This document shows, one piece after another, positions 1 through 64,000 of a DNA stretch of 64,000 nt. This DNA is from Vitrella brassicaformis CCMP3155 (lineage: Eukaryota; Protista; Chromerida). The notes beneath the pieces are model-generated. The model was not told where the DNA came from. It saw nothing but the letters and a program-made list of their open reading frames with translations, and did no database searches. The stretch is taken from assembly GCA_001179505.1 (NCBI GenBank), contig CDMY01000255.1, positions 62,001 through 126,000 of the forward strand, in the 5' to 3' direction. Position 1 is the first letter of the stretch; the number at the start of each line of letters is the position of its first letter. The position numbers were made by a program, and so were the translations under genes.

Positions 1-880
1 GCCGAGGGGCATACCTCTTATGTACTTGTACGCCTCACCACGGTTGCCGGTCAGGAAATCCTACATTCAACGCGCAACGTCACAGCTTTCGCTGTACACC
101 TGAAGCAACAGAGAGAAACAAATTGATGAAAGGCATTCACACATGCGTGGCGTTCCCCTTGACTAGAAGGTCATAAGCTGAGACACACAGCAGAATACAG
201 TATGTTCTCTTATTTCTCTCCACATCTGGGACTCAGACTGGGAGATTGTATTTGTAAACTGTTTGAGGGAGTCATTCTGCTTCTCAGAGGAGCGGACAAG
301 GAATGGCAGAGCAGAAGTCTGAATCTTGACAATCACATTCGTTTTGCTGAACCTGGTGGGAGTCGTCGAGATAGAGAGACGGCCTCTTCGAAAATACCTC
401 CACCTGCGGACAGAGGGAGGCACATCAAAATGGGTCACACATTCATCTGTGACATCCCAAAGAGACTTAACGCACGAGGCCGCGCACCTCACCAAATGAC
501 TACCAAATGTGCTACAACCTTCTTCGTCGCTGCTGAACAGCATGTCCTCATCCTCGTCTTTGCCGCTGGGCATAGGAAAGCCATCCTACAACACCGGCAC
601 ATGCAGCAGGCACACACATCGTCACACCGCACCACCGCACCACCACACACTTGTACTGACCTGCTGGAGCCTCAGGTTTTCTCGAAAAAAGAAGGAAGAT
701 GCCGTCGCGCTTCGCCGACACCAGGCAGTCGTCAGGCGCTCCGCTGAAGCCAGGGCGCGGCCTCCTTGTTGGGAAGGGAGGTGGACGAAAGAAGTGGCGC
801 CGACATTCGCGCAAGAGGGCAGGCGCGGGACGGGATGATGCGGGCCACATGGGATAAAGACCAGCAAAAAAGACGAGGAT
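1..880 (-). CDS. possible spliced hypothetical gene running off the left edge
   Basis: Short GT-AG-bounded segments join in frame to give ...RENLRLQQ|DGFPMPSGKDEDEDMLFSSDEEG|GGIFEEAVSLSRRLPPA|YDLLVKGNATH|DFLTGNRGEAYKYIR. Two TGCGAGCT motifs lie upstream (995, 1014). No recognisable family; the start is uncertain. Confidence 0.35.
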
Positions 881-1985
881 ACGGAGGAGAAGTGGCGGGC
901 GGAAGGCAGAAGAGCAGTGGAATGCCCGAAATGCCTGGAAATTGTGTTCAGAACGGTCTTTTCTCGTCCCGTCTCCTGCGACGAGATTTTCACGTGCGAG
1001 CTTTTTCGCTTTCTGCGAGCTTAGAAATTGCGTTCTCTTTCTCTCCCGTGTCCCCTGCGGGTATTGGCGGCGAAGAGGACGGTCAGGTGCCTGATCTTTA
1101 AATTCATTCATGAATCCGGATGGCTCGCCGGGATTGGCACTGACTTCTTCCTGATTGCTCGGCAGTGTCAAGCTCGTGTTGATGAACATGAACATTCTTT
1201 CACGTGCACTTAGTTTCATCAATCAATCAATGGGCATGCAGGCAGGCAACACAAAAATGAGTGGCTATTCATACAAACATCCGGACAAGCCATCCGGCTT
1301 CATACATGGACGAGCAAAGAGTGCACGCACTCCACTTCCACACATGGCCGGCCCCCCACCCAGACAGCGAAATGACGGCCGTCCCTACTACCCTGCCCAA
1401 TTGACCCTGCCCCTCCTTCCGTCAACCAACAAACAAACAACCATGCTCAAAACTATCCAGCCCATGCAGTCAATTCGTTCACGAATCATGAATTCACTCA
1501 TCCCCCACTCAATCCCCCTCTCCTTCATGGACACAGGAAAAAAGACGAGCAACAGAGAGGGGGAAAAAGGAGAGACGACACGCACACGCTGGTTGCGGCA
1601 CGCCCTTACAGCTGTTGTCTGCACAAGGGAACTAGAAAGCAGCATTCAATCACTGCCTGTACACGGACCGGCCGTTGAAAGCATCATCCCTCTGCATACA
1701 AGGACATACAGACAGCTACCCCCGCGTCACGCACCCACCCTGCTATCCACCCCCACATGCCCTCCTGGTGCTTCCGCCAAAGCGGAGCCAAAATGCACAC
1801 AAGCCCCACCCCAAACAAAAGAAGAAGAAGACTAGAAAAAACAACCAAACACAATCATCCACCCCCAATTGGCGTCGTGTGCGCCTGTGTCATGTCGAAG
1901 TCGCTGCAACACCGTCCTACGCCTAGTGCCTCTCTGATAGCGATGCTGAGGGGGTGTGTGGTGACGAAGTCCTTGTCGAGCATGA

Positions 1986-4900
1986 TCAGTCTTCGTCCAT
2001 CTTGGGGACCACGAGATGTCGCTCGGGGTGCTCCGACAGCTCCAGCAGCGACTTGCTCACCTAAAGCCCATATCAGAGACACCGGCACACCACACCGTGG
2101 ACCCCTAGTCACCCCACCACCCACAGACACACCACCACCACCACCACCATAACCATGAGCACTACTGCCATCCACGACACAATCGCTGCTACGACAGCCC
2201 AGTTCAGTGTGCTGCTGCTGCCGCTGCTTTGCGGCCAGCGCACATGACCTCATCTCGTGTGTCAGGTCTCGTGCTGGTGCTGGGTGGTGGTCGGCTGTGG
2301 GTGGTGCATAGATGGGTGTGTTGTCCTGTGTGCTCGTGGTGGCAATGCTGTGGCCGCTAGAGTTCTCCCTGGCCTTGAGCAGACACGCCCGTGTCTTGAC
2401 ACTCAAGGGCTTCCGAATCGGCAGGTGAGACACAGCACGGCGATACTAGCGAAATACAAGTATAATACGTATGCCCCGTGCATGGAAACGAATGTGTACG
2501 TGATAGATACATACATACAAAAAGGATAAGGTGCAGGTGTGCGTGTGAGTGTGGGTGTGGGGGTTGTTTACCTTGCGTAGGACGCCCATGTCTCGCTCCT
2601 GCTGGGCGATCGACGCGGCATGGGTGGCGGGGCTCTCATCCATCCCCATCACAGACACCACATCGTCACTCGTCAACGCTTGCAGGAACTGCACTCACAC
2701 ACACACACACACAGGACTGACGAGAAGGCGTGTGGTGTGTGTTGTGTGGTTGGCTGACCTCGTCATAGTCGATGCGTCCGTTTTTCTTGTAGTCGCACGC
2801 GTGGATGATGTCCTCTATCCTGGTGCCATCGAAGGTGTCCCCGAGAACCTCCCGCAGGTTCTCCGCACTGATGTAGCCCGTCTTGTCCACATCAAACCTA
2901 CCACACATACAGACACATGCGCATAAAGAGCGATGTGGAAGCGTGACATGTGTGGTGGGTGCATCCATCCAACATACCTTTGGAAAGCGTCTCGGATCAT
3001 GGACTCCTGCAGGACGAACTTGGCCTGCATCGTGGCAGCCAAGAACTCTGCAGAGAGCAGACAGAGAGGGAACAAACGTGGCAATGTGGGCTGCCCCCTC
3101 TGTGTGTGTGTGGCTGCGTGTGGGTGTACCCGAGTAGTGGACCTCGTGGTCGCCAGTCACATCCATTTTCTGAGCGGGATGAAGGAAAGGACAGCATGTT
3201 CCTTGGCCTCTTGCTCTGCGCGTGTGTGTATGTGTGTGTGTGTCTGTGTGTACCTGGAAGACCTTCCTGGCCTCTGCCTCGGGTATCTTGAGCACCTCAG
3301 TCATCGCATCCTTCAACTCGTGCAGCTGCAGACAGATAGACCACACACACGCACACACATCCATCCATCCATGTGCACTTCCACCCACCCACACACGTAC
3401 CAGTATGGTTCCGTTCTTCTCCCTGTCCAGTTTGAGGAATATCTTCTCGAGCTCCTCCACCTCATCGCTGTTCATCGACAAGGCTATCACCCCCAACGCC
3501 GCACGCTTCATGCCGTTGAACGCCGCGAACCTGTCAATGGGTGGACATGGAGGAGGACGAAGCATGTCGTGCACAGGTGCGTGTGCGTGTCGTCTTGTCG
3601 TGCTCACTTCTGCATGTTTTTGAGGACGTTGAGGTCGATCTCGTGGTCGTCATTGGTCTTGAGGCACTCAAACCTGACGTCACACAGGCAGGGATGTCTG
3701 GGTGTGTCCAGCGGTCGGCTGTCTGTCTGTCCGTCGGTTCCTCACCATTTGTGTTTGAGCGCCTTTTCAGCTGACGGCCTCTCATCGGGATTCTTCCTGA
3801 GGGACGAAACAGCCACACAGATGGGGAATCCCAGCATGCAGATGCGTCCGTTGATGCGATATTACTTGAGCAGCGCACTGATGAAGTTCTTGGCGTCCTG
3901 AGAGATGCCCTCCCACCTCGGACCTTCAAACGAAAACACAGCTGCATCCAACACAACACACAACACAGAACAAAGAACAAAGAACCAAGGCAGACAAACG
4001 ATCAGACACCCGCTGCTGGATGGCCCGTGTCTGTCTGTCTGGCCATGAGCCACACCCTGACGTACCCCGCTTGATCTTGGCGAGTATCTCGTGGTCCTGT
4101 GTGCCGTTGAATGGCGGCGAGCCGCTCAGCAACATGAACACTATCACACCTGACACACAAACCACACACACACACGGCACGCAGAGACAGACGAATGGGG
4201 GCGTGCGGTTGGCTGCGTAAGCTATCAGCGTACTGACCGATGCTCCATATGTCGCATTCCTCGTTGTAGGCCCCGTCCATGACCTCGGGGCTGACGTAGT
4301 AGACGGTGCCGTGCATGGCCGTCATCGGCACACCAGGGTTGAAGATCCGCGAGAAACCAAAATCAATCTGGTCGCCGTCATCAATCGGAATACACCGACA
4401 CAGCAAAGATGTATGTGTCAGCGGCCACCCGTCCATCTACCACGTGTGCGTACCAGTTTGAGTGGCGCATCTTCTGCCGGGGTAGCATACACCCAATTCT
4501 CAAGCCTGACACATTCCATAGCACACCACACCAACCGTCATTCGGTCGTGTGTGGATGGTTGTGTGTTTGGCTTACTTGAGGTCCCTGTGGCAGATTTTG
4601 TGTTTGTGGCAGTAGTTGATGGCACTCAGCATCTGGTGCGCCACGTACGCCGCGTCCTTCTCGACGTAGCGCTTCTTGCACGCCAGCCTGTCGTACAACT
4701 CCTTCCCTGAACGAACGACCAAACACACACAATAGACACACAACACACAATGAGTGACTGACGAACTCAGCCACTGTCTGCCTGCCTGCCTGCCTGTCTC
4801 TGTCATCATGCCCACCCAGCCACCTACCAGTGCACAGTTCCATGACCAGGTGGACGGCCCTGTCATCCTCGTAGACCTCGAAGAGCTTTGCGATGTTGGG

Positions 4901-5344
4901 GTGGTCGAGCGAAAGGTAGACGCTCACCTCGTTGTACAGCATGCTGGCCTTCTTGGGGCTGATGTTCTGCGTGCTGAGCGTCTTGATGGCGTACGACTTG
5001 CCGCTCTCCCGGTGCCGACCCACACGCACCGCACCGCTGATGCCCGTCCCAAGTATCTGCTCGTCCAGCTCGTAGTACTCGAACAGGTCAGCGCCCTTCT
5101 TGACACGGGTGTGCGACAGCGTTTGCTTGGATATCTGGTCGATGAAGCGGCCGCTGGGGATCTTGGGGGGGTTGTTGGGCGCGCCCAGGCTGCTCCCAGC
5201 GCCAGAGTCGTTCTGGCGGCCCGCCGTGGTCGACTCGTCCTCCTGCGAGGCCCCGCCACGTGACCGGTGCGTCCCGTTGGAGGTCTGCGGACCCTTCCGT
5301 GGATCCTCCACGTTCTTGTCCAGCTTGCTCGGCTTACAGCCCAT
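1986..5344 (-). CDS. CDPK: calcium-dependent protein kinase (Ser/Thr kinase plus 4 EF-hands), N-terminal MGC acylation motif
   Basis: Spliced exons give MGCKPSK..., LGTGISGAV, YAIK, HRDLK, IDFGFSR, HGTVYYVSPE, CDIWSIG and a junction FAAFNGMKRAALGVIA. EF loops are DREKNGTILLHE, DVTGDHEVHYSE, DVDKTGYISAEN and DYKKNGRIDYDE. The last exon is VSKSLLELSEHPERHLVVPKMDED*. Confidence 0.95.
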
Positions 5345-5558
5345 CTTCAAAATCAATCGAGCGCCGGAAAGACAAGCTGGCGCCAGGGGGTGTCAGAGAG
5401 AGGGCTAATTCAGTCGCAGGGCATCATCAATATGCTCCGCATCGCACCAAAGCGGAAAAAGGAATTCCCAATGACCTGAGCTCGCACAAGAGCTCGCAAA
5501 TGCCACGAGGGGTGAGAGTTACACCTCCTTTCTTATCGCAGCGGCCTTGATCACAATG

Positions 5559-5650
5559 ACGCCTTGAAACAATCAGCAGCTGCCCAGCACCTTCCTTCGG
5601 CTCATTGTCCGAAGGAAGGCGCTGGGCAGCTGCTGATTGTTTCAAGGCGT
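5559..5650. repeat. 42-bp inverted repeat (hairpin) with 8-nt loop
   Basis: 5559-5600 is the reverse complement of 5609-5650 with a single mismatch; the loop is CTCATTGT. Confidence 0.95.
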
Positions 5651-5974
5651 AAAGTGTGGTTCGGCAGAAGGAGAGAGCCCATTGCTCGCTCCAGTATAGT
5701 AGCAGCACAGCTTGCATCGGCGTGCGCATCCATCCGTATCATAGCTCTTGAGAGGGCGCCGTCCGAATTGATCTCTTTGCAGAAGCGGGTAATTCATTCA
5801 CTGACAGGCACACACGAGTGACCGCCTCATGCACACCACACATCGTTCCTCACTGCTCGCCGCTCACCGATAGCCTTGCTGCGGTCGAAGACGGCAGTGT
5901 ATCTGTTTCAGCATCTATTGTGTTGTATTGTGTTGTGAAATCCCTCCCACCACCACCCCCCACTTCCGTAGATC

Positions 5975-6500
5975 TCTGGTAGGGTTGACTGACTCGGCTC
6001 AGGGTGACGGCGTCTGAGGAGCCATTCGTCAGTGCCCAATTCTGCGGTACAGCAGCGAAGCACAACACCTTAAACCAAGTCTGAGCGTTGTGCGTGGTTC
6101 TGCTGTGTGCAGGATTTGACAATTGGGATTTGATCATCGACCACAGCAGCCACAGCAGCAGCCGCAGCAGCAGACGTATGTCAAAGAGAATGTGGAGGCC
6201 CGCTTCCCGCCCAACACCAGCAATGTCACTAAGCGGCTCGTCCAGGGCATCGTCCGACCCCTGCATCGAGCAGCACTCGCGGCGTCGTATCACGTGATTG
6301 ATTGACTGTGCCAGCACCTCAGCCCCACCCAGATCAACACGACAGCTCAGCCCTTTTTCCACCGGACGGCTTTGGGCATCGCTGCCATGACGGTCGCCGA
6401 CTGGCAGCGTCAGGACCCGTCCGAGCAGCGTAATGAGACGATCAGCGGGATGCAGCGGGCCATCCGCACACTCCTGGCATCGGGCGCAGCCATCGACATG
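5975..6500 (+). pseudogene. internally deleted pseudogene copy of the ankyrin-repeat gene at 9378-11150
   Basis: 5975-6250 resembles about 9240-9500, and 6255-6500 resembles about 10200-10445, so roughly 700 bp are missing. GAG TGG (EW) of the intact gene reads GAT TGA here. Similarity ends after AIDM. Confidence 0.85.
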
Positions 6501-6861
6501 TGCCCGCAGCCATCGAGCCCCTATGGCGCCGTGTGCTGCGACCATCCGGTCTCGAGCGTGATGTCATCGACATTGGGACAGTGCTGGTGTGAGGGGTGGC
6601 GGTTGGGTGGTGTTGGTGGATTGGATGGGCTGAGAGGGTCTCTATGAGCAGGCGACATAACTGAGTGAAATGTGTGCCTGCCATGGGCGCATGGATATCG
6701 TAATCGTTCTTGAAAGACTCACATGAATGAGCGACTGATCAGCACGGTTCATCGGCGAAATGGAAATCCCTTGAGTGCTTTGCTTTGGTGCTTGGGCGGC
6801 CCGACACACACTGATGAGCACGATGCACGTGAGTTGATACTTTCACAGGAAGTCACCACAG

Positions 6862-6895
<34 letters not shown>

Positions 6896-7336
6896 TCCCC
6901 TTCATTCGTGTGGCTGTGAGGAAAGGGTTGTTCTGTTGATGAAGGGCTGCACTGAGACAGAAGTTTGATTGATGGAGGGGGTCTTTCCGTCTTCACACGT
7001 GCGTGTGTATGCGTGTCGACGTCCGATGCTGTTCGGTTCGGATGTGTGGGGGAGTGCTCATCTGTGTGCGCATCTGACTAATACATCGATTCATCAGCAT
7101 AACCATAAGGCGTTTCGCACATTCCATTCACACCCACACAAATCACATGAACGGCAGTCAGTCAAGGAGCGGCACACAACGACCAGTGTTTGTTTCCTAC
7201 TCATGCATACAGCCGGGGAAGGGACACGTCGGAACGGCTGTATGGCAGTCTCTCACCCTTCTGCATTGAACGATAATGAACCATCTTTACACAGGTGGCG
7301 AAGGCCATCATGCACCCCATAATATATGTGGCCGTC

Positions 7337-8623
7337 CTACAACACCATGCCCCCCAGCTGATCCCCCAGCACTCTCATCACGACAGTGAGCGTCTGGTCA
7401 TGGGGGGCCGACTCTGTTGTTTCGATCTCAACATAGCGGTCCTGCCCCCAATCGGGCCAATGCTCCGTCAGCCGAATGAGTGTCATCTGCCCCTCGCCCA
7501 TCGTCTCACTCCCAAACACCACCAGCCGGCAATGCCATCCGTCCTCCCGCTTTTTGTCAAATACGGCCGCCCTCCAGTGCGCCACATCGCTGTGAGAGGC
7601 CGCCAGTAGCTCACCCAAACGAAGGTACTCAGCAGAATCACGACGGTGAGTCGCCCAGGATCCGACCCGCCTGATCTGGCGGCCACAACGAAGCCAGCCG
7701 AACAGAATGAAGGCCACCATGGACGTGTAAGTGGGGTACAGGTAGCCAGCCAGCTGTGTGGGTGGGTCGGCGGGGTCGAATGCGGCATGAGGGAAATTGG
7801 GGCTGGCAGAGCTGAGGAGGGTGGGGAGCTGATAGCCATACGAGCTTTCGAGAATCGAGTGGCCGTCCATCAAGCGTGTCTGATGACGGATGAAGTCCAC
7901 AAAGCGTGTCTGATGACCTCCCTGATTGATATTGATCCTCCAGCTGAGTATCCTCCACTGGCGGACCGCCTCCGTCTCACTCATGAAGGCCGCCCGCCTG
8001 CCGAAGACGCCGAAGTTGTCATCCCCCAGCACCAGTGGCCTCTTGAATCTCAGCAGATACAGTTTCTCCAGCACTGGTTTCCATCTGGCCCACTTGCCGC
8101 CCCTCTCCATCATCCACAGCCGCCGGCTGAGCTGTTTGATGAGGGCCCTGGTGGCCAACGTGACGGCCACCCCCTGAGTCAGCTGTGGGATGGGCACCTC
8201 CACCAACACACCGAGGCCGAGTGACGCCACAACGATAGGCAGCAGACGCATCAGAATGGGCAGTAGGACGTCAGGCGTAAGGGACACAGCCCGCACAGGT
8301 GAGATGGGCGGCTGGCGGTCGGTGTCGATGAGGCGGAAGTAGGCCAGCTGTGAGTAGCTCGTCACGTGTTGGGCGATCCTCGGCATCAGCGTCGCGACGC
8401 CCAACACGCCTCTGAGAGTGGTGTCCTGGTGGTGGTGGGGCTGCTGCTGCTGCGACGATGCACTGCTGGCACCTGCAACACAATCACACACAGCTGTGTG
8501 CCGGCATGACTGTGTCATTCTGCACTGAAGGGGTTGCTTACCATTGGCAGCGGCCGACGCAGCAGATGAAGATGGCCCGTCAGCTTTAGAGTCACCGGCT
8601 CCTTCACGAGCGGCAGCCGACAT
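7337..8623 (-). CDS. hypothetical protein of a lineage-expanded family (2 exons)
   Basis: A long GC3-rich ORF starting MSAAAREGAG with one GT-AG intron (about 8476-8541). It contains RRLWMMERGGKWARWKPVLEKLY. No catalytic motif was recognised. Confidence 0.75.
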   Translation of the reverse strand: MSAAAREGAGDSKADGPSSSAASAAANGKQPLQCRMTQSCRHTAVCDCVAGASSASSQQQQPHHHQDTTLRGVLGVATLMPRIAQHVTSYSQLAYFRLIDTDRQPPISPVRAVSLTPDVLLPILMRLLPIVVASLGLGVLVEVPIPQLTQGVAVTLATRALIKQLSRRLWMMERGGKWARWKPVLEKLYLLRFKRPLVLGDDNFGVFGRRAAFMSETEAVRQWRILSWRININQGGHQTRFVDFIRHQTRLMDGHSILESSYGYQLPTLLSSASPNFPHAAFDPADPPTQLAGYLYPTYTSMVAFILFGWLRCGRQIRRVGSWATHRRDSAEYLRLGELLAASHSDVAHWRAAVFDKKREDGWHCRLVVFGSETMGEGQMTLIRLTEHWPDWGQDRYVEIETTESAPHDQTLTVVMRVLGDQLGGMVL

Positions 8624-8929
8624 CTGCACACCTGCAGACAGACACAGCACAAACATCAGGTGATCAGGTGAGTGAATGCGAATGGGCGTAGCGGCCCTCT
8701 TGCCATTTCCACACAGACATCACACACACTGTCATTGCTGATGCCATCAGGCCCTCCTGCCCGCCCTATCTTACCTCAATGCATCAGATCAGCGGGAGTC
8801 AGACAGAATGGGCGGCGGCATCTGTGTGGATCGATGACATCACGACAGCTCTCCTGGCATCTCCCACACACTCTACACTGCCCTGCTGTCGCCAAGATGC
8901 CCCGAAAAGCGTCGTCCTGCAGGCTCGCA

Positions 8930-9070
8930 GATGGATCTGCTGTGTGCGATTTGATCATCATGTCGGCTTCTGCATCAGCCGGACAGCGACCAACCACAGC
9001 AGCCACAGCAGCAGCCGCAGCAGCAGACGTATATGATAGAGAATGCGGAGGCCCGCTTCCCGCCAGGCAG
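8930..9070 (+). repeat. third partial copy of the ankyrin gene leader and first codons
   Basis: GATTTGATCATC...CACAGCAGCCACAGCAGCAGCCGCAGCAGCAGACGTAT...GAGAATG(C/T)GGAGGCCCGCTTCCCGCC is shared with 6105-6215 and 9350-9465. Confidence 0.8.
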
Positions 9071-9377
9071 CATTGCTGTCGTTTCGTGACGGTCCGAGGA
9101 GTCAGCGGCCAGCTGCTGACGGAATAACGAGCTCTCACAAAAGATCAGGTGCGCAGGAAGACAGAAAAACCGACCGACAGAGCCAACCGTGCTGCTTGTG
9201 TTCGTGCAGACCGCTTAGCGTACTCTTAGCGTAGGTTCATCCACGTGACTGGCTCATCGGGGGTCACGGCGTCTGGAGCCATTCGTCAGTGCCAATTCTG
9301 AGGTGCGGCAGCGCAGGACAACACCTCAAGTGTGATAGCGACTGACTCTGCTTTGCTGTATGCAGGACTCGAGCATC

Positions 9378-11150
9378 ATGTCGGCCTCTTCATCTGCCGA
9401 GAATCAGCCACCACAGCAACAGGAGATGAGGATAGAGAATATGGAGGCCCGCTTCCCGCCCAACACCAACGCGGCCACCAAGCGACTCGTCCAGGGTATC
9501 ATGCGACGCACAATCACCCCTGACGGCATCCGACGGCTCGTCCGCAAGGGGGCCGACCCACGAGTGTGCATTGACCTCATCACCTCCTGCAAGCCTGGTC
9601 AGGTGCGCGTCGAGTGTTGGCACCGAGTGTGTCTGCTGACCCTGGCCATCGACGACTGGAGCACTCCCCCGGCCCTCGAGTGCGGCATGCAAATTGGCGC
9701 CATGGATATGAACTTCACCAATGCACGGCTGGTGCTGCCGCTGTGGCCATCGCGTGAGACGCAAGCGGCCATCCTGTCGGCTCTCATCCAGGAGGGCGTC
9801 TCGCTGAGTGGGCCACCCACACCACCAGCACCTGCTGCACGGACCTTAACGAAGTCGCTCGAGCCCATCGAGGTGGCGGTGCGTGCGGCCAACCTGACGG
9901 CCGTCAAGACCCTCGTGGCCAACGGGGCGGCTCTGCAAGGGCGGCGGGTGGCCTTCCTGCGACAGGAGCGCGGGGTGCGCTCGAGCGGGCAGTACGAGGC
10001 GGCCCTGATGGCCATGTTGGAGTACCTCGTCAAGCTCGACCCCTCCCTCGCTACCGAGGCGGATGACGATGGCTATAATGTCATCCTGACAGCAGCCGCT
10101 TCTGGCCTTACCTACTCGGACAAGTTCGTCATAGCCTACCTGCAGCTGATGAAGGACAACGGCGCCAGCCTCACGGTCCCACAGCCGCCGCCGATGTTTC
10201 AGCCCCTTCATTTGGCAGCACACAACTCGGCGCACCACGTAATCGAGTGGCTGTGTCAGCACCTCAGCCCCGCACACATCAACACAGCCAGAGGGGGAGG
10301 AGCCCACCGGACGGCTTTGGGCATCGCTGCCATGAGGGTCGCCGACTGGCAGCGTCAGGAACCGTCCGAGCAGCGTAATGAGACGATCAGCGGGATGCAG
10401 CGGGCCATCCGCACACTTCTGGCATCGGGCGCAGCCATCGACATGGTGCGGACCCCACAGCAGCTGCCGGCACACGCCACCCAGTCCGAACGAGATGCGC
10501 ACGGTGTGGTGTTGGCCGAGTACCTCACCGTCCTCAACGACGAGCTGCCCCAGGCCGTCATGGACGGCGTCAACGGCGCCCTCAACCCCCAGCGTGACGC
10601 CGCCGACATGCTGACCCGCCTGCTGCCCCTCGCCCGCCCCGCCCCACCCACCAACCCCACTGACACATCCACTGCTGCTGCAGCACATGCCCCTGCTGCC
10701 CCCTCCCCATTTGCCCTCACGGATGCGACGGCCCAGGTGGCCTGGAAGATCGGTGCCTTCCTGCACGAGCCAGAGGCCATCGACACCATCATTCTCGGGC
10801 AGGCCGTGGTGGCCCACCGCATCAAGACGGCCATGCAGCACTTCGTCGAGTATGCGGCGACCAAGACGGCTTTCAATGAGGAGGTCATCGGCGGCATGGC
10901 CAGTGTGGGCGGCCAGGTGGTGCGGGTGCCCCTCCAGTGCTTCGCCGTCAGAGAGGGGTCGAGTGTGCGGCGGGTGGGTCTGCGCGAGGTGGTCCACAGG
11001 GCTCGGCTGGACGAGGCGGCCCGCTATGGGCTGACTGGTGTGGTCAAGGGCTTCAACACCCACCTGGGCAACGACGATTGTCAGTTCGGTTGGGGTCAGC
11101 TGGGATGGGTCAACGACATCGGCCTCTTCCAGCCGCTCGGCATCAAGTAG
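9378..11150 (+). CDS. ankyrin-repeat-containing protein (lineage-expanded family)
   Basis: About 590-aa single-exon ORF with ankyrin-like motifs EPIEVAVRAANLTAVKTLV, DDDGYNVILTAA, QPLHLAAHNSAHHVIEWL and RTALGIAA. Confidence 0.85.
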   Translation: MSASSSAENQPPQQQEMRIENMEARFPPNTNAATKRLVQGIMRRTITPDGIRRLVRKGADPRVCIDLITSCKPGQVRVECWHRVCLLTLAIDDWSTPPALECGMQIGAMDMNFTNARLVLPLWPSRETQAAILSALIQEGVSLSGPPTPPAPAARTLTKSLEPIEVAVRAANLTAVKTLVANGAALQGRRVAFLRQERGVRSSGQYEAALMAMLEYLVKLDPSLATEADDDGYNVILTAAASGLTYSDKFVIAYLQLMKDNGASLTVPQPPPMFQPLHLAAHNSAHHVIEWLCQHLSPAHINTARGGGAHRTALGIAAMRVADWQRQEPSEQRNETISGMQRAIRTLLASGAAIDMVRTPQQLPAHATQSERDAHGVVLAEYLTVLNDELPQAVMDGVNGALNPQRDAADMLTRLLPLARPAPPTNPTDTSTAAAAHAPAAPSPFALTDATAQVAWKIGAFLHEPEAIDTIILGQAVVAHRIKTAMQHFVEYAATKTAFNEEVIGGMASVGGQVVRVPLQCFAVREGSSVRRVGLREVVHRARLDEAARYGLTGVVKGFNTHLGNDDCQFGWGQLGWVNDIGLFQPLGIK

Positions 11151-11316
11151 CCGGCCGAGGACATCATCATGACGACCTAGCAGAGAGGGGAGGGGGAGAG
11201 ATGGGATGCATAGGCAGGTAGAATCGATTTTGGTGTTTACAGTGGGGTGCCTGGGAAGAGTGTGCATGTTCTGACACCATGTCAGACAGGCCGTGAGCCA
11301 GTCAGGCAGGCTGCCC

Positions 11317-11616
11317 NNNNNNNNNNNNNNNNNNNNNNNNNNNNNNNNNNNNNNNNNNNNNNNNNNNNNNNNNNNNNNNNNNNNNNNNNNNNNNNNNNNN
11401 NNNNNNNNNNNNNNNNNNNNNNNNNNNNNNNNNNNNNNNNNNNNNNNNNNNNNNNNNNNNNNNNNNNNNNNNNNNNNNNNNNNNNNNNNNNNNNNNNNNN
11501 NNNNNNNNNNNNNNNNNNNNNNNNNNNNNNNNNNNNNNNNNNNNNNNNNNNNNNNNNNNNNNNNNNNNNNNNNNNNNNNNNNNNNNNNNNNNNNNNNNNN
11601 NNNNNNNNNNNNNNNN
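11317..11616. other. assembly gap (300 N) followed by a poly-C run
   Basis: Run of N characters. ORF-track entries spanning it are artefacts. Confidence 1.
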
Positions 11617-13192
11617 CCCCCCCCCCCCCCCCCCGGCCAGCGCATGGCTGCAGTTGTGTAGAAAGGGTGTAGATGAAGAGAGAGGCTCCGAGCACCATGA
11701 CGAGGGACGAGCTAGTCTATTATTGGAAGTCACCGCTTGGCCATTGAAGGCGGGCGAGGCTGAGGTGGCTGAGGTGGCTGAGGTGGCCACGTCCCTCTGA
11801 TGCGGTGTGGATATCCGTTTGTTTGGCTGCTTGGCTGGCTGGTTGGTCGCGTGCGGTGCGAAGCGTGTACATACTGATTCACTGACTGACTGACGGACAA
11901 CGTGTGTGCACGTGTGAATGCGGACGGACACTTGTGTCAACATTTACTTGATTCAACATGGAATCGAATCGCCGACATTCATTCACCAAGACACTCACTT
12001 GGTTGGTGACGCTACGACCCAACAGTCAGTCCCACGCAGGCAGGCATGAGCTCGCAACAAACGTGTCCTTCCACACATGTCTGTCAGCGGAGCACTACAT
12101 GCGACAAAAGTTCCCAGCCCACCCAGGGAGACGGCACGTAGGTAGGGTACGGTATGGTACGGCAGGGGCGAGATAAACTGATAAACCATCCACTCACTCA
12201 CTCACTCAGCGCACGACGGGAAAAATACCTAAGCATCCATGGGATGTATCTGCCTTTCCCTCTCAAGACCCGACCCCTTGTGGCTCCTTCGAGCCAGGCT
12301 CCCTCCCTGTCCGTGCAACTAATTGCATTGCATCGACGTACCCGACCTACCCAGCTACCTGGTACCCCCCGTCCATCCATCCATTCATCGGCCAGCTATG
12401 ACCAGTGAGTAAAGTGAGTGCATCAAGAGAGGAAAGACAGAATAGGCGAGAAAATAAGATAGGGGAAGGCGGTTGGGTGGCTTCCAAAGCAATTGAAAGG
12501 CTCAGTCAGGTCTTCCCTCCCTCTTTCCCCCAGCAGATAGGCTTACACACATGCGCATACCCATTCGTTTCGAAGGGCGCTACATACTGCCGCTGACGCC
12601 AAACTACACAGCCAGCCACTTGTTTGTTCACCCGTGTGTCTCGTTCTCCGCCAGTGGCCCGCGTAGATAATTTAGAGGTAAGAAGAAAGAAGATACCGCA
12701 ATGACATGGACTTGGATGGATGCAGCCAGTCGGTAGGTGAAGAAATAAAACTTGACACACGGCGCTCGCGCAACACACACGCAAAAACACGTCACACCAC
12801 CGCCTTACTGTCTGTCTGTCTGTCTGTCCGGCCCGCTGCAATCCAACCAAACGACCTATACAGCCACAGAAAAAGCCCTTGGGGATCCACTCATATCTTC
12901 CTTCATCCGTGCATTGGATGACACTGTACTCACTCAGCTACGTGTACGTGTACCGCATGAATGAATGCATCATTGATCCATTCGCCATCATGCCTCCGTC
13001 GTGACGGCTTCCCCTGTCGCCACCCCTATGGAACGCAGCGCCGTGCAGCTTGACACAAGCGCATGACACGCCGTCACACAGCAGCGGGGAACAGGAAGAT
13101 ACCAAACAATCGACGGCAAGCCAAATAAACCACACCGAGAAACAAACAAAACGGCCAACCGAATGAATCAGTCCCCCCGCCCGATCGATCGC

Positions 13193-14914
13193 TCAGACAT
13201 CAAAGTAGCGGTCGAAGTCCTCTGGCGGGTCCACATTGGGCCACCGGATGTCCGTCGCCACGCGCCACACACGAACCTGCACACAGCTCACGGCACGAGA
13301 CAGACCACCTTGATTGCAGCGATCTTCTTTGTGTTTCGTTGCCCGAGTGACTGACCTCGTTGCAGTCTCTCCCCAGTTTCTTGAGCGTTGAGGGCCCGAC
13401 ACCCGCCTTCCTCAGCAAGGTCCCCTCAGCCTCCAGGGGCGCCAGTGAGGGGAGAAAACCCAGGTCGGGCCGCCTCACAAACGCCCCCACAGGCAGCGCA
13501 AAACTCACAGCGTCCACCTTGATCAGCGGCAGCGGCAATTCGCCCTCGGGCAGTGACGATGCCACGCCGTCTTCGGTGAAGTCGAAAGTCATGTTGTCTG
13601 CTGGCGGAAGGCGGTGCTGGTGCTTCTCCGACAGGCCTCGGAATGTGCTGCTGGTGAAGTGGTCGGTGTTGATCGCTCCGTCGTGTGGCAGGCACTGGTC
13701 GGCAGTCGCGCCGACGAATGCCACGGGCCAGAGGAGGCCGCCGTGGGGTGGATCGAGCCAGGGGGAGAGCGTCTCGTTGGATGCGTTGGCGGAGGAGGAG
13801 GGGGCGGGGATGAGCAGCCGCTGGAGGGACTCCTCGTAGAGGTCGTCAAAGAGCTCGGGAGAGATGGCAGTGGAGGGCTCCACAAACATCACCCAACCAC
13901 CCTGAGAGAAAGCAACCACCACACACCAGGAAGAGACAGGCTCAGCACACACATGGAATCGGTGGCTCCACCGCCCCACGCTCTTACATCCATTTGAGTC
14001 CTCTTGGCTTCGTCCCTCTCCTCGGCAATTCTCTCCCTCAGCCTCTCCACCCCCTTGTTCCACAGCCGCAGCTGCACCGACCAACCCACAGGCACGCCGC
14101 CAGAGCCTCCCTCGCCCCTCACAAAGTGCGGGGGAGCCGTCAGACCCTCCGCCGGCATGGCCAACGTCACATGGTCCCAGTTGTCACTGCCGAGGCCCAT
14201 CTCGCTCACCCACTGCTCCACACGGGTCCTGTCGGCGGCCGATGGGGGAGCCACCGCCTCGGCCACGATCAGGTGCAGCCGCAGCATGTGTGGCGGGTGG
14301 CCTTCTCGCTCCGCGTCGTCTGCCCTTCTGACGCCATGGCGGTACTGCGCCAGTTGGAAGCCGGCGAGAAAGCGCGTCAGGTCCAGGCGCTGCGTGACGT
14401 GGCGCCAGGTTGGGCACACCAGGAAGATCCACTGCACTGTGGGAGCCGTGGTCGGAGCGCTGGGAGGAGGGGCGTGAGGGAAAGGGGGTTGCCCGACATC
14501 TGCCGACTCCTGCCGATGGCTTTGCGGCAGTGCTGCTGGTGGGCCGTGCGCCGTCTGCTGCCTCCTCCTGTATCTCGCGAGGTCCTGGTGTAGTTCGTTG
14601 ATCCGTGTGGTGAAGAAAAGCTGCTTTTCGTTGGCCGCCCGAATGAGCTGCTGCAGCTGCCACTCGAGCTGCACCACTTTCTCGTGCATCTGCTCGATGT
14701 CCTGCCGCAATTCTCGCTCCGCCCAGAGGCTCTCGAGCAGCCACAGGGCACTGAGAACAAACGGCACGGCGATGACTATCGCCCTCAGCCACCGAACGTT
14801 GACGACGGGGGACCGCTGAGGTGACGAAGGGCTGGGGGAGGGAGGCAGGGAGCCTTGCAGGACGGCCTTACAGATGCCCCACGACTCTGACAAGATCTCC
14901 GATAAGATCTTCAT
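13193..14914 (-). CDS. GT43 family (glucuronosyl/xylosyltransferase-like) type II membrane protein with degenerate DDD motif
   Basis: Three exons. A TM segment (WLRAIVIAVPFVLSALWLL) and coiled coil are followed, in GT43 order, by CPTWRHVTQRLDLTRF, LHLIVAE, QLRLWNKGVERLRE, GWVMFVEPSTAISPELFDDL, LLWPVAFVG, VDAVSFAL and DCNE|VRVWR. Family assignment is from recalled motif consensus. Confidence 0.7.
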
Positions 14915-15080
14915 GCTTCATTGTCAGGGTCCTCTTGGGCTGCCTCGCGGGAGAAAGGAAGGAGCCTCCTTCAAGCAAAAGCTCGCACAGGCGATCGGGG
15001 GGAAAAGGGCCCTCTCATCGGCCTTTGCAGTGCTATTCGTCTAGTAGTAGATGGGCAGAGTCTAACGCAGCGCCCCCAGC

Positions 15081-17364
15081 ATGAAATACCCATCCCCCGA
15101 TGAGCAGCTCGGCCACTCGGTGAGCCATCTTCCGACCAGCCGCAGCAGCAGCAGCGCGGGGGAGGAGATCCGGCAGTGCGGCAGCAGTGCATCTGCCGCC
15201 GTGGGTGGCGTTCAGGGGGGCTCACCTTCTGCGGATGGGGCGCGGGTGTTTCTGAATGTGTATGACCTGACAAATGGCTGCGTCAAGTTCAATGACGTCG
15301 CCCTGCGGATAGGAACAGGTACGCTCCCTCACACACGACAGACACATGGGGGAGGATGCATGGGTGAAAAAGAAAGATCAGTGGTTCATGAGTTCCTTTG
15401 CACTGTGTCTGTGCGCAGGGATGTACCACACGGGCGTGGAGGTGTATGGCGTCGAGTACGCCTTCTGCAAGACCGAATGTGAGCCCCACTGCAAGATCTC
15501 TCCGGTCCTCCTTCTGATGCTGTTTGTTGTGTTGTGTTGTGTTGTGTTGCGTCGCATGGTCATGGAGTGCAGGCAGCGAGCCGGCCATCTTCAGCTGTGA
15601 GCCGGGGGAGGCGCCGGAGCACGTCTTCCGCGAGAAGATAGACATGGGGTAAGCAAAGCACCGGGATGGAGCGAGGGAGAGAGGTCGGGAAAAACTGCCC
15701 ACCGACCGCATTGAATTTCAGGCGGACGAGTATGACGGAGGGTCAGGTGAAGGACAGCATGGAGCGCATGGGGCACCGGTGGAAGGGTGCGCACGGAACC
15801 CACACACCCTCGTACTGGTCCACTCATCGTGTCGGTTGTTCTGTGTGCTTGGTCAGGGCATTCCTATGATTTGGTTTACAAGTAGGGGACGGTACGTATG
15901 TGTTCACGCGCGCATGCGTGTATGTCTCCAGGAACTGCATCACCTTCGCGGAGGAGTTTTGCCTCGTGCTCGGTCCGCTGGCCTCGCCGGCCAACCCATG
16001 ACGCACAAAGACATACAGCCCTTTCTCTCAGCCGCACTATGCGTCGCGGTATGTGTCTGTTGTGTCTCTTTGCTCTCTTCAGGTGTGGGTGCCCTGCCCG
16101 TGTGGGTGACGAGCGCGTCCTCGACGGCCAAGGGTTTCCTAGAGACGTGCACCACATGCGAGCACAACATCAGGGTACGTATTGACCAACACAAGGCAGG
16201 CAGTAAGGCAGGCAGTATTGGTGGCTCGTTTTGACAAAAGGAGAGAGTGTTGCCATTCGTTAAGTGGCTGTATGTATGCATGGGTATACCTGTGCAGCAC
16301 GTGAGTGGTATCGTAGGACAGCAGCTGGCCATCGGCCTCCAAACCACCGTCACCGTCTTCGGTAGGCAACCGAATGCAAAGGAGACGAAGAGATAGATAG
16401 ATGTGTCACGGAAATGTCACTCACTGTGTGCCGTCGTTTGCTATGTGTGCAGGTGAGGTGCTGTCGGGGGCTCAGCAGGGCCTGCAGACCATAGCGGAGT
16501 CAGAGGTACGCCAGCGGCCAGCATGCCTGCCTGCCTGTCGTGCAAACGGACTCCTTGTCTATGTGCGTGTATGTGGTGTCCGTTTGTATGGATGCAGGGC
16601 ATGCGAGCGTTCCTGGAGAGTTGGGACGCCGGCCTCCAGGCCGTGCGCGAGAAGATAGAGGGCACGCAGGTGATCAAGGCGCTCACAGGCACACGTGACA
16701 AGGACGAAAACACCTCTCAGCGACACACTGGTAGGCAGGCGCCCGTGACACACTTTGGGAAATTCGTCCATTCCTATTTGCCTTCCTTTCATGTAGCTGC
16801 TGCCAACGTGCCGTTCCCCTCGCCAGTGGAGGGCATCTCCCTGCTGCACAGCCGCAACCAGGGGGCCACACTCACGACGCAATCCAGCGCATCCCTCACC
16901 ACATACGACCGCCCCCTCGCCCCGCTGCCCACTCAGCCCCGATTCTATACTGCCGACGGCGTCATGGTCGAGGAGGCCATGCCGCCCAACCGCACACACG
17001 ACGACTACCGGCCGCCTCTGGTGTTTGATCGGCAGGAGCAGCCATCCGGCGTGGGTGTGGGTGAGGTGGGGGCGAGGGGCGGGAACCGGGTGGTGGAGAG
17101 GGGCAAGGGGAGGGGCGTGCACCTGCTGACGCGGTCGACACGCATCCCTAGCCTGCTGACGGCGGAGGAGGAGGGGGCTAACGAACAGGTCAGTCGTATG
17201 CAGTCAGTGTTGGGGAGAGCTGCCGTACACATGAACCGTTTTGTGTCTCTCGGCTGCGCTGGTGCAGGCTGTGCGAGGGGGTAGGGAGGGGTGGGCGGAG
17301 GGAGAGGATGACGGGCGGGGACTGGGAATGATGCATGCTAGCCTAGCAAGGGGGGGCGGGTGAG
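15081..17364 (+). CDS. PPPDE/DeSI deSUMOylase-like cysteine peptidase (C97)
   Basis: Exons give VFLNVYDL...GMYHTGVEVYGVEYAF...WKG|HSYDLVYK|NCITFAEEFC, a His/Cys dyad. The C-terminal exon boundaries are approximate. Confidence 0.9.
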
Positions 17365-17661
17365 CTGAGCGATTCCTAGATGGCCACATACCATACGTGG
17401 AGTGGACGCAATACATAACATAGCTGACTCGGTTGATTTGCTTCTTGACCAGTGGCTGTGCAGTCAAGTGAGATGAATGAATGCCTTAACCAACAGGCTG
17501 ATCTGACTGACACGGGCAGAGTCTCACACACACGCGCATTCCTCATGCACCCGCCGTTCTGACACCACACGACCCCTAACAAAACCACCCGCCAGTTGCG
17601 CGAAGAACCAGGCAAAGACACGGCGCACCTACTCTGTCTGGTGTCTGCCTCCCATTTCTGG

Positions 17662-20600
17662 TCACGTCCAAAGCAACACCGAGTTGTCTGCCCCTGCCGT
17701 GAGCAGCCACGGCTGCGTCGGGTGCCACATGGCATCGAGCACGCCCAGGTCGTCGCGGACGGTGTGGCCGCCCTGCATCCACACAACACATACACATACA
17801 CATACACCGATACGTTTGTTTGATGGGGCGTGTGCATCGTCTGTCCATTTCTCCCTCCCTCCCTGTGTCTGCCTGACCTGCAGTTTCTTGAGTGGTATAA
17901 TGAGGGGGTTCTGCATCAGGTCGGAGAACACCTTGGCCTGCAAAAGGTGCACACACCTGCCGGCAGGCAGGCCAGGCCACACACGATAGACACACATGTG
18001 CACAGGGGGCAAGGGCAGGTGACTCGTGTCTGGTTGTGGTGTGTACCCATCGTCTGATGCGGAGGCCATCAGTGGATAGCGCCCATGAAGAGCCACCTGA
18101 CGGACGGCGCGGTCGTGGTACCTGCACACACACCAGAACGCACCCACAATGGTGTCGGAGAGCCCTCGGCCAGCCCCACGCCACTAGGCCTATGTGTTGG
18201 TTGGCGCACCTGAGGACTTTGTAAGGCTTGTTGGAGAGGTCCAGGTCGAACCAGATGAGCCGCCTGTCATAGGTGCCCACCACCACATGGTCGCCGCTGC
18301 GGTGCACGTGCATCGAGCTGATCCACTTGGCGCCAGACACCAGCGTCTTGAGCAGCTGCTGCGACTTGAGGTCGTACACGCGCACGGCCGTCCGTGTGGC
18401 GGCGAAGAACCATGGCTTGGAGGGGTGGAATGAAACTCGCTGTATCTGGCCGCCCTTGGACTTGCGGAAGGGCCGGCGGGACACCTGGGTGGTGATGGAG
18501 TGCAGCACGCACTGAGATGAGGGGGCGGGGGAGAGAGGGCACACCACGGCCAGATAATGACCTGGATGGGAGGAAAACAACACAACGGCGAAATGACACG
18601 GATCATTTCTCATGAGCTGCCGACCACCACGCTTACCTTTTTGGTGCCACTGCAGCTGGTGGATGACGGCCTCGTGTATGATCTTCAGGCGGACCCCGTG
18701 TTTGCCCAGGACCGACCGCCGCGGCACCTCCTCCCACTTGATCTCCCTCTTCTCACCTGCCTTGCCCTCACCCTCACCGTCAGACCCTTCGGCGTCCTCC
18801 TCGCCCCCCGCCTCGCCATCCGCCATCTCACCCTTGCGCAGCTTCAGGACTTCCTCTGCCTTGGCCGACATGCTCATGAGCTCCTCGGTCGGCAAAGATG
18901 GGGCGTCGGGCGGTGATGCTGGTGTGATGGTGTAGGTGGGGAGTGTGGGTGTGAGGAGGTAGAGGCACTCCTCGGTGGCCACTGCGACGATGGGCAGGTC
19001 GGTTGAGGAGCGGGGGTTCCATGACGCTGCTGTCACCTTGCGCTTGAAGGTGATGCACTGAATTCAGTGCATCAGAGACACACACACACACACACAGATA
19101 TACACACACACGCTGTCTGTGCTGTTTTACCTGGAAGGCGCGTCCGCTTTTGAGTTCCCATATCCTGAGTGTGCAGTCCTCGCCACCGGTGAGCACCCAC
19201 TGGCCGCAGGGCGACAACGATGCGCAGCGCACCATCCCCGAGTGACCGTCATATGACACACTCACTGCCAGAGGGAACGGACGGAGATCCTGCACGACAC
19301 ACACAGGGAAGACACGAGTTGCTTAAGGCATTTGTGTGTGTGTCCCGCTCACCGCAGGGCTGGACAGCTTTGGCAGCAGTGCTTCTGGGTCGATGTTCAT
19401 CCGCTGCTTGATCGCACGGGGGCATAGGTAGAGATCCAGGCATCGCTCAAACCTGCAAGTACACGCACCCACATCAGGTGGATGCAGAACGAGCCACTTC
19501 CTCTCTCTCACAGTGTCTGTCCATTCACCCTACCTCTCGAGAATGAGTTTCTTGTACCCCGGCACCCGTCTGAGGCATATCTGCCGCCCGTCCCTGGGCT
19601 TGACCTGCGCCACGGTGCCCACGTCACCATCCTCCTCTATCTGCGCCTTCTCCTCCTCCGTCACGAAGTACTCCTCCGGCGGGTTGTAGCTCTCCGCATG
19701 GCCGGGCAGGGGCATCTTGGGCGCAGGCATGGGTGGCGGCCCCCTGACGCGGCCCTTGGGCGTGTCGGTCTCCTGGGTGATGTTGCGGCCCCAGATGTCA
19801 TACATCTCGGGCTCGGGCGGGGGAGGGGGGCGCAGCTTGCCCTCACGGATAAGCTTGACCAGTCGGTGGATCTTCTTGGCCTCCCACTTGGACGGAAGGA
19901 ATCGGGCTTTGGGAGGGTGGTCACGACGCATTGGGTGAATCCTGAGGAGAAACAAACAGCCGGTGCGTCGGTAGATGGGTCAGCCATCTGTCTGTGTGCG
20001 TGTCTACTTGTCAGGGTAGTCCATTGGCGGAATGTAGTAGTCGTCGGGGTCGAATGAGGGGTTGGGGTACTTGCCAGCGCGGATGCGACGAATCACCTGA
20101 CAGACAGACACAGAAGAGATCGACATGCAGGCACCAGAAACAGACGTACGTGTGTTTTGTGTGGTTGCCCTCTCCCTCCATGTCGGCAGCCTACCTACCT
20201 ACCTACCTCAATGTCTGTGTCGGTGAGGGTGATCTCCCTTTGGTTCTTCATGTCCTTGATCTTCTTCCAGTGGTCGGGGTCGTCCGCCTTGGCCAGCAGC
20301 GCGTCCACCTCGCTCGCTTTGAGCGTCTTCATCACCTTCTCGCCCTCAGACGTGTAACCTGCACACACACACACACACACCCCACACCCATAGGCGCGCG
20401 GGAGAGATGATTCTTAACTTCATACAGCGATTCGTGTCGTCTCATGCTGTGCTGTGCTGTGCTGTATCATGACTGACTGACCGATGTGGTCGAAGTTATC
20501 GTACCACTCAAGGGGCACATCACCGATGCGGTTGATGTCCGCATCATCGTCGCTGTCGTACAGCTCGCTGTCCTCATCTTCATCATTGTCGTCGTCTTGT

Positions 20601-21177
20601 TCTCCCTCGAGCGGCCCCTCCTCCTCCTGCTCAGCCGCCTCCCGCTGTCGTCGCTCCTGCCGCATCTGCTTGAGCGACATCTCCACGAACTTCTTCTCGC
20701 GCTTCTCGCGCTTGGTGGGCTTTTCGCCTGCTGCGGGTTCGTCGGTCTCCTGCGTGGCCTCATCTTTGTCAGAGGGCTCCTCCGCGTCATCCTCATCCTC
20801 GTCGCTTTCCTCCTCTTCATCGCTGCCCTCCTCTTCTGACTCGTCCTCGTCTTCATCTGATTCCTCCTCCAGCTCCGTGCGGCCGTATTCGACATCGTCC
20901 CGCTCGTTGTCCATGACGAAGTCGCCCGTCGCTGCATTGTCGTCAGCCTCATTCTCATCCGACTCGCCGCCCTCCTCGTCCTGACAAACACATTCAAAGC
21001 AGTATATATGTCATGAGTCAAAGGAGCGCGTCACAATGCAGGTGTCTGCCTTACCGATGGGTCATCGATGTTGAGCAGCACTTCCCCGGCCTGTTCATCG
21101 TTGTCATCAGCTGCTGCTTCAGTGTCGGCCGTCATGCGAGGCAGGATGCCTCTCTTCTTCAACGCACGGCCAGACAT
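17662..21177 (-). CDS. BOP1: ribosome biogenesis protein BOP1/Erb1 (WD40)
   Basis: Acidic N-terminus, [118 protein letters not shown] and [13 protein letters not shown]. Confidence 0.95.
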
Positions 21178-21302
21178 TGACGAGAGAAGCACTTTGACAA
21201 TCTCTTGAACGGTAGATGATCTCTGTGGCCTAGATCTTCAGCCCAGCTGTCCTGAGGCCTTCACAGAGGTGTCCTCCTTGGGGCGAAAGAGTCGGGAGGG
21301 CA

Positions 21303-21339
21303 TTTGCGAGCTTTTGGTTTTGCACATCAAGCTCGCAAA
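21303..21339. promoter_or_regulatory. inverted pair of AGCTCGCA motifs in the BOP1/RPL32 divergent promoter
   Basis: TTTGCGAGCTT-15 nt-AAGCTCGCAAA, a perfect 11-bp inverted repeat. Confidence 0.65.
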
Positions 21340-21495
21340 AGCGACTGCTGAGGAGAGCAGCCGCAGCCTTCTTGACACCAAGGTACGCAGATCTGGTATG
21401 AGGGAGGCAATACACAAACAAGTTTCCCGCCGGAACGGCGTTCTGTGCTCGGCACCTCTGGAACAGTGGGTGTGCTGTGTGGTTGTGCGGGTCAG

Positions 21496-22043
21496 ATGGT
21501 GGCACCGGAGAAGAAGGTCAAGATCGTGAAGAAGCGCACCAAGCGCTTCATCCGCTTCCAGTCTGATCGCTTCATGAGAGTGCCGGTACGTACCGAGGAG
21601 CAAACAAGACAGATAGCGAGGCTGGGGAGAGGCAGCGAGGCACAGATGAGACCACAGAAAGGCCTGGAACGCAGAGGAACGGCTCGTTCATCATGCCTCC
21701 TCCTTTCCGTGTCTGTCCCCCCCCCCATCAGGACCACTGGCGGAAGCCGAAGGGTATTGACTGTCGCGTGCGTCGCCGTTTCCGCGGTTCGGTGGTGATG
21801 CCCAACATTGGGTACGGCTCCAACAAGAAGACGCGTCACATGATGCCGGACGGCTTCTACAAGTTCACCGTGTCCAACGTGGCGGAGCTGGAGATGCTCA
21901 TGATGCACAACCGCAAGTACGTGGCCGAGATCGCCCACAACGTCAGCTCACGGAAGCGCAAAGCCATCATCGACAGGGCCGACAAGCTCAACATCAAAGT
22001 CACTAACAGGAACGCCAAGATGAGCACAGAGGAGAACGAATAG
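21496..22043 (+). CDS. RPL32: 60S ribosomal protein L32e
   Basis: [26 protein letters not shown]...|[19 protein letters not shown]...[14 protein letters not shown]...[15 protein letters not shown]. One coding intron; the ATG is directly preceded by a CAG acceptor. Confidence 0.98.
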
Positions 22044-22380
22044 ACCACGGGGGAGGGGAGGCCTGTGTGATTGGCTGAGGTCGGCTGGATGGAGCATGTT
22101 TTGAATGGTTGGTCTCCCTGTGTGTGAGTGGTTGGTGACATAATGCGGGCGACGTGCACGCTTACGTGTGCGCGTTTCTGCGGACGTGTGTGTGCGGCGG
22201 CTGTGTGCGTGTCGGTGGTCGGGAGGAGTTGAGACAGTCTTCCTTCATCAAGGCCACCCTCAGTCACTCATCAGGGTATCGGTATCGCCAAATGTCTACC
22301 TACCTCTACACGTCTAAGGCTATACATATACACCACACCATCCATCCGTCGAGCCATCCACTCGCCACGCCAGTGTTCTT

Positions 22381-25300
22381 CTAGAGGTCGCAATGGCAGT
22401 TGCAGTCGGGCACAGGGCAGCCTCTGAAGCCGTAGCGGTGAAACCACTCCAGCATGTGATCCGCACACCCGCCGTGGTGACACAACGTGCACCACACAAA
22501 CCTGATCCACGGACAGACACAACACACAGAGAGGGGCAAACGCCTGTTAGACAGCCATCATAACTAACGTGCCAGCCAGAAGCCGACCGACCATTTGCTG
22601 ACGTCGAGCTGTGCGGTGGGTGCGACAGATCCGTTTGTCTTGGCCCCGTCGTGTGCCGTGTTGAGCCTGGGCACGGGCATCAGGCAGATGGCGCACTTGG
22701 TCAGCTCCTTCTTGCAGTGCGTGTTGGGACACCGAAAGCTCAGCTGCAGTGCGACACACAGCACAGCAACACAAACAAACTTGTCAAGTACATACATATT
22801 CTGCCCTCCCATCCGTCCGCCATACCTGAATACCTGAAAGTCGTCTTCATCAGATGGTCTGAGCGTCTTCCTGGCCAGGGAGGGCTGTCCTGGCCCAGTG
22901 AGAGCCTCGTTGCAGTACCAGCAGTGCCGCGCATCGCCCCTTGGCACCACAGCCACCGGTCCCCCCGCCCCGCCCTTGTCCTTCTCCTTGTCCCTCCTAC
23001 CGCTCATGTCAGGGTGGGACGTCTCGAGCACCAGGAGGTCGATGCACTGCAGCGTGCGGCCCCACCGCTGCAGCAGGGCTCGGTACTCGTGGAAAAGCAG
23101 CTGGATCAGCACAAATGGCTGATGGGGGGAGGGCTGGGGGTGTTGAACCGACTGGATGGCGGCTTGGTGCGGCCGGGAGAGGCCTGTGGCAGCTGCAAAG
23201 AGGGCCTGCGACACGGCACACATAGATGGACATAAAGAGACACACGCCACACATACACTTAAGGTGGCGATATATGTGATGGTGTGGGTGTGTGTTCAGA
23301 TCGCACGTACGGGTGCTTGGAGGTCTCCGGTGCAGTTGACGTACCGCCTGACCATCTCCTCCTCGATCGTCCTGCCCCCTCCCTCCCCCTCGCCCTCTCC
23401 ATGCCCATGGTACGGCCGCCCAGCCACTCCCACCAACCAGAACCCATCAAGCAGGCCGTCCCGGCAGCACACAGTCACCTCACTGTTGAGCCACGATTGC
23501 AGGACCGCTGGGCTGAGGTAGCGGAGAGCAAGTGCGGCCCGGAATCGCATTGAGGCGTAGCTGTAGATGTCGCTGTCAGTGGAGTCGGTCAGGGGCTGTG
23601 TGGGTGGTGGTTTGTCTGGTGAGGGAGGGGCAGTGGGCAAAGGCACAGCGCGGCTGGACAAGAAGGGGTTGGTGATGAGGTGCAGCAAGATGGCCTCGAA
23701 GAGAGCGGCAGGTGCGTCCACCTTGCTCTCCTCCTCCCCGTTGACGTCTTCTTTGTCTGCATCTCTGTCCTCCTGCCTCGCAGCCCACACCCTCTTGACA
23801 GCGGTCGTTTCCATCAGCCGCCGAATGCGGGACGGCCCATCAGCGGCTCCCACACCACCCCTGTAATCCAGTACTTTGGCGGTCGACCTGTCGATGTGGG
23901 ATGTGACGGCCAGGATCACGTGGAAGGCGAACCGGAGAGTGAGGCCGTGGGGAAGACCCAGCCAGTCGGAGAGGGGCCGGTGCAGCAGCAGGTCGCTCTC
24001 GACGCGCCAGAGGCCTTGGTTGACGTCCCACTCCACTGACGGGGCACCCTCGCCCGTCTGCGGCGTCATCAGCCGTGCGAATGAGGCGATCACGCTCGGC
24101 AGGTGCCGCAAGATCTCCAGCCCACCTTCCTTGGCGTAGGGGGTGAGGGTCTCGACGAGAAGGGCCGCCTTGAGCAGGAGGTCGGCCCGCAGAAAGAGGA
24201 TGCCCGTGAGGATGGCCTGCACTGCCGCAGACGGGTCAGCTGCCGCCATGTTGCTGCGGGACCAAGAAGACGCATCGACAGATGGGCCGAAGCCGAGAAA
24301 GGCCAAAGCCGCATCCCGCTTGGATGACGTGTAGACCATGATGGAGTCGCCCAGTAGTGTGTTCTCGACCAGCCCCGTGTCGTCCTCTTTCGGCAGCCGC
24401 AGGTCTGCCTCCTTGGTGCCATCGCTCTCCCTCCTGGCCTTGCCCTTAAGACAGTCTACCAGCCCCCGGTATGTCCGCCTGATGCCTCTCTCAGCGTCGG
24501 GCTCATTCTCATCGGCGTGTCCGGCGCCATCTCGCATGTCCAGGACCCTCTCCACCCAGGTCCAGATCTCAGCAGCGGCGGTGAGACGGTAGGCCAGCCG
24601 GCCGTAGAACGAGACGCGTTGAGTGCTGGTAGTGGGGTCGTTTAGCTTGGTGCGTCGTCTGTCGGTGGGGGGGAGGGGGATTGGGATGGGCTCGCGTGGG
24701 TTGGGGAGGGTGTGCGCCTGCTGCAGGACAGAGGGGGGGAGATACTGGTACAGCCGAATCGCTTGCTGCAAGAATCGAACCACAGTAAGGCGGGAAAGAA
24801 AGTCTGTTTGGATGCCGCACAGACGGCCTGATGGTGAGCTGACCTGTCTGAGTACGGCTGCATACTCGCTCATGTCCATGCCGTGCAGCAGGCGCTCCCG
24901 CTTGCCCTTGGCCGCCACGCTCTTGACGGCCGCCTTCCTCCTGCCGCTGTCGCTGTCCTCCTCACCCTCGCCATGCTCACCAACCGCCAGCCGCTCACGC
25001 ATCAGCTCCGTCCCGTCAGACACACGCCACCAATCCACCATCCGAGCCTCCAGCGAACGATCGGCCGACTTCTCGGCCAGCGGCAGCGTCAAGGGGCCGT
25101 TGGGCAGCGGCTGGTCCTGTGAGGCGGCTGGCATGAGCACATCAGATGAGAAGGGGGGAGGGTCGATGGTGCCGCTAGTGGCGGTTGGCAGCAGGGGCAC
25201 CGGGCGGGGACAGGGGGCCGTGGTGGAGAGTGCGCCGTCCTGGTGCAGGCAGATCAGTCGCTCCACACCGGTCTTGTCAGTTGGACAGAAGGCGAAGTCC

Positions 25301-26325
25301 ATCAGCAGACTGTTCTTCTCGGGCGTAATGGCTCGAGCAGAGGGATACAGGAGCGGATGGCAGTCGGGTCTTGCTTCAGCTGGAGTGAAGACGCGGAGCC
25401 GGACGCTGTCTGCTGCCGTGTCGTCACCACTCATCTCGCCGAGAGTCAGTCGCTTGTAGTGGCTCCACCGCACCCTCCTCACCGGCCCGTCCACCTCCAA
25501 TCGGCGGAATGTGTCGCCGAATCGCCTCCGATCAATAACCTCGATCAGGCCCTTGCCCTCACAGGCCATTGAGTGCCCAGCAACCATCTCAGGCGCCAAT
25601 CCATTGACTGTCAGGCCGTCCACAGCCGCGCTGGTGTGCTTCTGCACGTCGGTCGAGCGGTAGGAGGCGGCATCGAGCAGGTCATGCATCGTCAGCCATC
25701 CACTCACACGTGACGAACCAGCGGCGCTGGATCCAGGCGAGAAGGCTTCCCTTGTCCAGCCAATCATGAGAGTGGAGGGCCCGACGAACCGGCATGAAAC
25801 GGGGCGGGCGTGCTCGTGAGGGTGGATGGACAAGGGCGGAGCCAAAAGGGGACACGAAGCCGGCTGCGTCGCGTCCGACAGAAAGGGCGGGTGTACAGGC
25901 ACATGCGGGGTCGTGTGCATCCAGTTGAGGTCATAGAGATAAACGCGGTGGTCCCATCCGATGGCCACCAGCCCGTTGTTGTAGGCGTTCCAGTCCACAC
26001 ACGAAGCCCGAGGGGTCAGCTGCTCCAGCGAGTAGGGCTGCAGCGTCAGGTCGGCCACGACACGGCCCTTGGACGAGTCACCAATGTCTATGAGAGCGGC
26101 AAAGTGCGAGTAGGCCAGGACGCCCTGGTAAGGCTGGGAGGCGTCGATTGAAGGGCTGAAGTCGACGAAGCATGAGTCGTCATCGAGAGAAAGCGGCTGT
26201 GACGTGATCCAATCGGGTGAGCTTGACGTGCTGTCGGCCCTGATGATGCCGTGGCGGTTCTCAGCCTGCCGGTAGCAGAAGAACCGGTCCTTGATCGATG
26301 AAAGGGGCACCAGGCGGTCACTCAT
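22381..26325 (-). CDS. MIOS: GATOR2/SEA complex subunit MIOS/Sea4-like (WD40, alpha-solenoid, C-terminal Zn finger)
   Basis: About 1000-aa first exon with WD-like CVDWNAYNNGLVAIGWD. The C-terminal exons give CWYCNEAL...FRCPNTHCKKELTKCAICLMPV...W|FVWCTLCHHGGCADHMLEWF...GCPVPDCNCHCDL*, the typical MIOS/WDR59 RING-like tail. Confidence 0.75.
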
Positions 26326-26585
26326 GACTCTGCTGACGGTGACAATGGATAGATCTGGAAGCCCAGCGTAGCCTCATCAAACTGTTGATGCTTGCAGCAG
26401 CCGAATGGCCTCGTGAACTTCTTCCCCTCTTCAGGAGTTTGAGCTCGCACTGGCTGCGGAGCGCCGAGCCAGATCTGCTGCACGCTGCCGTGCTTCACGC
26501 CGCTCACACGCCCTAGGAGAGCCGTTTTCCTGCCACTGTAGTGTTAACCTGCCATCGTCACATTGCCCACCCGCCATTGCCCAAG

Positions 26586-27978
26586 ATGTCAGTGAAGATG
26601 AATGTCTACGACCTCTCCGAGGGCATGCTGAGCAAGCTGGGCGGCGTGAGCAACGGCGCGGGCGGTATCTGGCACAGCGGCGTCATCATCGATGGGAAGG
26701 AGTACAGCTACGGCCTCTCCGGCGTCCAGTAAGCACACATGCACTCGCACCGGAACAGCCCCGGCTTGAGACATGCAGGACAGAGGCGCATGTTGTGTTG
26801 TGTGTGTCTTTCTGTCTGCGTCAGAGTGACGAATGTGGAGAACAGCTGGCCCGGCCCTGAGCTGCTGCGCGACTCGGTCGTGCTGGGCGAGTGCAAGCGT
26901 CGCCCGCAGGAGATTCAGGCCTTTCTCGAGGCAGCCAAGGGGCGATTCGCACCCGACAAGTACCATCTCACCAAGAATAACTGCAACGCCTTCACAGAAG
27001 AGTTCTGCAAGTGAGTGAGGCATGGGCACAACGAGGCTGGGTGCAGGGAGGGAGGGAGGGCGGGTCCGTGAGTGGACTTGGTGCTGTGTGGGTGCCGTGT
27101 GCGTGCAGGTATGTGTGTGGGAGCGGTCTCCCCTCGTACATCAGCGAGTTGCCCAACCAGCTCAAGGCCAGCCCCATCGGCCAGTCGGTCGAGGTATTCG
27201 TCGACGGACTCAACGACGGCATGCAGACCGCCGCTCGTGCCAAAGACGGTGGGGCAAACACATGTACACACACACACACTCCATTTGCTGGTGTGGTGTT
27301 TCCCTTCAGGTTCCAAGTTGGTGAGCACGGTGGGCCGCATGACGGCGGCAGCTGCATCGGGTGGCGTGGCCCAGGCGCTGCAGCTGTCCGAGGAGGAGGC
27401 CGCCCGCAAGCTGCAGCGACTCATGAAGCGCATGCTCAACAACACACGCACAGGGCAGACCCTCAATGGAAAGTAAGCACAGAAGACGACCGACCGACAC
27501 ACAGGAGCGCTCAGAAATTGACGCTTTTGTGTTGCTGCGGTCAGGATGAAGGGTTCATACGATGGCGCCAAGGCGGCCTTCTGGAATGCGGTTCGCGACC
27601 GTGCCTTCTACCTGTCCAAGCAGCGTGCGATGGGCGGCAAGCCGCAGGACCATCTCGAGGACTACTACCAGGTGCCTCGCCTCACACACCAGCGACACAC
27701 CGACACGTAACATGGACGTGTCAATGTGTCAGGCGCTGCACGAGGCGACCCGGCAGATCCCGCGGAGCAACCCCTTCTGGACAAGGGTGGCCGAGCGAGC
27801 ATACTAGTCATACCTCAAGGCACGCACACACACTGGACATACACACAGGGGCTGGAGTGCAGAGGAGAGAGTGCGACTGTGTGTGTGTGTTTAGGACCGT
27901 TCGAGTTCTGCGGACGCCAACTGGTACGGCGCCATCGAGAGCGAGCTCGCGGGAGACGTGCCGGTGGCCACCAACTGA
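26586..27978 (+). CDS. second PPPDE/DeSI-like peptidase
   Basis: MSVKMNVYDLSEGM...GIWHSGVIIDGKEYSYG...DKYHLTKNNCNAFTEEFCK...LPSYISELP; six or more GT-AG exons. Confidence 0.9.
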
Positions 27979-29713
27979 CTTAAGACCACAAACACACGAC
28001 ACGATATATATGGGTGTGGGGAGGGGCCAACACCACTTTCTGTCTGCATGCACTGTTCTCGCTCGCCGTAAGTTAAATTTGGTCTAGCTGTCTAGCCTTG
28101 CTGTCTAGCCTAGCTCTCTGCCTGTCTGTGATGCTCTTTGTCTGTGTCTGATCGACCGACCTATCTATCTATCGCTGCTGAATGGAACACAGTTTTGGCC
28201 GTCCCCTGCGCCCATATTTTGCCTAGGCCACATTCACAGGAGGGAGGGGGCAAGGCGCAGGGGCACGGCAGTGTGTGTGTGTGTGTGTGTGTTGGGAGTG
28301 TGCATACGCTATGCATGGCACCACTGCATGTCTGTGTGTATGTTTTATTAGTCAGGGGGCGGGGCGCATCACATCAAAGCAGGCGTGTGTCGATGGATCG
28401 ACCTATCTTCAGTCAGTGCCGGGGGCGGTTTTGCTCGCGACCTGAAGCCTCCATCGTCTGTCTGCATGAGAGAGGAGAGACAGGGGCACCGTATGGCTGG
28501 CTGAGTTTCGCACTAAGGGACAGAGAGAAGATACATGCATCACACAGAAAGACCGACTAGCTCTCGCCGTCATGCATGCTGTGTGCAGACAGGCCGACAG
28601 GCTGGCCTCCGTCCGTCTGTCTGTCTGTCTCTGTCTGTCTCCGGGTGTGTGGGTGTGACGTTCAAACACGTCTCACCGGCAGTCCTCATGATTCATATCA
28701 AGGGTCCATCCGGTGTGCCGAGCAGCACTGGACCCCCTCATTCATCTCGCCCTCTCCCAACACCACACAAGACACACACACAACGACTGTCTGTGAGCGT
28801 GCCTACAATGCCTCTTGTCCGTTTTCGCGCCCGTGTGCTGCGCGGTGCTCACTCGCACTTGCGGAGCTTTTCTACCGCACCACTCCTCTGACTGAGGCCG
28901 TGTAGCGGTTTGAACACGGGTCCCACTTCTGTCACTGAGGTGGGCTGTCAGTCAGTGAGGCTTCCTTCACTGGCAGGGCAGGGCTGCTGTTTTGGCAGCA
29001 TCCATGTTGGGGGGAGCCCCGCCCGTAGCGGCGGGCCTTCCACCTTCACCAGTACTACCTGTACTGGCCTTCCACCTTACCTGTACTGGCTGGGGCCCTA
29101 TATTTTTTCTTTTTTTTCCCAACGTGCAGGCAGGAAGGAGGTGGTGACGCATGCTGTGTCGGCGGAGTCACACCCAACGTTGCTGTGGGGCTTCGCACAC
29201 CCTGCAGCTCACTCACTCGCTCTGCTCCTCTAGGGGGGTCGGTGGGTGGGTCGGACAAGTCAGGCAACACCACGAAGGCAGGCAGACAGGCAGGCACAGG
29301 AGGGAGGGAGGGAGGACGTTCAAATGGCGCGAGCTTTTGCCGATTTGCTGCTTGGTCGGTTCATCGATGCGCTGCAGACGGGCGGCAGTCACGTAGCGGC
29401 TCATCCGCATGCTTGGCAGCACTGGGCCCCCACACACCCACATGCCATACACAGACAGACAGGCAGACAGACAGACAGGTGGACGGGGGTGGAGGGCGAT
29501 GTGCATGCTTCCGTGTTTCGCTGTCTTGTCGGGTACTTCGTCTGTGTTGTTGCCCCACGACGGTTTTCCATCCGTCTGTCTTGCACGGGTTGGCATGTTC
29601 GCTTGGGAAAGAGAGGGAGGTGAGTCGCCAGACAGAATGTGTGTGTGTAGAGAGAGGGAGCTCGGTGACGGAAGGTCACGTGCAGTGGATCTGTGTGGTC
29701 GCTTGTCTCTCTA

Positions 29714-30965
29714 CAGCGCAGCGGCACAGGCGTGGTTCATTGCATCAGCCCAATGCAACGAGCCGTACCTGTGCTTGCGGCGCTTCAGAGAGGGGAGTGA
29801 TAACATAGCAGCTGGGGGGATGGTATTGGTGTTGATGTCTGGTAGATGTCTGGTAGCCGGGCGACATGGGTTTTTGTTGCTCAGTCTTCCTCGGGTTGGG
29901 CGCAGCACGCGCAGGTCGTCAGTCAGGCGTTCCCTCAGCGTCTGGCCGACACCCTGGTCGTGCGCGACACCCTGCCCGAAATGACGAGAGCAACTGAGAG
30001 CGGACATGTGTAGACAGGTGGACTTTGCGTGGTCGTATGTATGTGGTGCGCCGCTCGTGTGGGTGAGACTTCTGCTGGATGGATGGGCTCAACACAGAGC
30101 GACAAAGCAACGGATCAATATTGTATAGATGCTTCAAGTGTCTGTCTGCAAGTGGAGGAAAACCGGAAGTGTCTGTCGCATTGCACAGTGAGGAAAAAGG
30201 GCTCCAAGCATCAGTGGAGCCACAGGTAGGTCGACCCGAGTGACGATTGGCATTGAAGCCGCGCCTGCCGACGGATTCCCACCTGTGCTTGCAGCAGCAC
30301 CGGTGAAAACCATCAGGAAAGGCCGGTTCAATGTTGCCAACCTCACGTCGACTCGACCGACGGACAAGCAGCCAAAGACAAAAGTCATGCATGATGCACA
30401 CAATCAACACAATACAGACAGCCTCTCGTGATCGACCTGGCTGGCTGGCAAACACAGCCCCCACAACCACCCGGTCGCCACGACACACAACCATGGACTC
30501 AAACAAGGTAGAAATCTAGGAGGAGAGCCAGCCTGTGGCGTCCCGTGGTTGATGCGTCTGTCAGAGCTCCCGGAGAGGTTTCGGCTCCCCATCCTCCTCA
30601 ATGAAGAGCCGGTGCCTCTCCACAAGCTGCAAGAAACACATCACCAGGCACGCACTGCCAGGCTGGCCAGCGGCGAAAAAGGCGGCGAGTAAGTGTAAGT
30701 GTGGCTGTTTGCTGTGTGAATGTGGCCAACAACAAACATGTCATCAAACGTGCCCGCGCCTTCGGGAGCGAGCAAGGAACAATTCAGAGAGTGGTGTCAC
30801 CCAATCGGCGGACGACGGAAAACTTGTCTGTGTACGCATGCAATGCAATGGGGGAGGGATGTGTGTGTAGGTCGGTATGCAGGCATCACATCCATGTGCG
30901 CAGTAGGGACCGACGACCGATCCACAAGAAACTCACAAACGGGGCAAAAAACGCAATCATGCAGG
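29714..30965 (+). other. possible degenerate or hypothetical spliced coding segments
   Basis: Protein-like stretches (VVSQAFPQRLADTLVVRDTLPEM; MRLSELPERFRLPILLNEEPVPLHKLQE; HHIHVRSRDRRPIHKKLTNGAKNAIMQ) lie near splice-like sites, but no consistent gene model could be built. Confidence 0.25.
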
Positions 30966-31924
30966 TAGGTACGCAAAGTACGTAACGTGCACATGCATGC
31001 ATGTTCCCCTTCCTCTCCCCTGCTGAGCACCGCGCACCCTTTCCTGTCCGCCGCCCTTGAAACGCCTGATGCCCTGCCTGTCAGCAGCACGACCCAAGAA
31101 AACAATTCCACCCCCCCTCCCTCTCCAGCCAGACAAGGGCCACAAAAAGTGTCCCTTCCCCTTCCCCCCTCTCTCTCTCTCTCTCTCTGCAGTGGTGTGA
31201 AAGCAAAGTGCGGTTGCATAGGTACGAGCACGCAGCCATGACAACTTGACAAGACAGCAAAACCGAGGTCGATATGCAGGGAGGGAGGGATATGTGTGGC
31301 GGAAAGTGGTGGAAAGTGTTGCTCTTTCGGCGCCGCGCCTATGTTACACAAACAGTACACACACGTGTGTGGCGTGGCGTGGTGTGGCGTTCGTAGACAC
31401 ATACACACACACATACATACATACATACAGACCACGCACACTCAGCACAACTATGTATGCGCCCGACTCCAGCGCATTATATATGTGTCCACTCTCTCTC
31501 TCTCTGGTGTGTCGGCCCGTGTCGTGAGCGTGTCTGGGAATGTGACAGGTCAGATCAGTCAGGGCAGCTGAAAAAACGAAGCCTGACCATCCGAACCAAC
31601 AGCACAAAACCACAAAACGAAACAACCACCACACACACGACACACTGGCATGACACGCACTCATGCATCATCCCTCAGTCGCTCTCTCGCCGGCCGGCCA
31701 CACAAGAAAGGAAAAGCAAACCAAAACCAAAACACCGACCAGCGACCATGCACCCACCCTTACCCGGCACCCACGTGACAAAACACCCCCGGCACAGCAC
31801 AGTATGGCTACCCGTCCCTCCCTCCCTCCCTCCCTGCGTATGTATGTATCACCATACGTACACGCAGCCCCCGACCCCCACCCCCTACCCCCTAGTGACT
31901 AAACTAGACACGGCCCTCTTTGCT

Positions 31925-32602
31925 TCACGGCTCTTCTGAGACGCCGCTGGCGGTGGTGGCCTGGCTGGCCATGCTCTGCGAGTGGGGGATGCCCTTGAGC
32001 ACGTCCGGCTGGCTGTCGAGCATGAAGACCCTCGAGTCGCCCGACGGCAGGGAGGGCTTCGAGTAGATGATCTTGGCAGTCAGCAGCAGGAGCGCACACA
32101 GCAACGCACTCGCGTTGGCGATAATCACCTGAAACGCGCACACACGAGACAAGAAGACACGTGAGACACTGTCTGCATGTGTGGGTGGGGTGGGGTGGGG
32201 TGGGTGTGCGCACCGGCCATTCGTGTATGAGTATGCCGTAGGTGATGAAGGAGCAGGAGGCCAGGACTTCGAGCACGATCATCAGCAGCGATATACCGTC
32301 GGCCTTACGCGAACGGTACGTCAGCCACTGCAGTCAGCAGACAGCAACACAGACGCAGCTGCGGTGGGTGTGTTTCTTGTCTCTCCAGCGCCAGGGTGCA
32401 TGTGTGCCTCACCACTTGCGGCAGGAAGACGAGGAAGAGCAGGATGCTGCCCACATACCCGAACGCCTCACTGCACACACAACAAACCACCCACACGCAG
32501 AGCATACCAATCAGATGCAGCTGCTCTGATCCTTCCTCCTTATACAGGCCTGCCTCTCCTCCCGCGTGTCCCTGCTCACCTGACGGGAGTGTCCACGGCC
32601 AT
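31925..32602 (-). CDS. SemiSWEET-like single PQ-loop (3-TM) transporter, 132 aa
   Basis: Four exons: MAVDTPVS|EAFGYVGSILLFLVFLPQV|WLTYRSRKADGISLLMIVLEVLASCSFITYGILIHEWP|VIIANASALLCALLLLTAKIIYSKPS...EEP*. It carries the FLPQ, ISL, YGIL and P-x-I-I-A-N motifs. Confidence 0.85.
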
Positions 32603-32841
32603 GCTGCTGTGTGAGAGGAAGTGACGCTGGCAAGCAGGTGTTCAAAATCGCAGCCGCGGCACAGATGAAGCTCGGCGTAGGCAGCAGCGTTGCTAGCGTC
32701 CTCTTCGTTCGCTTTTCCCTTTTCCTCCTCTTTCTGCGAGCTTTGGGCTGCGAGCTAGGCTTGCAGACGGGAGATGTGGACCGGGAAGGCCAGGCCTTCA
32801 TGGCATAGTTGAGGGCTCAGCTTGTCGAGCTGCAAGCACCA

Positions 32842-33289
32842 ATGGCTTCCTTCGATAATTCGAGGTATTTCCCGAACGAACTGTCGGATGAGCCGACGGG
32901 CGGAACGGACCTCCACGGCGATGAATTCAGGTGAGTGGGCAGAGGAAAGCTGCCTGCCTCCGTATTGCCTGCCACTGCTCACTGCTGGCATACATCCTTA
33001 AGCTTTGACTGATATGCTGTTTGGTCATCAGGTCATGGTGCGTGGTGAATTCGCAGAGGGTGATGGATAAAATCATGCGGAGGCAGCATGAGAAGCCGTC
33101 CATATACACGGGTGGGGTGCACAAACACACAACAGACAAACGGACAAACGGACAAACCATGCATTCCCCTGTGGCTGGTTGGTTTCTGTCACTTTCTCAC
33201 CTCAGGTGAGTGCGGCAAGGCCTACGTGCTGATGGACATGGCCGACCACGGTGAGCAGCAAACACATGTGTACACACACACAATGCCAG

Positions 33290-33326
<37 letters not shown>

Positions 33327-35167
33327 GTCTGTGTTGCAGGTGTGGCACTGTCGAAGGACCCGTCGATATCGAGCCCCGTCAACCTGTACGAGTCGGCCTT
33401 CCACATCATCACACGCGAGATGCAGCACTTCCCACCCAACCGGGTGGCGTCGTTCCTCGAGGGCCTTTCGGGCTGCATCGCGATGCAGGCAGGCAAATCT
33501 CACCCTCACACACACAGAGCATGGAGCAAGGGAGAAGGTGAAGGTGTGTCAAGCCTCCATGTGATTCGTTGGTGTGTTGTGATACTTGCAGGCCGTGTTG
33601 CTGGTGAAGCTGCAGCGGTCACAGGAGGCTCTGTCGTCCCTCACGCGCCTCCTCTCGCTCGCACAGCACGTAAGAGCAACCAGCACCTGGTATGGCTTAT
33701 GTATTGACAGCCACACTGCTCACACAGGTGTCTTCGATGGCTGAGGACGAGTGCGAGTTCCTGTACGGCCGTGCGGGGTACGTGTATGCCCTCCACTGGA
33801 CGCAGCGGCAGATCGAGCAGCACGACGAGAGGAATGCCGACATCGACAGCTTCTTCTCTCAGGGCGGCTGGGCCAGGGTCAAGATCGACATACTCAGGCA
33901 GGTCAACCGACATACACACGACAGATGTCCAATGAATGGGCAGCAACCATCCTCCTGTGTGGGTGTGTCTGCAGATCCTGATTGAGGGCTTATCTTGTGC
34001 GAATCGGCTGGCCGGCAACGGTATCGACCTCGGCGGCCTACCCCTTGCTTACGAGTGGCACGGGAAGTGCTACCTGGGTGCTGCGCACGGCCTGGTAAGA
34101 ATATACAACTACTAACGATGGCGTGTGTGCGCCGGTGAATGCCCGGAAATTGTGCTCCGCTGTTCCGTTTCCCTCACCTGGTCAGGCAGGCATCCTCCAG
34201 GTGCTGCTGCTGTGCCGCAGTGACCTCCCACACATCAACCTGCAGACAAGTGAGGCACCAGTAGGTGAACGCGTGCCACGAAACCACACCAAACGACACG
34301 CGCTTTTCTGTGTGTCTGTGCAGGCGGCCATGACGCGTCCGTCACCCCAATGTCGCTGATCTCCCGCTGTCTGAATGTCCTCTCGTCCTCACCTCACATG
34401 TTTCCTGGAGGCAATGTGTCGTCGAGCGTGGGATCCACGCATGACAGACTCGTGCAGTGGTGCCACGGGGTGAGCTCACGGGTGTGCGAGGACATCGCAT
34501 TGGTGCATGATGGGATCGGATGGGGTGTATGGTGGTGTGTGTGTGCAGGCTCCCGGGTTCCTCCCCGTCTATGTGCAGGCCATGGAGGTGTTTCCGAGCG
34601 AGCGGGAGCGATTCGCGAGGGTCGCTCTGCAGATGGGGGAGGCGGTCTGGCAGAGGTACACGCATTCGCGCGCGCATCTAAGGTGCCGTGTGTTGTTTGT
34701 CGTGCAGGGGTCTGCTGCGGAAAGGGGTTGGCTTGTGTCACGGAATTGCCGGTACTTACACTGACGCTTCACTTGTACGGCACGACGGGGGTGGCTGTGT
34801 GCTTGGTGCAGGCAATGCGTTTGCCCTGCTCTCTGCGTACCGAATTGCGCGAGACCCGAAGTGGCTGAGGAGAGCACAACAGGTGCGTAGGTCCATACGC
34901 GCATCCAGTTCGAGCCGCCCTGCACTGTTTCTTCCTTGCGTGCAGTTTGCTGCGTACTCGTTGGAGCACTTTGATGACCTGCGGAGGATCCCTGATAGGT
35001 GGGTCGGTCGATGAGACGACACACTGTCCCTTATATATGCGGTCGGCATCTCTGTGGCGTGTGTCGCGTGCAGGCCGTACAGTCTGTTCGAGGGCATGGG
35101 GGGCCTGGTGTGCCTCCTCACTCAGCTGCGAAGTCCCGACAGGGCGCTCTTCCCCGCATACGAATGA
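32842..35167 (+). CDS. LANCL: LanC-like protein (eukaryotic LANCL/GCR2 family)
   Basis: About 13 exons: [57 protein letters not shown]...[30 protein letters not shown] and [10 protein letters not shown]...FPAYE*. Confidence 0.95.
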
Positions 35168-35752
35168 GACGCTAGTCTGTCCGGCTGTAAGACTAGGCTC
35201 TAGGCATCATTTCTCGGTTGCTTCTCGTGTGTTCGTCAACCTAGTGAGGGATGAGAGATGGTCTCTCTGTCATTCCGCATGTCTGTCTGTCTGTCTGCCT
35301 GGTCTGTGGCTGTGTATGTATTTTTTGCTTGGCTGGCTGCATTCTAGCGAGTGAATGAGTGCATATGGGCGGGCCGTGGGATATCAATCACCTAGGGAGT
35401 GAGTGAGTGAGTGAGTGGGTCGAGTCCTGATCACGGATTCGATTAAAGGGAGTGGGTAGTGATTGGGTTGTACGTGTGTGCGTGTGCAATTGTGTGTGAG
35501 CTGCCGTACCGCACCTTCAGCAGTAAGCTTTAGACACTGTCAACATGTGCACTCAACCAAAAGCTTGACCGCGAGGAGTACCTGCCATCCTGTCCTGTCC
35601 ATAATTAGAGTCGTTGAAGAGGCGCAGCCATACGTATATATGACTGATCGATCACGTACACATCATTAACTCTGCTTTGTGAGTGAGTGAGTGAGTGAGT
35701 GAGTGAGGGACAGACGCAGACGTACACTCACTCAGATTCATTGATTGCCGTG

Positions 35753-36028
35753 ATGCTGGGTGGCCGCGGTGTGCTGTCGTTGCTTGTGCTTGCCGCCGTC
35801 CTCATCCGTGTGTCTCGTGCGGCCTTGCCCTTTGCTGGCCCGGCGAGCCGCGAGGCCATCCGTCAGGAAGTCATCGGCTCGTCGGACTTCCAAGTCTGTG
35901 CATAGACGAGACACCACACCTCAATTGTTGTGTGTGTCTGTCGTGTGTGTATGTCAGATCAACATTCATCCGCCGGAGGTCACACACGTGCACACCGCAG
36001 CAAATGCATCCATCCACGGGTGTGTGCA

Positions 36029-36060
<32 letters not shown>

Positions 36061-36818
36061 TGTGTGTGTTGTGTTGGTGTGTGTGTTGTGTGTCAGGAGG
36101 ACACGCAGGATGTGCTCGACTCGCTCGACAAGCTGCTGCGGCTGGAAGAAACAGAACGAAGGGCCGACGTACGCACACACACACACAGAACATCCACCAG
36201 AGACACCAACACACTCAGAGACACGGACGGATGGATGGCTGAATGTGTGTGTGTGTGTCAGGAGGAGGATTACGTGAGTGAGAAGCAGCGACTGCTCACA
36301 ACAGAGAAGCAGCGCGTCCGTGACGTCGTCCACGCCGCTTATGAACCCCTCCTCGCCACCATCCCCAAGCCAATCTCGGTCAGTCGGCCGTCACACATTC
36401 ATCGCAATCGACACACGACCATCTCATGAATGCGTGTCTGTCTTGCCGTCAGACGCGCATCACTCGAGTCATGTCCAAGTATGTTTTCCCCCAGCCAAAG
36501 CGTGGCCGCCTGCCCGCACTGAGATTCAGACAGAAGCAGACCAAGGCGGCACGCAAACACCAACAGCCAGACGGCCCAGTGGAGTCGAGCGTCAGGGAGA
36601 CAACAGCCCAGATGAATGCTCCGCCCTCACTCTACGGTGAGGCACACAAACATCCATCCATCCATCCATATGTGTGTTGTGTCGTGTGTGCAGGCAACCG
36701 ACTGACACAGCCTCAGTTTCCACCTGTGCAGCCCGAGAGGTCAGAGGTGCTGATGCTGCCCAACGGTGTGATTGATGGCAAAGGCACGATAAGTGACCCA
36801 GCAGAAGACAAACAATAG
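35753..36818 (+). CDS. signal-peptide-bearing protein, possibly of the apicomplexan blood-stage antigen 41-3-like family
   Basis: Signal peptide MLGGRGVLSLLVLAAVLIRVSRAA, then micro-exons SDFQ|INIHPPE|EDTQDVLDSLDKLLRLEETERRAD|EEDYVSEKQRLLTTEKQRVRDVVHAAYEPL. The family resemblance is from memory and the 3' exons are uncertain. Confidence 0.6.
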
Positions 36819-37131
36819 ACAGGCAATGGCCACGCACCGACAGACATACATTGGCTTGAAACGATGAGACAAAACAAAGGAGGCCATCAGTATCATCATT
36901 GCTCAAATGGCCATATGCTGCTGGCCTGGAAGTTGGATTATTTACGCCACTTTTCAGCTCGCAAAGTTTTGCCCTAGGGCTGCCGATTTCGTGAAACCGC
37001 TCTCTCTTCGCGCAAGCCGCGGAGTCAAAACCTGCGAGGAGGCGCATCGTGAAGCACGGGCTGCTTCAGGAGCCGCACACGCAACAAACCAGCGGTTCGC
37101 TTCTTCTGACACTTCTTCTTATCTATTCGCC

Positions 37132-38873
37132 ATGCGGCACGTGTACTCGGCATTGCTCGTGGCAGCCTTGCACGTCTCGTGCATCACGGCGCAGGTGCGC
37201 GTGCTGTCGCCGAAGGACCTGGTTGAGGAGATCCGAGCGACTGGCGTGGAGAATGGCGTCATTCCAGGGACGACAGCCACGTTCGGCGCTCCCTTCTACG
37301 GCGAGGTGGTGCTGGGCCAGCTGCTGTACAACCACTCGGCCACGAGCCACTGTAAGGACGACTACAGCCTGACTGCACCCGTGGAAATAGGGCGAGATGG
37401 AGCCAAGCGGCTGCGCATCTTTCTCGTCGACCGCGGCGAGTGTAAGCATACACACACACGGTTCCATTAGTGTACCAATGTGTCAATGCGTCATCTTATC
37501 AAAGGTACCTTCGTGACCAAAGTGAAAGTGGCGGAGGACAAGGACGCCGGTGCTGTCATTGTGGTCGACTCGAAGAACTCGACTCTCACACGTGAGGACA
37601 TCGAGCACATCATCATGGCGGACGATGGCTGGGGCACCAAGATCAAGATCCCGTCGATTCTCCTTACCCATGCCGACGGCCAGCGGCTGATCGACGCTGT
37701 GGTGCATGCCCAGGAGGCCGGGAACAAGGACGAGCAGGCGGTGTTTGCTGAGCTGGAGTGGAACATCCCTCAGAAGGATGTGGTGGCCGTGGACTTCTGG
37801 ACCGACGCCGCCAACGAGCAGGGCACCCGATTCCTGGTGGACTACTCCAAGGACGCCGAGACCCTCAAGGGCCATCTGCGCTTCTCGCCCCACTACCACA
37901 TTTTCTCTCTGCCTGTCGACTACAACGACCTGTGCAAGGACAGGAACACCGCCAAGTTCTGTGCCGACGACCCTGACGGCCCCGGGGACATCACAGGTCA
38001 CGATGTGGTGCTGGAGGACCTCCGGCAGCTGTGTCTGTTCTCCGTGACGGCCGAGGAGAATGTCGACGGCATGAAGGACAGCCGGTACTCCAAGACCTTC
38101 TGGGACTACATCGACCGCTTCGCCAAGGAGTGCCCCATCGTCGACAAAGCCGCGGCCAGACCGCCCAAGGGCGTCAGCCCAGACGAGTACCGATTCGGCG
38201 AGAAGTGCTCCTTGCGCATCCTGCGGGGGCTGATTCCAAAGAAGATGCACGACTTCGAGACCTGCGTTAACGGGCCGGATGGGCTGAAGCTGCTGGAGGA
38301 GGAGAGGGCGAACATGGCGTGGAGCGTGCTGGCACTCAGAATCAACGGATGGAGGTGAGTGGGCGGAAAGGGGAGGAAAGGACGCAGCATGCCGATGTGT
38401 CTGTCTGGGTGCTGGTTCTCTGTCTGTCCGTTCGTCAGGTTTAGCGGCACGCTTGAGCGCAACTTGGTGACCAAGGCGGTCTGTTCAGGCTTTATTGAAC
38501 CACCGGCACCATGCAAAACACTACTCAAGTGAGGACACAGCACGCGCACGGAGAGGGAGGGAGGGAGAGAGAGCATACCAACATGTCCCTCTGATACGAT
38601 GGGTGCATCCACAGGGAGATGGAGGGCTCTCTGTCCAAGGTGACGGTCAACAAGGGTGTGGGTGCGGGTACCGTGACGCTGATCCTGCTCATGCTGGTGG
38701 TCATCGTCGCCATCGCCTTCTACTTCTACCAGTCGTATCTGCGCAAGAGCGTGCGTACGGCTCTGCGTGAGGAGGTGATGCTGGAGGTCAAGACGCAGAT
38801 GCAGGACTACCACCCCCTCGAAGAGGACGCCATTCCTGAACAGCACCGGGAGTCGAGGCCACTCGTCAGTTAG
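37132..38873 (+). CDS. vacuolar sorting receptor (VSR/BP-80)-like PA-domain type I membrane protein
   Basis: Signal peptide, TATFGAPFYG, LVDRGE|CTFVTKV...AVIVVD (PA domain), a Cys-containing central domain, INGWR|FSGTLE...KAVCSGF, a TM segment and a tail with DYHPL (YxxL). Confidence 0.9.
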
Positions 38874-39353
38874 CTGCCGGTCGTCGCGGTGGCCTGTGTC
38901 TGTGTGTCGCTCGTTTTGGCGTGCGGTCTGTTTTTTGGCCACCCAGCTGATGCATCTTTCTCGTGTCGGTCGGTCGGTGTCACTAAGTCACTCGCGGCGT
39001 TGTAGGGGGCGGGCTGCACGTCGCGTGTGAGGGCGTTGTGGCTTCCTAAAGCTAGCTGTATTTGTGCGATACACGGGTAGGTAGGTCAGGTACATGTGTG
39101 TGTGTATGTGGGCAGAGAGACCAGGAAGGAAGGAGCCTTCTGTCGTTCCAACACGACGCAGAAAGAGTTTATCCATCCCCTTGTGTTCGTTAGACACCCA
39201 GCAGCAAGCTCCCTCTTTGGTTTTTGAAGCGGTGTCGGTCGTCATTCCACTGTCTATTATTTTTGCGCTGGTGTGTCTTGAGACAAACGTGGCCGTCAGG
39301 TTTTCCACGCCGACGGGCTGTGGGGATGGACGGATGCGTGTGAGGACTTGTTT

Positions 39354-39412
39354 ATTTACTGCATGTGTGTGTATACATACGTTCATTTACTGCATGTGTG
39401 TGTATACATACG
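39354..39412. repeat. 31-bp tandem duplication
   Basis: ATTTACTGCATGTGTGTGTATACATACG(TTC) occurs twice in tandem. Confidence 0.9.
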
Positions 39413-39983
39413 ACAACCAGCGATAGCATCCGTGTCTCTGTATATTTTTGGCCTGTCTGGCTTCCTTCCTTTCTCGTGTATGTGCTGCCTTCCCCCCACC
39501 CCCCCCCAGCTCGGCTCAGCCCGAATGGCGCATGCACCAACCCATCATCACTGACGAGTGAGTGTGCGAAGTGTGCTGCCTGCCTCAGGACCCCGCCTTG
39601 CCTCCCTGTCGGCAGCAGCGTATTTTGCGTGTGTGTGTGTGCGGATGCGCGTCCGTGTACAGTCAGCCCGCCCCACCCACCCCCTACTAGCTAGCCTTTC
39701 CTGTGGTGATGGAATCAGCCTCACTTTTTTCCCCGTCCGCCGCGTGACACCTGTGCGTGAATTCGCGTGTTTTGACCTGTCTGCGTGTGTGTGCCCGTGA
39801 CCTACTGCATGTATGTGCCCGTCATATCTAATCCATGTTTTCATGCCCCTTGCGAGGTCACGTCAATCAAGCACTAACATTGCAACGAATGCACCAGTCA
39901 CCCGTCCCCATCAAGTGTGAGGCAGCGCAGCTAATCAACAGCAGCAGCTACATGGTCGGACCGCTCCCTGCTCATCACCGGCC

Positions 39984-41944
39984 TCAGCTGGTGGATGAGG
40001 GCTGGGGCTGCTCCTCTGACACCTGCTGCGTCACCTGGCGACCATCCCCAGAAATTTGCTTTGCCGCTGCCTCCTGGGAGGGCTGAATGTCATCAAGAAA
40101 GATTGTCACCGCCGTGAGATTGTCCTGACGACACACACACACACACACACACACGGGTCCAGCCAGGGATCACAGGGAAGAAAGGATGCCTGCTGTGTTC
40201 GTACCTCGCTGCCCTTTTGGTATGCCTTCATGACGACCGCCGATGCAGCTTCCTTGGGATTGCCATCGTGCTCAGACACCATATCGATCACGGCCTGATG
40301 GACGAACAGACACACACACGACAAAGGCCTCCCTCGCTTCCTGGCCGTATGTCGACCGTCCTGTGTTGTCATTGAGACTTGCCTGGTCCGACAGCACGTC
40401 CCAGACGCCGTCGCACGCCATGAAGATGACACGATGCCTGGCGTCTAGGGGCACAGTGCAGATCTCGGGGGTGACAATCACCAGGCCCTCGTCCTTCAAC
40501 TCCTTGTCGCCAAACGCACGGGACACTGCCCACACACACACATACAGACAGGAGCAAAGTGATGAGGCTGGCGGCATTGTGATGTAGTATGATGCATTGC
40601 CGACCTGCGAGGGCTATGGGTTGCTTCTCGGTCGCCCCTCCATACTGGCAGGTGCTCAGCTTGATGCGCTTCACCCGGGCCTGCCATCCATCCATCCATC
40701 CATGGACGCACCAAGCAATCGAATGTCCACGCATTCCACAATCACAGACGTGAGCCTTTCTCACCTCGTAGTCCGAGTTTGCGACTCGATAGACTCCACC
40801 CGCCTTGAAGATGCGGCCTCTTCAAATAGGCGCCCCACAAGACAACCGACGAATCCAGCCAGCCATTCATGAGCGTGGTGTGAAAACCGTTCCGGCTGTG
40901 TGCATGTCATGTACCCGATACATACCCTGCCTTCTCGATGCGCGTACGTTCATCAGGCCTGTTGGGCTTGTGATCCTCCGTCAGACGCTCCGCCACCTGA
41001 TCATACCATACCAGATCAGACAGAGAAAACGCACGTTTCCTCCACTCGTGTCAATCTGCCTGCCTACGCTATGGCACTGCACACACGTACCATTTTGCCC
41101 TCATCGTTTTTCCTGCCCGCCACAGCCCTCGAGTCGCCCACAAACGCCACATAGACCTTGTTTCCCAGCACGAGCGTCAGCACAGCCGTGCAGCCGTCCC
41201 TGTTCAGCCGATACTTCTGCAGGAAAGCCACGTCCGTCGAGTGGAAGGCGCGCCGAAAACTCTCATGTATCCTCCTGTCCTGCGAGATCTCGTCACTGTC
41301 GCTTGTGGCGGCTGACGGGGCCACTGGGGTGCCGTTTGACGCGTCTGTGTTTGCCGGTGGGGGAGCAGAGGCTGAGTCAGATGGGGCAGGGTGAGAGGGT
41401 TTGGAGGGTGTGTCGGTCTTGAGCAGCTCCTTCATGATCCGCAGCGGTAGCTCCTTGGCACAGAATTCCGATGCGAGAGTGCCGCAGTGGCCGTCGAACA
41501 AGCAGTACAGTGCACCTGACGGGCAGACAGACCGACCGACCGACCGAAAGGCAAGACAGAGCTGATTGAAGCTGTCACCTTCCGCAGCCACTTACCCGGA
41601 TTCATCGTCAAGCCGCTGTTGGCCAGTGCTTCCGCCAGCTGGTTATCTTGACAGAAAGTCCTCAGATCCCCGATCAGCACGTGTCTGTCCTCCTGCTTCG
41701 GCCGCCTGCCCTGCATGAAGCGTGCATCAGCCGTCAGCCGAACCAAAGGAGGGTCCTGCTGCGCGGCGGACTCTTGAGGAGTTGCGACGAGCTCGTACTG
41801 CTGCGTGGCATCGTTGAATCCATACCAGGCATTGGTTTGTGTGCTGAAGTAGAGAGCCGACGGAGTGTGGAAGAGCCATCCTTCCGCCGCCTGCACCCAC
41901 TCGGATGCGGCGAGGCTCGGATCTACAGTGTTGCTGTCTGCCAT
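39984..41944 (-). CDS. protein phosphatase 2C (PPM) with N-terminal OCRE-like aromatic repeat
   Basis: MQGRRPKQEDRH, LFDGHCG, DGCTAV, VGDSRAV, LTEDHKP, VSRAFGD, MACDGVWDV and GSE|DNLTAV. The N-terminus is GWLFHTPSALYFSTQTNAWYGFNDATQQYELV. Confidence 0.93.
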
Positions 41945-42112
41945 CCTGTTTCTTGATCTTTCTTGTTCGCTCGCCGCTTCGCACCTGCGAGCTTGGCGCA
42001 CAGACCCTTTTTTCCCGATCTGCTTATTCCTTCGGCCCCATCGGGCGGAAAAGGCACTGGAATCAGCATACTCTCTTCTGCTTATCGTCCCTGAGGCTCA
42101 AGTATCAAAGCA

Positions 42113-44435
42113 ATGGCTCAAGATCCGTGGCGCACATACCCCCAGCCCTACGGCTCTGCAGTTCCTGCCTCCATGCCACCTCCCGATACTGCAGGCAGAT
42201 TCTTCGCCTCATCCATGCATCCACACACGCTGGGACACACGCGGGGGCTTTGGTTGTGTTGTGTGGCTTTTGCAGGGACGGACTCAGCTCACGGCAGCAC
42301 CATGGGCAAGCGCCACTATGGGGTCGGCACGTACACGAGCGGCATGATTCACAAGGGGCTCGAGACGGCAAACACCCGCCAGAATCTCCAGAACTACTTC
42401 GGAAAGGGCAAGAGGCAGGTTCCGTATCATCTGGCCGCGGGGCAGGTGGACACGACGAGAGTGCTGCCCGTGGAGCGCCCCAAGGGCCATGAGCAGCCCT
42501 TCCTCGGCAGCCAGAATGTGCAGTGGACGCTCACAACACCCGACAATACGTGCACCAGGCAGAAGACCATCGCTAAGTTTGACGAGCGCAAGTACGAGCA
42601 GGCCACCAAGAAGCATCCACGATGCCCCTACCCTCCCTACAACGTGAGCTATCCCTGCATTGCAAGAAAGCCACTTCTTCCCCTTTTCCTCCCATCAGGT
42701 GGTCCCTGCTGGCGCCGATTTCACGACGACTGCTCACAAGCTGCATGCCAGCATCGCCCCCAAGGCCAACTGGGCATTGAGTGCAACCGGCGAGCCGCGA
42801 GAGGTGCGGCCTCCCTTGGACCCCGTCGCACAGGGGGAGGAGACCCGCGTGACGTTCAAGGACGACAAGTGCAGCAATAGCCCCCACGGCAACGAGAAGG
42901 CCATGGGCATGACAGGCTACATGGACCCCGCCACGATGAAGCGACAGCGCGGGCCAGAAATGGAGAACACTAACACCATGTCCGGCTACCCTTCTGTCCC
43001 TGCTGGCATGTACGGCTACCGTGATCAGGTCCTCCGCATGCAGGACACTCGGGTATGTAACCGACGGGCGGCAGGTTCTTCTCTTCCCTGCGTGTCGATT
43101 GATCGATTCTTGCGTGAATCAGGTTGGCGACACGATGCGCCGCCCCAGCGGCTGTCCGCCCCAGCTGGAGTTCAAGGACACCAAGCAGGACCTCGGCACC
43201 ATGGAGCAGCTCGGCTACACGCTCCCGCCAGACACACAGATGCACTACCACCAGCACGCCCCTCGTTACGACCAGACGCCCCAGCGGCCTGGCTATGGCA
43301 CTGGCGGCCGCGGCTTCCCGGCAGGCATGTACGGATTTCGCGAGAAGATCTACACCGCCCAAGACACAAATGTGCGTGAGTGATACAGGGCATGGAAACG
43401 GGGAGACATACCATACACGGATTTCCCTTCCTTGTGTCGTGTCAGGTTGGCAATTGTATGTACCATCGCGGCCCTTCGGAGCCTCTCGATCACCACCAGC
43501 ACCACCATGAGCATCATCACCATCAGCAGAACCATCAGCAACAGCCGTATGTCCACCCTGTCCAGGAGACCCACCATGAGCACCACCACGAGCACCAGCA
43601 CCAGCACCAGCATCTCCATCCCCAGGAGACCGCCGTCATGCAGACCATCCATGAGCATCAAGAGGCCCCGCCTGCCGTCGAGACGGCCACAGGCACAGGG
43701 GGTGGCTACGCCTCCATCGGCCAGGCCAACAACATCAAGACCAACCAGCTGCCTCCCCGCCCCCAGACAGCCATCGGCACCGAGTACAAGCACCATCCCG
43801 GCATGGCCCCCGCGGGCATCGCGATTCACTCCGGCCACACGAAGGACTTCATCGCGCCGTCGGCCCACGTGATCAAGGGCTTCAACCGCTTCAACACCAG
43901 AGACAGCATGATGGGCTACTTTGGCCGCGGCAAACGGGGCGGCGACCCGATGGAGTGCTACATGCCGGAGGTGGTGCACATCCCCGACTACCCGCCCGGA
44001 GAATGGAAGCCCGTGGAAGCACCCAGCAAGGAAAACGCATACCGATTCAGGGCAAGGCAGAGACACAAAGATGCAGGCGAAGAGACACCTGCGAATGATG
44101 TGTTCCTTTTGTCTCACTCTCAGCCTGCCGGCATCGTTGCTCGTCGCGACAACATCGATGAGTGCATCCGCCCTACCGTCGGCCTTCATGCAGGTCAGCC
44201 AGCCCCCTGTGCTCTCCTTGGTGTCTTACGTGCATGTCTCATGATTGAATCCATTGCAGGCAGCATCACCCAGACGTCTCCCTATGCGTATGCGTCCATC
44301 CACGGCGACCCGTCTTGGGGCCAGAACAAGCAGAGCGGCAAGGCACGGACCACTGGGTACGGCGGCTGTGCGGGCCTTGCAAGCATGCCCATGCCTCCTG
44401 AGGCCGCACAGGGACGACCCCCTCAGGACGACTGA
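42113..44435 (+). CDS. hypothetical repetitive protein with a His/Gln-rich tract
   Basis: Multi-exon GC3-rich coding sequence with repeated motifs (PAGMYG[YF]R...QDT; YFG[KR]GKR) and the tract HHQHHHEHHHHQQNHQQQ...HHEHHHEHQHQHQHLH. Confidence 0.8.
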
Positions 44436-44927
44436 AGAGGCATACGCAGACAGGAAGCAGACGTAGTATAGATGATTACAGTAGTGGGTTTTGTACCCGT
44501 GTTGTGTCGCGCATGCTGGCTGCCGAAATGAGGCGCTGGCTCGGTTATTACTCGTCAACAGAGTAGATAGCACACACAGACCTGCTGGCAAAGACCGGCG
44601 AGTAGTTTTGGTGCAGTGGGAAGGAGAGACAGCAACTTCACTATCGGACGGACTGACAGGAACGCATTCATCATCATTAAACCGATTCAATAGAGATGTC
44701 TGTCTGTTCCTGTGCCATGTGCCAGCGTCTGGCCGGCACTGTGCTGATTGACGGATGGTCCCATACACAGACAAATACCCACAAATCACATACCAAACAC
44801 GCCAAGACGTCCCAATCCCGACCCATCAATCACAATCACCTCACGAAGAAAGAACTACAAACTCGCTGCACTCATCCCGCTATGCCTGCACGCCTCCCAG
44901 CCAGTGGCAACTGAACCTGCCGCTGTC

Positions 44928-45006
44928 ACTTTTCGCTCTGCCCTCCCTATCAGCCGCACCACTGCCTCGGGTGTTTTCAGCCGACAAGTCATTCGCGAGC
45001 AAAAGT
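44928..45006 (-). promoter_or_regulatory. type II SECIS element in the 3' UTR of the deiodinase-like gene
   Basis: Minus strand: helix I ACUUUU-GCUC/GAGC(G)AAAAGU, then core AUGA, helix II CUUGUCGGCUG/CGGCUGAUAGG (11 bp including G-U pairs), apical AAAA with mini-stem CACC/GGUG, and the 3' GA of the core (GGAG). Confidence 0.9.
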
Positions 45007-45067
45007 CGTACAGCACAAGGGCCAAGCTGCCACTGGCGACGTCTCCACCTCCCTCCCCAATGGTAGG

Positions 45068-46236
45068 CTAGTTGTCTTTCTCTCCCTCCCCCTTGCCAGC
45101 TTGCTGTTCAGCATCAGTTTCCTCGGTCACGGGCTCCCCGAAGCGGCGCTGCAGGAAGCGACGGAGCTCCATCGGATCGTAGAACTGATACACACACACA
45201 CACACAGACGGGGAGGATATTGCAAGTGTGTGTAGGTGGATGGGTGTGGTGCGATCCTTGGCTCACCCATGGTCCGATGCCGCCCTGGTAGGTGATGATG
45301 CCCTGCTCGACCACGTAGAGGCGCAGTGGCGACGCCTCGTAGGCACGCACCACCTCATTAGATATCTCGTCAACTGACCAACCAACCAGGCATACACATG
45401 GGCACACAGAAAAGACATGCACATCATCCGCGGCCTCACCTGCCGTGGCCGAGTCGCCCACAGCGTTCCACAGCTCCTCTGAGTCGAGAGGCACCTCGCC
45501 GTCGTGCTGGCAATCTGCACTGCCGCCCCCAGCCACCGATGCCTTGTTGGTCACCTGGCCGGCCATCTCAGGATGCACTCGGTACCGGTCAGTGAAGATG
45601 CGGGCGAGCTTGAGGCGGTCGCACATCGCCGTGGGCTGGCTGAAGTGGATGTTGTCGCGGTAGTTCTCGGCAGACGGCCACCCTGGCTCGGGGAAGACCT
45701 CCCTCACGTAGATGAAGACATAACGAACCCGCCCACAGAACTCCTGGGTCACGATCTCCATGACCTGAATGGACACAACATGACAAACACATGTGCATGT
45801 GTGTCAGCGACGTGTGTGTGGCTGAGCACCGGTCCCCAGGCTCGGCTTGGTGGTCAGGTGACACTTCCGAAGTTGAGGACCACGGGCATGGCCGTATCAA
45901 AGAAGGCCGACAGGTTGGTCAGGCGGCCATCCTGCAGCCGCACAGGGCCGTCGGGCGCCGGCAGCCCCACCTGAATCTTGGACATGAAGCCATCCTCCAG
46001 CTGCGGAAAGACCGCATGCAAAATCTCCTGAGTCACCTGCCGAGTACACACACGCAGAAACGCACACAAAGCAATGATCACAGAGGTGCCTTGCGGTCGC
46101 CTCCTTGTCATCCCGTCCTTACTCCTTCTGTTTGGCCCATCTCCTGGGCTTTTTCGAGTGCTATGACATCTCGCTCCGGCAGATTCTTGGCATTGAGGCG
46201 GTGAACCGCCACCGGGGAGTCGCTCTCAGACGACAT
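45068..46236 (-). CDS. iodothyronine deiodinase-like selenoprotein (289 aa, Sec at codon 99, TGA 45854-45856)
   Basis: Exons 46123-46236, 45830-46036, 45440-45764, 45267-45373 and 45068-45184, all GT-AG and phase-compatible. Motifs: PVVLNFGSVT-U-PP, RYVFIYVREVFPEPGW, VDEISNEVVRAYEASPLRLYVVEQGIITYQGGIGPWFYDPMELRRFL. A SECIS follows downstream. Confidence 0.92.
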
Positions 46237-46579
46237 TGCCCCACCTTTCTCGAGCGCCTGCGAGCTCAGCTGCAAACTCAGAGCGCAGAGCGATTTGGTG
46301 CTGCCCCGATCCTTCCGCTCTGAGTCATCCCCCTATGTGCTGGCGCGATTCAGCCAGGGAAATCATCCATCCGCTACATCTGAGCAGCTCCGCAGTTCAG
46401 TAGCCAGAGTGCCATCCAAGGACCGTTGACCGCATCACACAGGTAGAGCGGAACGGAGAAGGAAGGCCATCGCCAGAAACTGACGATTGATTCATGGAAT
46501 TCCCTGCGCAGATGTGTGTGACGTGGCTTCGGAGCTGGAAATATCATGGCCGTGGAGTAAGTGGCCGTGGAGCAAGAGC

Positions 46580-47154
46580 ATGACGACGGAGGTGAGCCTT
46601 TCCGGCAGTGCTGTGGACAGATTATCCATCTGCAGCTCTCGTTTGTTGCTCTTCTCCTCAGGATTCGCCTGTTGTCACTCTCACGGCCATACGCGCCCGT
46701 GTAGCTGCCCTTCAGGAACAGCTGGAGGAGCTCCATCGCAAGGTGGCCACAAGCAATGAGTGCACTGTGCATTAGAGGCTCTTCAATTTCTGCGCTTGTG
46801 TTGAGCTCGTCAGGTGAAGCGTGTGCTTGCGCTGAAGAGTGTGATCGAACACTCGTTCCAGACGGACGGCAGCCGCCTACAGGTGAGAGAGCCGCACCAA
46901 ATGAGGCACACAGACAAGATGAACACTTACACATCGATTCTTGGCTCTGCTGTCAGGATGTCCGCGCCCATTATGCGGGCCTTAGCGAGGCACTCACGAA
47001 GATTGCAAATGGCGACAGACGCGAGAGCGAGGTTCTTTCTCTCGTCCGTCAAGCGTTCACCCAATGCGACGCGATATCTGCCATCTCATGGGCACCGGTA
47101 TACAGACTCGCAAGACACTGCGCGGGGCAGCTTCATCCTGACACTTTTTGTCTC

Positions 47155-47187
<33 letters not shown>

Positions 47188-49421
47188 GTATGCAGGACTT
47201 CTTCGTCTGCCCTCTCCTGACCCTCCCCGAGCCGTGCATCACCAGCTACATTGGTCCCTTCCTCGGCACACAGTCCATCGTCGGCAGCCTCTCCCGCACC
47301 CACACATCCCTCCACGCCCTCTCCCACAACCCCGCCATACACACCAACATGCACCTGCAGACGGACGAGTACCCCGGAATCGTGATTACCAAGCAGCAGA
47401 TCGCGGCGTGGGGCACGGCATTGAGCAAGGTCACGCGGGCCACCGTCCTGTGTTGGCCGACTAGTGCGGTGTTGGAGCTGCTGGAGCGCGCGAGCAACGT
47501 TCTGGAAGAGCTCTACGCCTCGGAGCCCTGGGAAACTCCTAGTCACCTCGCCGCGCCACTCGCTGACAGGGGACTGAGAGAAGACAGAATCGTCTTCCCG
47601 AAGCTCATCCGGGCTGAGGTGGCCGGCGAGTGGATTACTGTTGCCCACAGACGCAACTGGGAACCAACGTAAGAATCGAGGACAGCATGGACGCACACTC
47701 CGACCCCACGTTTCTGTCTTGTTCCTTCCATCACTGGCCTTCAGGGCTCCGAAGGACCTCAGTGTTCGCCGCGTGGAGTCATGGTCGCATGTGGTCGGCA
47801 CAGGAGCGTGGTTGGCAGGGCCAGGGCCGCACAGTTTGACCTTGAAGGCGCGCTTTGCACACGGGGTGGAGTTCGACATGGTGCGCAACCTCTTGTGGAC
47901 ACGTTTTAGGTGAGGGGAAGGAAGAATGTATGTGTACTTATCTGTGCCTCTATGCATTCAGGAGACTGGTGGGGGTAGGTGTGGATTTGAAATTGCATCG
48001 ACGTGAGGCGATCAGGAACCCGCCACTGACAGCCGACATGACACTCGCTGGGGTGCCTTACGGAGATCCCAGATCGGCCGATATTCGTCGTCTTTCCGCG
48101 TATGCAAAGACCCCCTTCCAGCAGAGGACAGGAGAGGCCATGCAGCTGGAGGAGCTTGGCGTCGTGGTTAACGAGATCCATGATACAATGCTTGCCGTAA
48201 GCGCGAAACAACGCCAGCACTCTCATAGTCCAAAGACACCAGCACTCTCAAAATGTGCCTTCTGCTGCTGCTGCTGCTGCTGTGTGTCAGGCCGTGCAGG
48301 TGCTCCGGTCCAGGCAGTTGGCGCCTCGTGGGAAGGTCACCTTCGACGTCATGCCAAGCGTCGAATTCCACACCATGGACATCCTACGTTACCTGGAGGC
48401 CGACCCGTCCAGTGCTGACACCCTCACTGAGCTCGCCCTTTGCGTCAAGTCTGTCGCCCTTCCTTCAGGGCTGGCACAAGGCCAGACCGTCTCATCTGCT
48501 GCGCCCTATTGCCTGCCCCAGCTGGTGTTCTCGCGTGCCACCCAGCTAGAGCTGCAGGGGTGCGGGGCTGCCTCTGAGCCACTACCCGCCTATTTTCTAG
48601 AGCACATATGTGATCGCCACTTCCCTCGCATCACCACACTCGACCTGGGAAAGGTAGAGGGGGCCAGAGAGGAGGCAGCCAGGAAGGCCGTAGACCTGCC
48701 GTCGCTCAGAGAGGTGCGTTTTGAGACGAATCGATCGCCGCTGTGCCTGAGAGGGTGCCAGAAGGGGCTCCCTCTTGTCCATGTCAAGGGCTCCTACCGT
48801 GCGAGTGGTGCTGGTGTGTGGTCGCTGTGGGAGGGCGGGGATGAGGGCGCTGAGGACGGGCATCAGCGAGGCCTAGAGAAGCGCATACGCAAGATCACTA
48901 TCACTGTCAGACATCCTGAGGAAGAGCCAGAGGGGGCGCTGCCAGGTGTAGCTCAGGCTATCTTGCCGGTCTGCCTGCGGGCGATCGACAGGTGCCCCTT
49001 CCTCGACTGCATCACTATCTCTCACCCTCATCGCCAGTTAAGCCCACTCGTCCCTGAGTCAGCCAGGAAGGAGCTACAGTCACGCGGCTTTGTGGCAGTG
49101 AGGACACTCAATATCTGGATGCTGTGTCGCGTGCGTGACTGTGTCGCGCACGGGACACAGCGGACAACAGAGGTGTCTGTGTGTGCCGTGTTGATGCCTC
49201 GCATGGCATTGGACGACAGTGTGTCTCTGAAGGAGGAAGGGCTGCTGCAAGTGCATCCACTTGCGGCCCGGTACCTCGAGCCAGAGATGCGAGAGGAGTT
49301 GACAGAATTTGTAAGCGACATATACCGGAATAGATGGAATAGACGAAGATGGTGGCGCAATTTAAGGGACGGGCTGGTGGGGGTGGATGGATTGAGGGAT
49401 GCAGGTTTGGCTGGCCAGTGA
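46580..49421 (+). CDS. hypothetical protein of a lineage-expanded family (coiled coil, F-box-like segment, degenerate LRR-like region)
   Basis: Several exons: DSPVVTLTAIRARVAALQEQLEELHRK, an F-box-like LLTLPEPCITSYIGPFLGTQSIVGSLSRTH, and a long final ORF (48255-49421). The start and internal junctions are approximate. Confidence 0.65.
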
Positions 49422-50242
49422 GACAGACGTCCATGTGTGTATGCATGACATTAATGTCATGAGACACTGCTTTTGTACAGACAGAAATAGTAAAGACGAC
49501 TTTCTGCAATGATGTTCACTGCCCGGCTGCCCCAGCATTTCACAATCAGCCAATACACACATCCGGGTTGCACGAGTTCTCCCCTTTTCTCTCACTTCAG
49601 CCGTCGGACGAACACGCACCTGACACTATCAGTTAAACACCTACATACCTGCCTCGAGTCAGTCCACCTTATGTTCAGTGAGCAGGTGTCCACAACAAAC
49701 ATCCCGTGAGCTGTTTTTTTCCCGCTGTGTTCCATGAGGTGATTGTGTATAGAAGAAGCTGTTGTTCACCATCCATCCATCCATCCATCCATCCGTGTGG
49801 CCGTGTCTGTGTCCCTCCACCACATTGTCTCCGTCTGCCTGTCTGTCTGTCTGTCTGGACGTGGGATCGTATCGGCCGCACCTAGGGCAGACAGTGGACA
49901 TGCTCACATCGAGTGGCTGGCGGCCACTCAGTCAGACGTTAAGACAAGCCAAATATCTCACGAGACACGCAAATATAAAACGTAGGCGGCGATTGATCAA
50001 CGACGACCTGCACACAAAACAGCCACTCAGGGGCTTTCAACCAACACATCCACAAACACACAAGTGAGCCAATTAGGCAGCCCTTCTCCATCCATCCATA
50101 TCCATCCACCACGGCTACACGAACCAGTCCGTTCATCCCCCATCCCTCCCTCCCTCCATCCCTCTGTCCCGCCCTCCCTCGTTTCCATATCTGCACTCCT
50201 CGTCTCTTGTAGCTATCGGCCCACTAGCTCTACGCACGCCAT

Positions 50243-51830
50243 CTACTCCTTCTTTCTGTAGTAAGGCTTGTTGTGTCTCAGGGGCGCCGGAGGCCCCGGG
50301 GCTCGTTGCGCGTTGGAGGGCCGTTGGAGGATCCTGACGGGCCTCGTCTGTCCTGGCACCAGATGGGTGGCCCCGCTTGGCGGCGACGCAGAGAAGGGGT
50401 GCGGCCTCTCCACCCCCGGACCTGCACACACAAAGATGGACAGTCAGTCCTTTCATTCCTGTACTTGTCATCGTCTTTGTCCTTCCTTGAGTCTACCTGC
50501 TGGTCCCGCCGTGCCCCGAGAGCTGCTCGCCCCCATCTGAGTCGACGCCAGGCCACCGTTGGGGTGGACACCTAGGCACACGACAGAATAGCGAGATAGA
50601 TGAGATGCTCTCATGCACCTCTCCGTCACTGTGTACACCTTCTCTGGTGCATACATACCTGCAGTATCTTGTGCCGTGCTGGGTATCTTCTTCTTGGGTT
50701 CGGTCGGCGGCAAAAATATCGGCGGGCGGCCGCTGCTGCTGCTGCTGCTGCCGCTAAACTCCTCTCGACTACCCTGACAGACCGACAGCCCACACACAGA
50801 CACATCGATGATGGACAGACAGATGACTTGCAGCAAGGTACTGTGCGCACGCCTGTGTCCTTTGCTCGCCTGTGGTGCTGCCCTCTGATCCCCCCGGCCC
50901 CCATGCCCGTACCCGCCCCCATAGCCGTGCCCACTCCTAGACACCACAGCCCCATACTGGTGGCCGTGGCTGCGCCCACCCTGCCCGGCCTGGTGGACGA
51001 CCCCTCCGGCAGCTGGTGCAGCAGCAGCGCTGCTCTGGGCGAAGGATAGGTGGTGGCTGTCCGGTGGCGAGGCTGAGGGAGCGGCCAAATTGGGGGCGGC
51101 GCTGCGGCTGTTGAGCGACGCTGAAGGCGGCGGCTGCTGCGACAAGCTTGCGGCTGAAAACCAAACCACTCAGGTCAACCAATGGCACAATAAGTAGGCT
51201 TTTCCTTTCGTCCTCACCATTTCGGCTATCATTGGCTATGGCGGTCGATCGCTTCTGGAGTACGTCACGAATGGCCTTCTTCTTGTTGCCAATGTCGTTC
51301 TTCTTTCGCCGAATGGCGTCCTGCAGTTGACGACGCTCGGCATCCATGCGATTGATCTCGGTCTTGTCGCGCCCAATGCCCTAAGAGAAGAAAGCAGAGC
51401 AGTATGTTGACAAGCCGGGGTGAGCATTTCTTTCGCCGAATGGCGTCCTGCAGTTGACGACGCTCGGCATCCATGCGATTGATCTCGGTCTTATCGCGCC
51501 CAATGCCCTAAGAGAAGAAAGCAGAGCAGTATGTTGACAAGCCGGGGTGAGCATATGTGTGTGTGTGTGTGTGTGTCTGTGTGTGTGTATCGATCGGTTG
51601 ACCTCCGAAGTCTGTGCGCTGTCGGGCAACGGGAGGTCGTACAGGGCATGAGACACCAGAATATAAAATGTAGGCGGCGATCGGCAGCAGCCTGTGTGTA
51701 CAAGAGACACAACAACGTAATTTCCTGACTAAGTGAGTGGTGAGTCTATACGTCTCACCTCTGTCGCCCTGCCTCTCCAGCAACGCTGTGGCACGCCCTC
51801 GCCCGCCATCGTCACCGTTACCACACAATG
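50243..51830 (-). CDS. hypothetical coiled-coil and low-complexity protein
   Basis: Exons GIGRDKTEINRMDAERRQLQDAIRRKKNDIGNKKKAIRDVLQKRS..., then a Gly/His/Ser-rich segment, ending ...PYYRKKE*. The 5' end is unresolved and may join the exons near 52800-53360. Confidence 0.55.
51301..51554. repeat. 127-bp tandem duplication spanning a 3' splice site
   Basis: 51301-51427 and 51428-51554 are identical except for one base (GTCTTGTCGC vs GTCTTATCGC). Confidence 0.95.
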
Positions 51831-52176
51831 CAACGCCATGCAATGCACACGGACGCAACTAGAAAGTCCGCCTATTAAAAACCCCAATCCAATCGGACAC
51901 ACACACGATGCAGGAAAGTCCACCCACCGCTCGACAAATCGGCACGTTAGATAGCCAGAAAAACCAGACGTTATAGAAAGGGTGTAGGTGTGGGTGTGGG
52001 TGTGGGTGTGGGTGTGTGTTTGCGTTGCAAAAGAACACACACACACATCCAACAGACACAGTCCGTCATGTGCGACGTGTAATGCTTATGCATGTGTGGC
52101 ACGGCGGTTACTTACTGAGGTGAAACTACTCTATCCCTTAGTTTCCCCTCCTTGTTGGCCCCCCATTTATATCATT

Positions 52177-52235
52177 CTCTTGTGCCCCCTGTCTGTCTGC
52201 CTCTTGTGCCCCCTGTCTGTCTGCCTCTTGTGCCC
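52177..52235. repeat. 24-bp minisatellite (about 2.5 units)
   Basis: CTCTTGTGCCCCCTGTCTGTCTGC repeated in tandem. Confidence 0.9.
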
Positions 52236-52981
52236 ACGCCACACGCCCATACTGCTCGTGTCGGTGCTCCCCCCAGCCACGCCACGCCACTTAGACAACA
52301 CCCACAGCCCATGTCAAGAAATCATCCACCCAAACAAACGAAACGATACACTTGCGATCGAAGACGAGACCAAACGAACGACAGGCAGACAGAGGAGATC
52401 AGATCAGGCAGACAGGCAGACGGACAGGTCGGCCAGTCCGGGTGGTGCAGGTGTGCGCATTTGCACCCACACCACCCGCCCGTCGCATTACGGGAGCATC
52501 CAGGTAGGAAGATAGAGGCAGACAGGCAGGCACACTGACCAGCCATTGAGTTCCCCGTTACAAAACATTAGAGTTCCCCGGAAAAGAAAAACACCCGTGT
52601 GTGGCATGCATTGGGTGGAAACATGTTGGCTGGGCTGGGCTGGGGGCATACTGATTGATGTGTGTGGCTGGAGGCATGTTAGTGTGTGTTGGGGCATTCA
52701 TCTGGGCTGTTGTCTCCTTGACTTTCGACTCCACCGGGCCGTCGGGTTGTTGGTGTTCGGGTGTGGCGCTGGTTTGCCATCACCCACACGTCCGTCTTCC
52801 ACACGCTCGTCAGATCGCACGACAGGTGCGGGCATCTCGCGGTTGGGGCCACGCCTTGGTCGTGACGGGAGGATTCCCTGCATACACACATATCCGACAT
52901 GACAACAACACATAGAGGGCCGTACGTGCGTCGTGTCACTCGTTCCATTCTCTGTCCCCATCCCTGCTATCCCCTGCTTAC

Positions 52982-53250
52982 CGCATCATTCTCATGTCCA
53001 TGCCAACATCGAGCTCCACACGTAGCGTCAGCAGCGCCCTGGTCTTGCCAAAGCAGGCCTCGTCCACGCGAAAGACGGCCCGCCAGCCGTCCCCCTCCTT
53101 GAACAACTCGAACTCCGACACTATGGCCACCACCGTCTCGAACGGGCCGCTCGAAGCGCTTCGGGTAGACCACAGAGATGTTGATCAGGCTCTTGGTCAG
53201 ATCCGTCAGCGCCACCACCTCGGTCTCGCTGTCGAGGCGGCTCGCTCCAC
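52982..53250 (-). pseudogene. coding-like exon with an apparent single-base frameshift
   Basis: An AG/GT-bounded exon. The GC3-rich frame GASRLDSETEVVALTDLTKSLINISVVYPKRFERP switches at CGG-C-CCG (GGG at 53144-53146 on plus) to the GC3-rich frame FETVVAIVSEFELFKEGDGWRAVFRVDEACFGKTRALLTLRVELDVGMDMRMM. Confidence 0.5.
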
Positions 53251-53501
53251 CTGAGAGGATGTTTAAAGCTTCAGATGCCAGGGTTGGAAAAAGGCATTCG
53301 GACACATTGGGAAGGGGGGAGAAGGGATCGGGCGCACCACAATTCATGAAGGGTCCCGGAGGAGGGAGGCTCAAGCTGAAGTCAGCTTCTCCGGGTCAGG
53401 GGCGGTCATGGCGAGCAGCGGGGCTGCGCGGGCCTCGGGCGGATGGCGCCCGACCGCTTTTGCCGAAGGATGAAAAGAAACGAACGAGATATGAGTGAGA
53501 A

Positions 53502-53828
53502 ATGAGTAGAGGCGGTACGGAAACTGTTTGTTTTCCTTCTGAAAAATCCGTCTCGACGAGACGGCTAGGATGTCGCATCCTCGCGCGATTCTCGCCGTCA
53601 GCTAAGCTCGCATACGGAGCTGTGGGAAACATCAGTCGCGGCGACCCTCGCTATCTGCTGACGACCGAGGCTATTACAGAGGATCAAGGCATCGCTTTCG
53701 ACTTCCTCTGCGACCGGGGCAATCTGAATTCTGCCGTGAGCGGCTTCACCCATCCGCTCGCCCGCCGCTTTCCCAGTTCGCAGCCCCTGTGGCGCCGTGT
53801 CCTGCGGCGATTCAGCAGGGGGAGGTGA
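53502..53828 (+). CDS. short hypothetical ORF
   Basis: Coding-like codon use in LAYGAVGNISRGDPRYLLTTEAITEDQGIAFDFLCDRGNLNSAVSGF. No family recognised. Confidence 0.3.
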   Translation: MSRGGTETVCFPSEKSVSTRRLGCRILARFSPSAKLAYGAVGNISRGDPRYLLTTEAITEDQGIAFDFLCDRGNLNSAVSGFTHPLARRFPSSQPLWRRVLRRFSRGR

Positions 53829-54072
53829 TAGCGTGAGTGCTGGTGGATCGATCGGTGTGGTGTTGCTGCATGTTGACGGGCAGTGCATGTGAGTAGCTGG
53901 CTCATCCATGTGTGGTGGAGCCGGCCCGACTTCGGTAACCTACATGGACCAGGGTATGTGAATGCCGCGTGGATGGAGAGCGCATACACATCCGGTTGAC
54001 GAATGATTGCATCCATGTCTCAAAGGGAGCAGGCCGCAACACATTCAATCAGCATTGCCACAAAAACGCCAC

Positions 54073-56594
54073 TCACTCGTGAGGCCCCTTCTTTGCCTGA
54101 CACAGTTGTGCCAGCCGACTCACTCGCCTCGCCCGCTCATCTCTATCCCCATCGACAGCCCCATCCCCACCCTCCAGCTTCCGCTGCTTCCTCGACGCCC
54201 GTCCTGCGCCGCCCTCCTCGATATCATCGTCTTGTGGCTGGTCTGACGGGCCCTTGGAGCCCACAATCATGACATCGTCATCGTCGTCAGCGTCATTCTC
54301 TCCCGTCTGTCGACCACCAGTGCCATCGTCCTCCTGCCCTTCGTCACTCTCGCGCTTCACGCCCCGCCGCCTGGCCGACACGGGCGGCAGCAGCGGTACC
54401 TCTCGCGGTCCCATTGACGCGCCTCCCTCGTCGCCATCATCCTCTCTCCCCGTGTGTGTCCGCGCGTGCCGCTGCCGCTCGCGCGCCACGTCGAGTGCGT
54501 TGGCATACGCCATGCGCTTGGCGAGATCTTCGAGGGCCGCCTGCCAGTCTGATGGGGGGCTGGTGCTGCCGGCCGATGCTGCAGCTGCTGCAGCGGTGGA
54601 TGGGTGGGGAGGGTGGTGGGAGCCAGGGGCGTTGCGAGTCGCCTGAATGCACGACAGTGAGTGTCAGGATGATGGTCGGCTTGTGCACTGATGGTGTACC
54701 AGGGCCCTGCAGAGAGCTTCTACGCCATCCTCTGCCCTTCTGGTGCTGATGCCGATGTCTGCGGCCTTCTCGTATAGTCTCCTCAGCCGTCCAGCGGTGA
54801 GGGCGACCACCGGTGGCACCGCTTCGAACGACGTGAGGGACCTGACCAACATCAAAGAGACACGATCTGTGTTAGTGTGCGTCGTCATGGCTGCCTGCCT
54901 GGGTGCCGTGTTGTGTTGTGTTGTGTTGTGTTGCAACCTTGTGAATGGCTGCATTGGCGGCAGGGGTGCCTCGCCAGATGTGCGACGCCAAGCGAACACG
55001 GCAACCAGAGGAGAATCTGCGCATGAGCAGGATGACACAGTGACACAGGAAGAACAGGTAGACCATTTCGACGCTCCACCCCCCACCCATCCGCTCACCT
55101 AGGTTTGGAAGGTGTCTGAGTGTTTGTCGTGTGGGTATGTCCCATATCCGCAGCCCATCGCCGGCGCACGACACCAGCCGACTCCCGTCGACATTCACAC
55201 TCACGCCGGCCACCGGACCCCTATAGCCAAGCAACCAACACGTACACTCAGAGATATCGCTTGCCGCATCCATTGCATTCACCATCCCCACTTACTGGTG
55301 TCCGATAAAGCTCCGCTGCCACTCCCCCTTGCCGCTCTCGACGGTCAACAGACCGCTGCCAGGTTTCCGGCGGTCCAGTGGGCCGCCAGCCTGCCTCATT
55401 CTAGACGCCGATAGGGCATAGACTTCACCGTTGGCCGCGCCGCAAAATACATCATCGTTGGCCGGACTCTGCAAGCAAGGGACCAGGGAAAAAGTCGCTG
55501 AGCGATAGCTGGCTGGTGTAGCGGTGTGCTGACCACGGCGAGGGCATTGACGACAGCTGGGAAGAGGATGGCTGCTATGGAGCTCTCTGAGCCCATCGCT
55601 TCGACACGACCGCCTCGCATGTCGCCACCTAATCGCCACAACTGACACACACGCGGACGGAATGTGTTTTCCTGTCGACATGGCGATCTTGCTTCCTGTT
55701 CACCCTGACGGTCCTGTCAGCCGATGCAGATGCGACAAAGCCCTCCAGGCCACCACCAGACACAGACACCTGAATAAGCCAGCCCATCGCACGCTCATCG
55801 GTACGCTTCGAAACCGTAGCAGCTCTTTCCTGGTCTGCTCACTGACGGCAGTGACGGCCTGTGTGTGACTCGTCCATAGCTTGTGCTGTGTCGCGGGATC
55901 ATAGCCCTCGCCCAACGACGCGCCAGCGGCCCGTGTACCCCCGGACGGCTGGAACAACCTGCACGCAGCGACACAAGGCATGTGTGCATCTGCTGTCGCG
56001 CATGGGAGCGCGTGTGCGTACTCAGGGAGCAGGTACACGTGCAGATGGCCGTCACTCGCGGCAGTGATCAGGGCAGCGTCGTCACTCGTCAGCCCAGTAA
56101 ATGTGACGGCGCCCCCATGGCCCCGCCATGCCCGCAACAGACATCCACTGGCCACCTGACACACGCGCACACGTAACATTTCTCCTTGCCGACATCACTC
56201 CCTGACATCCTGTGTACCTGCCAGACGTACATCATGCCCGACTGCGCCCCTGCGAAGCACAGGTGTGCGTCGGCCGAGAACGTGAGGGCCGTCATGACCT
56301 CCGGCAAGCTGATCCGATAGCATGGGGTGTCCCGGGAGAACTGCCACACGTGCAGCAGGGCTTTGCCGGCCTGCGCAGCGGCGAAGTAGCAAGAACTCTG
56401 GCCCACGCGGCTGACACAGCTGCCACGATTGATGGAATCCTGATGCCAAACCACAGATGCAATGGATGGATGGATGAGTGTATTGAAGCAGAGCTTGTGG
56501 TTTTGCCCACCTTGAAGTTTCCGAGGATGGCCCCCGAGTGAATGTCGATTCGGAGAAAGCCGTTGCGGTCCGTGGCCGCCCAGATCTCCTCCAT
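54073..56594 (-). CDS. WDR18: WD40 pre-rRNA processing protein Ipi3/WDR18-like
   Basis: IDIHSGAILGNFK, YFAAAQAGKALLHVWQFSRDTPCYRISLPEVMTALTFSADAHLCFAGAQSGMMYVWQ|VASGCLLRAWRGHGGAVTFTGLTSDDAALITAASDGHLHVY, followed by a C-terminal coiled-coil. Confidence 0.8.
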
Positions 56595-56738
56595 CGCCTC
56601 AGATCAGCGCCTCCAAACAGACCAACTCATCAAAGGCAGGTGAATGACTCGGGATGCGGTAGGGAGGCTCTGGATGGTCTCCCCAAGGACAGACCGGGGG
56701 AGGAACAGAGGGAAAGACGCCGCCATCCTCAATTTCAG

Positions 56739-56760
56739 GCTCGCAAATCGATTTGCGAGC
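56739..56760. promoter_or_regulatory. 22-bp perfect palindrome of the GCTCGCA motif in the WDR18/ERD2 divergent promoter
   Basis: GCTCGCAAATCGATTTGCGAGC is its own reverse complement and lies between two head-to-head start codons. Confidence 0.65.
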
Positions 56761-56844
56761 TTTTTGAAACGTGTGGCCAGAGAATAGAGCTCGAGGGCTG
56801 TCTTGGTTGTGGCTGGATCTGTTGGTCATCAGCGTATTAAGAAG

Positions 56845-58335
56845 ATGGCGATGAGCGTGCAGGAGTTCGCGAACATCGTGACGGACAAGGAGAAGCTGCT
56901 GGCGTGGTTCGAGCGGAACAAGAGCAGCGTCAAGGCCTGGGGAGCCTTCATAGCGGTGGTGTTTGTGCTGTTCTTCCTCTTCTCGGACGGCGACTTCTCG
57001 TTCCTCATGACGCTGTCGTCGCTCATCGGCATGTTCTCCTTCCTCATGGTCGTCTACAAGATAGAGATCAGCAAGTCATGCGCCGGCGTGTCACTCAAGA
57101 TGATTGAATGCTACCTCGTACTCATATTCGCCAGACTCTGCAGCATCATACCGTTCGAAGGGTCAGACAACACACGCCCGGCAACCATGATGCGCATCAC
57201 GCACGCACGAGCGTGTGTGTTTTGGTGTGTGTTTGTGTGTATGTCACTCACCCACACCAGGTATCTGCCGTACGACAGGAGCGGCGACTGGCTGTACCAG
57301 ACGGTGGAGGGCATCTCGTTTTGCCTGGCGGGTTCGATAGTGTACCTGTGTCGGTACCGCTACAAGGACACGTACGACCCATCCGCAGACACACTCAACC
57401 ACCTCTTCCTCATCATTCCCTCCGCCGCACTCGCACTCCTCTTCCATCCATCACTCAACGCATTCATGCCCGCTGATGTAAGCAAGACGGCCAGCCAGCC
57501 AGTCAGACAGCCATGACGGATGGGATGGATGGATAGACGAAGATCGGTGGTTTGGTTGGCTATGTGTGTTGATAGGTGTCATGGACATTTGCGCTGTATC
57601 TCGAGTCGGTGTGCGTCCTGCCGCAGCTCTTCATGTTCCAAAAAGAGGTGGGGACCCACCCCAGCCACCTCTACATACGACACGACACACACACTTGTGT
57701 GGATGGCATGGGTGTGGCTGTTCAGGGCAAGGTTGAGCCCTTCACGACCCACTTCCTCGCGGGACAGGCGCTGTCAAAGGTGCGCCACCCAGACAAGACG
57801 CAGCCACCATGCACGTCTGGATGCATGTGTGTCCGTCCGTATGTGTGTTGCCATGCCCATCAGGTGCTGTCGTTCATTTTCTGGATATCATCCTACTCAG
57901 AGCTCAACGACCCCACCAAGACGGTCGGTACTGCACTGCGCCCACAGACAGATCGTTCATCGTGTGTATGCGCTGACTGTGCTGTGCTGTGCTGTGCTGT
58001 GCCTGTGTATTCCTCCGCAGCTCAAGTCATTCGTGGGCGTCTGGGTCATCGTCATGCAAGTAAGGAAGGAAGCAGAGAGAGGGAGGAGGCGGTCACAAGC
58101 GAGCTGATCACGCATATCGATGGCGTGGCGTGTTTCCCGTGCTGCAGATTGTCCAGCTGATAGTGATGGGCGACTTCATCTACCACTACATAAGATGGTA
58201 CGTCAATACAGAAGATACACACGCACACATTCCCATCGTCCGTCTATCTACACACATGTCCTGGTCTTCTTTTTCCCCCTCCTCAGTTTGAGCAAGGGCG
58301 TGCCGGTGCAGTTCATCCTCACAGAAGACGTGTGA
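56845..58335 (+). CDS. ERD2: ER lumen protein-retaining receptor (ERD2/KDEL receptor family, ERD2-related type)
   Basis: SCAGVSLK, RLCS...EG|YLPYDRSGDWLYQ, YKDTYD, IIPSAALALLFHP, WTFALYLESVCVLPQLFMFQ, VEPFTTHF and VQLIVMGDFIYHY. Confidence 0.93.
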
Positions 58336-59478
58336 GCTCCCCTCCCCACACACCACCACGCCACACCGGCCACACCAGAGGAGCAGCGCGGCGGACGACA
58401 GGCGTGTTGGACAGTGACGCGACACAATGCCATGCGACATGTGGTGTGCGCCGGTGTGGTGTGGTGTCGTGTGCGTCCCACCTGAGCTCTCCCCCTCCCT
58501 CTTCCTCTCTCCCCTCCTTCCTCTCTCCTTCGTCGTGTAAAGAGAATTTTCACCGTCTTTTTGTCTGCCTGCCTGACGCTCACTTGACTCATCCCCAGCT
58601 ATCTAGCTAGCGTCATCTACCCCCCATGTGACACGATGGATGTCAGGTTGTGTGTGCTGCCTGCCTGCCTGTTTGTATGTATACGACGGAAGGTATGAGT
58701 ATTGTATCGGTTGGCCATTGGCGGAGAGTACGTGGTCGAGGCTCGGTCGGCTTTGCTGATAAGTGCTGCTGCCTTTTGTTGGTCATGCGCTGCATCTCGT
58801 TCACGTCGTGTTGGGTGATCTTCGATCGCACCCCATTGACCATGGGATGGATTCGGTTGAACGTCACCTGGAGCGACAGAGACGGGATGGAGGACAGGGC
58901 CATTAGTTAAGGCATCCATACACGCAGCCGCCGAGCATCGCATGCATTGCATCGCACACCTTAATGGAAGAAGCAGTCTCTACCTACCTCTCTCTTTCCA
59001 TGTATATCAGTGACTCTCCGTACTGGCCGGTTGGCTGACAGACAGACGCGTGAATTTTAAAGGGCTGGATGGAGGACGGACGGACGGACTGATGGGTTGT
59101 GCAGACACCACAGCCCCCACCCCACCCCACCCCACACACACGTACAAATCCACACACACTACTTACTGACTGACTGCGTATGTTATGTATCCTCCCTCCT
59201 CTATCTGTCTGAGACGCTTTCGTAGATATCTGCATGGCGTGGTGACGGTCATTGCAATGCTATCTATCCCCCTGTATGTGTGTGTGCGTGTGATGCGAAC
59301 TGCATGCCCGGATGGATGAATTAATCTGATCATGTGTGTTTTGAGATTTTGTCCAGAATTGACACGCGCGCGACGTATCCACATCACACACGCACACGTA
59401 CACAACACAACAATGTTCTCCCATCTACTTGCTTCAACAGCGTCTCCCGACAAACGAGCAAACCAATCAGTCAGTCAG

Positions 59479-60740
59479 TCAGTCGGTCAGTCGTTTTTTC
59501 TCAACCCTGATAGCCATCCAGAACCTGTCCTCCACCTCTGGCGGATACAGCACATCCCACCACACTATGGCGGTCTTTCCCTCCCTTCCACTGCTCTCGT
59601 TATGTGTCTTCACGGCCCGCTCCACCAGCTTCATGATGTCGTACTGATGGCACTTGCGATGCCCAGATGCCGACAGGGCCACAGGGCCGCTGTCGGCAGA
59701 GGAGGGAGGGGCGGGGGAGGGGGAGGGGGAAGGTGGGCTGCTTGCGGCCGTGTGGTCATCTTGGTACTTGGGATGCCGCCGCAGTGCTTCTTGTGGCGGC
59801 CTGCCGTGCTCCAAGAGCAGCATCTGGCCACCTGGACGACACACCCTGAGTGCAAGAGACCGACAGACACAAATGCACCTCCCTGTTTGGTTTTGGCTTC
59901 CACTTCGTTCACCTGAGCAGGTCCATGAGCAGCAGGTGCGGCTCCTCCAGGCAGCACAGCACCTCACAGCTGACCACCGAGTCGAAGGCCTCGGCTGGGA
60001 ATGGCAGCGGCAGACCGGCCGTGTCCTCAACATTGACGTTCACAAATCGGAAAGGCACCGCGCGTTCGGATAGCTTCAGCAGAAGGCTGCGGTGTGAGAT
60101 GGCCTCGGTGCCTGTGAGCTGGCAGGGGGACTTCCGGCGCATCATGCGTGTCGGATGCAGCGGGTCGAAGTCAGCCGGCAGCTGCATGGGCTTCCGGTCG
60201 ACGGCTGTGAGGGAGCTGACCTGAGCCATGTCGTAGTGGCCCAACGACGGCGCTGATTCACCAATCCCAACTTCTAGAACGTCGCCTTTTGCTCGCCGAT
60301 AGAGATCCTTCTCAACGGCCTGCACATCACAGAACACTCATACAACGCAAGTGTGCCTCTGTTGGTACCTCTTTACCTTTTTCTGCTGAATGCATTCGGC
60401 CCATTCCAGGAACCTCCTCTCCTCACCTGTCAGCTCAGGGGACAGATCCCACCTCACATCAGCGTCACCTCTGGGCTGCCCAGCATGCTGAAATGGTGGC
60501 ACGGACTGCTTCGCAGGCATGCCGGCATCCACTTTCTTCCCATTACTCTCACAGAGAGCTGTTGTGGTGGGACGCAGGACACTCATGAGGGGGAGGGCTG
60601 CTGCTGCTGTGACGCAGGTGACCGTTGAAAAGCGGCTGCTCGTTGTGGAGAAAGGCCTCCTTGAGCGTGGCCTCGTGGACGCGTGAAAGATCTACACGGA
60701 TGATCCGTCGATTCATCGGTATGATTTCATCCTTTTTCAT
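59479..60740 (-). CDS. class I SAM-dependent methyltransferase (METTL7/Oms1/UbiE-like)
   Basis: AKGDVLEVGIGE (motif I), LTAVD, LPFPAEAFDSVVSCEVLCCLEEPHLLLMDLLR|VCRPGGQMLLLEHG. The 5' exons are approximate. Confidence 0.8.
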
Positions 60741-60960
60741 TCACCTTGAAAAGCAGCCGGACGCTGCGCATCTGCTGCGGTTCTCTTGTCCCTTTGCTTC
60801 ACTCATCACCTTTTGAGCTCGCAAGTCCGATCAGTAGCTCGCAGAGGCAAGCAGCAGAAACAAATGACCGAAACGGCAAACACACATCTGCACAGAGGTA
60901 GGACAGGCAGATTTGTGAAGCAAAAGCCAAAACATCGAAGCATCTGTCATCCCTGATGGC

Positions 60961-61323
60961 TGTGTTCATTGTGCAGACGGACTGACGCAGTAAGTGACGC
61001 ACAGATTCAAGCATTGCTCGGCGGATTGTCGCACCAGCGAGGTACAACCGATACATTCTACAACAATCATCTTTCATCATCCTTATGGCTGTTTTCACTG
61101 TGCAGGCGAGACTGGCTGAATGAGTGACGTATAGGGACTGCATTGCTCAGCGGAGTGTCGCAACGGCGAGGTACAACAGATGCACTATAACTTCGTGCTC
61201 TGTCAGCCTTCACTCTCAGTATTTGTGTGTTCACTGTGCAGACGAGAGTGGGAGATGGACTGAGTGAATGAGTGACAAAAGGCCTGTATCCCAAGGCGCA
61301 CTGTCGCGGCAGCAAGGTACGAC
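60961..61323 (+). repeat. three degenerate tandem acceptor-exon-donor cassettes upstream of the NBAS-like gene
   Basis: Units run TGTGCAG|...AGTGAC...TGTCGC...AG|GTAC with exon-like parts at 60977-61041, 61106-61170 and 61242-61316. Confidence 0.8.
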
Positions 61324-64000
61324 AGGAATGCTACAAACTGGTGCTGTGTCAATGAATGTCATGTCTGTGGCTCGTTGGGTCTGCTGTATGAAGCTCTGAG
61401 ATTTGGAAGGAAGCACTACGGGATTTCACTCATCTGCCCTGGAGCTACACTCAAGCAATAAGGTGAGAGACTGACAGGCAACTATCCGCCTGCCCACACA
61501 GCGTCTTGGCCCATCCTTTGTTTCCCTCTGTGCGTGTCTGCAGGCTGTGGCTGTCAACACCACACACATGGAGGCCGCCATCCCTTACTGGGACACTACC
61601 GTCATTGACACATATGACGACCCATCGGCTGACGCGCCATCCGCAGAGGGACTGTGCATCCAACTCGCGCAGACCCTGGGCCTGCTCCAGCCCTCCCCTC
61701 CCATCCTCCCGGGAGCAAACCTATGCGGCCACGGCGACAACAGGGTGCTTGTCGTGTGGCGCGGAGGCGTTTTGTGGCTTTATCGGCACGCGAGCGACCG
61801 GCCAAAGGGCTTCCATCGGCCCTACAGGCTGCAGCTGACCGAGGACATCGTGTGGGCCCATTTCTTCCCGAAAGCTCAGTTCCTCGCCATCATGGGCCAG
61901 GATCGCAACCTGCTCCTGCTAAAACTGCGCTTTGTGGCGGGGTCGATGGAGGACGACACGGGGCGTGCGGCTGCGCCGAGGATGGGCATCGTGAGGACCT
62001 TTCACCATCGGGCTGATCGGCTCGTGGCATGCCACGCCATCGACGCGCAAGATGGCGATCCGCACGTGTGTGTTGCGAGGGCGCCATGTCGGCTGGAGTG
62101 CATCCACCTGTCGGCACTGCAGAATGTCTTGTCAAGCGGCGATCGCAACAGGGATGATCCACCCGGGTCCAGCACGTTGCCGACTCCCCTGGACCCGAGC
62201 TGCATCCAGACACTGGACTGCAGCCGAGCGCCGTGGCCCCACTTTGGCGAGGCCCTGTCTGACTGCGCCCCTCCTCTGCCCTTCCCCTCTTCCCTCCCCA
62301 CCCCTCTCGCGCTCATCCCGCCCACGCCCCGTGCCCCCCGCCCCTCCCTGCTGCTGGCCGGCGTCACTGATCGAGGCCGATGGACCCTCTTCTGCCAGCC
62401 GGTGAAGCGCGACACATCGACTCCGTCTGATGACGACGCCTCGCGTCATGATTCGAGTGAACCGCCCCCTCCCGCGGCCAGGGGGAAGCTGCTGCCGATG
62501 GTGCCCCTGAGAGCCCTGAGAGCTGAGGCCGCCACACAGAGAGGAGCAGTGGAGATAGGTGGCGGGCAGGCAGTTGGCGGAGATAGGGGACTCGACGACG
62601 AGGATGGGAGGCGTCGGCCGCCGGCTATTGTGCATGTTGCATCGAGTCCATCCGGAGGGGCAGTCGCTGCCGTGCTGGGCACCTCAGAGATGCTTTTCTG
62701 GAGGAAGGACGACAGGGCGGGCTACGTGCCCTCCCTCTATATTTCTGCGGCTACGTTGAGGCGGCTGAGGGGCCGAGCTGCTGCAAAAACTGACACGGAG
62801 GCAGGGGGAGAGCAGGATGTCGACGTGGATGATGCGGACGATGAGTCAACGCCGCTATGGTTCTTGCAAGGCGTCTTCTTCTGGAGTGAGGATGTGCTCA
62901 CGTGTCTGTTCTCCAACGAGCGGCCACCAACCCTATCGCCAACAGAGTACCTCCGCAGGGCCAGACGGCCGTTTTCCTCCCAGCCGCCTTTGATATCGAC
63001 CCAGCTACTCTCACTCACCCTCCCATCTCTTTCTCTTGCTGCCCCTCCGTCACAAAGCGCCCTCCAAGCATTCCCGGCCTCAGTGCTGGTCTCTGCTGCC
63101 TTTGGGAGGCAACAAGACGGCAGCGATCCGACTGGCTCGTCGCTGTTTGTGCTGACAGCCCACCTGCGCCCTGTTGCTGCCGACGAGGGCGAGGATGCTG
63201 ATGTGGAGGATGACGCGGGGGGAGAGTTCACGTTAACGCATGTTCGCGCCCTCACACTTGACTTGTGGGTGGAAGGAGCGGTCCGCGACGGCCGGTGGGA
63301 GTCGGCAGAGAAGGTCTGCCGGGACCAGGGACGGCACGATCTGTGCGACCGAGTGCTGAAGGCACGCTGGCTGGCGGGGCCGGGGAAGCGGCCGCCGGCA
63401 GTGTCCACAATGGAGGACTTCTGGGCCGTTCTCCGCGTCCACGATCTGATATGGCTGGCGCACCAAGCTCTCGAGTTTGATCCAACCAGGCGGGCCAAGG
63501 AGGGTGGTGACACGAGTCGGTCGCTGGAGCTCGGCAAGGTGCGTCTGCTGCTGGAGCACGTGATGCAGCGGCTGCGCAAGACCACTCTCGGAGGCCCGCT
63601 GGGCGACCTGAAGGTCAAGGTGCAGGCGTACCTGTCGCGTCTCGACTCGTACCAACAGATCCTCAACAAGGCCGCATCGGGCGAGACGATGCTCGACCCA
63701 CTGGCGCCGCCGCCCTCAGCTGCCGAGAGCGGGGCAAGCGAGGCGACACTGTCGTGGTCGGAGTTCCGCGATATCACTCCGGCCAAGGCTGCCAAGCTGG
63801 CTGCATCCAAGGGCGACCTGACCATCTTGCGCGTCCTCGTCAAGCGGCACGGCCCCGAGTTCCAGCGGATGACATCGGGGTGGGAGGGCATCCTTGACGC
63901 ACTGCCCGAGACGCTGCCCGTGAAAGACATCGCCGACCTCTTGCCGTGCCCTCCAGTGCCTGTGGTGACAACTGGGTCACAGTCCGCCAAGCCCATTCTC
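61268..64000 (+). CDS. NBAS: NBAS/Sec39 (NRZ/Dsl1 tether)-like protein, 5' part, continuing beyond the window
   Basis: An open frame runs from 61544 to the window end. VRDGRWESAEKVCRDQGRHDLCDRVLKARW and WSEFRDITPAKAAKLAASKGDLTILRVLVKRHG...ILDALPETLPVKDIADLLP match the recalled NBAS/Sec39 consensus (FR...A...A...IL...PET...LLP). The start codon is tentative. Confidence 0.75.

Follow-up and report, generated by a model that had tools for sequence, protein, structure and literature searches.

Does an in-frame TGA in a deiodinase-like gene of the coral-associated alga Vitrella brassicaformis CCMP3155 end the protein, or is it read as selenocysteine (Sec)? The gene lies on the minus strand of the 64,000-nt stretch of contig CDMY01000255.1 (assembly GCA_001179505.1) that was analysed here as a whole and is called the window below. 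An earlier note, made from the letters alone, had taken the DNA to come from a probable chromerid, and Vitrella is one. We propose that the locus is a real, expressed nuclear gene encoding a soluble, 289-residue selenoprotein of family PF00837, in which the UGA at codon 99 would be decoded as Sec by way of a type II SECIS element; we put the probability of this reading at about 0.88.

The exon structure can be read from RNA. The earlier note had pieced together five phase-compatible GT-AG exons giving 289 amino acids, and this model, which runs on the minus strand from the ATG at 46236 to the TAG at 45070-45068, is an exact match to spliced polyadenylated RNA contigs from four runs (Table 1). 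The joined exons are identical to positions 29-898 of L001, a 1302-nt polyadenylated transcript whose positions 1-28 hold no ATG upstream of 46236, and they translate into 289 codons with a single internal TGA, at codon 99. All introns are of the GT..AG type, with lengths of 86, 65, 66 and 82 nt. Three of the four splice junctions are seen directly in the RNA contigs of the four runs; the fourth adjoins a (TG)n repeat and was placed from record coordinates. The mRNA was assembled at high word depth (maximum 258), and the RNA contigs of all four runs are free of any variant letter over the gene. Contigs other than L001 have their 3' ends at 44702-44705.

The TGA itself stands where the note had placed it, at 45856-45854, immediately 3' of the ...PVVLNFGSVT codons. 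It is kept in the RNA contigs rather than spliced out, and it is not a read error, as in four runs from two samples the unspliced DNA-type contigs show the identical TGA with no differences.

Table 1. Positions in the window of the parts of the gene, of the predicted Sec codon, of the donor used by the public gene model and of the SECIS-like hairpin.
Feature	Positions	Strand	Basis
5' UTR	46237..46270	-	transcript 5' ends at 46244-46270 in RNA contigs of 4 runs
Exon 1, coding part (ATG 46236-46234, 38 codons)	46123..46236	-	transcript match
Exon 2 (69 codons), ending ...NFGSVT-U-PPSRAWGP	45830..46036	-	RNA contig pieces 45828/30-46034/36, 4 runs
In-frame TGA, predicted selenocysteine codon 99	45854..45856	-	kept in RNA and DNA contigs; Cys/TGA column in homologues
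Exon 3: EVFPEPGW motif, alpha-2 helix, most of the ~40-residue Vitrella-specific insertion	45440..45764	-	RNA contigs; low pLDDT over insertion
Exon 4: ...PLRLYVVEQGIITYQGGIGPW	45267..45373	-	RNA contigs; Pfam profile; Dio3 alignment
Exon 5, coding part including TAG 45070-45068	45068..45184	-	RNA contigs, L001
3' UTR, 397 nt, then poly(A)	44671..45067	-	L001 equals genome up to 44671, then A's
GT donor of CEL97501.1	45861..45862	-	P0003 compared with transcript; in none of the RNA contigs
Type II SECIS-like hairpin	44921..45015	-	MFE fold and pattern scan

That automated annotation would split or truncate such a gene had been anticipated, and both outcomes are found in public records. The NCBI model CEL97501.1 (UniProt A0A0G4EJL4; 278 aa) skips the UGA by removing 11 residues, the putative Sec among them; it lacks the catalytic residue because the predictor picked a donor that avoids the UGA. 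The MMETSP/JGI transcriptome gene calls, for their part, split the mRNA into ORFs of 98 and 181 aa. The transcript evidence presented here corrects CEL97501.1.

Membership in the deiodinase family, also claimed in the note, is well supported both before and after the TGA. The Pfam profile PF00837 (T4_deiodinase; cut-off 27) scores 78.6 bits with the annotated protein (P0003) and 60.7 bits with P0001, and three exon pieces match it separately and collinearly (exon 2 at 54-113, exon 3 at 128-198 and exon 4 at 188-222). The best sequence matches in the PDB are Dio3 (4TR3, E 5.8e-11) and Dio2 (9H48). A profile built from 20 full-length homologues gives the read-through protein 148.7 bits as against 126.2 bits for the public model, and the read-through protein is gapless over FGSxT-C/U-PPFR. 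The spacing from U to GW is 37 residues, the same as in the solved Dio3 chain and in this profile. The gapless match to deiodinases past the UGA that the note had reported was thus recovered with both the Dio3 chain and the profile.

The UGA, as the note had held, falls exactly in the catalytic column. In FGSVT-UGA-PPSR it aligns without gaps to the Cys of FGSYTCPPFR and FGSxTCPPF in full-length homologues, and also to the Dio3 crystal chain at its Sec-to-Cys position. The best-scoring DIO-domain homologue (P0005, from locus L004 of a bacterial genome assembly) reads FGSYT-TGA-PPFR. Among the 148 best homologues, 34 have Cys in this column and 87 start directly after it. Such starts are what one would see if gene callers had cut the ORF at a TGA; in this deiodinase-like family most database entries look truncated at the Sec codon, which would bias surveys of the family. 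With some 110 alignable positions and taxon labels on almost none of the hits, a family tree was judged uninformative. A word-indexed protein search with a 166-aa query that spans exons 3 and 4 and the in-frame intron 3 between them returned only the gene's own transcript ORF, which indicates that a close orthologue (at ~50% identity or above, such as one from Chromera) is absent from that collection, and a search of metagenome contigs for loci related to P0001 found nothing; neither source yielded an orthologue able to show conservation or covariation of the SECIS.

The predicted structure points in the same direction as the sequence matches. An AlphaFold2 model, built from the public 278-aa sequence and so without 11 active-site residues, reached a pLDDT of 75.6 and a pTM of 0.73. 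In a Foldseek comparison with the PDB its top match was Dio2 (9H48; E 1.7e-10, TM by target 0.77), with Dio3 (4TR3; 1e-9) next and thioredoxin-like proteins after that at 3e-6. As modelled, the fold is closest to the solved deiodinase cores and is thioredoxin/peroxiredoxin-like. Low pLDDT marks the insertion of about 40 residues, which is predicted to be disordered. This insertion resembles a repeat in a 2077-aa protein (P0004); the resemblance looks short and compositionally simple.

The 3' UTR carries a candidate for the SECIS element that Sec insertion would call for. A type II SECIS about 76 nt past the TAG had been described in the note, and we find its ATGA (44992-44989) 75 nt after the stop codon, within a transcribed 3' UTR that continues beyond 45006 to about 44671 and so past the whole hairpin. 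Specifically, the hairpin comprises helix I, the ATGA, an 11-bp helix II (44988-44978 paired with 44956-44946), an AAAA (44977-44974), a mini-stem, and a GA at 44945-44944 that faces the ATGA across an internal loop. The MFE fold yields exactly helix I, the AUGA/GA internal loop, the 11-bp helix II, the AAAA and the mini-stem, and all of the defining features (the AUGA and GA quartet, a helix II of 9-13 bp, unpaired AA and helix I) are present at canonical spacing. A pattern scan of both strands of the window (128 kb) returned the hairpin at 44992 as its sole match; first-order Markov simulations gave a chance rate of 0.10 matches per 128 kb, from which some 3e-4 would be expected per 397-nt UTR on the correct strand. 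Rfam SECIS_1 (RF00031) scored 15.3 bits on 141 nt against a gathering score of 35 (E 1.7), in a full-length register with AUGA, AAA and GA aligned; an Rfam scan of 2.4 kb at E up to 10 gave no match to a SECIS family. The folding energy of the hairpin is unexceptional (z -1.57).

On one rival reading the TGA is a true stop, so that the gene would make a 98-residue N-terminal fragment only and the downstream exons would be a pseudogene-like, decaying remnant. TGA is, after all, normally a stop codon, transcript gene callers treat it as one, and the His/Asp motif downstream of it has diverged. Yet the frame runs on without a stop for 190 codons past the TGA, through three more introns in correct phase (chance probability ~0.009), and the downstream exons match PF00837 collinearly and model as a confident deiodinase core. 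The SECIS-like hairpin in the UTR, the presence of TGA or Cys in the same column of homologues and the high word depth of the mRNA likewise speak against termination, which we consider very improbable. It is scarcely credible that the public model is correct, with the mRNA that matters using donor 45862 to encode 278 residues that include neither Sec nor Cys. Its GT at 45862-45861 joins the same acceptor in phase and was the choice of the NCBI annotation, but this donor occurs in no RNA contig of the four runs, all of which use 45829, and the deletion takes away the catalytic residue together with the start of helix alpha-1 and lowers the family-profile score by 22 bits. Rare isoforms can escape contig assembly, so a minor form spliced from 45862 may exist.

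A near-cognate tRNA (Trp, Cys or Arg) could also decode the UGA without any tRNA-Sec, in which case the hairpin would be incidental. A C directly after UGA makes for leaky termination, and the Rfam score of the hairpin is sub-threshold. Near-cognate read-through usually amounts to just a few per cent, however, which would be inefficient for an enzyme, and the hairpin combines every defining SECIS feature with correct spacing at the only such site in 128 kb. Sec forms moreover predominate in the deiodinase-like family, both among the homologues found here and among algal DIO members, 80% of which contain Sec (Jiang et al., 2020; PMC7539508). Decoding by near-cognate tRNA is, in our judgement, highly unlikely. 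Codon 99 is most likely decoded as selenocysteine, and it is from the sequence and transcript evidence taken together that we infer Sec insertion.

If the protein is the selenoenzyme that we propose, its chemistry can be outlined by analogy. The type II SECIS, about 650 nt 3' of the UGA, would direct Sec insertion at codon 99, placing Sec99 in the motif FGSVT-U-PP where helix alpha-1 begins, which is the catalytic position in every deiodinase. We infer that the selenolate would attack an electrophilic atom of the substrate: in a deiodinase-like reaction this might be an aromatic ring halogen, in a peroxiredoxin-like one an oxygen or sulfur. Thiols would then reduce the resulting Se-X or Se-OH intermediate. 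A thiol-dependent oxidoreductase acting on a non-halogen substrate has, we estimate, an even chance of being the right description; a reductive dehalogenase of some halogenated aromatic compound is a tentative second choice, and chemistry of any other kind seems rather improbable. The role in halogenated-phenolic or iodine metabolism that the earlier note had suggested is speculation.

The residues around the putative Sec bear on these possibilities. The loop-D edge motif EAHPxDGW, whose His has been assigned to a proton relay or to substrate contact (PMC11592359), is nearly invariant in the family and reads EVFPEPGW in the Vitrella protein. Among 149 aligned sequences the His column holds H in 134, F in one (the Vitrella protein), N in one and gaps in 13, so that the His is present in 134 of the 136 informative homologues; in the Asp column D occurs in 122 and P once, again in the Vitrella protein. 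The Glu, Trp, Tyr, Ser and Thr of the active-site network are kept. A second conserved His, which acts in the proton relay of Dio3 as His219, is Pro in Vitrella, as it is in 106 of the 149 homologues (22 have His). Because the near-invariant His and Asp of EAHPxDGW are replaced, substrate handling like that of the vertebrate iodothyronine deiodinases appears unlikely, and catalysis by the protein could be degenerate or altered; the missing conserved His, if it points anywhere, points away from handling of the vertebrate type. No membrane anchor was detected: hydropathy (Kyte-Doolittle, 19-residue window) peaks at 1.16, within strand beta-1, and reaches at most 0.55 over the N-terminal 78 residues. 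The 289-residue protein is accordingly predicted to be soluble.

These features also allow a more specific history, in which deiodinase-fold selenoenzymes expanded in Vitrella and the protein is a neofunctionalised paralogue from that expansion, having kept Sec while exchanging His and Asp for Phe and Pro, gaining a disordered loop of about 40 residues and being soluble. We hold this to be unlikely as it stands; were it true, the protein could mark a new substrate class, such as reef-derived halogenated or oxidised metabolites. With or without such a history, a natural His-to-Phe and Asp-to-Pro replacement beside an intact Sec codon offers a modest way into the function of deiodinase-like proteins outside animals and, if the protein is active, a natural experiment on the role of the EAHPxDGW His in deiodinase chemistry.

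Organisms without thyroid hormone were already known to have deiodinase-like selenoproteins, which were described from bacteria in 2005, from Dictyostelium in 2007 and from algae in 2020. DIO is counted among 42 algal selenoprotein families, and among alveolates Symbiodinium has 26-29 selenoprotein genes and Plasmodium up to four; the text of the paper that gives these figures makes no mention of the chromerids Vitrella and Chromera (PMC7539508). One alveolate tRNA-Sec conserved element has been listed (PMC5028923); the window contains no tRNA. Our literature search found no paper combining Vitrella with selenoproteins and no published chromerid selenoproteome. The present gene adds a documented selenoprotein candidate for the chromerids, the photosynthetic relatives of apicomplexan parasites.

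Among these precedents the Dictyostelium discoideum protein is the nearest in kind. It is a deiodinase-like selenoprotein 37-39% identical to animal deiodinases (Lobanov et al., 2007; PMC2375036), and a dio3 phenotype is credited to Singh et al. (2014) where PMC6592521 cites that work. Like the Vitrella protein it belongs to PF00837 and comes from a protist without thyroid hormone, and it contains Sec and has a type II SECIS, as is proposed for Vitrella; it thus provides a precedent for our find. The Vitrella protein is far more divergent and lacks the conserved His. Bacteria have deiodinase-like selenoproteins and Cys homologues, for which a redox function rather than one in hormone metabolism has been proposed (Zhang et al., 2005; PMC1088965). 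Of the homologues found here, the bacterial proteins are the top-scoring DIO-domain relatives of the Vitrella protein (35-41% identity over conserved blocks), and they share with it the microbial-type QP in place of QH and a Sec or Cys in the same column. They differ in having the SECIS inside the coding sequence, often a signal or membrane segment (as at L004), and the canonical EAHPxDxW that Vitrella lacks.

Vertebrate Dio1-3 (PF00837; 4TR3, 9H48) share the fold with the Vitrella protein, of which they are the best structural and sequence matches. Common to both are the Sec position in FGSxT-U-PP at the start of alpha-1 (predicted for Vitrella), the 37 residues from U to GW, the Ser, Thr, Tyr, Glu and Trp of the active-site network, the C-terminal RLY...G.I.Y.GG.GP motif and a type II SECIS in the 3' UTR (a SECIS-like hairpin in Vitrella). 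The Vitrella protein is, however, only ~20-24% identical to them and lacks their N-terminal transmembrane anchor. It has Phe at the equivalent of Dio3 His202, Pro at the Asp of HPxDGW and, as in most microbial homologues, Pro at the equivalent of Dio3 His219. It also carries its insertion of about 40 residues, predicted to be disordered, and belongs to an organism with no known thyroid hormone.

The five exons of the minus-strand deiodinase-like gene (Table) join into 870 nt, or 289 codons and the closing TAG; codon 99 is the only internal TGA. This spliced coding sequence is identical to positions 29–898 of L001, a 1302-nt transcript with a 3′ poly(A) tail, so that the five-exon model with an in-frame TGA, proposed in an earlier note from the sequence alone, stands unaltered. 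Public RNA contigs from four runs map to the window as exactly five exon pieces with zero differing letters. Because their depth is zero in the flanks (44381–44623) and the introns are skipped, these contigs represent transcripts and not contaminating DNA. Three of the four exon junctions are seen directly in the RNA contigs; the fourth (45184/45267) is taken from contig record coordinates and from L001 itself. A (TG)n microsatellite within intron 4 (45190–45210) is skipped in the contig mapping, which is why the exon 4/5 junction is absent from the junction table.

Features of the deiodinase-like gene (window coordinates)
Feature	Position	Strand	Remark
Start ATG	46236	minus	opens the reading frame
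Exon 1	46236–46123	minus	
Exon 2	46036–45830	minus	reads ...PVVLNFGSVT-TGA-PPSRAWGP
In-frame TGA	45856–45854	minus	codon 99, exon 2
Exon 3	45764–45440	minus	
Exon 4	45373–45267	minus	
Exon 5	45184–45068	minus	
Introns (n = 4)			GT..AG; 86, 65, 66 and 82 nt
Stop TAG	45070–45068	minus	
SECIS-like hairpin	whole ~45015–44921; core 44992–44944	minus	3′ UTR, 75 nt past the stop codon

The 3′ UTR of L001 matches the genome over 397 nt, as far as 44671. Taken with the RNA contigs, this match indicates that the mature mRNA keeps the TGA, which is not spliced out, and that the UTR extends well beyond the proposed SECIS; the earlier note had looked to RNA-seq for both points. Sequencing error as the origin of the TGA is also answered: the locus is covered with no differences by unspliced DNA-type contigs from another four runs, which come from two samples and two studies and some of which may be the assembly's own source data, and the TGA is therefore not an assembly error. 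The 5′ ends of the mRNA lie at 46244–46270 on the minus strand in the RNA contigs. In the interval 46244–46700, a plus-strand spliced transcript begins at ~46265 (introns 46440–46508 and 46590–46659). The two genes stand head to head, their 5′ ends abutting or overlapping, which implies a bidirectional promoter without a spacer.

The principal finding clearly corrects the public annotation. By exact look-up, the transcript ORFs cluster with a protein of Vitrella brassicaformis CCMP3155 (Alveolata; Colpodellida; Vitrellaceae), CEL97501.1 (UniProt A0A0G4EJL4), annotated as an "unnamed protein product", and the earlier guess of a chromerid was right. CEL97501.1 has 278 residues and reads ...NFGS-VMEIV...; the public predictor paired a donor GT at 45862–45861 with the true acceptor, with the result that 11 residues, including the UGA, are lost. 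This donor is used by no RNA contig from the four runs. The MMETSP/JGI gene callers break the mRNA in two, a 98-aa ORF ending at the TGA and a 181-aa ORF from the next Met. Both failures, the missing UGA residue and the split mRNA, had been predicted. Intron 3 (45374–45439, 66 nt) is in frame and stop-free, and hence a mechanical ORF (45114–45776) runs through it and gains 22 spurious residues.

The MFE fold of the UTR contains helix I, an internal loop that holds AUGA on its 5′ strand and GA on its 3′ strand, and an 11-bp helix II, above which unpaired AAAA precedes a 4–5-bp mini-stem. This hairpin has the architecture of a type II SECIS, as had been claimed. Scanning both strands of the window for [AG]TGA, a helix II of 9–13 bp with at most one mismatch, AA right after helix II, GA right after the 3′ strand and a helix I gave this locus as the sole match. 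Chance matches are expected at 0.10 per 128 kb (100 first-order Markov simulations of the window), which puts the chance that this UTR would hold one on the correct strand at ~3e-4. The curated Rfam model SECIS_1 aligns over its full length, with AUGA, AAA and GA in place, but the element scores 15.3 bits, short of the gathering score of 35, and SECIS_1 was not reported in an Rfam search of 2.4 kb. The folding z-score of the hairpin (−1.57) is unremarkable, and no orthologue able to supply SECIS covariation was found.

HMMER, run exhaustively with the 181-aa C-terminal ORF as query, returned 407 homologues, with identity to Vitrella never above ~41%. More than half of the best homologues (87/148) begin right after the Sec column, the pattern left by gene calling that breaks at an in-frame TGA; FGSxT-C occurs in 34/148 and W at the Sec column in 4/148. 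In the one truncated homologue examined at the DNA level, a bacterial locus (L004), adjacent ORFs join across the TGA (...FGSYT-TGA-PPFR...EAHPDDEW). This deiodinase-like gene (L004:1165–1887, GCA_041630155.1) is called as ORFs of 105 aa and 128 aa at the TGA, and has an N-terminal hydrophobic segment. Aligned to a profile of 20 full-length homologues of the Cys type, the read-through protein with X at the UGA runs from FGS to GW without gaps and scores 148.7 bits, versus 126.2 bits for the public model.

Exon pieces flanking the TGA each match Pfam PF00837 (iodothyronine deiodinase) on their own, in collinear order (profile 54–113, 128–198 and 188–222), and the annotated protein scores 78.6 bits (cut-off 27). 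The only significant PDB sequence matches are mouse Dio3 (4TR3, E 5.8e-11) and Dio2 (9H48), and the 11 residues missing from the public model correspond exactly to T-C-PPFMARMSA of the Dio3 crystal chain. The AlphaFold2 model of the public sequence (pLDDT 75.6, pTM 0.73) best matches the folds of Dio2 (E 1.7e-10, TM by target 0.77) and Dio3; generic thioredoxin-like and peroxiredoxin proteins trail by about four orders of magnitude. The protein thus belongs to the deiodinase family (PF00837), as first suggested. Among P0064, P0090 and P0077, family members outside the window, some carry EF-hand calcium-binding domains fused with their deiodinase domain, and some are also above threshold for AhpC-TSA (peroxiredoxin).

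In the alignment of the Vitrella protein and the 148 homologues that score best, strand beta-2 is followed by the motif E-A-H-P-x-D-G-W in the homologues, with His in 134/136 sequences covering the column and Asp in 122 aligned sequences; Vitrella reads E-V-F-P-E-P-G-W, the sole Phe and sole Pro at these columns. In vertebrate enzymes this His (Dio3 His202, Dio2 His162) is placed in a proton relay with Ser, Thr, Tyr, Glu and a second His, and is also assigned substrate-phenol contact or stacking on a conserved Trp (PMC11592359). Of these vertebrate residues, Ser, Thr, Tyr, Glu and Trp are retained in Vitrella, but both histidines are missing; the second His column is Pro in most microbial homologues too. 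An insertion of ~40 residues (about 170–213) is disordered in the AlphaFold2 model, and no hydrophobic segment fit for a membrane anchor occurs in the protein. The insertion (VHPEMAGQVTNKASVAGGGSADCQHDG...; window 45440–45600) matches 11 repeats of P0004, a 2077-aa protein (common motif VTPxxAGxVTNxASVAGGGD; 16/33 identities per repeat), a likeness that is probably chance between compositionally simple sequences. Given the changed His/Asp motif, the absence of both histidines, the disordered insertion and the lack of an anchor, we do not class the protein functionally with the iodothyronine deiodinases.

The mRNA carries a UGA at the catalytic codon, flanked on either side by coding sequence for a deiodinase-fold protein, and a SECIS-shaped UTR element. 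The earlier reading of the gene as a selenoprotein gene is supported. We propose that SBP2 and eEFSec would bring Sec-tRNA to codon 99, and that the Sec99 selenolate would then attack an electrophilic substrate atom. Thiols could regenerate Sec99, by analogy with the peroxiredoxin-like cycle proposed for deiodinases. Non-halogen redox chemistry, to which we give a probability of about 0.5, is ranked slightly above reductive dehalogenation because the His is missing; dehalogenation is a tenable, if less probable, activity.

A literature search found no paper linking Vitrella to selenoproteins and none on chromerid selenoproteins; 'Chromera velia' and 'selenoprotein' appeared together only in a survey of chloroplast proteomes. 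Deiodinase-like Sec proteins, along with Cys homologues, were described from marine bacteria in 2005; because such organisms are not expected to have thyroid hormones, a redox role was proposed (PMC1088965). Dictyostelium followed in 2007 with a Sec-containing homologue of the deiodinases that has a type II SECIS and was explicitly called unexpected (PMC2375036), and DIO is among the algal selenoprotein families, with Sec in 80% of its members (PMC7539508). Deiodinase-like selenoproteins are thus already known, and the Vitrella gene, as a probable selenoprotein gene, adds a divergent new case to them.
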